This document shows, piece by piece, positions 1 to 64,000 of a stretch of DNA of 64,000 nt (its first letter is position 1; each line of letters opens with the position of its first letter). The position numbers and the translations under genes were made by a program. The DNA lies in NCBI GenBank assembly GCA_964016885.1, contig OZ024743.1, positions 106,640,001 to 106,704,000 on the forward strand, given 5' to 3'. Source of the DNA: Eledone cirrhosa (lineage: Eukaryota). The notes below the pieces were generated by a model. It saw nothing but the letters and a program-made list of their open reading frames with translations. It searched no databases and was not told where the DNA came from.

Positions 1-2686
1 GATTTGGAGATACAAAATTTAAAACTTTGAACTCCAAATTACACCAGTTGAAACAACAACTCACAGCTACAACAGAAAGACTAAAATATAAGTCAACAGC
101 ACATAAACGACAAGTGCTAAATAGATTGTTTGCCAGAGATCCTAAATCAGTTTATCGCAGCTTCGGTGGCAAAAGCTCAATCCCTGTAAACGACACCCCT
201 TCAAAAGAACAGGTTGAGAGCTAGTGGAGATCTGTATGGGAAACGGATGACGGATTCAACAGACAAGCTAATTGGCTAAAAGAACTGGAACAGGACAACT
301 GCCAACATGTCCAGATAAAACAATATGACATAGATGGGTCAATACTGGAAACAGCTCTACAGAAAATGTCGAATAGGAAATCGCCAGGCCCAGACCTCAT
401 TACAGGATACTGGTTGAAGAATTTCACTTTCTATCGGCAAGATCTCATACGGCTGTTTACAGAAACCATTAAAGGCACAAAAGAACTGCCCAGATGGTTA
501 TCAACTGCCACTACTCTCCTCATTCCCCAAACTAGCCAAACCACCCTTGCTAAAAATTACCGCCCAATAGCCTGCCAAAACATCATGTATAAATTATATA
601 CTGGGTGCCTTAACCTGTTCTTACAGGATCACTGTGCTACCAACAACATCATAACACCTGAGCAAGCTGGTGGAAAGAGGGAGGTGTGGGGTTGCATAGA
701 TCACCTACTAACTAACAAAATGATTCAGGAAAAAACAACAAAGAATCGCAGAAACATGACTGTGGTGTGGCTGGACTATCAAAAAGCATTTGATAGTGTA
801 CCTCATGGGTGGATTATTAAGGCTTTACAGTTAGCTAAAGTCCCACAACCATTGGTAGCTGCTGTTGAACGCCTAACGAAGAACTGGTACACCAATTTGA
901 TCCTTAGAGGTGAGAAGGAGCAAGTTAAGACTGATAAGATACATTACCAGAAGGGCATCTTTCAGGGTGATAGCTTGTCAGTGCTACTCTTCGTTCTCTC
1001 ACTGAATCCACTATCTTACCTACTCAGGAAACAGGGTGGACAAAGAAGTGGGCCCAGAAGTATCTCCCATCTTTTCTTTGTTGATGGCCTGAAGTTGTAT
1101 GGGCCAAATATCAATGACATCAAGAAACAACTAGACCTCATTACACAATTTTCAACCGACATCAAAATGAAATTTGGTGAGTCCAAGTGTTCATATTTGG
1201 CAATAAAACGTGGAAGAGCTGTGCTCTCCTCTAGAAATCTAGAGATGAACGACCTGACAATACAGCCTCTGCAGTCAGGTGACAACTACAGATATCTTGG
1301 ACAGGATGAGAATGTCAGATATGATGGACCCATAAATAAGGAGAGAACCAGAACTGAATACCTCAGAAGAGTAAAGAAAATATGGTCATCAGAACTGTCA
1401 GCATACAACAAATACATTGCCCACAATACTTATGCTGTGCCAATTCTAACGCCAACATTTGGCCTGCTGAACTGGTCATTACAAGAACTAAGTGAGATGG
1501 ATGTTAGAACTCGCAAACTTTTCAGTGTTACTAGGAACTTTAACATCAATGCTGATATGGATAGGCTATACTTCTCACGCAAGGAAGGTGGCCGGGGTCT
1601 AAAATCAATATTAACAACATATGAGACCCGGATAGTAACACTGAAGCAACACCTTCAACAGAGGAAAAAGGTTGGCAACCATCTTGCCCAGGTTTATGAG
1701 CATGAAAAAACAAATATCATTAGAATAGCGACTGATCTGGAGGAGAGATATGGAATAAAGCCTGATATAAATATCTCACCCAGAGAAATCGGAAGATCCT
1801 ATTCAATGTTCAAACAAGATAACAAACTTGACCAATTTACAGAAAAAGTTGTGCATGGATACTTGAGGCGTAAAACACAGACCATAGAGGGGATAAACCA
1901 CTCAAAAAGCCTGGCATGGAGTTCCGACAAGTTTATGACATCACACCTTGAAGGTTATCTCTATGCAATACAGGAACAAGAACTCCCTACCAAATATCTG
2001 CTGCACAAAAGAGGAGGGCCAGCAGCTGACAATAAATGTAGGCTATGTAAAACAAAGATCTAGGATGTAAGCCACATTGTTGCCAGCTGCGAAAGAATGT
2101 CATCTCGCTACTACCTCCCCATGAGACACGATGGGGTAGCTAGAACCATCTGGAACGCACTTCGGAAAACAAAATTAACAACAAACGAGGAAGAATATAT
2201 TGAGACAGATGGCACTAAGGAATACTGGTGGAACCTGAAAATAAAAACTGCCACCAAATTAAAGCACAACCGGCCTGATATTGTTGTTTGGGACCACACA
2301 TTGAAAACGTGTTCTGTTGTGGAGATCAGCTGCCCACTTAATGTAAACGTTGTCAGAAAAATACAGGAGAAGGAGGACATCTACGGACCATTGATGAGGA
2401 GTTTACAAATCCAGTATCCAAGATACACCTTTAGCTTCATACCCATCATCATTGGAGCTACGCGTTATATACCAACCCGCTTGGACCAAAGTATGACTGA
2501 ACTTGGATTTGCGGACAAAAAGCGCGGCTCCCTAATTCATAGCCTACAAATGGCTGCAATAGCTGGCACCTTCAAAATTTGCAAAATATTCTTGCGATTC
2601 AAGGGATGACAATTTCTTTTCTTCTACAACCTTGCCACCAGGAAGGTGGCCGGTCAAAAATTATACTCGAAATTAGAGAAAGAGAT
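1..2686 (+). mobile_element. R4/Dong-like (RLE-type) non-LTR retrotransposon, 5' end outside window, inactivated
   Basis: One frame broken by TAG at 222-224 and 2061-2063. RT motifs KSPGPD, NYRPI, WLDYQKAFDSVPH, GIFQGDSLS, FFVDG (catalytic DD mutated to DG), YRYLG. CCHC knuckle CRLC...H....C. RLE motifs RHD, PDIV, EISCP, K..EK...Y. Short 3' UTR with hairpin gccacc-aggaa-ggtggc abutting (TACA)n. Confidence 0.9.
366..2609 (+). pseudogene. RT + zinc knuckle + restriction-like endonuclease of the R4-like element
   Basis: ORFs 366..2063 and 2097..2609 are in the same frame, separated by one premature stop inside the CCHC motif. Confidence 0.88.
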
Positions 2687-2699
2687 ATACATACATACA

Positions 2700-2733
<34 letters not shown>

Positions 2734-2746
2734 CATACATACATAC
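2687..2746. repeat. (TACA)n microsatellite, putative target or tail of the R4-like element
   Basis: Tract directly follows the element 3' end agagaaagaga. Confidence 0.85.
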
Positions 2747-3401
2747 TCCATTGTAAATTATCACGTTTTGTTTGTTGTCGTTTATAGTACTCAGGGTTGC
2801 TCCAAATATTTATGAAATAATAATTATACGTTCAGCTTAGAAATTCTTTACATTACATTAAACAAATTATTATTGATTATAACTGAATGTTTTGCGCATA
2901 TTTGTTCGTTTAAATTTACGTTAGGTTTTTTAACATAATTTGTAACAAATCACTAAAAAAGATTTGTTCATTATTATAGTTAATGCAAATGTCTACATAT
3001 ATTCGAAGTAACGCAAACTTAACCTATGTCATAATACATTGCTTAAAACTATCCCTGATCTGGTTTTCAATCCAAAATGCTTATTTGAAAATGTTAATAC
3101 TTATCTAAAAACCATCGATCATAATGTTATTTAATAAACTTTCTTTGTTTATGTTCCAAACAACAGCTTAATAATTGAGTAAAGTATATTTCTAACTCAT
3201 CCAATTGTTTGATTATTTTCTAAGTTATTTTAAAATCATAGTATATAATAATTCTGCTCAATAATTAACACATCATTTTCAAGTGACGGAGGTGTGAAAG
3301 TGTTTAAAAATTGTGGTGATAACGATTTATATCTTTTGATTTTGCAATCTAACATTCAAACTTAAACACTATAGATTAAGGAATATCTAACTATAAACAT
3401 A

Positions 3402-3575
3402 GGCAGTAAGTTGTTAGAACGTCAGCTCTCTGCTCTCTGATTTCACATCTCGCCGGTGTCAAATTTGCTTTTCGTATATTCCATGTCGATAAAAATGTAC
3501 CAATCTAGGACGGAGGTCGGTTCTTCCTCTCTCCCTCATTTTTAATTCCTCTCCCTCAATATCTATCCTTTTCTA
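3402..3575 (+). mobile_element. Degenerate tRNA-derived SINE (Deu/Nin-domain type)
   Basis: tttgcttttc...gtcgataaaaatgtacca matches the core gcctttcatcc...gtcgataaaataaagtacca of the copies at 11.5 kb. Confidence 0.55.
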
Positions 3576-3736
3576 GAAGAACTCGGCTGTATTCAGACCT
3601 GTAAAAAGGGTCTCCGCCAATATTTAAAATGTCCTAGACATGCCGTATGTCAATGTGGCGCACTTACGTCTCTATAGGGATTTTACGGGTCCAAAGAAGA
3701 AATATATGCATGCATATTTTTTTTATATTACACACA

Positions 3737-3820
<84 letters not shown>

Positions 3821-3856
3821 TACACACACCCACCCACCCACACACACACACACACG

Positions 3857-3888
<32 letters not shown>

Positions 3889-3953
3889 TCTATATATATT
3901 TACACATATATATATATATATATATTTACAAATATAAATTCAGCGAGAATCGC

Positions 3954-3992
<39 letters not shown>

Positions 3993-4019
3993 GAGGGAGA
4001 CAGAAAGATAGAAAGGTAG

Positions 4020-4053
<34 letters not shown>

Positions 4054-4434
4054 AGGGATAGATAAATAGATAGATAGATTAAAAGAAACGATGAACTTTC
4101 ATTGACATGTTGTTAGCTTTTTATTCTGTATCGACCTATTAAGCGTGTGTCACCTTTAAAAGATATGGTGACGACATCATTAACGTTCCGCTCATCGGAC
4201 TGGTGATTGCACAAAATACACCATTTTTTGTCGAATCACTATTTCGGTAAGCAGAATAATAATGGAGTCGTGTCCAGAACACCTATGAGTGACCTTCAGC
4301 AAATCCTCTGGGAAATTCACGCAACAAGTCGATACACAATCAACTTCATCCTTCTCCTAAATACATACACTCGGCTTGTGCATTGACTTCTTACTTTGGT
4401 ACCACCAAAAGTAATTCAGTGAATCACATACACA

Positions 4435-4790
<356 letters not shown>

Positions 4791-4852
4791 TATATATAAT
4801 ATATTACCATCAAAGGTTTTATTGCATACATAACCATAAATAGTACCCTTAA

Positions 4853-4906
<54 letters not shown>

Positions 4907-5453
4907 ATACTTGGGGAGGTTATATTGGTGTAATAATATTGCCAGAAATAATAATAGAACACACACACTGTTTGGTTGGTTTTCTCTTCTGTATCTTGTC
5001 TCAATGGAGAGGATTGGAAAGGAGAATTGATATTAATATACGTGTGCATACATATCGGGAAACAAACAAGAAAATTGCTAAAAATGTTTAGACGTCTTAT
5101 TTATGCATATGAGGCTCGTGATTCACTCCGCCACTGAAGAGTGTCTTGTCTGAGATCCTTCCGAAGACAAAATGTATCGTCTTCTAGACTGAAGAATCGG
5201 ACGATATTAATATCTTTGAATGAGCATTGACCAGCTAACCAGAAAGAATTGGTATGTAAATTTTATGATCACTACTACTCATTCAATTCGAACTGAGTTA
5301 TAAATCATTTGCATTTTTGATGGAATATTTAAATATATTCAATGCATAATTATGAAAGTATAAATTTTATTTCGTCGCCAACGCACGCACACTCACTCCC
5401 ACACAGCTCCCCCCCCACACACACACCAGCACACGCGCATATATATATCTCTC

Positions 5454-5500
<47 letters not shown>

Positions 5501-5589
5501 AAATATGTATATAACGGTTTATGCATTACATGAATTTATTTCTGAACATTAGTGCTGACCAATTCCACCGTTAGTAATATTTCATTGGC

Positions 5590-5880
5590 CGTAATAACTG
5601 ACATCCGATATTAATATAGTAATAAGAACACCCCTACAAGAGTGTACTAATAAACATGAATTAGAAAATAGCACAATGGAGAGCATCCACCAGATAGCTA
5701 ACTCCAACACCAGCGTATAACTGTAACCTTTGACTACCCTTCCAAACACCCTAACAATAGACAACCAGTATTAGAAACGAACACTGGTTAAACACTATAA
5801 ACGAGAGGGCCCAAAATTCTCCACTCAAACCATGTCCTCCAAATAGCTGATACTCAAAAACTCATCAATGTCCAATCATG
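5590..5880 (+). pseudogene. Possible highly decayed PLE reverse transcriptase C-terminal fragment
   Basis: Frameshifted pieces SDINIVIR, ESIHQIANSNT, DYPSKHP, TL*TRGPKI loosely resemble PLE FLD.I...VYRKPTNT..YL.Y.S.HP...L..RA..I. Confidence 0.3.
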
Positions 5881-6424
5881 TTGCTATCTCTTTGATATAT
5901 ATATGTGTATGTATATATAAGAACAATTACACGCAAAGACAAAACCACGTAAATGGTATAACTGAAGTCGTAGACTAAAATGCTATTTAGGAAACCGTAT
6001 GATTCTCGGCTTCAGAGTTAAGAATAAAGTAAATAAATACAGAGGTAATTGAAATTAAATATATACATACACGCATCCATATACGTACATACACGAGCAT
6101 ACCCGAAAACACTCGCCATGGGTAAGCAAATACAAGCAAGTACACGCACATACATACATATATATATATATTTGTGTTTGTTTGGAATAATCGTTGATTA
6201 CACTCTCCTCACTGATGCAAACAGGAACTCCCTAATGTACTGGTGTTTCGAGAACATTGGTAATGTGTTATTTGAAGACTACGACAATGCAAAATGGACG
6301 GTAATTTTTTTTATAAATTGAACTCAACAATGTTATTTGTGATCACCTGTTCTTTTATGTACTTGGCCTAATATTTCGGGTCTAAAGCTAATATTTCGGG
6401 ACTGCAATAAGAAATTGGATCGTG

Positions 6425-6605
6425 TTCGTGTGACAGTATCGATAAGCGTGAGACAGCATGCTTTGAAGCATAGTATTATGGACGTGTACGTTCTGTGTTC
6501 AAAACCTGCCGAGGTATACTTTCCTTTCATTCTTACAGGGTCGATCAAATAAAACACCAATAACGCATGGGGGTAATTACTGCCCTTGTGCCAAAAGTAG
6601 AAAAA
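6425..6605 (+). mobile_element. tRNA-derived SINE (Deu/Nin-domain type)
   Basis: B-box-like gttcaaa, gccgagg, ctttcattctt..gggtcgatcaaataaa, 3' end gcccttgtgccaaaagtagaaa. Confidence 0.75.
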
Positions 6606-6724
6606 AATATTTGTTTCACCGTTTCGGCATATCTCTGTTCTTAGTCTGTTGACGAAGGGATTTATAAAATGAAATATTGAACTCTCCCTCTCGCGTGCCT
6701 TCTGTCTCTCTCTCTCTCTCTCTC

Positions 6725-6945
<221 letters not shown>

Positions 6946-6967
6946 ATATATGTATGTATATATGTAT

Positions 6968-7775
<808 letters not shown>

Positions 7776-8370
7776 TACATTTACAATCGATAATATAGAT
7801 GTTGCTTTTATTTACAAAGGCAAGTTGAGTGATATTGTTTTGAGGCTGTGGCTATCCCTTTGTTCTCACGCCCTGAATGAAACCGCCAGAAGTTTCATTC
7901 AGGGCGAAACTGATCTTCTTTAGGGAAGGTCACATGACGACTCAGGCAGAATTACTACAATAGGTAAAATGCCTGTGTCAAAGGACCGAGCTTTAGTTAC
8001 AAGAGAAGAAATCCTGCCGAAGAATGGAACTCCAGTTCCATTGTGGAAATGGACGCTTGACTTGCATGTGCATTATGCAAATTGTCATGTAGCATTCAGT
8101 CGTCTCTGAAACATATCGAAGATTTTTATCGGTTTATATCAATGCTAATCAACTCGAAATGACCCAGGTTAGATTTTAACGTGTTTATATTAATCGTAGT
8201 TGTTGTATAATCATAGCCACTGCACACCTTTTAACTGTAGGGTTTTACTTTGGACGAAAATATTTAGCTTATCGATACAATAATTGCTTTTTCATTTCCA
8301 CAAACAACTGGAATACTACCTGCTATTTGGCAGCAACAACTTGGAATACATTATCCAATATAAATATACA

Positions 8371-8461
<91 letters not shown>

Positions 8462-8694
8462 ATGTATGTGTGGGTATGTGTTTATGTCTGTGTCTGTGTG
8501 TGTGTATGTCTGCAGATACATGGATAACTGCATTTGGTTGCACAGCCCTAATGACAATTTTGTATTCACACAAACATATATATTCCATATATTTTCTCCA
8601 AATTTTACTGATTTCAGTCAATGTTTCGCAGCCATATTGGAACATCTCCCTCATGTTGCCATAATCGATGCTATGGTCACTATTACTAATTTTG

Positions 8695-8732
<38 letters not shown>

Positions 8733-8771
8733 AATAAATGTATATATATATAAATGTATATATATATATAA

Positions 8772-8802
<31 letters not shown>

Positions 8803-8805
<3 letters not shown>

Positions 8806-8940
8806 CGAAGGAAATGTGGTAAGGAACCAGGTGGACCATAACGCACCAAAGTACTCAATACTTGAAGTAGTAGAGTGGGTAATAGGAACCAGTAAGACCC
8901 CGACAGCTGAGCTCAAGCCGTTTCGACGGCTAATTCTCTA
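8803..8940 (-). mobile_element. Family A PLE-tail element, single arm ending in HHR stem II
   Basis: Near-identical to the reverse complement of 43432-43568; begins in (TA)n. Confidence 0.8.
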
Positions 8941-8983
8941 TAATATATATATTTATAGAGAGCGGCATAAACTCACCCGCACA

Positions 8984-9029
8984 TACATATATTTATATAT
9001 TTACACATACATAACTACCTAATCGTCCC

Positions 9030-9062
<33 letters not shown>

Positions 9063-9127
9063 TACATATATGTATAAAATATGGGGCGATTAGGTAATTA
9101 TGTATGTGTAAATATATACATATGTAT
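8984..9127. repeat. Inverted repeat around a TA tract
   Basis: atatatttacacatacataactacctaatcgtcccatat vs atatggggcgattaggtaattatgtatgtgtaaatatat. Confidence 0.7.
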
Positions 9128-9767
9128 AATCTGTAGAATTAACGCATGGTCTCATCCATAGTGCCCTGCTAACCCATTGTACGTATAGAAAATCGATAAT
9201 TCATTATTTGAAGTCATACGTTGTCTGCAATTTTCCAGAGGATCTATACCAAAAGTACTAAACAAGTTCTAGGCAGGTGATAAAATGTTGGCCCTGGAAA
9301 TTCTTACATACAATTATTTTTCTTTTCTGTCATCAGATTCAACTAAGTAAAATCAGTAGTGAGAAATAAACCTGTTAATATTTTCGCCTTTAATATTCAT
9401 GTCCGCTCTTCGGATTCAATGAGTTCAATAATTCCTATCGTATTTGATACTCTCCTCCCTGCTTTTAGTTGTGTTGATTGGTATTGCTTTTGTGTGTGTG
9501 TCTATTCATATATAAATACATAAATAAATATATTTATATATCTGTGTGTGGTTGTGTTTCTGTGTATGTGTATGTGTGGACGTATATATATATATATATA
9601 TATTTTATGTATATATGTATGCATGCGTGTATGAATAAATGTTTTTGCATATATATATATATATGCACATATTTGTAAGTATATACGTCAATATATATGT
9701 ATATATATACACACACACATACACACACAAGCGCGCACATACACACTCACATACACGCACATATATA

Positions 9768-9804
<37 letters not shown>

Positions 9805-9818
9805 CATATATATATTGC

Positions 9819-9918
<100 letters not shown>

Positions 9919-9977
9919 ATATATATATGTATATGGAACCAATTCAGTTTGAAATGCATTGACTGAGCCCGTTGCTC

Positions 9978-10470
9978 CTACTGGCCACCGCTAGGTAGTG
10001 ATAGCTGCCGGTGTTTTTGCATAGTTACGGCTTTGTCAATGTTTATTAACATATCGTTTTTCTTTGGATATACGAAATTCCAATACATATATGTATACAG
10101 GTATGCTCGAAGCTATATTTTAAATCTATTGTATTATATCTTGAGCCCACGTATACAGCTTCATATGCAAATGAGATTAATCATCTCATTTACAGAGACG
10201 AGAAAACTATATATTCTCAACTGTTTCCAAGTCTAGGAGTTGCAAGAGCATGATAAGAACCAATGGAGTTCTAAATTCATCGACGATCGATCCCCTTGAT
10301 TCTGCTGGACACCGGCAGGTGGCGGTAAGTGACAGTGTTTTTGCATAGCTACGGCTTTCTAAATGTTTATATATAAACATATTGCATTTCTTTGGAGACA
10401 CGACATTCCAATACACATCTGTATATGGCTATGCTCCAAGCTAAATTCTACTTCTCATATATTCTTAGCC
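9978..10470 (+). repeat. Diverged direct duplication of about 170 bp (9978-10148 and 10301-10470)
   Basis: Shared gtgtttttgcatag.tacggcttt..aatgtttat, tttctttgga.a.acga.attccaataca.at, tatgctc.aagcta.att. Confidence 0.7.
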
Positions 10471-10910
10471 TTATTCGTTTTCCTTTATATCCACACAGCT
10501 ATCTATTGATTCTTATATATATATATATATATATATATATTCTGCTGCCTGATTCTCTTTCATCTGTCACATTATTTCTCTTACTCCCCTCCTTCCCTCT
10601 CTCTCTATGTTTCTTTCCCTCTCGCTTTCAATCTCGCTCTGTCTCTCTTTCTCTGTCTTTTATTTCACATGTTATATATCAGGAATGAAGCTTATATCAA
10701 TACACGCGCATTTAATAAAAAATACTATAGACATTTGAAAAAGTACCAGTGTCATTATATATGTATATATGTCTACTATGTATATATCTAACTAGCTATC
10801 CCTATCTGCCTGTCTCTGTCTCTCTTTCTATTATATATTGATATAAGTATAATTATACATACATATATATATATATATGTGTGTATATATATACATGCAT
10901 ACATATATTC

Positions 10911-10942
<32 letters not shown>

Positions 10943-11188
10943 GCGTGTGTGTGTGTGTGTGTATGTGTGTGTGTATAAGCGCGCGCGTGTATGTGCGTTC
11001 TAGATGTAGTGAGTAAAACAAAATTCAGTCATATGTAACTAACCTTGGTATTTCACGTAAAGGCCGATCAAAAAACATCAAAAATAAAACTCCAATAGTT
11101 TTAGCTAATCTCAAAATTCAGGATTTATTTTACAGAATCCAATGTGAGTGGAATTACGTATGCATGATTATATATATAGATGTGCATG

Positions 11189-11270
<82 letters not shown>

Positions 11271-11510
11271 GCATGTATAATTTATGTAAGTATTTATGTA
11301 CGAGTGTGTGTGTGAATTATTTAAGCATGTATACTTTATATATATATGCATGTATGTATGTATAGATATATGTATGTGTGTATATATGTATGTATGCTTA
11401 TATGTATATATGCATGAATATATGAATGAATACATATATGTATGAATATATGAATGCATATATATATGTATGTACGTTCATATCGTAAGTTTAGAGTGCT
11501 GCCAAAGATC

Positions 11511-11908
11511 ATTATGTATGCGGTGGATTGGCAGTATCGGTAGAGGGTCGGACGCCATGCTTTGACGCATAGAGTTACGGCCCTTGCCATTCTGAGTTCA
11601 AATCCCGCCGAGGTTAACTTTGCCTTTCATCCTTACGAGGTCGATAAAATAAAGTACCAGTAATGCACTGGGTAATCGCTGGCCTTGTGCCAAAAATAGA
11701 AACAATTATGTATGCGGTGAATTGGCAGTATCGGTAGAGGGTCGGACGCCATGCTTTGACGCACAGATTTACGGCCCTTGCCATTCTGAGTTCAAATCCC
11801 ACCGAGGTAAACTTTGCCTTTCATCCTTACGGGGTCGATAAAATAAAGTACCAGTAATGTACTGGGTATTTGCTGGCCTTGTGCCAATAGTAGAAACAAT
11901 TATGTATG
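11511..11908 (+). mobile_element. Head-to-tail dimer of tRNA-derived Deu/Nin-domain SINE (about 194 bp unit)
   Basis: Two near-identical units with A-box-like tggcagtatcgg, B-box gagttcaaatccc and core ctttgcctttcatccttacg.ggtcgataaaataaagtacca; attatgtatg at 11511, 11706 and 11899. Confidence 0.85.
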
Positions 11909-14269
11909 TGTTTTTGTCTTCGCCCATAAAATGAACAATAACATTTTTATAACTGATTAAGCTCTATTGCCTATAATATAAGTAATCCTAATATATAGTT
12001 GCCCTCCACCCCACCATTGCCACCTTCACGCTAAACCAGGCACGCACTTACCCACGCAAGGACATACACATACAAAGGCATACACACGCATTTTACCCTA
12101 TTCTACTGAACAATATATTGAGTAAAAGCAGATAATTGATCTCAAATTTTGTTGAATTTGTGACAGATGTCTCCATGTCCTTGGGCCATCTAAACGTGTA
12201 TATAGACACCGTCAAACGTTCTGTGCGAATTACTATCTACACGAAAGTAGGAATGCAGCTGTTTCCATTCCGTTTAAATATAACCCTGTTCCTTCCACCC
12301 AATGTATTTTATTAATTGTTCTTTAATGGGTATAGTTGTTTTTAAGAGCCATTCACATACACACGCATTCATATACACACAAATACACACACACATACAC
12401 TCATACACATATTCAGACACATTCACATACGCGCGCGCGCACACACAGATACAGCACACACACACATATATATATATATATGTGTGTGTAAGTATATATA
12501 TTATCAGAAATGTTGTGTTATGCATATATGATGAAAAAAGATGAGAAAATATGATGTGAAGCATTTTCTTAGAAGGCTCTTCATTGGTTGTATCATTTCC
12601 GTATTTTTACTAGACACCCAAAGCATCTGCAGAGAAATATATATTTTAATATTGGTATACAAGCCTCATTTTTTTCATTATATTTTTCCTATAAAAATAT
12701 TTTCATTTGCTTAATGCGTTTGCTAAATTGCTTTTGCTACATTTACAAATGATTATTTCTAATATTGTTTCATAAGTCATATTTCCGTAAGTTGGTTTTA
12801 ATAATTTTTCAATAGCAGTTTTATTTTTAGAAAATTATGCGATTTTGAAACTAATAAAGGTTTCTCGAAATTTTCCTACGCCACTCATCCATTTTCAAAT
12901 TAGATTTCTCGACATCTAATTTAAAAAGTGGAAAAAAAAGAGACAAGTACTAAGGTTGATAGCAGTGAATTAGGTGTGTAGACACAGAGCTATTAGTTTT
13001 GGGCTAAGTTTGTTTTAAGTATGAATAATAGAATCAGCGATTTGTGTTTTTTTTTTTTTTATAAAACACTAAATTATTTATTCAAGCATCAACTGCGTCT
13101 GCGACACTTTACGTTCACCTAATTAAAAAAATACCAATAAAAAATAGGCTCTCCTACTGAATATTAAAAAGTAAAACTCAATTTGAGTGCATTAGACTTT
13201 ACACTAAGGCATTCTTGGCTATCGATTACTGTCGTTTAGATAGCAGTGTGAATATCATGCTTTCATAAGAAGCATTGGGAAAACTATACATTTGAAGTGT
13301 AGCCATATCTTCGCAGACCATTATAAAATCAGTTGATCATTATAAATAATAGTTAAAAAAAAAACAAGGGTAAACTATGCTTGGAGACCGATGAATTTGA
13401 CAATGGGTCTACGAGGAATGCACCTCTGTTCACGTTCCAACCGTATATAACTTTGACAATACATTTATAAATTGCCCGCATCAACATAGTTCACCATTCT
13501 GCAGAGACATACAAACTCACGCGTGAAATTCCAGAGATTAAAAGGTAACGAGAAATAGACTTAAAACTGGATATAAACTGAAGTTTATACCCAGTTTAGC
13601 TCCGCACCAGAAAGGTTATGATTGAACATCCGACTACTGCTACCCACGTCTCAAAATTCATGTAATTCTGGACTGGAAAGCAAAGAAAGTGAGACCCTTC
13701 TCAGTGCAACCAAATATCCCCGTAACGAATCAGCTCTGTTTATTAGGCATAGTTTAATAAGGGTTATATAAAGCAACGTGTTACTTAAATTTTCAGAGCG
13801 TAGTATTTAATTAGCCCAATATAATCGCTTAAAGTGCATGGTTAACACATTACCAACTATTCTATAGATCACAACATTTCTCAGCAGGAATTACATTAAG
13901 TTGACCTGGAGGAAAGCAAATTCGTAGCTGGGTGCCATGATAGATATAATACCAAAATCTACTTTAAAACCATATCATATCCACTTTGAATGTGAAGATC
14001 GCTCTAGATAATGTAAAACTTTTCTATTATTTCAAAAAAAAAAAAAAAGACTGATTGTAATGCTTGAAGATTTGTTGAACAAATGTGTGTTGCGGTTAAA
14101 AAAATCAAACAAACAAAGAAAACAACAAAATAACTTATGGGTCTAGTCAGATGTAAAGCACTGTGTATCTTAAATCACACACACGTATAAACACAGCCAA
14201 ATACACACATGAGCATAAACACACATAAAATGGCCGTAAGTAAATGAATGACACAAGGAGCGAGTACAG

Positions 14270-14440
14270 CAGGTGATTAATTGTATCTAGTTCGGATCCT
14301 TATTTCTATGTTGTGGAATTGATTTTGTTTTATCAACCGTTTCGGATCGACGAAATAAATAGCGTTGTTATAATTAGAAAGAATTCAATCGATCTATAAC
14401 ATTGCTTTATGAAAGAATTGATCATTGGTCTTGTGCCTCG
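14270..14440 (+). mobile_element. Degenerate SINE copy
   Basis: ttttgttttatcaaccgtttcggatcgacgaaataaatag ... ggtcttgtgcct. Confidence 0.45.
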
Positions 14441-14794
14441 TCAAATGAAATCAATAACATATAAAACATCTTAACACAACTATGCTTGCATTACCGATGA
14501 TGTGATTCACAGCTTCGTAATTTCCAATTACACTGGTCTGCATCCAACCATCACCGTTTCTGAAGACTAACTTCTGCCTTCATGTGACGTATTTTGACTA
14601 ATTAGCAGTACGTGGCTACAGGTGCATATCCAATTCAGCAAAGAAAATAACAAAAAAGAACAACATTCCTATAAATGCGCACACAAATCCAAAACAATTA
14701 CATTTTGTCCTGTGATCTCAAACTTTGTCGTGAATACACGCATTATCTTGTAAAATATCCGCAGTTACATTATTAAACGTTTCAAATAATGATT

Positions 14795-14985
14795 TCTCAT
14801 CGAGGCACAAGGTCTGCAAGTTAAAGTGACCCCATTACTTGATTGGTACTTTATTGTAACGCCACCAGAAGGATGAAACGATAAATAGGCCTCGGCTGGA
14901 TTTGAACTCAGAATGTTTAAAGTTGATACAATTACCGTAAAGCTTTTTGTCCAGCGATCTATCCATTCTGTTAATCAAGCGCCCA
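14795..14985 (-). mobile_element. SINE (Deu/Nin-domain type)
   Basis: ggcacaagg, tggtactttatt, gaaggatgaaa, cctcggctggatttgaactcagaa are reverse complements of the 11.5 kb SINE motifs. Confidence 0.75.
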
Positions 14986-15724
14986 CACTCTTTTTTTTTT
15001 CAAATAATGAAACCAGTGATCAAATTGTAGAGGTGGCCTAGCAAATATGGCTCACTATATTTTAACTTGATCTATGATTTACGGAATGCTTCTGCTTTCG
15101 GTTGCAGAAAGTAGAACTCAATGTTGAATATTATCTAAATGTTATCTAAATGTTATCTAAATGTTATCTATATTTTCCTTCCCGATCACTCTTTTAATAT
15201 TTATACACATGTATATGTATGTATAGAACCGTAATTCGTGATGTATATGTTAGAGGCACCGCAGTGCAATATGGCATCTCGGAGGCACTTCAAACGTGTC
15301 GGGGACCCTTCCTATCCATGTCTAAACACAGATAATTTCTTGCAGAAAAGGATAGAGGATATGTGTGAGGGGTGGTAAGAGACACGAGAAAAATATGTAG
15401 AGGAGGTATCGACCTCAATACTCTACATGTGATAATTTTGTAGATCTCGAAGGGATTAAACGAAGTTGAACTCAGGGTACAGAGAGCTAACAAGTATATC
15501 GCATATGTGCATATGATAAATATAAAAATTTGTCAAGACTGAAATAGTATCGATTCGTGAGTATTTTAGTGATCCATGCAGTGTTAGTATTAGTATAGTA
15601 AATATTCGGCCTCCACAACATATTCTCATACAGCAGATGCTTTCGAAACAAATACATTATACAACCTATTCAACTGAATGGGACGCTTTAAATTGTTATT
15701 TTATATTTCATGTTAAGTAACTTT

Positions 15725-16150
15725 TGGGTGCTACTGGTAACATGTCACCGAGTACAACCTATTGCATGATCGAGTCATCGGCGACTAAACCAGCAATCTC
15801 ACCAAGTGTACTTGGTGAGAAGGGTGACGTTGGACACCCTGAAGGACAAAAAACAAAACCTGACAAAGAGTGGAATAACTCATAAGAGTCAACGGCCATC
15901 TAAAAAAAAATAATAATAAGTCTGCTAAATCAATGCGTGGCATAGTTCCAGCTGCACGCTTCGAAAGACCGGTGTAATGGTTCTGAGAACAATGCGGCTT
16001 TGCAGATGATCAATGGAAATTGACAATGGAAAGGCACTGTGCTCGAGTTGGAAGAGAACTATCGACCCCCAGGAGTGACCCGTGATTGTATTCAGCAACC
16101 TAAACAAATCCAATTCTCCCAGGTGCGGCCCTGGTTCTTCTTACCTGCAA
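15725..16150 (+). mobile_element. Probable 5' UTR fragment of an RTE-type LINE or related repeat
   Basis: GC-richer structured block with hairpins ctcaccaag-tgta-cttggtgag and agggtg-acgttgga-caccct; family assignment is inference only. Confidence 0.35.
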
Positions 16151-16240
16151 GTGCAAACTCGGCCAGATTAGATTAGATTTTCTATATTTCATAGCTAAAA
16201 TAATTTGAATGTTAATTATGTGAGGGTAATTTATTTCAGA

Positions 16241-16510
16241 AGGCGTGTGGTTTAGTGTTTCATATTTTAGCTAACAATCGGGAGTTCGATTGTCGATGCT
16301 CCTGTGCACTCAGCTGGTAAGAAGGAATTCTACGTTTAAATCAAAGGTTCACAATCGTCACGCATAATATCATACACAATCGCCCTGAGAATCAATTAAA
16401 GGGCACAAGTGTCTGTGGAATGCTTTGTTATTTGTAAATAATTTTCGCAAGAGGTGATATATTTGATCGAATAACTGGAACATTTGTCGTGCGTACGACG
16501 GAAGTCAAAC
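16241..16510 (+). mobile_element. Second tRNA-derived SINE family, degenerate
   Basis: A-box-like ggcgtgtggtttagtg and B-box-like gagttcgatt followed by a body. Confidence 0.5.
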
Positions 16511-16704
16511 CTAAGATAGCATTAGGCTATACCTTAACATTCTCTCTTTAATTGGTATACAGTAAAACGTAATATATTATTATTACAAGCTCGATAAATT
16601 AGATGATAGTCGGGAAATAAGATGGATTCGATTCAATATATATTCAAAGGCATGTCATTAATGCAGCTAATGAAACGTTTACGTACATGATATCTCACTT
16701 AGTC

Positions 16705-16868
16705 ATACGGCATGTAATTTTTGGGGAAGCGGAACATGGTTTATGTTGAACACAGTACTTAACTGGTACTTTGTATTAGTGACACAAAAAGTATGAAAGC
16801 CAAAGTTGATCTCGGTGAAATTTAAAACAAGAACATAGAAAAAGTACTGCAATGCATTTAGACAACCG

Positions 16869-16870
<2 letters not shown>
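16705..16870 (-). mobile_element. Degenerate SINE copy
   Basis: aactggtacttt...atgaaagccaaagttgatctcggtgaaattt is the reverse complement of the SINE core. Confidence 0.6.
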
Positions 16871-16906
<36 letters not shown>

Positions 16907-16909
<3 letters not shown>

Positions 16910-17116
16910 CGTTTCTGAATTTGTTTAGCAAGATTCTTTATCTGAAAACGTGTGTTGAAACCGATATTGTTATGCTTTGGGAGGGTCATGTTGCCAATGA
17001 GAAACACACGCACCAGATGTTTCACTCCAATTTATTATAAATTTAATTTATAATAAATTGGAGTGAAAGCGACTGGTGCGTGTGTTTCTTATTGGCAACA
17101 TGACCTCCCAAATCAT

Positions 17117-17124
<8 letters not shown>
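16907..17124. mobile_element. Family H fold-back element (about 80 bp arms plus tail) in (TA)n
   Basis: Imperfect palindrome 16964-17124 centred near 17044, with gtttc/gaaa flanking the central stem; tail shared with 35200-35295. Confidence 0.75.
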
Positions 17125-17620
<496 letters not shown>

Positions 17621-17871
17621 TGTGTATGTGTGTGTGTATGTGTGTGTGTGTTTGGGTGTGTGCTTCCAGTTTGGGTATGTGTGTTTATATATGAAAATAT
17701 GTGTTATGGTAACATGCATAAGCATCAGCTAATTCGTGATTCGTGTTACGTGAATGATTTTTTCGAATTCTTTGTGTTTAAAAGGAAACCTACTTTACAT
17801 ACTTATCACTCTCTGCCTCATTCCCTCGGTCTCTTTATTTATCTCTCTCACTGTTTACATACACACACACG

Positions 17872-17934
<63 letters not shown>

Positions 17935-17974
17935 GATATTAAATAAATGGAAACTATATTTATAAAACCATATT

Positions 17975-18039
17975 TATTTCATTATATATATTTCAGGGAT
18001 ATCATATTAAAATATGGTATACCTTCATCAGACAAAATA
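17975..18039 (-). ncRNA. Type I hammerhead ribozyme in pLTR
   Basis: Minus strand uauuuugu-CUGAUGA-agg...ccu-GAAA-uauauAUA-augaaaua. Confidence 0.75.
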
Positions 18040-19502
18040 CAATATAAACAGTCTTATAAATAGATAGATTTGACATACCTTACACTTCAACTTCCATTTA
18101 AAAAGTTGATTTGGTAGTGAAAAATGTTAGAGACAGTTATAGAGAAAAAAGAAAAGAAAGAAAGAAAGCGAAGAAAAAGAAGAAATGCATGCAACGAAAA
18201 ACAGAGACAGATAGATATAGAGAGATAGATAGAGAGAAGAAATTGATGTAAAGAAAAAACAGAGAGAGATAGATAGAGAGAGAAAAAACAGAGGGAGATA
18301 GATAGAGAGAGAGAGAGAGAGAGAAAAGAGAGAGAGAGAGAGAAAATAGAGTGAGATAGATAGAGATAGAGATAGAGAGAGAGAAAAATAGAGAGAGAGA
18401 AAAATAGGTAGTTGGGCACCAGTTGAATGGCGTATCAATGATATATTTATTTATTTATTTATTTATTTATTTAGTTATAGTATTAAGGTAGAGAGAGATA
18501 TATGTGGTTAGGAGAGAAAACAGCCGTTACATAGAGAGAAAAGAAAAATATCCAGAGATAAACGAGGCAGATTTAAAACATTATGTTTCATCAGTCTAAA
18601 ATATCAATTCGTATGAATTAGGTATTATAATGTAAATATCAGTATTCATGAATGAGACACGTATCAATAATGTGTGAAAAATAATGATCATATGTCTAGT
18701 TTAAAATTCCTAGGTTTATAATCAGAACTGAGCTAAAACTTCAAAAAAAATTGAAATACATAAGTATATATGCACTTTCATTAAAAAAGAAAAAGAAAAT
18801 AGAAGGTTATCCCAGATTCGATACTATAGACATCCATGTGAATTTACGTGATCAACTCTGCAAATTCCTATTTCACATGAAAACATTCTCATTGTGCTAT
18901 AAAAATTCTAGTATACATATATGTGTACATACACGCAAATATATATAGAATCTACATTAATTTTAACAATAATATTCTTGTCTTTACTCTACATGAATAT
19001 CGTTCAAGCATAAAATAGACAACAGATATCAATATATCAATAAAAATATTAAAAATTTTTTAAATATTAAAAAATATTAAAAAATATTAGAAATATTAAA
19101 AAATATAAAAAAATATAATTAAAATGCCAAGAAAATTCCCAGAGTATCTCGGGCCGTAAAAGACACAGTATGCCCCGCAAATCAACCACAGAAATCTACC
19201 CTTCAAATTTATTTGACAATATATTGCCAAGTTCATTATAAGCATCAGAATCAGAAGCAAACAAAACCAAAATTATTCACCAAATCCTGTCTAGCAGAAA
19301 TCATTCCAAAAGTTTAGGATACCCATTTGAACAGATGGTCTTATATTTATTATAGAAGTTTATCTAGTGTAAAATGTATTCGATATATTTGGAGCATCAT
19401 CTTTTAGGGTAGTTTAATTATTCATGAAGAATGTTTAAAAAAAAGAAATCGAAAGATTTATCGGCGAGTTTCAAAAATAATTACAAATCTTAAGTAAATA
19501 TA

Positions 19503-19770
19503 CTACATTTTAAATTTATATTTATATTTAAAAGTTGAGTTCAATCTATGTCTGCAGCAACTGAATAAATTTGTCCGTAAATTAAGGGAATTTTTAGATT
19601 TTAGTATAAAGAATATCTCCTCCGCGCAGAGGTCACATGTCTCAGAAGATGAATTAAAAGGAATCCCTCTTGAGACTATATTCCAAGCCGTCGAATATCC
19701 AACGTTATCATGCTTAAGTTTCAAGAGTAAGCCTGATGTTGAAGATTTTTTGCTTGGATCTGTGAAAGAA
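19503..19770 (-). pseudogene. GIY-YIG endonuclease C-terminal remnant (Naiad-type PLE)
   Basis: LK......W.IV.....F......CDLC.EE.F.I......LN.R.....CCRH; same pattern as 62778..63128. Confidence 0.8.
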
Positions 19771-19862
19771 TCCTTGTGGTTATTATAGCGAAGTTTAAAT
19801 TCTGTCGAGGTGGAACCAACTATTTTTCTCTCTCTCTATCTCTATCTATATCTATCTCTCTC

Positions 19863-19914
<52 letters not shown>

Positions 19915-20203
19915 CTCTCTTTTCTCTCTCTCTCTATCTATCTCCCTCTGTTTTTTCTCTCTCTATCTATCTCTCTCTGTTTTTTCTTTACATGAATTTC
20001 TTCTCTCTATCTATCTCTCTATATCTATCTCTCTCTGTTTTTCGTTGCATACATTTCTTCTTTTTCTTCGCTTTCTTTCTTTCTTTCTTTTCTTTTTTCT
20101 CTATAACTGTCCCTAACATTTTTCACTACCAAATCAACTTTTTAAATGGAAGTTGAAGTGTAAGGTATGTCAAATCTATCTATTTATAAGACTGTTTATA
20201 TTG

Positions 20204-20267
20204 TATTTTGTCTGATGAAGGCATACCATATTTTTAATATGATATCCCTGAAATAAATAATGAAATA
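20204..20267 (+). ncRNA. Type I hammerhead ribozyme in inverted pLTR
   Basis: uauuuugu-CUGAUGA-agg...ccu-GAAA-uaaAUA-augaaaua. Confidence 0.7.
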
Positions 20268-20396
20268 TATATGGTTTTATAAATATAGTTTCCATTTATT
20301 TAATATCGTAAATATACTCCAAATACTTGTTGAGTGCTTTTATATCAGTTATAAATATTTACTCGTTGTAACCCAACAATTTAAATAAAACTTTGC

Positions 20397-20433
<37 letters not shown>

Positions 20434-23044
20434 CATATACATATATAGAAAGTATGTGCATGTATGTATTTGTACATATGTAGCAAGCTATTTGAAATAG
20501 GTTGAAAATAAATAAATCAAAATTAACGTATCGCAAATCACGAACCATTTTGTTGCTGCGTAAGACGATTAGCGGTTGTAGAACAATAAACTAACATGTA
20601 GTATCGCCTTCCATGATAAATGATTTTGTCATACATTTGACTTGCTATGAGCTACTATAATGTGACAACCATCATACTCTTCAAAATATATTACACATCT
20701 TAAGATATTCTAACTCAATTCTAATTCAATACTTTATTTGAGTAAAGTTTAATTATCAAAGCAAAAATATTAAATGTCTTCCAAATGAACGGGTTATTTT
20801 TTGTTTTATTCTAAGGGATATTCATCCCGGAATAGTGAAATGTCCCTATCAGATTTAATATCTATGTAAATACAATATCAGATTTTTTAAAATTCTCTTT
20901 ACCCGGCAATTCGTCGATCCACTGCCGACATTTTGATTGCTGGATATCAAGTTGTCTCCTGAAGTTATTTAACCCCTGTTTTATTGTGCTTGCTGTAATA
21001 TGTTTTCTGTTCACTCAGTACATTCACATCTATATCCAGCATTGTTAGCTAAGTATTCACACCTATAGCCACAGTTTGTTATGCTTCTAACACAAGTGGG
21101 ATGATAGGAACATTACGGCAGTTTACGTCAATTTCGTTTTTCTATCAATTTAGTAAAATAAGGTCAAGCAACATCGAATATTATTATCATTACGCTTCAT
21201 TGTATTGCTTGCTTTAATGCATTTCCGAGCACAGCTCAGGGTTCTTGGGGTATCTGCAGTTTTGTTTAAATTGTATAGTAAGTAATCTACGTAACATGTG
21301 TGTTGTGTCAAGCAGTGCTATATTTTGTATGCTATATATATTCGAAAGTCCAAAGGTTTTAGTTATAGATATGTCTGTTGTTTTGTTGCTGTGTTTTTTA
21401 TTATTCTAAAAACCACCTTTTATATGGATTGTTTGTGTTTTCACCATCCATATTCGTGGTATTTCTATTTCCTCATGTAAATATATTGACAATGGCCTGA
21501 GATAGGCTCTAGTCGTGGATAAGACAGTTTAAGCAGGTACCTGTCCGAGATGCATACGGAGCAAGAGAATCGTCTTGCATGCTATGGCGCAGAAAATTGT
21601 ATAGGGGACTCGCCTAAAAGGTTTGAAGACAAGAATCTTCGTCTTCGACCAAGCCCTACTTGATATTTTCAAGTAACAATTGAGGGTGAATGTGAAGGTA
21701 GAGAAGTGGGTGCTGCCATCTCGTGTCTTTTTTGAAAGATCGGTCAGAGTGGCGGGATTGACGACGCTGAATGGGGCTATTCTGACTATGCTTTTCTAAG
21801 CAGGAGGAAGGAAACTTTGAATTGGAATGTTCAGTGCTGATGGGGCAACAGAATAACCTATGATTTTGTGGGAAGCTTTCCCGGGAATTATCTTAAAGTT
21901 CAGTTTCTTAACCATTTGGAAACGAATTTTTCGTTGATATTCGTTATTGTTATTATTTCGTATTGTTATGACAATTTCCATCACTGTTATCCTTATAGTT
22001 TTCTCCTTAGTGATGTTCCATTTACTTTACACGGCTGCGAAAGCTACTAAACTATTTTTACTGGATATTCAAGAAAAGACGGCTTCTTGACACAAGCCAA
22101 CCAATTAGTTAAGCTGCAAAACACAAGCGCAAAAAGAGCCTTCCTCCGCGAAGTAGTTGGCGGCAAAAGCAAAGGCTCCGATATACAGAACTATGACAAA
22201 AAAATAAAGACAGCCAGAAGTAGAACCGTAACTTTAGTACGAAAGAGCACTGAGAGACATTATGCCCGGTATAGAACATATTACCAGAATAAACGCATTG
22301 CTCTGCAACACCGAAGAGATGACGGTCAATGATTCTGTGGTTTCCGTTCGGAGAGACCAATACGTTTTATACATTTCGTACCAAGAAAGAAGAACTCTAA
22401 GAGTCAGGATCAGCTGTATCTCACCAGGATTTGTGGATCCTGTCCTATGTTATACGAGATTGTAGTGACACACTCTTAGAAAAGAGGCACACCTGGTAGG
22501 ATCACTAATCCGGCATAGGTCTGGAAACTCTATTGCACATAAAACGAAAAAAGAAAAACATCTCTGACATCATTCAACAGTCCAATGGCTTAGTTATCCA
22601 AGAAAAGAGCCTCCGTTGTCATCTCTGCGAGAAAAAAGACCATTAAGAGATTTTTGCACTCAACAGAAGATGGGGAACCACAGGAAGCCAATGCTGCTCA
22701 CACCAGGACCTTAACAACCATAATGACATCAGCGAAAAATATCAACAACTGCGGCACCAAAGACATCACCAACAGCAACAGCAGCACCAACAACACCACC
22801 AACAGTAGTAACAAAATCCAGGGTATATGTGAAAAGAGCTTTCCCTCTCACTTTTTCCCTCCAATTTTACAAAGCACAGACGTACATATAGACATCCATA
22901 CAACCACAATTATATTCACACCAACATCCGAAACATATTACAATGACATCTGGCAACACAAACACAGCAGAAAAACCTCGAAGTGGTAAGAGGAGTGGGG
23001 GACGAAGGGGAAGGAGAGTTTGAATGTTGTTGAAAGAACACCTA

Positions 23045-23960
23045 TGGGTGGATGAGGTGCAAGGTGAGCAATGAAAGCAAGGAGAGAATGGGGAGATTAA
23101 TGAGAATAACTAGGTTGTGGAGTGTAAGGCGGGTAAAGGGGAAGGGGAGACAGTGGTATGTAAAGGGGGAAGAGGGAAGAGGAAACAAAGGGGCAATAAA
23201 AGAATAGGAATAGGGAAGTAGATAAGAGCAAGGCGAGCAAGGAGAGAAGGCGAAAAGGTGATCAGAGAGAAAGAACAGCAGGCAGTTCGGGAAGAGTAAG
23301 GTGAAAAGGCGAGCAAGGAGAGCATGGAGAGTAAAGTTAAAGCGAAGAGCAAGGAGGTCAGGCATAGTAAGTGAAAAAGAGAGCAAGGAAAACAGGGAGT
23401 AAGGAGAGCATTGAGTTCAGGGAGAGCAAAGGAGTAAAGAAAGCAAGGAGAACATAGAGAAGAGCAAATAGTGCAGGGAGAGTAAAGTTAAAAATCGATA
23501 GCATGGATATTGCGAAGAGTAAGGTGAAAAAGGGAACAAGGAGAGAACAGAATAAGAATTGATTAAAGAATAAGGAGAAATGGAGAGCAAAGAGATTAGG
23601 TAGAGGAAGCTGAAAAAGTAAAGATAGGAGAAAAAAGAGTGCAGGTGTAGTGTAAGGTGAAATGGAGAGCAAAGAAAGTAGGAAAAGTAAGGGGAAAGGT
23701 AGAGATAGGAGAAAAAGAGAGCTAGGAATACTGGGAGAACTAGAAATTTGAAAAACGTTAGGAGAGTAAGGAAGGTAAGGATAGTGAAGAGGTTAGGTGG
23801 AACAGGAGGAACGTGGGTTAATGGGGAAAGGGAGCGGAGTGGAGGAAGTTAGAGGAGGATGAGCAATGAGAGGAAGGATAAAGGAGAGTAAGAAGAGAAA
23901 GTAGAGTAGGAAGAGCAAGTAGAATAAGCAGAGTGAGGAGAGTAATGATGAACGGAAGGT
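23045..23960 (+). repeat. Purine-rich (A/G) degenerate minisatellite
   Basis: Recurring ggagagcaa, gagtaag and aaggtgaaa words; few pyrimidines on the + strand. Confidence 0.8.
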
Positions 23961-26810
23961 AAAATGTTTAATGAATTTTGTAAGAAATTTTATGGAAAAT
24001 ATTTTATTATATTTTGGGAAAAACATTTTTAAATGTTTGGTGAATCTTTAATGAACATTCTGAGGGAATTTAGGGGAAATATTTGATGGAATATTTGATG
24101 GAAAGTTAAATGAAATTTTGGCGAAATATTTAAATAAATTGCAAAGTTCCTCATACTTGTACGGCGAAGGTTTCGGAAGTAGTTTAAGGATATTTCGAGA
24201 AAATTTGAAAATGTGTTTTGGAGAAAGCCTTTTTGAAAATTTAGGGAACATTTATAAAAATCTTTTTTGGGAAATTTTAGGGAAAATTCTACTGAAAATT
24301 TGCAGATAGTCCTAGTAATTCAAATATAATCACCCGGCAAAAAATGCTTGAATAAACTTATTTCCTTCCATTTTTTAATATTTACGAAAATCTTCACAAA
24401 ACCTCAGAAAAATACCTAACGATATAGTGTAGTATATTTGTGAAAACATTTTTGAAGTCTTTAATGAAACTTGAGGAAAATTTATGATGAAAATTTCAGC
24501 AACAATTTTCATGAAATCTTAATGAAATTTCAGTTAAAAATTTAATGAATGGTGTAAGAGATTTTATGGAAAATAGGAGAAAATGTTTTACTGAAAGTTT
24601 TTATGAAAATTTGAGGAAATTATTTAAAATCTATTTAGAAATCTTTGTGAACATTTTACTAATAATTTGGATCCATTTGTACTAATTTAAATATAAAGAG
24701 CCGACAAAAATATGATTAATTAAAGTTATTTCCTTCTGTTTTTTTTTTCTTTATAATATTTAGGAAAATCTTTACGAAACATATTGAATTTTATATGAAA
24801 AAAAAAAGAATTGCAATAATTTTGGGAAATATTTTGTTGAAATCATCAATGACACTTCAGGGAGAATATATGATGAAATCTTTGGCAAATATTTCCACGT
24901 AATATTAGAGGGGATTTCTAATAAATTTTGAGGTAAAATATTTAAAGAAGAGATTTTTTGGAGAATATTGGATGAACTTCTGGAGAATATTTAAAGAACT
25001 TTTGATGAATTTTTAATCAAAATTGTGGAAATGTTGTAGATATAGTTGATGAAATATTTTAGTAAGTCAACTGAATATTTGTCGAAATTATTTGCGTAAA
25101 TACCCTAAACATTTAAGAACACTTTAGGAAAGATACCAACAAAAATAACATTACAGCTTTTTGGCGAAAAACCTTTAATGAATTCTTCAATGGAACTTTG
25201 GGGAGCATTTATGAGGAAATTATGGGCAAAAGAATTCATGAAATATTTGGGGCAATGCTTAATGAATTTAGAGGTAAAAATCTAATGAATTATATAGGAG
25301 ATTTTATAGAAAATATTTGATAAAGTTTTAGGAGAAACCTTTTAAAAATCGGTGATGATGTTTTAATGAAAATTCTGGAGAATTTTGGAGGAAAATTTTG
25401 GAGGAATATATTTGGAATGTTGAATGAAATTTTGGCGACATATTTAAAGATGTTGAGAGGTTCTTCGGTACCTTTTCGGTGAAGGTTTTGGAAGACGTTT
25501 ACGAAAATATGAGAAAATTTGAGAAAATGTTTTATTGAAAGTTCTTATAAAAATTTGAGGAAATTATTTAAAATCTGTTTAGAAATCTTTTGTAAAAATG
25601 TTACTGAAAATTTGGATCGATTAGTACTAATTTACATATAAATAACCGACAAAAATATAATTAAGTTATTTCCTTCTGCTTTTTTTTATATTTACGAAAG
25701 TTTTACGAAACATTTGGAATTTTAACTAAAAAAAATTGCAATAATTTTTGGAAAACTTTTTGTTGAAATCATCAATGAAACTTCAGGAAGAATTCCTGAT
25801 GAAATTTTCGGTAAAAATTTCCACGAAATATTAGATGGAATTTCTAATGAATAAGTGGTTTTCTGGAAAATATTTAATACAATTTTAGGAGAAAAAGACT
25901 TTAAAAAAAGGTTGATGATGCTTTAATGAAAACTCTGGAGAATTTTGGAGGAAATATTTGAAGGAATATTTTGGAATGTTAAATAACATTTTGGCGAAAT
26001 ATTTAAAGATTTTCTGAAATTGTTTCTTAGGGGTTTGAAAAATCTTTTGCTGAAAGTTTTTATGAAATATTTGGTAAAATTTTACTGAATATCTGGTGCT
26101 AGTTTTACTAATTTAAATATAAGAACCCGTCAAAAACATGATTAATTAATCTTATTTCCTTATTTCTTTTCAATACTTACAAAAATCCTTACGAAACTTT
26201 GGAAAAATAACCATGGAAAATCTTTAATGAAACTTTGGGAAACATTTATTATGAAAATTATGGAAAATATTTGATGAAATATTAGGAGAAATATTTTAAA
26301 AATTTATGATGAATCTTTAATCAAAATTCTTAAGTATTTTTGGGGAAAGAGTCGATGGAATATTCGGAAAAAATCTGAGAACATGTTTTAGAGAAGGATT
26401 TTTTGAAAATTTGGGGAAAATTAAAAAGAAATCTTTATAGAATTCTTAAGGGAAAATGTTACTGAAAAATCCCATCGGGTCGTACTAATATAAATATAAG
26501 CACCCGATAAAAACATGATTAATTAAACTTATTGCTTTTGTTTTTCAATATTTAGAAAAAATATAACGATACGTTAGAAAAAGTATTTAAATAAAGGTTT
26601 GCAGTAATTTTGGAAAACATTTTCTTTTAATTCTAAAATGAATCTTTGTGGAAAATTTAAGATGACATTTTCAGGAAAAATTTCCATAAAATATTTGGTG
26701 GATAGTTCAATAAAATTTGAGTAAATCTTTTAATGAATTTTGTAAGATATTGCTGAAATTTTTGGAGGAACATTTTAGAGGACTTTGTTGAAACTGTAAT
26801 ACAAATTCTG
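23960..26810 (+). repeat. Degenerate AT-rich tandem/satellite array, C-poor on the + strand
   Basis: Block tactgaaaattt....tagtactaatttaaatataa..ccg.caaaaa.atgattaattaa..ttatttcctt recurs near 24290, 24655, 25600, 26080 and 26460. Confidence 0.75.
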
Positions 26811-27224
26811 GATAATAATGACCAGTACATTGAACGATATAGTATTAGGTACTCGTATAAAACACGATTGTCACGGTTGGAATCATTTTGATTATACTTA
26901 TATACTGTCATCTTGTCTTGCTCGTTCAGGTCTGACCTGTGGATAAAAGTATACATGTCGTTAAGTTTTCTCTCCACTTGCTAGAAATAGCAGCCACATT
27001 TCTATACTTGAAACTGTCTACTGCAACTAATAGCAGAACGGAACGGAACTATTCACAGTTCTGAGAGGAAATACAAGAACAAAAACAGCCTTGTTGATAA
27101 TTCCCAACTCATAATACTGCTAAACACAGAATTTACTAATTTGGTCAAGCTCTAGCAATAAGGTTGTAGCTTGTCGAGAACCAAGTGAGAGCTGGATGTG
27201 CAAACTTGTGCAATCCCAACCAGG

Positions 27225-27480
27225 TACATAAACGAAAACGTCCTCCTAACTTGTTAAATCATGGAGAAGATGAGCAATAAACCTGGCTTCGATACAGCAC
27301 TGATAAATTTAGATCAATCAAAAGCTTTAGATCTATTGGTACATCGACATCTAGACGCTGTCCTCAAGGCAGTCATCTTCGGTCCCGTTTTCAAAGACTG
27401 GGACGCTGAAATGCACAGCTACGTCTGATCGGTGGTCAAAATCATTGGCCACCTATCAGAACCGTTTCAGATCGCGTGCT
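27225..27480 (+). mobile_element. Isolated Tx1/L1-like RT fragment
   Basis: ALINLDQSKALDLLVHRHLDAVLKA..FGP.F..W (RT DxxKAFD region); 3' end similar to 29095-29121. Confidence 0.65.
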
Positions 27481-27649
27481 AGCACCACCCTTCTTTAGGT
27501 AGTGACATTCGTGTCATCAACATAGAAGCTGGAGTTGTTGTATGTCATTCTGCTCGAGCTGCAGCGGGGAAGGTGTGCTTTTGCATATAGACAAAGTCAC
27601 CAAAGTATTGCTGAACATCTCAGAGATCAGCATTTTTGGCACCTTCTTA

Positions 27650-30600
27650 CAATAATATAAATGGCTTAAATGGTCAAAGATGAACCCGGAACATGATACG
27701 ATTTTCCGGGACCTGGATGGTAAGTTGGTGGTACTAGACGTCAACAATAGCAAAGGTGTTGCCTTTAGAGTGGTGGCCGTCTACGCCCGTACCGGTGCCG
27801 GACGTCCAGCCATCTTTAGGCACCTGGAAACCTTTCTGGTTACGTCTCGCCCTTTATTGTTAGCGGAGGACTGTAACGACATCTTAGACACAGGCCGGGG
27901 TTATGTGGGAGCAGCTAAGAGGAGCGGAGCTGCATAAACCTCAAGTACTTGAGCAGCCAGTTCCAACTGTCTGACAGGTAACTAGAGCTCCCTAATGCCC
28001 CAATGTGGACCTGGACCAACAGCATAGTGTCATCTAGATCGCATATAGGGAAGATCTTCATGAGAAAAATAGATAGATATTGTGTAGGCTGTCCACGTTT
28101 TAAAAAGGTCACTGTTCAGATCACACGTTTGTAATCTGTATGGTCGACCAAGATAAGACTCGTGATTACTCGAAGCTGAACATACATTTCTGGCACGTAA
28201 GGCTTAGAGGGACGACGTCAACAATTTAGTTAAGCAAAGGTTGACAGGAGGGGCCGTCAACCACAGGTGGTGGGGACTCTCAAAAGAAAGAGAGTTTAGA
28301 AAAATTCCTATAAGGTAGCAAAGAGGTAGAGTTAGAGAAACATAGAAACGAGATTGGGTGCTGGTAGCTAGATTAGACGAGGTTATTTGTAGTGGCATTG
28401 CAACTGGCGTGCTAGCGACGAGAATGGCATTAGATCATTTTATCAATTCGAAATACGAAGGTTGCATTGTCAGAGCTAAGGCTTGTGTTCTAAGATACAA
28501 GGGAACCAAAGCTGTTCGATGGGTTCGCGTGGCAGAGGCTCAGCGTGGTAATAAAACCACAATTTGCTCTTTGACGGACGGACATGTACAAGAGCTGACG
28601 GATTCCAGTCGGATGTGTGAGGCCTTTCAGCAGCACTTTACTCGGTTGTTCGTGGGAGTGGTGGGCGCCGACGCTGAGCGCTGCGAAAGGCCAATAACTT
28701 CAGCCGAAAATCAGGATGCACTTGTTGGCTGCACGAAGTGCAAGTCATCCGCTTTGGATGGCCTGCCCTACGAGCTTTACATTAATATACCAGACTTTTT
28801 CTCCTATCTCCCCGAAGCGCTCAACTGCAACTGGCAACAAAACGGGAGTATTCCCAGATCTGTGAGCCGGGCATAGTGACTCTGCTGTGAAAGACGAGAA
28901 CAAGAGGGACACATTAAATAACTTCAGTACTACAACTCAACACAAAGGTTAACATTTTGGCCAAGGTGTTAGGGAAGAGGTTGGCACTTGTCGTCGAGGA
29001 AATGGATGGGGAGACGCAAATTTGCAATGCCAACCAGGTGCATACACGATCATTTCCACCTCATGAGATACATCTGCTCGGTGTCAAAGTTATTGGCCAC
29101 CTCTCGGAACCGTTTCAGATCGTCAAAGGTGCCCTCCCTCCTCCCTTCTGTACGTATTGAAACTCGTGCCTTTACTGCAGAAGCTAGAGCAGTTTCAAGG
29201 CATCCCGCTCGAATCGGACGCAGAAAGGTTGTGTCGGCTTATGTGGACGACATCATCGTGATGGTGTCGGACACCACGGAAATCGAATTGTTTGGCACCT
29301 TATTAGAGGAATATGAAAGGTTGACGGGCTTGCACTCGGCACCTCGAGAGTCTAATCCCTGCAATCCAACAGCTTCGGACGGACCGGTAAAGTTTCTCGG
29401 GGTTTGTCTCAGACCAGACCTCCAGGTGGATAAGGATTGGGACGAGGTGACGATTAAGATAGCCAGTCTCATCCAGTCTCATCCAGAAATATGCTGCATG
29501 GAAGCTGTGGCTAAATGATAGGGCGGAGGTGGTGAATGTGTACATCGCGTCCGTCATCTACTGTCGCCTCACCTTCGCGGCTCGCCCCTATCTACGCCTC
29601 GCCAATGGATGGCTCCTCTTCAACTTCTTGTGGAGAGGACAGGTTCTCTTGGTGAGGCAGTCCAGCTGCTGCCAGCACCCTCTACGTGGTTAATGACTCG
29701 CATAAATGAGCTGAGGCTTCGGCATCTCCAGATATTCTGCCTAAACAGTGGACAGGTGTGGTGGCCGATTTTCAAACGGGCCTGTCAGCAGCTCGTCTCT
29801 AAGAATGAACTGCAGTCCTGGATCAAGAAGAGGCCGGAACTGGTTGACTGGCCTATGGATTGTTGCCAGGCACTCACTACGCTCTACCAGGTTGGCAATG
29901 CGGTCAGTCGAAATTCTACTCCCGTTTTCTATAGAGGATTAGTGGTGGGCAAGTGCGACGACGGATTCGAAGAGGCCAAGGCGTCGACGAAGTCGAACTG
30001 ACCAGTGCTGTGCAGGAGAACTTTCGAGCAGGGGACGCTGGATAACTTCCAGAAATCCCTCGCTTAGCAGTGGTACCGAGGGGCACTGCCGGTTCGAGCT
30101 AAACTCTACAGGAACGGAAGAGCTGTCCGGCGGACCTGCTCGTGAGGCGCGCAGAATGACGAAACCGTTCTGCATACAGTCGTCCAGTGTCCGTGCATTA
30201 CTGACTTGTGGAGATATGTCGAACAGCTGTTGTCGCGTGTAGAACGGATCTGCCTATCGGCTCAATCCATGGTAATGATCGACTCGCCGCCTTCTTTTTG
30301 CCAGGAAGAGCAGGCAATTTTACTCTGTCTGGAGGCAGTAGTGAAAGAGGTTGTATGGTGGACTTGGTTGAAAAGACTGAAGACAGACACTTTTCTCTTC
30401 GGCCAAACGCTCATCAACCTTTTCAAGTTTCAGTTGGAAAGGAAGATGAAGGTGAAGAGATAAGTACTGAAGTACATTTGCTAAAAGGTGTGTGATTGTG
30501 GCGAGAATAACCCGTGCGAGTGGGCTTACTCTGATATACGCCTTCCGGCTGGTAAATTTGAGCAGGAGAGTGTTTTCCTTCCCGGGTGCCATCGAATCGT

Positions 30601-30790
30601 TGGTTGGTTCAGTATAGGTGGGGTACCTTAGTAATCTGGGTGGTTATCCCCTCCCACTATTGGGGATCTTCTGTTGTTTGTAATTTTCTTGTTTATTGTT
30701 ATTGTTTTCATATTTACAAACACGTTTCTTTGTGCCCGTCTATTGTATTGTCCCTATATGTCGGCCCTTGTGGCCAATACATGAAACTAT
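27650..30790 (+). mobile_element. Decayed Tx1/L1-clade LINE ORF2 (APE endonuclease, RT, C-terminal Zn knuckle) and 3' UTR
   Basis: DGKLVVLD, RVVAVYA, LLAEDCN, WTW (APE); KSSALDGLPYELY, AYVDDI, VKFLGV (RT); ETVLH....CP, W.YV (C-terminal); many stops and frameshifts. Confidence 0.85.
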
Positions 30791-32116
30791 TATGATTATT
30801 GTTATTATTGTTATCATCATTAATACTCGATAATACCACTAATGATAATAATGATAATAATGATAACAATAATGATAACAATAATGAATAAAGAAAGCAT
30901 TATTGTTATCAGTAGTATTAGTATTAGTATTACCACTTGTGTCTAGGTGGTGGAGTAGTAGTAATATTAGAGCGCATGAACTAAATACTTAACGATATTG
31001 GGTTTATTCGACTACGCTATCTGTCAAAATGGTTACGTTGTCTACTTTCAACTTTAATCCTGCTAAGTGCAACCAACTAACTATTAGTACGACTTCTAAA
31101 AGCAAAAGCAACAACAGTAATCATGATAATTATATTTCTAATATTATTAATGATGATGATAATTTCATATTACAAATATATTTATTTTATATTTTTAATT
31201 CTGCATTTTAATAACAGAATTGCTGATGATAATGCTGAAGTTGATGTTGTTGATGATAATGGTGGTAGAGGTGATTTTAGTATTGTTATTGGCGGTAGCA
31301 ATGGGAGGATGTAGGAGCTGCTGTTTCTGCGACTGCTGCTGATAGTTGATGGTGCAGTTGTGTTATTCGTGGTGATGGTTGTGGGGAGATGCTGCAGCTG
31401 ATAATCATAAATGCTAATGATAATTACGATTATAACAATAATGCTGATGCTTCTTATAAATACTGCCATGTTAACTGTAACAAACGTAACAATTTCCTCA
31501 AGATTTATACCTGTACGCATACACAAGAATATATGTAAACGCATGCACACACACACACATACTTAGATATACACATAAACATCCTCACATATGTAGTCAC
31601 ACATGCATGCACACGCTAAACTCACAATTATAAATAAACACAATCCATACATATACAACCACAGACATATAATACACACACAGAATACATACTAACAGAA
31701 ACACACACACAAAAACACACATGCACAGAAATACATACACACATGTTGGATGGCATTCAGATTGTTTTTAAAGTTTAAAATATCCATTATGGTAAAATCA
31801 AGGCTGTTTAATGCAAACATATTGAACATTAATACAAAGAGAATTAATATTCTAGACATGTGACGTTCGTTAAAACTAAAACTTTCCTATGATTAGTAGC
31901 GTGTATAAACATGATTACAACTATACATACAGAGACAGTCATGCATATACAGTCAAAAGCAGAGATACAAGCACACATATGAACTTATATACATACATAA
32001 ATACATACATACACACTCACACATGCACAAGCACAGATAAAAGCACATATACAGACATATATAAATGTATACATATAAACATACATACATACACACACAT
32101 ACATACAAACTGACAT

Positions 32117-32263
<147 letters not shown>

Positions 32264-32956
32264 TTACAAATATATATGTGTGTGTTTGTTTGTGTATGTG
32301 TGTAAGTATTTTATGTATGTATGGTTGGATGTGTCTACACCATTGCACAGGTATTACTACAATCATACACACACACATATATAGAATTTAAAATATGTGT
32401 CTATTTGTTTGTGTGCATGACATGTGTGTGTGTGTGTGTTTGCGTGCCTATTTGCGTTTTGTGTGCGTATGTGTGTCTGCCATATATATTCCTAAATTCC
32501 GTAAATAGCATTCGAAAAAAAAAGGTGTAGAAATCAGATAATTCGAAGCCAACGACGAATAATATACGTTCAAGAGAGAACTATTTTGGAAACACGGAAT
32601 ACAAGCCTAGATTGTATCGAGCTTCTATGTTTGGTAAAAATTATAGATCTGAAAAGAATCTTACAATTTACAAGGTTTTGATTACATATTTTTTCTAAGA
32701 TGGAATTTCAAATATTTCAGGAAACCCTACCTAAATATAGGTGTGACGTCTTCATGCTTTCGACAAAATATGCACGTTTGAAGCTAAAGGTAATGTTGTA
32801 TTCTAAATTTAATTCTGGCATTTCATAGTTTTATGTATCTGAGAGATATAACTATGTATTCCAGGCAATATAATATTACGTTGTATAACCTATACTGATG
32901 TTACATGCCAAGCAAGAGCTAAGGCCTTTCAGAAAGATGGAAATAACATATCTGCT

Positions 32957-33023
<67 letters not shown>

Positions 33024-33025
33024 TA

Positions 33026-33320
33026 TATTATTAAAGCAGCGAATGTCTGTTTGTCTGTCTGTACAATCACTAAAACTCCAGAACCACCCAACCGATTGTT
33101 TTTAAACTTTACACATGTAGTACGTATGGTCCTTTGAGTGTTCTGAGCGAAAATAAAATTCAAATTTTCAATGCCCTAGGGACCGCATTAGGCGATTTAG
33201 CGATCTCTTTCTCTCTACCTTAGTCTTTCTGTGTTTAGATAGATACATATATATTACGTTGCGCCCTTATAATATCTGTCTGTATGCCTGGCTGACTGCA
33301 TTACGTCATTATGACGTGGT
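33026..33320 (+). mobile_element. Probable 5' part of a non-autonomous Helitron
   Basis: tattattaaagcagcgaatgtctgtttgtctgtctgt ... aaccgatt...aaacttt layout typical of small Helitron 5' ends; 5' TC not resolvable in the TA tract. Confidence 0.5.
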
Positions 33321-33345
33321 GTGTGTCTGTGTATGTATATATATA

Positions 33346-33411
<66 letters not shown>

Positions 33412-33520
33412 TGTAACGTTTTTCGAAATATTTACTTCTGCGTTCACAGATTTATTATTTTAGTTTCTGATCCTGTTAAGGGTGTAAGCAGCGATTATTT
33501 GCTTAAACTTTAATCTGTTG

Positions 33521-33595
<75 letters not shown>

Positions 33596-33600
<5 letters not shown>

Positions 33601-35121
33601 TATATTCGTGTACAGATACTTTTGCATACACATAAACAAAAGTATTTATTTCGCGATAAAGTATTCATTTTCTTCGAACGGAAAAATACCCTGGTAATTT
33701 ACGACGAACTTTTTTTTTAAGCACAAAATGTAGACACAAACCCGAGGTCGAGGTATTCCGTACTTCTCTGTACTATTATTTATATATTCGAGTACAGATA
33801 TGTTTGCATACACAATAACAAAATATAAAAAAACATATTTACTTCACGAGGCTCGAGAAGGATAAATATATATCAAATATATAAGAACCCTAGAGCAAAT
33901 CCCGAGCATCGCCGGGCCATTCTTATTCGTGTACAGATATGTTTGCATACACCATAACAAAATATAAACAAACGTATTTATTTCACAAGGATCGATGAAG
34001 GATAAGTATATATCATTTTTGCATACCCAATTAAAAATATGAACAAAAGTATTTATTTCGCGATAAAGTATTGATTTTCTTTGCACGGAAAAAAACCCTG
34101 GTAATCTACGACGAATTTCTTTTATAAGCACAATATGTAGACAACATCTGGAGGCCGAGGTATTCCGTACTTCACTGTCTTAGTCTTAGTTCCTCCAGTG
34201 CCTTGTGGAACATTGGGCGATGAGCTTCCTTCACTTGATCCTGTCACTGCCCTTCTAGCACCTCTCCAGGTAATTCCCATCTCCTGAATGTGCTCCGCCA
34301 TGTTTTTCGTGGCCTTCCCCCTTCTCTCCTGCCACCTTCTGGTACCCAATCCATGGCAATATGAGCAGGCCGATCTGCCGGCAAACGAAGGCTGTGGCCC
34401 GCGAACCGCCGTCTCCTTTTCCGAACAATGTCCCTTAACCTCTCCAATGCTGACCTCCTCATCACTTCCTCTTTGTTCACTTGGTCTCTCCATGAATATT
34501 TTCAATATGGTCCGAATGCAAAGACGGTGGCATACATTAAGCATGTTACATACACATTCCGTACTCTTCCATGTCTCACAGGCATATATCGCTGTTACTA
34601 CTACAATAGACATGTAAACAAGGAGTTTGACAGCGTTGCCGGTGGAACACCTGGACCATACCGGACGGAGTCACTGGAAGACAGCCGCTGCTTTTCCCAG
34701 CCTTGTGCGCACACCCACCTTAGCATCCCCATCGTCAGAGATGTTGCTGCCAAGGTATTGGAAGTGGTTTACACGTTCAATGTTACGCTGACCAACCATG
34801 ATGGGAGGATTTGGAGGCTCACCTGTCGACATGGTCTTGTTTTTTTCACAACTGATGCGCGGGCCAACTTTCTCTGCATTGTCATTTAGAACGTTTGTTA
34901 TCTCTTGCAGGTCTTCTGGGGAATGGCCTATCACTGCGATGTCACTGTACTGTTATATATATATATATATATAATCATATATTCGTGTACAGTTATTTTT
35001 GCATACACAATAACAAAATATAACAAACGTATTTACTTCACGAGGCTCGAGAAGGATAAATATATATCAAATATATAAGAATCCTAGAGCAAATCCCGAG
35101 CAACGCCGGACCATTCTGCAA

Positions 35122-35123
<2 letters not shown>
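33596..35123 (+). mobile_element. Helitron-like 3' region with internal tandem duplication, interrupted by an RTE
   Basis: Subterminal hairpin cccgagcaacgccgg (35095-35109) then CAAG-T (degenerate CTAG); earlier hairpin copy at 33901-33916; repeated attcgtgtacag units. Confidence 0.6.
34179..34941 (-). mobile_element. 5'-truncated RTE-clade LINE with (ACTAAG)n tail and 7-bp target-site duplication
   Basis: DIAVIGHSPEDLQ, FQYLGS, RLGKAAAVF, YACETW, GRPRKTW; TSD tcactgt at 34172-34178 and 34942-34948; empty-site paralog near 33760. Confidence 0.9.
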
Positions 35124-35199
<76 letters not shown>

Positions 35200-35207
<8 letters not shown>

Positions 35208-35292
35208 ATACTTTGGGAGGGTCCCAAAGTATAACAATATCGGTTTCAACACACGATTTCAGATAAAGAATCTTGCTAACCAAATTCAGAAA

Positions 35293-35295
<3 letters not shown>
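35200..35295. mobile_element. Collapsed family H fold-back element in (TA)n
   Basis: Hairpin atattgttatactttggga-ggg-tcccaaagtataacaatat plus tail matching the reverse complement of 16907-16963. Confidence 0.75.
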
Positions 35296-35341
<46 letters not shown>

Positions 35342-35459
35342 TAAACGGAATAGAAAATGCTGACAAATTGTTCTCAGTTGAAAAATGGTTTAATTAGGAA
35401 TAAAAGAGTATTATTGATTGTATGGGATAGTATTCAGTTGTGGTTTTAAGTTTTAAAGT

Positions 35460-35496
35460 TTTTACCGGTTGCGCATTTCTAAATGCTTTTCAAAAA
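35460..35496 (-). ncRNA. Degenerate hammerhead motif with U3-A8 core
   Basis: uuu-UUGAAAA-gcauuu-ag-aaaugc-GCAAC-cg-GUA-aaa; A13 appears mutated to C. Confidence 0.45.
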
Positions 35497-35537
35497 TAAT
35501 TTTGAGATAGAGTGTCCGTGCTGTTTGCTCTGATCTG

Positions 35538-35617
<80 letters not shown>

Positions 35618-35621
<4 letters not shown>

Positions 35622-36390
35622 ACAGGGAGAAAGGGACGATTATGAGGAAGAAAAATATTTTTCTTTCAATTTTGTTTCTCTCTCTCTTTTTTCTGGGTTA
35701 GAAAATGATTAAAACGAAATGTTTTACTGTGTGTGAAGTGTTAAGTTATTAGTTGATTTAGTTATTATTTAACAATGGCATTTATTTATCTATTTATATA
35801 TTTAATTATTGTCTATTACCGGTTTCAGCATTTATATGCATTATCAAATGATAGTGAAATGTATTAGTGTGGTGTCGCACATGTTAAACAGAAGGTGCAG
35901 AAAGAATAATGTTATTTACAAACAAGGTTTAAGAAGTGAAAAGAAAAAAACAAAAAGGAAAAAAAAACGTGCATAATGTGGAACGTAAAAAGTCAATGTG
36001 GAAGAGAAAATAATGTTATTTACAAGCACAGTCATTGAAGTTAAGCAGGTCAAAATGTGTTAATATGGCAAGAGTGCTTAGTTGAACCATGGTTCCGTGA
36101 AGGAGGCAAATGGTGGACTGTTGTTTGATATGATTTCCCTTTTTAGAGAGTTAATATGCAGGGGGAAGCAATTCTTGCTGGGTAATATTTAATTTATTTT
36201 AAAAAAAGGATTAGGTAGTGTGTAAGGGAGGTAACTCTTGTAAATATTTGATGGTTTGTTGCAGTTTTAGATTGGTCCGATTTTTAGAGCATTGAGTAGT
36301 GGTTAAAATTTATTAATGAAATGTTTCCTTACTGGTACTTTGGATGAAAGTAGCGTTGTCTATGCATTTTTAAATGGGGAAAATTTAAAT
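35618..36390 (-). mobile_element. 5'-truncated PLE 3' end with GIY-YIG tail remnant and HHR
   Basis: Minus strand RKHFINKF*PLLN near 36290-36330 (E..FI....P.LN-like); HHR downstream; TA tracts on both sides. Confidence 0.55.
35813..35854 (-). ncRNA. Hammerhead ribozyme, U3-A8 core variant
   Basis: cuaucau-UUGAUAA-u-gcau-auaa-augc-u-GAAAC-cg-GUA-auag; stem III palindrome accggu; stem I imperfect. Confidence 0.6.
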
Positions 36391-36402
36391 ATATATATAT
36401 AT

Positions 36403-36611
36403 AGGAATAAGTATGACCCCGACGGCAGAGCTCAAGCTGTTTCAACGGCTATTTCTAGACGGCTATTTCTTGTCCAGAAATAGCCGTCGAAACGGCTTGA
36501 GCTCTGCCGTTGGGGTCATACTTTTTTCCCTATTACCCACTCTACTACCCTAAGTATTGAGTAAACTAGTGCGTTATGGTCCATCTGGTTCCTTACCAGA
36601 ATTCCCTCGTT

Positions 36612-36612
<1 letters not shown>
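36403..36612. mobile_element. Family A fold-back (half-hammerhead) element
   Basis: Imperfect palindrome with a short duplication (gacggctatttct) at the axis, plus an 80-bp tail; in (TA)n. Confidence 0.8.
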
Positions 36613-36679
<67 letters not shown>

Positions 36680-36873
36680 ACTAGGATTAATTTTATATGT
36701 ATATATAGAGAGAAAAGAGAGGTAAAGAGATACATATATCATATATGTGTTGTTTTGTGCGTGTGTATATAAGGAGAGAGAGGTATATATAAGGGTAGAT
36801 AGGTACATAACTTCGATAACTTTGATAGGTTTCGGCCAGTATTGGCCCAGGCCGTGTCTCAAGTAATAGCACC

Positions 36874-36920
<47 letters not shown>

Positions 36921-36947
36921 GAGAGAGAGAGAGAGGTGGGAAGAGAA

Positions 36948-37119
36948 ATGGCTTCTACAGAAGTAGAACTGTTTCATCTGGAGGAAATCATCAGTGAAGC
37001 CCGCCGAATTAAACAGTTCTTGTCCTGTAGAAGCCATGTCTATATTAAATATTTATACTCTGCCATGTATTGAGTACTTTACTTACTGTGGTTACCCCCG
37101 ATTGAACCCGGGATAAACA
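36948..37119. mobile_element. Family B fold-back element
   Basis: Homologous to 40605-40800; inverted arm carries a full HHR, direct arm starts in stem II. Confidence 0.75.
36950..37001 (-). ncRNA. Type I hammerhead ribozyme (family B)
   Basis: ggcuuc-a-CUGAUGA-uuuccuccagau-GAAACag-uucuacuu-cuGUA-gaagcc; stem II weak. Confidence 0.65.
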
Positions 37120-37227
37120 TATATATATATATGTGTATGTATGTATTTTGAGCGTGGTGTGCTCCAAATGAATTGGTTGCGCAGATTGTAAACAACGAGT
37201 TTGAAACCCATATTATATATATGTATG

Positions 37228-37286
<59 letters not shown>

Positions 37287-37293
<7 letters not shown>

Positions 37294-37427
37294 TAAAATT
37301 AGTCCTTCATTTGTGATCTTCCAACCTTTAGCGAAGAAATATCAATGAAGTTTGGAAGATCACTGATGAAGGACTAATTTTATTCATATGTAACCTATGT
37401 GCAACCACGCAGCGCGCTATCTTTCAC
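37287..37427. repeat. Short hairpin element (about 38 bp arms plus tail) in (TA)n
   Basis: atgaataaaattagtccttcat..gtgatcttccaa vs ttggaagatcac..atgaaggactaattttattcat. Confidence 0.7.
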
Positions 37428-37520
<93 letters not shown>

Positions 37521-37521
37521 T

Positions 37522-38180
37522 ATAATAAAAGTATGTGTTCCTACATGTCAAAAATTACATATAGGGAAACAAGTTTTATCCAAATGTATGCCCATGTGGT
37601 TCTATGGCAGGTTAATAAATTAGAAAGCCAGAACATATAAAATCAAGGTTTAGCAAATAGAGAAAAAGTTTTAAAATAAGTTTCAAAAAGTTTACTGTAC
37701 TTACTATATGCGCCTTTACCGCGGTTTCGGATCCCAAACTAAACAGATAATCCAAGCGGATTTTCATTGAGAAAGCGATCTCCGTCAGAGGGCTTTTCTC
37801 ACTCGGAGAATATAAAATTCTCAAGTTCAAATCACAAACTAGTGCCATACCAAACTGTTCCAAATGAGAGTGTGAATGAGAGAAGAAACAATCTTGTCTA
37901 GTGCCGTGTGCAAAGACAGAGAGCAAGGCGGACAGGTCAATGTCCTGCTACTAAAAATAGCAGCAGTTCAAACGACCAAAGGTCTTCTCAACCTTCGGGT
38001 AGAATAATAATAAAAAGGTATGGGTTCCTACATGTAAAAAATACATATAGAGATACAAGTATTGTCCAACTGTATGCCAGTGTGGTTCTATGGCAGGTTA
38101 ATAAATTAACAAGCCAGAATATATAAAATGAAGGTTTAGCAAATAGAGAAAAAGTTTTAAAATAAATTTTAAAAAGTTTA
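37522..38180 (-). mobile_element. Family E HHR element, about 1.35 tandem units of about 486 bp
   Basis: 37522-37692 repeated at 38008-38180; homologous to 54360-54695 in reverse orientation. Confidence 0.75.
37712..37793 (-). ncRNA. Type I hammerhead ribozyme (family E), core slightly mutated
   Basis: gcccu-CUGACGG-agauc...gaucc-GAAAC-cgcg-GUA-aaggc. Confidence 0.6.
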
Positions 38181-38375
38181 ATATATATATGTATTATTGA
38201 TTTAGGTGTCATAGAAACCCTGCATTTGGATTTGACTATCAATTATATTTGGGTCCAGGTCTCTTTTCATCATTTATTTTGTTTGACCTATTTAGCTTGA
38301 TTTGTTTTTTGGCTTAGGTGGTTAATGCCTTCTTGGCCACTTTTCCCGTTTGTATGGCGTTTTAACATATTGTTT

Positions 38376-38494
38376 AGCTCTAGTTTTCTTAACTATTGGA
38401 GCGCTTGCCAGCATTTCTACGATTTAGCGTTTCGTTTCGCTTTTTCTACCAGCCGAAATACGATTCTCGCTGAATTTATAATTGTATATATATA

Positions 38495-38533
<39 letters not shown>

Positions 38534-38820
38534 TAAAAAAACGAAAAATCAGTGATGCATCTGGACTCAGTTTATTGCGTATTACAATTGTTTCGCCGGC
38601 GAAACAATTGTAACGCGCATTAAACTGAGTCCAGATGCATCACTGATTTTTCGTTTTTTTATACTATCCACAGTCTGCTCTGTATGAATATTGAGTGCTA
38701 AATTTAGCATACCGCCTATGGAAGCTCTAGTTTTCTTAACTTTTGGAGCGCTTGCCAGCATTTCTACGATTTTGCGTTTCGTTTTGCTTTTTCTACCAGC
38801 CGAAATACGATTCTCGCTGA

Positions 38821-38826
<6 letters not shown>
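38376..38826 (+). repeat. Family F terminal segment duplicated (38376-38480 and 38723-38826)
   Basis: agctctagttttcttaact...gattctcgctgaatttata occurs twice; its end also appears reversed at about 3932-3955. Confidence 0.75.
38528..38724. mobile_element. Family G fold-back element (140-bp palindrome plus tail)
   Basis: Axis tttcgcc|ggcgaaa at 38597/38598; GAAAC-aatt-GTA half-HHR on both arms. Confidence 0.85.
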
Positions 38827-38866
<40 letters not shown>

Positions 38867-38868
<2 letters not shown>

Positions 38869-39084
38869 TATAAAAAAACGAAAATTCAGTGATGCATCTG
38901 GACTCAGTTTATTGCGTGTTACAATTGTTTCGCCGGCGAAACAATTGTAACACGCACTAAACTGAGTCCAGATGCATCACTGATTCTTGTTTTTTTATAC
39001 TATCCACACTCTGCTCTGTATGAATATTGAGTGTTAATTTTGTCATACCGCCTATGGAAGCATCATAGCTACCATTATACACAC

Positions 39085-39085
<1 letters not shown>
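38867..39085. mobile_element. Family G fold-back element, second copy
   Basis: Palindrome 38867-39001 with the identical axis at 38934/38935. Confidence 0.85.
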
Positions 39086-39148
<63 letters not shown>

Positions 39149-39188
39149 TTCAAAATATTAACAAAATAGATATTCTTGTGATCAAGTA

Positions 39189-39255
39189 TATTTTATTATA
39201 CATATTTCAGAGGTACTGAGTTAAGTTCAACAGTACGTCCTCATCAGATAAAATA
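39189..39255 (-). ncRNA. Type I hammerhead ribozyme
   Basis: uauuuuau-CUGAUGA-ggac-guacug...caguac-cucu-GAAA-uauguAUA-auaaaaua. Confidence 0.7.
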
Positions 39256-39659
39256 ACATGATGCATGACATACCCTGACATAGTAGACGGTTAAGATTCA
39301 GTCATGGTAGTGATTAATATATGACAAAACTCAATATTTATTCCCAAATATTGAGAACATTAGAAAAATATATAATACAAATATAGAGAGGGTGCGTGTA
39401 ATACAGCTTAACAAATACATGGCATCAATATAACAGTTAAAAAATTATTTTTAAAACTACTGAAGAAAGTGGAAAGAAAGGAAAGCATAGAGGAAGAAAC
39501 AGCTGATGGGATAATATATTTAATAGGTGCCTCGAAAAACAAATGAAAACTGATTAAAGACAGAGAGAGACAAAGGGGAGTAATGTATTACCATATATTA
39601 ATCACTACCATGACTGAATCTTAACCATCTACTATGTCAGGGTATGTCATGCATCATCT

Positions 39660-39726
39660 TATTTTATCTGATGAGGATGTACTGTTGAACTTAACTCAGT
39701 AGCTCTGAAATATGTATAATAAAATA
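39660..39726 (+). ncRNA. Type I hammerhead ribozyme
   Basis: uauuuuau-CUGAUGA-gg..uacug...cagua..cu-GAAA-uauguAUA-auaaaaua. Confidence 0.7.
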
Positions 39727-40456
39727 TATATGATCACAAGAATATCTATTTTGTTAATATTTTGAATTAATATTAATAACTCTGGAATACCTGCTACTGC
39801 TGAGTGCTTCCAATTTATTGTAAAACTCATTCTTTGATGTATTCATTGAACCTTGTTAAACTTTTAATATATATATATATATAAGTATTGAAGTTTCCGT
39901 TGAAAATTGAAAAAGTCATAGGAGTGAAGAGTGCTCTATGTAAGTACCAGAGCAAAATTTCTCTTTCATTTAAGAATGTTTTTCTTTCTCATATATTGTT
40001 TCATTTTTACACATATATCGAGAATGATACTTTCTTTTAACTATTACACTCCCTTCCCTCTTTATCTTCCGCATATAAGTGATCGCGCGTGTGTGTGTGT
40101 TTATACACGTGCTTTCATACTCATATGTGTATCTAATATCTGTTTATGGATACGTGTCAACTAGATTATCATTTTCTTTTTCAACTCATATTATATCCGT
40201 ATTTGTGGTTACATATACACTAATGTGCTTGCCCTCATATATGTACTTACGCACACATTTTCACCATACACACGCATTTGTACATACATACATATGTACA
40301 CTTGTGAGTGTATATACATACATATACACACAGCTAACTATATTTCCTTATATTTTTTTATATATTTTATATATCTCTTGCATTACTATTTATATATATA
40401 TATATTTTTTTTGCATTTCTTGATGAGACTTTCCAAATATTTCAGTATGTTTCATA

Positions 40457-40532
40457 TTGCCTCGTCCGACGAACGAATGAGGACGTTTCTTTCGTATTCG
40501 TCTTATTCGGGAAACCTCTGGTAATGAGGTAA
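40457..40532 (+). ncRNA. Type I hammerhead ribozyme, C4 core variant
   Basis: uugccucgu-CCGACGA-a-cgaaugaggacg...cgucuuauucg-g-GAAAC-cucug-GUA-augagguaa; 9-bp stem I (with wobbles), about 11-bp stem II. Confidence 0.75.
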
Positions 40533-40555
40533 TTATAATGTATTGTTTATTATAC

Positions 40556-40604
<49 letters not shown>

Positions 40605-40608
<4 letters not shown>

Positions 40609-40800
40609 TTAATATAGATGAGATTCTACAGGACTAGAACTGTTTCATTCTTTAGAAATCATCAGGAGATTCCTGATGATTTCTAAAGAATGAAACAGTT
40701 CTAGTCCTGTAGAATCTCATCTATATTAAAACTTTTATACTCTGCTATGTATTCAGTACCTTACTTACTGTGGTTACCTCCGATTCAACCCGGAATAACG
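40605..40800. mobile_element. Family B fold-back element (about 62 bp arms plus tail)
   Basis: 40605-40666 is the reverse complement of 40672-40733; axis at the HHR stem I 5' strand; in (TA)n. Confidence 0.85.
40666..40718 (+). ncRNA. Complete type I hammerhead ribozyme (family B)
   Basis: gagauuc-CUGAUGA-u-uucu-aa-agaa-u-GAAACag-uucuaguc-cuGUA-gaaucuc; predicted cleavage after 40711. Confidence 0.85.
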
Positions 40801-41019
40801 TATATATATATATATATATATACATACACACACATATATATATATATATATGTGTGTGGGGGGGGGTGTATGTGTGTGTGTGTGTGAGGGGGGGTGTGTT
40901 TGTGTGTGTGTGTGTGTGTGCGTATGTGCGTGTGTGTGTGTGTGTGTGCGTATGTGATGGTGTGTGTGTGTGTGCGTGTGCGGGTGTTTGTGTGTGTGTG
41001 TGTGTTTGTGTGTGTGTCG

Positions 41020-42485
41020 ACAATTGGTATCTGGAATGTTCACACCCCTTGCAGGTTAAGAGCAGGAACTAGTGTAGGTGGACAGCTGATACGGGCTAGA
41101 TATAGTCAAGGCTTCCTCAACAAAGTTCCTTGACTCTGATACTGTAGATTTGGACGGAGAATGGAAACTCCACTATTCAGGTGTGGTGCCAGAAATGACT
41201 GCACACTCACAAGCTCCCGGCTGTCAGAATGAGTTATGGACTGGGTCTCATTAAAAGGGATAATTTGTCTCTTGAATTTTAGGCTGAAATATGTGTATCG
41301 ATGCGTAGTGCAAGCTTATGCAGCAAAGTGTCCAAATACAGATACTTCCTTGATGAAGTCACTGTTGTGTTAGATGTATTTAACACTGAGTCGCATATCC
41401 TGACGAGAGACATCAATGCACATGTTGGAACTGAAGACCTGACATGGAAAGGAGGGACTGGAAGTAACGGTGACCCGGATCTAAATAAGAATGGAGAGGC
41501 CTTATTAGACTTCTGTTCTAGCAATGGGATTTATATTATGAACATCGTCCAGCACAGAGACATCCATTAATATACATGGTATATGGGGAGTCAGGGATAG
41601 AGATCAATAATTGATTTTGTTATTTTTTCGGATCTCTTTAATTCTATGCAGGATGTTAATGTTAAGAGAGAGGATGAGATGTCCACAGCTCAACATCTCG
41701 TTCTCTGCGTCGTGAGACTCTCTAAAGTCAATGTAAACCACGAAACAGTCATGTCCAGGGTGACATATAGGGTGAAGTGGGAAGCGTTCGGAGATAAGAA
41801 ATTCAGGACTAGATATGCAGATACTATTGCATCCACATTTAGAGAACTACCTGAGAAAACTGAGAACCGTAGCGAGCGAGAGAGAGTGTGTTTCTAATTC
41901 AGCTGTTAAATTCTGCGGGTGAAAGCAGATTGTGGGAGGCCTATGAAACTTGGTTTGGAAATTAGTCCTCTTTTTTACACTGGTGCTATAAGTAGGCACG
42001 GATAATCGTAGTAGGAACAGTAAAGATATGAAAAGATAAGATGTGGGAGGACATTGGGTGTAAGCTGGAATCCGACTTCAGATCAGCAAATAAAGAGTTC
42101 CAGCAGACCATTAGCTGACTTCATAATAAGAAGTCCTCCTCCACACACGCTATCAAGATCGCATCTCGGATTCTCCTCTCTTCAGAGGGGTGTAACCTTT
42201 GCGAGGTGGAGAGAATACTTTCTGATCTCCTAAGCCCCATCACAGCATCATCTCCTGATGTACACGGGGTGCATCTCTCGGAATATGAGGTCATAAGAGC
42301 AGTTAAAGATTTCAAATGTGTCCAAGCGGCTGGAGAAGATGAAATCCACCCCGATATATTAAAAGGCTTAAATATAGAATGTATTCTTTGGCTGAGATTG
42401 ATATGTTCGTGTCGGATGACCTGGATTTCTGGAAATGCACATAAGAAATGGTTATCGGGAGATTGATAATCCTTTTTCTTTTGGA
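41020..42485 (+). mobile_element. Decayed RTE-clade (Rex3/Expander-like) LINE: endonuclease to RT start
   Basis: [50 protein letters not shown]...KW..G. Confidence 0.8.
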
Positions 42486-43283
42486 ACAGTGTCTTATTGA
42501 AAATGTATTTGTACATTTAAGACAGAAAATAATAATGATTTCTACAATAATCACAAGGCCAGCAAATTTGGATGAAAGACAAAGCCAACCTGTGTTGGAT
42601 TAGGATATTTTATATAATTTTCTTAGTGATTAAATTTACGCTGAATTATAACACACTTCATAAAAAACAAAAATATGATATTTCAGTTGTATGAGGCGCA
42701 TGACTACGCTTAAGCAAAAATCAGTCGCACAATATATTTGAAATATGAATATTTGTAAAGAATGCTAATGTGTAAGAGGCATTTCTATGCACTGCAAACT
42801 CATATTTTACCTTATAGACAAAATCGTATTCAGAAGAAATGCACATAAATAGAGCAGGGTGATATCATTCTTCCAAACGATTGTACGAACAAATTTATGT
42901 TCCAAGACGTTGATTAGATTTTCAGAGTGATTTTTTTTCTTTCTTTTACATGCGGCCATCAGTTTACGAGCATGTCATGTAATGTTAAAATACGTATGCT
43001 TTGGTGCTTAAAATAGCAAGATGTTTACATGGCGTTTCCGTAGAGTTATGATCATGAAGACAACAACAACGTACAGTGAAAATATTATACAAAACAGAAA
43101 TCTCAAATAAGAGATGTCAATGAAAAATTTAAAATAATAATTAATAGATCAAATTACTAATGTCCACTCATTGCATTAATATTTACATTTTACTCAATAA
43201 TCGTTTCTAGTATGTTACATCTTTCGCTTTCACACTGTATATTTGTTTTTATATATATCTCAGCCCTTATCCCCGCCCCCTCA

Positions 43284-43377
<94 letters not shown>

Positions 43378-43380
<3 letters not shown>

Positions 43381-43568
43381 CAAATAAGACCCCGACGGCT
43401 GAGCTCAAGCCGTTTCGACGGCTAATTCTGTACAGAATTAGCCGTCGAAACGGCTTGAGCTCAGCCGTCGGGGTCTTATTTGTTCCTATTACCCACTCTA
43501 CTACCCTAAGTATTGAGTACTTTGGTGCGTTATGGTCCACCTGGTTCCTTACCACATTTCCTTCGTTA
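43378..43568. mobile_element. Family A fold-back element with a perfect 108-bp palindrome plus tail
   Basis: 43378-43485 is perfectly self-complementary with axis ctgt|acag; in (TA)n. Confidence 0.9.
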
Positions 43569-43597
43569 TATATATATATATATGTGTGTGTGTATGT

Positions 43598-43779
43598 AAA
43601 AGGTAAACAGAAATAAAAACACAATCGGTACAGTATATGGAAAGAATATATTAGGTTAACGCCTGAAATAGGAGGAAGAGGGACTTAACGTTTCGGGCGC
43701 TAGTCCTTCATCAGAAGGAATAATGAGAAATTAGATAGATTGAGGGGACGGTTGGTTTGGAATGGAAAAAATGTATTTA

Positions 43780-43780
<1 letters not shown>
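43598..43780 (-). mobile_element. Family C pLTR fragment with minimal HHR (43682-43716)
   Basis: Homologous to 6968-7150; CUGAUGA-a-gga-cuagcg-ccc-GAAAC-guuaa-GUC. Confidence 0.7.
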
Positions 43781-43855
<75 letters not shown>

Positions 43856-43857
<2 letters not shown>

Positions 43858-45443
43858 AGTATGTACACGTACATACATATATGTATACAGACGTACAGTA
43901 GTATGTATATATATATACATACATGCACACATACATATATGTACGTATGGATTTACCGAAAATTTATTATAATGCTCGGTGTGTTTGTAAACAAACATCT
44001 CGTATTAAGCCGTAGTGTCCAGCAACCATCGTTGCTCGTTTGTTCAACACTGACAAAGGAACGCTGAACGAGTTTCAAGCTTATTAGCTATCGTCAGCAA
44101 CGTATACCTTCCTGCCAGCTGGTTGAATGTATATACTTACCTTATGCATATTAACGGATGAGTAGCCCAATTTGCATATCGAGTGGTTTAATCGGCCGAG
44201 TGCACCGAAAACGATAAACGGAAAAAAATGAAACGAAATTTTATTTCGCACTCTTAGTACGGCTGTTACTTAAATATAAGTATGTACACGTACATACATA
44301 TATGTATACATACGTACAGTAGTATGTATATATATATATATATATATATACATACATGCACACATACATATATGTACGTATGGATTCACCGAACATTTAT
44401 TATAATGCTCGGTGTGTTTGTAAACAAACATCTCGTATTAAGCCGTAGTGTCCAGCACCCATCGTTGCTCGTTTGTTCAACACTGACAAAGTAACGCTGA
44501 ACTTGTTTCAAGCTTATTAGCTATCGTCAGCAACGTATACCTTCCTGCCAGCTTGTTAAACATATATACTTACCTTATGCATATTAACGGGTGAGTAGCC
44601 CAATTTGCATATCGAGTAGTTTAATCGGCCGGGTGCAGCGAAAACGATAAACGGAAAAAAATGAAACGAAATTTTATTTCGCACTCTTAGTACGGCTGTT
44701 ACTTAAATATAAGTATGTACACGTACATACATATATGTATACAGACGTACAGTAGTATGTATATATATATATATATACATACATGCACACATACATATAT
44801 GTACGTATGGATTTACCGAACATTTATTATAATGCTCGGTGTGTTTGTAAACAAACATGCCGTATTAAGCCGTAGTGTCCAGCAACCATCGTTGCTCGTT
44901 TGTTCAACACTGACAAATCAACGCTGTACTAGTTTCAAGCTTATTAGCTATCGTCAGCTGTTACTTATATATAAGTAACAGCCGTACTAAGAGTGGGAAA
45001 TGAAATTTCGTTTCATTTTTTCCGTTTATCGTTTTCGGTGCAAGCGGCCGATTAACCCACTCGATATTGAAATTGGGCTACTCAGCCGTTAATATGCATA
45101 AGGAAAGTATATACGTTCAACAATCTGGCAGGAAGGTATACGTTGCTGACGATAGCTAATAAGCTTGAAACTAGTACAGCGTTCCTTTGTCAGTGTTGAA
45201 CAAACGAGCAACGATGGTTGGTGGGCACTACGGCTTAATACTGGATGTTTGTTTACAAACACACCGAGCATTATAATAAATGTTCGATGAACCCATACTT
45301 ACATATATGTGTGTGTGCATGTATGTATATATATATACATACTACTGTACGTCTGTATACATATATGTATGTACGTGTACATACTTATGTTTAAGTAACA
45401 GCCGTACTAAGAGTGCGAAAGGAAATTTCGTTTCATTTTTCCC

Positions 45444-45448
<5 letters not shown>
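43856..45448. mobile_element. Retrozyme-like tandem array of about 430-bp HHR-containing monomers, partly inverted
   Basis: Units 43856-44276, 44277-44709 and 44710-44958 (truncated), then an inverted unit about 44972-45391 plus a partial to 45448; HHRs at 44061-44103, 44494-44536, 44921-44957 (minus) and 45140-45182 (plus). Confidence 0.85.
45140..45182 (+). ncRNA. Complete minimal type I hammerhead ribozyme
   Basis: acguug-CUGACGA-u-agcu-aaua-agcu-u-GAAAC-ua-GUA-cagcgu; stem III palindrome acuagu; predicted cleavage after 45176. Confidence 0.85.
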
Positions 45449-45522
<74 letters not shown>

Positions 45523-46285
45523 GTTGATAAATAAAACAAACAAAACGCAGGAGGCAATTTTACAGTTATATTAGTTTAACACACCACACACACGCACAGA
45601 CACACGTACACACACTCACACACACATACACACACATACACACACACTCATACAGACATACGCACACACAAATACACACGCAAACACACTCACACACACA
45701 CACATACACACACATATATATATATATATACATATCCCTCTCCTGACGCTTTGTTTCTCTCTTATTTATCACTAATTTTCCATTGTCTTTCTACCTATTG
45801 TCTGTTTATCTATCTCCCTCTCTCTCCTTCTCTACCTCTCTACAAATCTCTTCGGTCTCTCTCTCTCTCACTCTCCCTCCCTCTCTCTTTGTCTTGATCA
45901 TTCTCTTTACTTACATCTCTCTCCTGTTCATGTCTTAGTCCTCTTTACATACCACTTAACTCTCGTTACATGTCTTTTTCACTCTCTGTTTTTATCACTT
46001 TCACCTCTCTCTACTGTTCTCTTCTTTTTCTCTGCTTTCCCCTACCTACCTCCCTTCAAGTGTTGTTTCTGTACTGACTTGCATCTTTATCTCGCTCATT
46101 CCACAATCTTTCAGCTATTATTTGTTTTATATATTCATAGTCTTTATTGTTCCTCTTTATTCTACAGACTCACAATAATTATATCATTTATACATTTTTC
46201 TCTCGTTAAACATTTCTTCTTTATCTACCAGTTTTATTCTCTTCCTCTGCTGTTATATCTCTCTTTCTCTCTCCTCTCTCTTCTC

Positions 46286-46352
<67 letters not shown>

Positions 46353-46395
46353 TTTTCTCTCTCCCTCTCTCTCTTTATATATTTATTATTTATAC

Positions 46396-46428
<33 letters not shown>

Positions 46429-46432
46429 TATC

Positions 46433-46510
<78 letters not shown>

Positions 46511-46584
46511 TATATATATATATATATAAATGAAAAGTATAGAAATTATTGTAGCAAGAAGCCAACATGTATATATATATATAT

Positions 46585-46649
<65 letters not shown>

Positions 46650-46711
46650 GTTTTCTATTATTCGCACACGCTCTCTTCCCCATTATCTCTCTCTCTTTAT
46701 CTCTCTCTCTC

Positions 46712-46928
<217 letters not shown>

Positions 46929-47949
46929 GTTCTCTATAGTTCGCGCTCGCTTTCTTACCCATTATCTCTCTTTCACTTTTTCTCTCCCAATTCACTGTTT
47001 TGTTGCTTTCATTTTTTTTCTAACACTCTCATTTAAAACTTTACTCATTATTACTCTATCTCTATTTCCTGTCTTGGCCATATTGTATCCAACGAGATGT
47101 TCATGTGAAATTCGTGCTATTAAGATTTCAGTATTTCTATTGATGTAATTAACACCTTTTTACTTACGAGCAATGGAACATATATTCGGTATTAATTATA
47201 TTTTCGTTGATTATTGGTATAAGGCATTTTCGCATTTACTCGTCATCTTTAATTCCTATAATTTCTTTTACTTTCTCGTCCTTTCTTTTCTTCTTGCTGC
47301 TCTAAATGTGAGCTTTAATATAAACAGAATCAAAATAATTAAATAATGAGATTTTTACGCAACATAGGATTCTGTTTATTTCATTGTAATAATTGGTGAG
47401 AAAATTGGTGTGAAAATGTTGCTATGATAATGTTAAATGAATTACGTTTTAAAGGATTAGAAGATGTATTCATATGTTGACATGTTTATAGAAAAGTATG
47501 CAATGGTTTAAACGTTATTATTTTAATTTTCTAAATTCGATGTATTGAAATGTGGTACGTTTAGATGAACATAACTATGCACTGAAAGAACATCATGCAA
47601 TTAATATGTCTGTTGATTCATTTTATTTTTCAAGCTTGAATACAGTAAATCCTCTATAAAAGCTAAGCTTGAATGTTCTCAAAGTTGGTAGCAAATGATA
47701 TAATATGGCAGAGTGTATAGTGTGTTCCTTCAAATAATCTTCCGAACACTGAAAAATTGTTTCATCTTCGATTTAATTTCAAGGAACTTGGCAAACAAGA
47801 AATCGTCATTAATGTATTTTCATCTTTACATTTGATACACAGTGTATCATTTGATACACAGTGTATATCAAGGAGTGCCTGTGACCAAATGGATATGCGA
47901 TTTAATTTTCTTGACAATTCAGTGAGTTTCAGTGATAAATGTTGTTGTT

Positions 47950-48303
47950 GGTAGATTACATATATCATTACAATATAACGTAAGAAAACCAACGATAAAG
48001 TCCTAAGTTTTGCAGGCATGGAAATACCTCTTGTCCGTACTATTAGAAAGAGGCAATTGGAATTTTTTAGCTACATGAACAGATGAGACAGTTTGGAAAG
48101 GCTGATTCTTAGTTGCAGGATCGTTGGAAAGTCGAAACAAAGTAGGCGAAGAACAAAATTTACAGACATCCTGAAAACTTAGGTCAACGAAAATAGGACG
48201 AGAAGGAGCAACTTCCTCCGGGACACGGACAACAGGAAGGACTGGAGAGCCAAGATCACCGATGTCTGAAACAGACCTGGCACCTGATTATGATGCTGAT
48301 AAT
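47950..48303 (+). mobile_element. RTE-clade LINE 3' fragment with (TGA)n-like tail
   Basis: KKTNDKVL....IRKRQLEFF.YM.R...LERLIL...I.G.....RRRTKFTD; ends gatta-tga-tgc-tga. Confidence 0.7.
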
Positions 48304-49546
48304 CTATGGATTGAAAATACTAGAAATACAATGTAGATAAAAGTATTGTACCCCAAAACACTGCTAGTACATGCAGTAGGTATAGACGTTTCTTAGTGCA
48401 GGTACACTTTATTCCCCTTGTCTCTGCTATATATTCACCAGTATATCTCAACGAATATATAATCCTTATTTCAGGGAATTTAGAACAATGCATACATAAT
48501 TCAAGCCTGGGTCGACTATGAGGCATATTAGTTCTAAAATACATATCAATTATATTAGAATTAATGTATATGGCTCAATATTCAACCTACACTTGTGCTC
48601 TTCACATAAGCATCACCCAAGCCTGTCATAATGCTATGGAAATATAACATTGGGCATTTGAACTACAAATACAATCCATCTGACATCCTTAAACCTTGGT
48701 TCTGTAGGCAAATGTTCCCTCGCATCTAATGATTGGAAAAATAAAAATTTATGTTAGAACAAACATGATATTGAGAGCCCATTCAATCGATACCAGTACT
48801 GAACGATTGTGAAGAAAAATACTTAGTGATTTCATATGTTGCCTGATCCAAGTATAATGAAAGGAACAAATAATGTTCCACATTTAATTTGCGACTGTTT
48901 ATCAAAATATATTATATCAAAATATATTATATCAAAATATATTTTATCAAAATATATTAGCGGGCTCAGTGATAAAAACGGCTGGGGGTGGTGAACTGAA
49001 AAGCGGCTCATAATTTCTAGTCAACGGTTACTTGGAATGAGAGAAACGAGGATTTGTATCTGAAAGACTTAACAGAATCTATGCATCAGCAACGTTGAAC
49101 GTATAAGGCATTTATTATACTAATATAAACATATGATAAACGCTTCAGGTTATGTGTATTTTATTATAACGGATATGAGCTTTATGTTTGTATTTAACTA
49201 CACAACAGGTTGTCATAAGGTAATACATTTCAACAGTGCGATAAAATTCCGAGTATTTAGACAATATATTTTCACATGATATATATATTTTGATCAGATG
49301 TGCTGATGAAACTCCAGTAGAAAATAATTTCCTGGCCTTCAAACTATTTCAATTAATATATACGTAACAACAAGCCATATATTAATCATCATCATCTTCA
49401 TCATCAGCATTATCATCATCATAATCACCATGATCATAATCAACAACAGCAGCTCCAGCATTCATTCATTCATTTTTTATATATCAATTTATTCTTCATA
49501 GATAAATGAGGATTACATATGTTTTGAGATTTTTGAATTTGTCTCT

Positions 49547-49622
<76 letters not shown>

Positions 49623-49665
49623 ACACCACACACTCCTTTTGTATAGTTATATACATATATATATA

Positions 49666-50311
49666 TAATGAAGGAATGAAGAATAACGCGAATAAGCTAT
49701 ACAGTAGCGTTTATTCCAAGTATTAACATTTCTTATTTCATTGTGTTTGTCATCTTGATATTTTTCATATTAATTATCTGTACACCTCAGTATAAATGCG
49801 CTGTATCGCAGTATGAAAGCAGTATTTTGATAATTTGGCTGTAATAAACAGTATTTAAAAGTGAATGTCGCAACAGCACTGCAGATAACGGTTTTTAAAC
49901 ACATCCAACCACATACTAGCCAATGAAATATATGTTAATACTTGGAATGAACCATATTGCATAGCTTATCAGTGTTATTCTTTATCCCTTCATTATTAAT
50001 ACTCCAGGAATTGCTTACCTACGAACTGTCAGAGACGCCACAACTAAGTCAACATCTTGTTGAATCATTAATATATAACTAACTAACTAAAGATATATAT
50101 ATATATATATATCTTATATATATATATATATATATATATATCTTTAGTTAGTTAGTTATATATTAATATATATATATTTAAATTAATGAGGTGTCGTATA
50201 AGGTAATCCAAGTAGAGGTTATGAGTAATCTGAATCGAGGAGGATTTTAATGTGCGGCATTATTTGATTCAACAAGATGTTGACTTAGTTGTGGCGTCTC
50301 TGACAGTTCGT

Positions 50312-50313
<2 letters not shown>
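49666..50313. repeat. Nested inverted-repeat cluster
   Basis: Diverged IR 49666-49742 vs 49921-49996; perfect 49-bp IR 50019-50067 vs 50265-50313; about 30-bp IR 50067-50096 vs 50138-50167 around a TA tract. Confidence 0.8.
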
Positions 50314-50392
<79 letters not shown>

Positions 50393-51172
50393 GTGTGTGT
50401 GCGTGTGTGTGTGTGGAGAGAGAGTGAGAAACAGAGAGAGAGAGATTCATAGTAAGAATTTAAGGTAATACAAATATATACATAAGTGTGTGCATGAATG
50501 TAATCGTGTTTGTATTCATTCGTATTAGTTTACATGTGTACATGCATGTACGTTTCAGTCCGATTCAACACAATTAAGAAAGGGACAGCTTGATTATACT
50601 TATAAATCTAAGCCACCTTTCCTGTCGTCATCTCCATGGACCAACCTCTTCTCCATTTCCTACCTGTTTCAATTACATTACAGGTAGTAATTATTTTTGT
50701 CTGAGCTATAAACACCATCTCCAGACATCATTAGATGAGATCTTTGACTTTTAATACAACTATTACAATACATCTAAGGTGAGCGTATTCATTTGTGAAA
50801 ATCGCTCCATCTCTCTCTTCTCAAAACAAACAATTCACGTTTCTTTCTATCTGTATTCTTTATTAGCTACATAATTCCAGATATACTATGTAAACGATGT
50901 CATAGCACATGCATACTACGTACTAAGATATTACAAATCTGCTATTCGCAGCTGCAACCTCGGTTATACTCATTATATATATATATATATATATGTAGGT
51001 AGAAATCCATATATAAATTTTGTCTCGCTGAGACCGGGTAGTCCACATAACAGGGGCGTACTCTATGCATATCAAGAACCAAAGTAGTTATAGAGGAAGA
51101 TTTTTTACCTTCTTCTTTCTCTCAATTTGCATATATATATATATGCAAAGTGAGAGAGGGAGAGATAGAGGG

Positions 51173-51258
<86 letters not shown>

Positions 51259-51459
51259 ACGTAAAAATCTCCCTCTATTACTAGGTTGGTACGAAAAAGA
51301 GATTTATCATGGCACCTGTCCTCATTGCCTAGTGTTTCTCTGTAATGCTTTAGTATGCATTTAGCGACTTCGTCACATGTGCCAGTTTTGAATTCTGAAC
51401 ATCAGGTGGGTTATTCAACCATTAGCGCTATAAGGCTAAACACTTAGATGAACAAGTGT

Positions 51460-52485
51460 CATTCGGGATTTACTGTTTGATGGTAATGTTGTACTTGCTG
51501 TAAAATCCCTCGGAGGGGTAGAAGCATTGATTGAATGCTCCTGACTTGCATGTAAACATTTAGTTTAAGAATTAGAAATAAGAAGACAGAAATGGTACAT
51601 CAATTAAGGTTAACCACCCCTAGACAATTAGAAGATACTGGGCAAGGACAGCCCGAGCCATGTTCTCATTGGTGTTAATGGATGGCAAGTATCTGATGTA
51701 TGTGAAATCCTTTACTCATATTGGAAGGAAGCTGAACCGCTCAGAATCGCTGGATGATGAGACAGAAAATCACATCTCAAAGGCAACTCACGCCTTTGTG
51801 AAACTACATCATCGTTTACGTGGTGTCAGATGTATATCCTTGAAAACGAAAGTTGCAGTTTATCGTGCAGCAGTACTGACAGCGCTTGTATGCGACTCGG
51901 AGTTACGGACACTATATTGCAACCACATTTATAAACTTTATGTCTTCCACAAGCAGTGCCTTCGCTCTAACTGTGGTTTATACATTTTCTGACAGTCATC
52001 AATGCCTGTCTATGTACGCGGTACAACATCGGGGGCATTGAGTAATTTCTGATGCAATCCCAACTGAGCTGGGCCGGTCATGTCCTGTGGAAAACTGAAG
52101 ACCGCACAGCCAATGTACTGTTATACAGTCAACTTCATAATAGTACATCTAATTTATTCAGATATAAAGACAAACTGAAATGTAAATTTACATCTGTTAA
52201 CATAACCCCTACTCTTTTTCTGAAGCCCTAGCTGCTGACCATTAAAAAAGTAGAAATGTCTGCCAGGAATGTGTAAATAACTTTGATGAGTCTCGTGTGT
52301 GTCTTTTTGGACATCTACATCTAAAACCAAGATCGACCAAACATCAAATACTGCCATTCGCATTAAATGCACCTTGATGTGTAAATCAGCAGCTAGACTA
52401 ACTTGCCATTGAAGGCATAACCATAAATATGAACTGAAAATACTGAACTCTCATATGTTGGAATACAATGGGTGAGTCCATCATA
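51460..52485 (+). mobile_element. Decayed RTE/BovB-like LINE 3' half
   Basis: VKSFTHIG..L......DDE....ISKA..AF.KL..R, ISLKTKVAVYRAAVL..L, FHKQCLR, QLSWAGHV. Confidence 0.8.
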
Positions 52486-53334
52486 TATATATATATATAT
52501 TTAAACTGTCGAATCAATAAAAACTTTGGTCATGGCGGAGATGAAAAATCTGGTACAGCAGTTATCGCTGAGTGCTCTTCAAAACTACGCTTACCATATC
52601 GTGCCCGAAATCACATTCCATAATTGTTGTCAAATATATTCAATATCATACTCCCCCTCCACCAGCCCAACCTTTCTATTTTTCCAGGTCATTTATCATG
52701 AGATATCCGTTACTAGATGGAACACTTTAGACTCGCATGCACTTTGGTTGCAGATTAGTGAGTGAGGAATATTACGTCTATTGATTTCCCAAATAGATTA
52801 TTTTCTTTTCCTCCTTGATTGTCCTGACCGTTTCTTCCCAGTATCCATCCCCTGCTCATCACATATAGGTAATGTATTGGAAAACCTAACCGAAGACACT
52901 TGCCTTTGTGCTCAAGAATGAGAGATCTTAGCTTAATAATGTTTGGGCGTTTGTTCTTGGTATTGACGGCACTGAAAAGCGAAATATACAGTTTTATTCC
53001 ACTTCAGTTATGAGTAGTGGTGCAATCAGTATTTCTGATAGCAGTTGTATCGAGTTAGCCAAGCTTTATATTGAAATAAATGTTCTTAAATGTCCTCTGT
53101 TTCATCTCTTGCCTATTTGATTACACTCCTACACACTCCTTTAAGGAGGCGTAAACTCTGGTGTTGACAAATAGCCATCGGAGCTTATTAATGCTCTTTT
53201 GCAATATATGTTATCGTAGGATACCTCTCCGCTAAGCATGTGTCAATAATATTGCGCACAACAGACTACAGTTAAGTCGTTAATGCTGTATATAAATTTT
53301 CCGCTGGTTGGAAGTGGTATGCTAACTGGCTGGA

Positions 53335-54090
53335 CGTTGTAGACAGCATGGTCATACTTAACTCGGCAGAAGGTGATATCCGACATGCACTTGAGAAGTT
53401 TGTTCCTGAGTGCTTCACGGCAGGAATAAAATTCAATGCTACAAAACTGAGACACTCGTCCTCTCAAGGAAGGCTGCACAGTGCAATCTACCTGTGAGAG
53501 GACTTCCGATAAAGGAGGTGAAGATATGTATAAGTGATGAATAGAAGGTTGAATTAGACCCAAGAATTGTAGGAGCTGATGCAGTATTGTGGCAGCTTCA
53601 GAATTATGTCATGAGAATGAAGGAAATAGGTGTAAAAACAAAACTCGATGTCTTTAATTCGTTATTCATTCCAACACATAACTATGGTCGTGAATCTTTG
53701 GTAATGACCGAAAGAACACAATCGCTTATATGAACGACCGAAATTGTGTTCCTCCAATTGATCTTTGGATTAAGTATAGTGTACGTAGCTCAGTAACCAG
53801 CGAGTTACTGCAGGTAGAATTGCTACTTCTTCGAATTGAGAGATCACCGCTCCGATATTACGAACATATGGTTAGAATGTCTCAGGGCATATTTTACAAG
53901 CAAAACCAACCGACAGGAGGCCCAGGCAAGACGCCAAGCAAGGTGATTGAATAACATCCATAAATTCGTCTGGTCTTGCTCTGGGATCGAGCTGGATTGA
54001 TTGGAGACAATTGCTTCTGAGAAGACCAGCTGCAAATGCGTGCTTCAGGAGTCACCAATACATTCTCCCAGGAATAAGTACGCGAAGAAA
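53335..54090 (+). mobile_element. Decayed Rex3/Expander-like RTE RT C-terminal fragment
   Basis: D.MVIL.....DIRHALEKF..EC..AGIK, KTKL.VF.S.FIPT..YG.E..VMTER, LLLRIERS.LR...HMVRM, GKTP. Confidence 0.75.
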
Positions 54091-54359
54091 AAAAAAATAC
54101 TCTAATAGGCAATGCTTCTAAAGCTGTAGGTATGAGTGGTTTGGTAATACATCTTAGGATGTAAGTACGTGTATATGTACGTAAGTTCGTTTGCGAGTGG
54201 TTCCTTGTGACAAGACTCCATTTTTAAGTTGTCCAAACCCTCTCAGCTGGTAAATTTGAGCTGTAACTTTTTTTCAAATGGTCAACTTTGTGACACATTG
54301 TATCACGGGGAACCCCGCTGAGAACTACGTTAAGTACACGCTTATCTGTCTAATACTTA

Positions 54360-54705
54360 TATAGGAACAGTTTTGATAGCGCTAGTTCGTAATTTAAATT
54401 CAGGAATTTTATATTCTTTGAATGAAAAGAACCTTCTGACGAGAATCTTTCTTTGCAACGAAGGCTGTATGGTCTCCGTTTATTTTGGGGATTCGAAACC
54501 GATCGGTAAAGGTAACTATAGTAGGTAATGTCAATTTTTTTAAATTTATTTTGAAACTTTTTCATTATTTGCTAAACCTTGTTTATATTTGTTCTGGCTC
54601 GTTAATTTATTAACCTGCCATTGAACCACACTGGCATTTGGTTGGACAATACATGCGTACCTTAGCGCCTTGTGCGTGAAGGAACACATATCCTATTCCT
54701 ATTTC
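54360..54705 (+). mobile_element. Family E HHR element ending at (TA)n
   Basis: Collinear similarity with the reverse complement of 37525-37865 on both sides of the HHR. Confidence 0.75.
54431..54513 (+). ncRNA. Complete type I hammerhead ribozyme with long stem II (family E)
   Basis: accuu-CUGACGA-gaauc...gauuc-GAAAC-cgaucg-GUA-aaggu; predicted cleavage after 54508. Confidence 0.85.
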
Positions 54706-54737
<32 letters not shown>

Positions 54738-55209
54738 CACGCACACACACATATATATGCACTTTAATTCCAGGGGCAAGCGTTTCCTTTATTCAAACAA
54801 CTGATACAAACTTCTACGAAATCAACGTGGATCCAACACACCCACACACACACACATGTATGTTGCGTTCTCAATTTTTACTACGATTGTATATTTTATT
54901 TCCACACTTTGTATTCGAATTTCTGTAGTTGTTGCTGATGTCGTTATATTTATTTGTTGTGCTGCGGTGGTTGGATTTGTCGTCATTTTATTAATAATGT
55001 TTTGAGGATTTTTTTTTTTTTTTTTTTTTGTATCATTGTCGAATTTAAGATTCGGCTTAGAAAAACCTCCCTATTTTGCCAATTCTGTTAACTGGTCATT
55101 CTCCGCTAGAATCAATGTATTCTATTTCTTATTTCCACAGGCTTCATGCTATTATGTCGTATTTCCTAATACATAATGTGATCCTTTTATGTTTTTATCT
55201 TCATATTAC

Positions 55210-55370
55210 ACGTCGCCATTTCTATTTCGCTGATTAAGGATGTTATTTTTTTACCTCCTTTTGTCAATTCGATATAATAGAAATTTATTTCGCCGTGCTT
55301 AATTTTTTTTTCAGTGTGTTTGGGCGGGAAGTGACGTACGCTATTTGGCTTTAATCCAGTTTCCGCTTAT
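55210..55370. promoter_or_regulatory. Candidate housekeeping-type Pol II promoter motif cluster
   Basis: GGGCGGGAAGTGACGT (GC box + ETS + CRE-like, 55322-55337), TTCCG at 55361, YY1-like CGCCATTT at 55214; non-repetitive surroundings. Confidence 0.3.
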
Positions 55371-55912
55371 GATCGGGTTTACTTCATTGAAAATAACTTT
55401 TCTTTTATAGAATCTGACTTGTTGAATAATATCAACATCAATTCTGTTGTCTTCATTGTTTCTGTTGTTGTATATTTTCTGGTGTTTTATTTATTTTCTT
55501 TACGCATTGTCATGTATGAGATCGAACTGATATTTTTGTGTAACTCAGCACAGAGTTTAATACCATCATCTAATGGATGGATGCTTTTTGCAAATTTACA
55601 ATAATGTCTACTAGTTTACCCTCTGCCCTCTATAATCTCATAGGCAGAGACGTACAAATGTCTGAGTTAAGTAACAACCGCATGCATTTGAATATATCCC
55701 AGTATATTAACTTTTGGTGTCAATATGTACAATTATTCCCATTGAAATTTGTCTCTATACCATTTTTACAAATATATATATGTGGGGTGGGTGGTGTGAT
55801 GTTGTGTGGGGGCGGGTGTACGTATTTGTGTGTGTGTGCTTTTGTTTGTGTATATGTGTGTGTGTATGTAAATATATGTACACACACACACATATATATA
55901 TATATATAATAT

Positions 55913-56012
55913 AAAATCAGTGATGCATCTGAACTCAAATTATTGTGTGTTATCTGCTCTGTAAGAGTGCTCAACCGGCATACCGCCTATGGCAACACCA
56001 TAGCTACCATGA
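55913..56012. mobile_element. Internally deleted family G copy
   Basis: aaaatcagtgatgcatctg.actca joined directly to the tail tctgctctgta...gcataccgcctatgg...catagctaccat. Confidence 0.7.
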
Positions 56013-56015
56013 GAC

Positions 56016-56106
<91 letters not shown>

Positions 56107-56599
56107 GTATACTTCACCTGATTTTCACAATTACACAACTTCGTTCTCTAGCGTATACTATTCCACGTGTATATATATCAATGCTAACTGAATATTCATA
56201 TAGAACATTTGGGTGCTGCTAAAGGACGAAGACGATGAGCTATGTTCTATTGTGATTCTATTGACAAAACTATATTCCCTGACTTTGTAAGTATATTATA
56301 TGGAATGTAAATTAAATATACTGACAATGCATTGTAGGCAACTATTTGCTGATTGAATCTAAAACAAAAGCTTTCAAATGAAGACTGTCTTCAAGAACTC
56401 CAACCTGACTCTATACACTACTAAGAGCTTTTTCTAATGCAAATGAAATCAAGACAGTCGGGAAAAGTAAATGTATGTATATTCGTATGTATGTATGCTT
56501 TTATGAGTGTATGTATACATGTATGCATGTATATACATATATATGTGTATGTGTGTGCGTATGTATCTGTGTGTGTACGTGTATGTATATAGGTATGCA

Positions 56600-56640
<41 letters not shown>

Positions 56641-58364
56641 TTAGACATATGTATGCATACATATTTATTCATACTTACAATAGACACCCACATATATAGA
56701 GACACATTCATGCATACATAATACATATATCAAGGAGTTAGAGGTAGAGAGGGAGAGAGAAAACGAAAGGATAGCAAGTGTGAATGAGAGAGATATTCTG
56801 ACAAGAGAAGCTATCTTACGCGAAGTCTTCAGTTCGAATTAAAGAAAACGCTAATGACATAGAGATATTTGCAAAAGAAATTTACAAGTTGACTTTTCGA
56901 CGCGCTTTACTGCCATTTGATAAAATTATATATCTAACGAATAGGAGGGCCGCGTGTTTTGTTTACACGTCGTATTCTTATGTAGTTTTTCTGATTGCAA
57001 AATGAATCACCTTCATTAGCAGCTATTCATGATGCCATTGGAAACGGTGGTGGATTGTCTTGGCAGTCAGATAGATATTCGTGCTAATGGTGGCGGCGGC
57101 TGCGGCGGTTATGGTGATAAATGTGACTGGTATAGGACTGCTAATAAAGAAACCGATCCTGTTGTCATTTCCGAATATTCTGTTGTTTTTCTGCCTCTTT
57201 TTTCTGGTGAGGAATCGTAATTGGATTTCACTACAGATTAGTTTGTTCTGGTCAAGAGAAGCTCAACATTTCATCAATTTTCATCAAACTCATTTGCTTC
57301 ATTCATCACGTAAAGTTGTCGCTGCCTCTTCGCCCTCTCTCTCTTTCTCACTCTCATTCTCTGTCTTTTCTCACTCACTCTATTTCTCTCTCCGAAAGTA
57401 TCACTATCTATCTATCTCTATCTACTCTTCTATCATTTTTCTCTTTCTCTATCTATCGATATTTTCCTGTCACTATCACTCTCCAACTATCACTGTCTTT
57501 CTCTCCACCTCTCTATCTTCATCTATATCTTCCTCCCTCATTCACTTTCTCCCAATCTATCTATCGATTTATCTTTCCAAATGTCACAATGTTTCTACTT
57601 CTCACTCCATATGTATCCTTCTCTCCCGCTTTCACTTTCTCTCTCTTTGTCTCTCTCTCTCCTACTCTCACTCTCTTTTTCTCTCTCTCTCTCACTCTTT
57701 GTATTTATATATCAATCTATCTTTCAGTATATTTATATATCTATATATCGATCAATCTAACTCCATCTCGATCTATTTATCTGTGAACTCTCTTTCACTC
57801 TCTCCATCACTCCATCTCTTCATTCTATCAACATCTATGTATCTCCCCTTCTCTTACACTGTTTCTCCATCCTCGAAATATGCCTATAACTACCACCATG
57901 CTTTTGACATTATACGTCTTTCTTCGTACATTTCAGTGACGTTGACTTCAGATAATCTAATGTTAACACGAGCGTCGAGGCTATTCAGATACCACGATAG
58001 TCACGGTGAAAGACGAGACGAGTGTTGGATTTAAATAGCTCTTACTATAGAGTAAATATTGAGAAAATCAGGAGTCGGTAACACTACCATTGCTGTTTCT
58101 GTTCGCAACCCTTAAGTTGTTCTTATTCCTATTGATGTCGCTGTTATTGATTTGGCTGTAAGCGTTTCAGCTGGTGGTGTTGTTGCTGCTATTGGTGGGG
58201 ATATTGTTGGTGTTGTATTTGTAATGGTATTGTTATAGGTGGTGGGGGTCATATAATATTATTGGTGTCGAGTTCCGAGAGCTACAATCAGGGATAATGT
58301 TGAAGTAGACGTAATGAAATAATTGACCGAAATATACAATACATATGTTTACATAGTTCTATGC

Positions 58365-58427
<63 letters not shown>

Positions 58428-59379
58428 GTATGTATGTGTGTATGTATAGATGTATGTATATTTCGATCAGTTGTATATATGTATACACACACACACACAC
58501 ATATATATATATACATGTGTGTTTATGTACATACATATAGAAGTTTTATCAGAAATATATACGTTTGTGAATATGTATGCGTGCGTATAATATGAATGGT
58601 ATAATATTAATGGTAGGGACTGAAATATAATATTAAATGTAGAAGAAATTGAAACTAATTAATTAAGAAAATCAATGATTTCCCTATCACATTTAGAGAA
58701 TTACAGAAACATGCTGGTTAATAGTGATGTTTTAATGAAACAGTTATTAAGAAGTCATATTTAAATTAGATTTAATGTTTACTAAGAAGAAATGGCTAAA
58801 GGAGAATAAAATGTTGAATATCGAAGCAAATGCCTATACTATGGTGGTTACGTTGTTCTTGATTCTGAACTCGAATACAATGTAGTCTGCGACTAACCTA
58901 GGTCCTGCTGCACTTCAGCCAGAAGAGTGTAATCTCTCTTTAAGTATTGGTTTCTCTCCGATAAATTTACGCTCGAGCACGTAGCAGTAGAAATTTGCGG
59001 ATTCCTTGGACCTAGGGCCACCTCCCTACTCACCACCATCAGCATAGAGTTGGCTATCCGCAGGGGTGAGCCTCGCGTTGGCTCTTCCAGCATGCTATTC
59101 AATTCTGTCCGCCGGATCTGCGAGGTGGTCAGTGTCAGGTCCCCGATATGCTCATAATAGTGCAAGATGGGGAGAGCTGGAGAAACGGAGATAGTGACAG
59201 TGGGAGTTTGGTTCCTTTGTGTTCTGAACTTGTGTACATGTATATATGTTTACCGCACCACATTTCACATACACTTTCAAGAATGTAAATTAGGATTTTG
59301 TTGAAAATTAACGCTTTCATTACCATATTTCTAATACATGTTAATGCGAATAACGAACCTTCTCATTATCAACCTGCAG

Positions 59380-60470
59380 ACGGCGCTGTAGGTGCCACAA
59401 ATTATTGCATAGGCGGGAGTGGAGATACTCACAAGCCCTCGGCTGTCACAATGTGTTGTGGACTGGATGCAATTAAATAGGAGGATTTTATTATTGAGGC
59501 TTAGGCTGAAAGATGGGTCTCAATGGGTGGTGCATGTTTGTGCACCAAACAAGGAGTCCGAATACAAGTGCTTCCATGATGAAGTCAGTGCAAAATTAGA
59601 TGCAGTTAAAACTGAGTGATATATGCATTTGGGAGACTTCAATTCACATTTTACCAATGCCCACCTAAATTTAAAAGGGGTGATTGGAAGGAATCGTGCC
59701 CCCCAATCTAAGTACAAATGGATAGGCCTTATTAGACTTCTGTTCTAGCAATGAACTCTCATTTATGAACATCTTCTAGCACAGATACATCGATTGATAT
59801 GCCTGCTATAAGGGGAATTAAGGACAGAGTTCAATAATTGATTTTGCTATTGTCACGGATCTCTTTGATTATATGCTCGATGTTCGTGATAAGAGAGCGG
59901 CTGAAATGTCGACTGATCAGCATCTAATTATATACAACTACATAACGTCCTAACTCCAAAGAATCCAACAAAACTGGCATGTCCAGGGTGACATACAGGT
60001 TAAAGTCGGAAGAATTGGTGGATAAGGAAGTAAGAACGAGGTATGAAGATACTATTGCATCAACATTCAGAAAACTCCCTGAGCAAACTGAGGACCTGGA
60101 GACAGAGTGGAGTTGTTCAGCTCAGCAGTTATGTTTCATCTGTTAATTGTTGAGGGCGAGAGAAGCTTAATATTGCGGCGCATCTCTGGGGGACTCATTG
60201 GTTCAATCAGGAGAACAAAGATGTCATCCATGCAAAGAAGGAGGCTTAAAAAGTTTGGCTTGAAAATAAGTCCTCCGTGTTGCACATGCAGTCGAAGCAG
60301 GCATAAAGATTCAGAGCAGAATCAGTAAACGCATCCGAAGTTGAGACATGGGTGGATTTAGGGTTAGATCTGGAATCCGACTTTAGATTAGTACATAAAG
60401 TAATCTGGCAGGCGATTAGCCGACTTCGTTATAAAACCCAATCCTCCACACCTGATACCAAGGGTTCTCC
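59380..60470 (+). mobile_element. Second decayed copy of the 41 kb RTE family (endonuclease region)
   Basis: Shares ggccttattagacttctgttctagcaatg, catgtccagggtgacata, gatactattgcatc and ctggaatccgactt with 41020-42485; VCAP, LGDFNSH motifs. Confidence 0.8.
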
Positions 60471-60878
60471 TCTCTCCATATGTATATATATACTGATGTC
60501 TGCTGATAATGGATTTGTTACCTTCATGGTGGCTGTTACCTAATTATGGCAATTGACACTATTTCTTGCCAGACCAGAAACAACTGTATAGAGTTTAGGA
60601 ATCGTTTTTTTTCATCTTCATTTCAATTCGTTCGAATATATTCCTAATTTGTTATGTCATCGTATATATACTTTCTTGGTCTTGGATACATTTTGTTTAG
60701 GAAATATTTACTACTAAAGTATTATAGTTCCGCTCCTATTATTCAAATTTAGTTGAACTGATTTGTGGATCTATGTGGAGTATTGATAGTATTCCTGTTG
60801 GCCCGAACGTATCCTTCTACTTAAGCAGCAACTACATGAGCGTTCGGACAAAACGATCGACATTCTGTGTGTTTATCA

Positions 60879-60969
<91 letters not shown>

Positions 60970-60977
60970 TATATACA

Positions 60978-61067
<90 letters not shown>

Positions 61068-61083
61068 CATATATATATATACA

Positions 61084-61398
<315 letters not shown>

Positions 61399-61421
61399 TA
61401 TATATATATATATATATATAA

Positions 61422-61454
<33 letters not shown>

Positions 61455-61455
61455 C

Positions 61456-61900
61456 TTTTAATATAGATGAGATTCTACAGGACTAGAACTGTTTCATTCT
61501 TTAGAAATCATCAAGATTCTGGGTATCAAAAAATAAGTATGGTATTTATAGGTCTCTACAAGTGGTAGGAGAGGGTGGGGAGTGAGATCGTGTAGGTCAT
61601 TGGTTGTTAGAAAAGGGAATTCATTAAAAGCTAATTCTACAAAGCTATGCTTTATTTTTATTTTTAGAGTAACAAAGGCAGAAAGAATTCTATAAACAGG
61701 TTCAGGATGGGGTGCCACTCCTTATTAATAAGTTTCTCTTAAGCTAACAGGTGTCTATAAGATCAGTGGGGGTCAGTCATGGTAGATAGATATAAAGGAA
61801 AGGGAGATTATTTAAAAGCTAAATTCTTTAAGGTTCTAATAAGTGACAAAGGTTTAGAAAATTCTGGAGATAAATTCAAAATATTGAGTGCATATCATAC
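61456..61900 (-). mobile_element. Family B PLE 3' end with upstream body and degenerate HHR (61469-61520)
   Basis: 61456-61513 matches 40607-40664; minus-strand EKLINKEWHPILN near 61700-61740 resembles a GIY-YIG C-terminus. Confidence 0.65.
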
Positions 61901-62063
61901 AATTATCTTCAAATATCTCTTAAACTATTCAACTATATGCCAAAAATCAACAGACACATTCACAATCACACTCACTAACACACTCGCGCGCACCCATAAA
62001 CACACACACATACACATATACATATATATACACACACACATATATATATATATATACATATTC

Positions 62064-62107
<44 letters not shown>

Positions 62108-62221
62108 CACACACATACATAGACACACATATATATATATATACACACACACATGTATATATATGCACACACACACACATATACACATATATACATATAT
62201 ACACACATACACCATACATAC

Positions 62222-62293
<72 letters not shown>

Positions 62294-62305
62294 GTATACA
62301 CATAT

Positions 62306-62345
<40 letters not shown>

Positions 62346-62365
62346 ATTCACATATACACATATAC

Positions 62366-62400
<35 letters not shown>

Positions 62401-62453
62401 TATACCTATATACACATACATGCATATATATATACACACACACACATATATAT

Positions 62454-62516
<63 letters not shown>

Positions 62517-62520
62517 ATTA

Positions 62521-63128
62521 CACTTCCCCATACAACATAGGTACCACACCATCTTTAATAAGAACAGAATAAGACTCTCCTACTCCACCACACCTGACCT
62601 AGCTAGGAATATAGCCAACCACAATTCTAAAAAATTAAATAAGCCAACCACCTCCGAACTCAATCCCCGGACTGGGGCTCTGTGTAATTGCCTAAAGAAG
62701 GAAGCATGCCCACTTGAAAACAAATGCCTCACAAATGATATCGGATACAAATGCGATGTCATCTCAGACACCGATGATTGCAAAAAAACTTACATCGGCA
62801 CGACCTCCAACACTTTAAGACCCGTTGGTATGCCCATACCCACTCCTTCAGAAGACCGGACAAATCAATCCAGACAACATTCGCCTCCTATGTTTGGGAC
62901 CTCAAAAGGAACTCGACCCCCTTCACGCTTAAATGGAAAATACTCCAGAAAGCGCGCTCTTACAACGGAGGACAAAAGGGCTGCGACCTTTGTATCTCAG
63001 AGAGCTACGAAATTTTATTCGCCAAGGGCCTGCTACTGAACAAACTCTCTGAACACTGCCCGAACTGCATGCACAATAACTTTGCAACTTTCAAATATGT
63101 TAAGCCAGTGTTAAAGCCCGATGGCTAA
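62521..63128 (+). pseudogene. Naiad-type PLE linker + GIY-YIG endonuclease, 5'-truncated, one frameshift
   Basis: [24 protein letters not shown]....CPL...CL, IGY..TYIGTT, frameshift near 62814, then FKTRW..H..SF, WDLK, W.IL, CDLC..E, LLN...E....CMH. Confidence 0.85.
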
Positions 63129-63488
63129 AAACGACCTCCTCCTATTGGCCCCTATACCTCCTTCCCACCCCACCCCCACCCCTCCTCAACCTGAAATACG
63201 GCCACTATGGTTATGTGAGTACCTCTTACCTATTTGTATTTTCTGCCTGTAGAGCTGTTTTTATGTGCCTGTGTATATGCATATATTTATTGAGTACTTA
63301 TTTATTTGTATGTGTATATATTTGTGTGTATGTGTGTATATGTATGTGTATTTATATATATGTGTATGTGTACACACACACACATATATATGTATATGTA
63401 TGTGTATATATATATATATATATATGTGTATATATATATGTATATGTGTATATATGTATATATATATATATGTGTGTGTATGTGTGTC

Positions 63489-63525
<37 letters not shown>

Positions 63526-63706
63526 GCGTGTGTGTGTGAGGGTATTTGTGTGTATTGTTTGTGTGGTTCTCTCTCTCTGTGTGTATTTATTTATTTATTT
63601 ATTTATTATTTATATATGTGGGTGTGTGTTTATATGTGTATATATATGTGTGTGTGTGTATATATATATATATGTATATATATAAGTGTATATGTGTATA
63701 TATATG

Positions 63707-63737
<31 letters not shown>

Positions 63738-63768
63738 ATGTGTGTGTGTATATGTGTACATATATATG

Positions 63769-63836
<68 letters not shown>

Positions 63837-64000
63837 TATATATATATATGTATATATGTATATATGTGTGTGTGTATGTATGTGTATATATGTATATATA
63901 TATATATGTGTGTGTGTGTATATGTATGTGTGTATATGTGTATATATATGTATATATGTATGTGTATATGTATATATATATATATATGTGTATATATATA

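Follow-up and report, generated by a model that had tools for sequence, protein, structure and literature searches.

A bulged, covarying and usually doubled hairpin tied to both copy ends of Hydra-clade Penelope-like elements, a candidate docking signal for their reverse transcriptase

In stringent LINEs and their SINEs, a short 3' stem-loop near a short repeat recruits the reverse transcriptase (RT) and permits mobilisation in trans. In the hepadnaviruses, the epsilon element, composed of a lower stem, a bulge and an upper stem, positions the RT at an internal start, and in telomerase a repeat primer is aligned on a short internal template beside a protein-bound structure. In L1 twin priming, each of the two target strands primes a cDNA on the same RNA, and a head-to-head inversion results. 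The hairpin described here, from Penelope-like elements (PLEs) of the Hydra clade, resembles each of these in some respects only. While LINE and SINE stem-loops lie 5' of the start and are copied, the Hydra hairpin is a doubled, internal feature of the RNA situated 3' of the start. The likeness to epsilon and telomerase RNA is one of form, implying neither protein priming nor templating by the bulge, and homology, compared via Rfam alone, gave no match. As for L1, the second start is opportunistic, whereas in the reading proposed below both starts would be fixed, each with its own hairpin.

As regards PLEs themselves, the element class, the inverted pseudo-LTR with its tail, the hammerhead and internal initiation are already published, and the puzzle addressed here is how a PLE chooses its two internal starts and comes to carry an inverted repeat with a one-sided tail. 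The sole in vitro study, on Poseidon_Ac (Frangieh et al., 2024; PMC11167929), mapped two internal RT starts bounding the tail at an AT-rich target, as is also proposed here. Both target strands were cut and extended, RNA 3' of the start was needed and a dimer was predicted, all of which have a counterpart in the present reading. Unlike here, Poseidon belongs to another clade and has its starts within the ORF, in an “AC-rich stem loop”; in the available text of that study the conserved signal is left undefined, a conserved or doubled hairpin on the 3' side of the starts being absent from the description, and by eye the figure sequence holds no RCUC/GAGY. The Poseidon RNA of supplementary figure 1B in the same source shows, by eye, two similar short units with an AC-rich run after each.

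The Hydra clade itself was characterised by Craig et al. (2021; PMC8557442), with RWR, DKT and CxCX5C as its marks. The available parts of that account agree with the present elements as regards RW(R/K), DKT, the CxCX5C linker, a C-terminal GIY-YIG-type domain, a hammerhead in the pseudo-LTR, (TA)n targets and an inverted pseudo-LTR with a tail. They differ in giving tails of 30-40 nt, against about 57-167 nt here, and family A repeats at about 3.5 kb. They describe no hairpin, although the same hairpin can be recognised by eye in the Hydra consensus sequences published there from coral and sea cucumber, twice before the ORF in one of them. More generally, no description of the hairpin was found in Rfam or in the full-text literature, a scope outside which most subscription papers and Repbase notes fall, nor in the accessible text of PMC8557442, PMC4209133, PMC3846280, PMC2377424, PMC13282606 and a 2026 retrozyme preprint. 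Within this known class of elements, the novelty is a genuine, doubled structure that covaries, is found across the clade and is tied to both ends of the copies.

The starting point was one insertion in the window, i.e., the whole 64-kb stretch of Eledone cirrhosa DNA that was analysed, to which all plain positions below refer. The features of this focal insertion and the other copies of the same hairpin in family A are as follows.

43495..43518, plus strand: hairpin 1 of family A (Hydra-clade PLE), with a 4-bp lower stem, a 4-bp upper stem and a 2-nt bulge; covariance model E=1.5e-4
43374..43431, minus strand: inverted arm of the focal insertion, ending at site 1, 5 nt 5' of hairpin 1
43432..43569, plus strand: direct arm of the focal insertion, ending at site 2
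43490..43569, plus strand: one-sided tail from site 1 to site 2, about 78 nt
43441..43475, plus strand: 3' half of a hammerhead-like motif, namely the stem II 3' strand, GAAA core, stem III, predicted cleavage triplet and stem I 3' strand
43321..43377, unstranded: (TA)n target repeat of the left flank, with a second run at about 43567-43584
36539..36562, plus strand: hairpin 1 of a family A copy (strict pattern and covariance model)
61326..61349, plus strand: hairpin 1 of a family A copy (strict pattern and covariance model)
8853..8876, minus strand: hairpin 1 of a family A copy (strict pattern and covariance model)

The final 3 nt of the focal inverted arm are common to the TA repeat, and the same end recurs in 18 of 23 incidental family A ends near hairpin 1. 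In family A copies that read through, site 2 lies 3 nt 5' of a second hairpin, hairpin 2, which the focal copy lacks. The hammerhead-like motif was identified by eye, its 5' core being absent from the truncated focal copy, and no Rfam hammerhead falls at 43441..43475 among the best 150 of 238 window matches. Many family A fold-back centres (window 43428-43435; L001-L030) sit on short palindromes in the long stem II region of the hammerhead. Read-through in family A leads into an ORF with RWR, DKT and CxCX5C, and many copies hold intact, near-identical frames of about 784 codons. Family A was probably active recently, as judged from its tandem arrays of near-identical intact 3.5-kb units (G000:C1:437200456-437211408, among others). 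Families A and B also have retrozyme-like derivatives, i.e., short head-to-tail units of about 190-260 nt comprising the hammerhead, both end sites and the ORF start (L032:9581-10000; G000:C3:36232142, C4:279229177, C9:23835467).

Besides family A, hairpins of the same form belong to several other families in the window.

37057..37075, plus strand: hairpin 1 of family B (Hydra clade; strict pattern and covariance model), in a lineage without a canonical hairpin 2
40739..40757, plus strand: hairpin 1 of a family B copy, one mismatch in the lower stem (covariance model)
39013..39032, plus strand: hairpin 1 of family G in its inner register, the outer register starting at 39008
38677..38696, plus strand: hairpin 1 of a family G copy (strict pattern and covariance model)
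20316..20335, plus strand: hairpin 1 of the 20316 family (earlier label Naiad), joined to a Hydra-clade ORF
17236..17254, minus strand: hairpin 1 of a 20316 family copy (strict pattern and covariance model)
39779..39805, plus strand: decayed hairpin 1 of a fifth Hydra family (covariance model)
4695..4728, plus strand: hairpin 1 in a sixth of the Hydra families, whose tail measures about 160 nt (strict pattern and covariance model)
39933..39953, minus strand: hairpin of a further family, absent from the preliminary description and the best covariance-model match in the window
38377..38402, plus strand: hairpin of another family absent from that description, 3-nt bulge in this copy (covariance model)
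62518..63039, plus strand: fragment from the 3' part of a broken ORF in a family B Hydra element, with CxCX5C linker and the start of a GIY-YIG-type endonuclease

The families at 39933-39953 (minus strand) and 38377-38402 (plus strand) have further copies in the genome, and their (TA)n ends come about 45-85 nt after the hairpin. A decayed look-alike at 50001-50035 (plus strand) lies 4 nt past the inverted-arm end of a fold-back at 49665-49996; its outer pair is mismatched, its bulge has 3 nt and it is absent from the covariance-model list. Elsewhere in the window, 225-2609 (plus strand) holds a broken LINE-type reverse transcriptase (Pfam RVT_1) with no relation to the hairpin finding.

All twelve hairpin sites listed in the preliminary description were found where it had placed them. 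With a strict pattern, defined as RCTC, at least 3 upper pairs, TT and GAGY, the window holds 10 sites against 0.24 +/- 0.51 (maximum 2) in 100 block-wise dinucleotide shuffles. Genome-wide, evenly spaced stretches totalling 800 kb hold 35 sites against 1-7 in 10 shuffles. The fold as first described therefore stands, though its UU bulge has to be widened to U plus any base. Among the 16 possible 2-nt bulges compared in the 800-kb sample, UU (35), UC (18) and UA (12) are prominent, and 63 family-level hairpins comprise 39 with UU, 12 with UC, 11 with UA and one with UG. The consensus reads RCUC, then 2-4 or more upper-stem pairs, then UN and GAGY, often with ACU after it. A covariance model trained on 8 metagenome hairpins alone and run on the window gave 17 matches at E<=10, among them 11 of the 12 earlier sites (39008 being absent), and all 7 matches at E<0.1 are hairpin sites. 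At 39008, the outer register first proposed for family G is slightly preferred by RNAfold; on the other hand, the inner one (39013/38677) is intact in both window copies and fits the clade consensus. The outer pair is G-C in 48 of the 50 hairpins from metagenomes, which makes A-U, found in most families of the window, the rarer form. The hairpin is weak, with a mean of -4.4 kcal/mol, and the opposite strand is as stable at -4.8, so that folding leaves RNA and single-stranded DNA equally eligible as the acting form; counts of G-U versus A-C likewise do not distinguish the strands. The Rfam matches in 20 loci and the best 150 of 238 in the window were confined to microsatellite-driven miRNA models and two unrelated hammerheads, with no match to the hairpin at the gathering score among them. 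Chance resemblance in AT-rich repeats, for which speak the shortness of the motif and the presence of a loose version of it in 6 of 117 ORF-internal windows, is refuted by the shuffle, genome-sample, copy-end, covariation and covariance-model controls, and its probability is negligible.

The six families of the preliminary description, there held to be dissimilar PLE derivatives, turn out to be one clade, Hydra, as judged from protein motifs: all six (A, B, G, 20316, 39779, 4695) join ORFs with an N-terminal RT region and RW(R/K), which argues for a motif inherited within a single clade. Read-through copies of B, G, 20316, 39779 and 4695 reach Hydra-type ORF starts. The change from DKG to DKT is found in A, B, 20316, G and 4695, the sole 39779 locus stopping before the motif, and the CxCX5C linker with a C-terminal GIY-YIG-type endonuclease is present in A and B, the two families scored. 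A canonical hammerhead core pattern occurs in B, 20316, 39779 and most metagenome loci, while A and 4695 have variant cores by eye; these ribozymes are predictions from sequence, to which Rfam gives no score. The insertion target of the Hydra-type families is (TA)n. The earlier assignment of 20316/17236 to Naiad is thus replaced, the ORF beginning with the RT N-terminal region and having DKT, with a canonical hammerhead core at 20212, where Naiad would have had an N-terminal endonuclease, DKA and no canonical hammerhead, none of which was seen. Nematis, a label first given in the present analysis, was discarded against the definition of Hydra in the available text of Craig et al. (PMC8557442). 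The protein tree was built without reference sequences of other PLE clades, and the Hydra call rests on motifs. Viral contigs gave no match, either to a single protein or to the alignment.

The hairpin was first described as a single stem-loop of the tail. In fact, it usually occurs twice in the stretch that separates the hammerhead from the start codon, and the second copy, missed at first, marks the far end of the tail. Hairpin 2 lies just past the direct-arm end in five of six families, family B being the exception, and in all loci it stands about 35-80 nt before the start codon. The distance past the end is 3 nt in family A; 4 nt in family G (one read-through copy among 20 loci) and 6 nt in the 4695 family (tail about 160 nt), in both of which the query was free of the motif; and 4 nt in the 20316 family (11 of 12 loci), where the query contained RCTC. 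In the 39779 family hairpin 2 was seen in one of two matches, again with a query containing RCTC. The two hairpins are 78, 83, 92, 95 and 167 nt apart in the five families, site 2 tracking hairpin 2 rather than any fixed length.

On the side of site 1, the preliminary description had a fixed distance between the stem and the end of the inverted arm; instead, it is family-specific and spans 2-12 nt, namely 5 nt in A, 2 nt in 20316, 9 nt in G, 3-8 nt in 4695 and, less certainly since the reference differs there, 3-12 nt in B. Its claim that inverted-arm endpoints are tied to the motif holds. For incidental copies ended by (TA)n in four families, 104 of 107 ends fall within 14 nt 5' of a hairpin (A 57/58, 20316 35/35, G 5/7, 4695 7/7), after leaving out matches shorter than 28 nt or below 78% identity, ends no more than 15 nt from the edge of a locus or without a following (TA)n, loci fetched by the family's own query, and duplicate loci. 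In four sets of read-derived contigs, taken from public runs, TA-tailed ends of family A again fall at site 1 and site 2, though the runs with the best family A contigs may come from the assembly's own sample; a search of sequencing runs listed none of RNA. In family B, 15 of 24 ends lie beside hairpin 1. More than 5,000 of its copies end at a precise site 2, by a count pattern that admitted TA continuations, and 124 matches read through. No canonical hairpin was found at family B site 2 in either subfamily; all that is present there is the 3'-strand sequence and, 7-8 nt downstream, another hairpin of 4 bp. The point where family B copies end (L268, L356-L358) is predicted to lie inside a multibranch loop, and one subfamily also ends in (CA)n.

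Beyond the octopus, a profile of 79 homologous proteins gave 77 metagenome loci, with a median of 47% amino-acid identity, from which 51 upstream regions in 33 clusters were obtained. The hairpin is present in 29 of the 33 clusters and was not found in the other 4, compared with 6 of 117 ORF-internal control windows fitting the loose version; at least 21 clusters have two hairpins, 57-83 nt apart, and a looser rule gives second hairpins in additional clusters. Where metagenome contigs carry a shorter second copy, 8 of 19 scored junctions lie 2-4 nt before a hairpin and 3 of 19 at 7-11 nt, the other 8 being elsewhere or due to indels and 5' junctions. Covariation was assessed on the 63 family-level hairpins, found by the lower stem alone. 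Upper pairs 1-3 are paired in 62/63, 49/63 and 42/58, against 49.8, 26.8 and 23.2 in shuffles (P=0.0002), and the excess appears with a 2-nt bulge only. Along the protein tree, pair 1 of hairpin 1 goes from U-A to C-G or back about 9 times, pairing being kept at 40 of the 41 tips, and at two loci the outer pair has turned to U-A in both hairpins. Counts were made on anchored pairs and on two equal-length subsets, MAFFT having left 47 hairpins of unequal length ungapped. By a standard pair count the 35-nt hairpins are supported (0 of 500 shuffles as good) and the 32-nt hairpins weakly so; the inner three lower-stem pairs are invariant and lend no covariation support. As such, the upper stem covaries far above shuffles, if weakly in the shortest hairpins, and the proposal of a covarying structure in Penelope-like pseudo-LTRs whose position follows the copy ends is borne out.

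The motif appears clade-specific, on the basis of one non-Hydra family and a text search of the supplement to Craig et al. (PMC8557442). The tailed family at window 35200 has an ORF that is not of the Hydra type, its C-terminal zinc-finger linker being of the Neptune/Nematis kind, and across its 11 loci no covariance-model match falls under E=5. In the supplement, 11 of 15 8-mer matches lie outside the Hydra file and none of them has the hairpin in the displayed context, where line breaks may hide matches. Nor do three further tailed families have the canonical motif, and the initial statement that each fold-back family carries it gives way to four recurrent tailed families that lack its canonical form; of these, family Z has a partial look-alike. 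Families W (37288-37430) and V (about 43850-45400) are hammerhead-bearing and tailed without the motif, and a read-through search of tailed family Z gave 2 matches, both TA continuations. The family at 35200-35294 (L314-L325) has a tail of 54-56 nt with the same 7-nt context at both end sites, and may have another kind of doubled signal.

With a probability that we put at roughly two in three, the hairpin is an RT-docking signal that would form in the RNA of Hydra-clade elements, be bound by the RT and set the start of reverse transcription. In this scheme, the RT-endonuclease protein would bind the hairpin and nick the (TA)n repeat, the freed TA end would anneal to the UA-rich stretch beside the hairpin, and copying would proceed upstream, leaving uncopied the hairpin that sets that start. 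Priming would occur on both target strands, with one hairpin for each, and might be carried out by a dimer of the protein bound to a single RNA. Once the two cDNAs were joined head to head, the one started at site 1 would form the inverted arm and the one started at site 2 the direct arm, with the tail as the stretch between the two sites. Annealing of a nicked (TA)n primer beside the hairpin fits two observations, namely that 29 of 48 hairpins have TATA or ATAT in the 14 nt on their 5' side, compared with 14.0 in composition shuffles and 10.5% of background windows, and that copy ends have 2-6 nt in common with the target repeat. A precedent is the published text on Poseidon (Frangieh et al., 2024; PMC11167929), in which the tail is bounded in vitro by two internal starts, both target strands are extended and RNA lying 3' of the start is required. 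Against docking count the precise site 2 of family B without a canonical hairpin, the weakness of the hairpins, a distance that varies by family, the 4 of 33 clusters without a hairpin, and an in vitro precedent from another clade whose figure sequence shows no motif by eye.

Granting docking, the inverted arm could be the fold-back of one site-2 cDNA copied back to site 1, which we consider rather unlikely. Head-to-head insertions have one arm at each site in 31 of 32 (binomial P 8e-9 versus free choice), as fold-back likewise predicts. Comparison of arm reach in 84 insertions, a set including loci fetched with the family's own query, has the site-1 arm at least 15 nt further 5' in 13, the reverse in 9 and about equal arms in 62, the focal insertion among the last. 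These equal arms, often centred on short palindromes, suit fold-back as well as docking with two primings and to that extent count against the latter; in the 13, however, the site-1 arm holds element sequence missing from the site-2 arm, which simple fold-back cannot yield, even if later deletions could account for some. Two priming events account for all three classes, fold-back for the last two only. Another reading, which seems unlikely to us, has the hairpins act in DNA, the GIY-YIG endonuclease recognising them in single-stranded cDNA or extruded DNA and cutting 2-12 nt off, so that the ends would be cleavage or resolution points. The minus-strand fold is as stable, the accessible text of Craig et al. 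(PMC8557442) explains the tail by resolution through the endonuclease, and the Drosophila Penelope endonuclease needs the tail for recognition, as cited in the available part of Frangieh et al. (PMC11167929). On the contrary, the same part of the latter study identifies the tail boundaries in vitro as RT start sites on sense RNA, and the ends, with their 2-6 nt of TA target, fall inside a conserved TA-rich stretch, as priming by annealing predicts.

It is also quite improbable, and a little more so than action in DNA, that the hairpins serve some other purpose of the 5' leader, such as translation control, hammerhead folding, RNA stability or packaging, the UA-rich stretches alone setting the starts and being neighbours of the hairpins merely by sharing a leader with them. 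The constant nearness of hairpin 2 to the start codon in all loci and the precise site 2 of family B would suit such a role; yet leaders offer many other TA-rich stretches, at the background frequency given above, while nearly all ends fall beside a hairpin, and site 2 shifts with hairpin 2 from 78 to 167 nt. A template of antisense RNA, on which the hairpins would be stop signals like the telomerase template boundary, with synthesis halting 2-12 nt short, is very improbable. An antisense self-primed PLE template has been proposed (PMC3846280, in the text available) and the fold is possible on both strands, but fixed 3' ends joined to (TA)n with variable 5' ends are what target priming on sense RNA would give, copies ending at site 2 would need to traverse hairpin 1, and sense RNA is active in vitro in the published Poseidon text (PMC11167929).

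To return to docking on sense RNA, its fullest form, held tentatively and at somewhat less than even odds, would be a programmed twin priming, in which two docking hairpins, each with its UA alignment stretch, let a dimeric telomerase-related RT prime both (TA)n strands on one RNA. A motif of 20-30 nt, conserved in the clade, doubled and present at both ends, lends itself to exact mutants, family A with its many intact, near-identical ORFs being a ready substrate and family B a natural variant. PLEs are the closest mobile relatives of telomerase, and in them, too, a repeat primer would be placed on an internal template. If the fullest form is true, the hairpin and its alignment stretch would constitute a portable, minimal “start here” module for a sister enzyme of telomerase, and the length of the tail would be set by the spacing of the hairpins.
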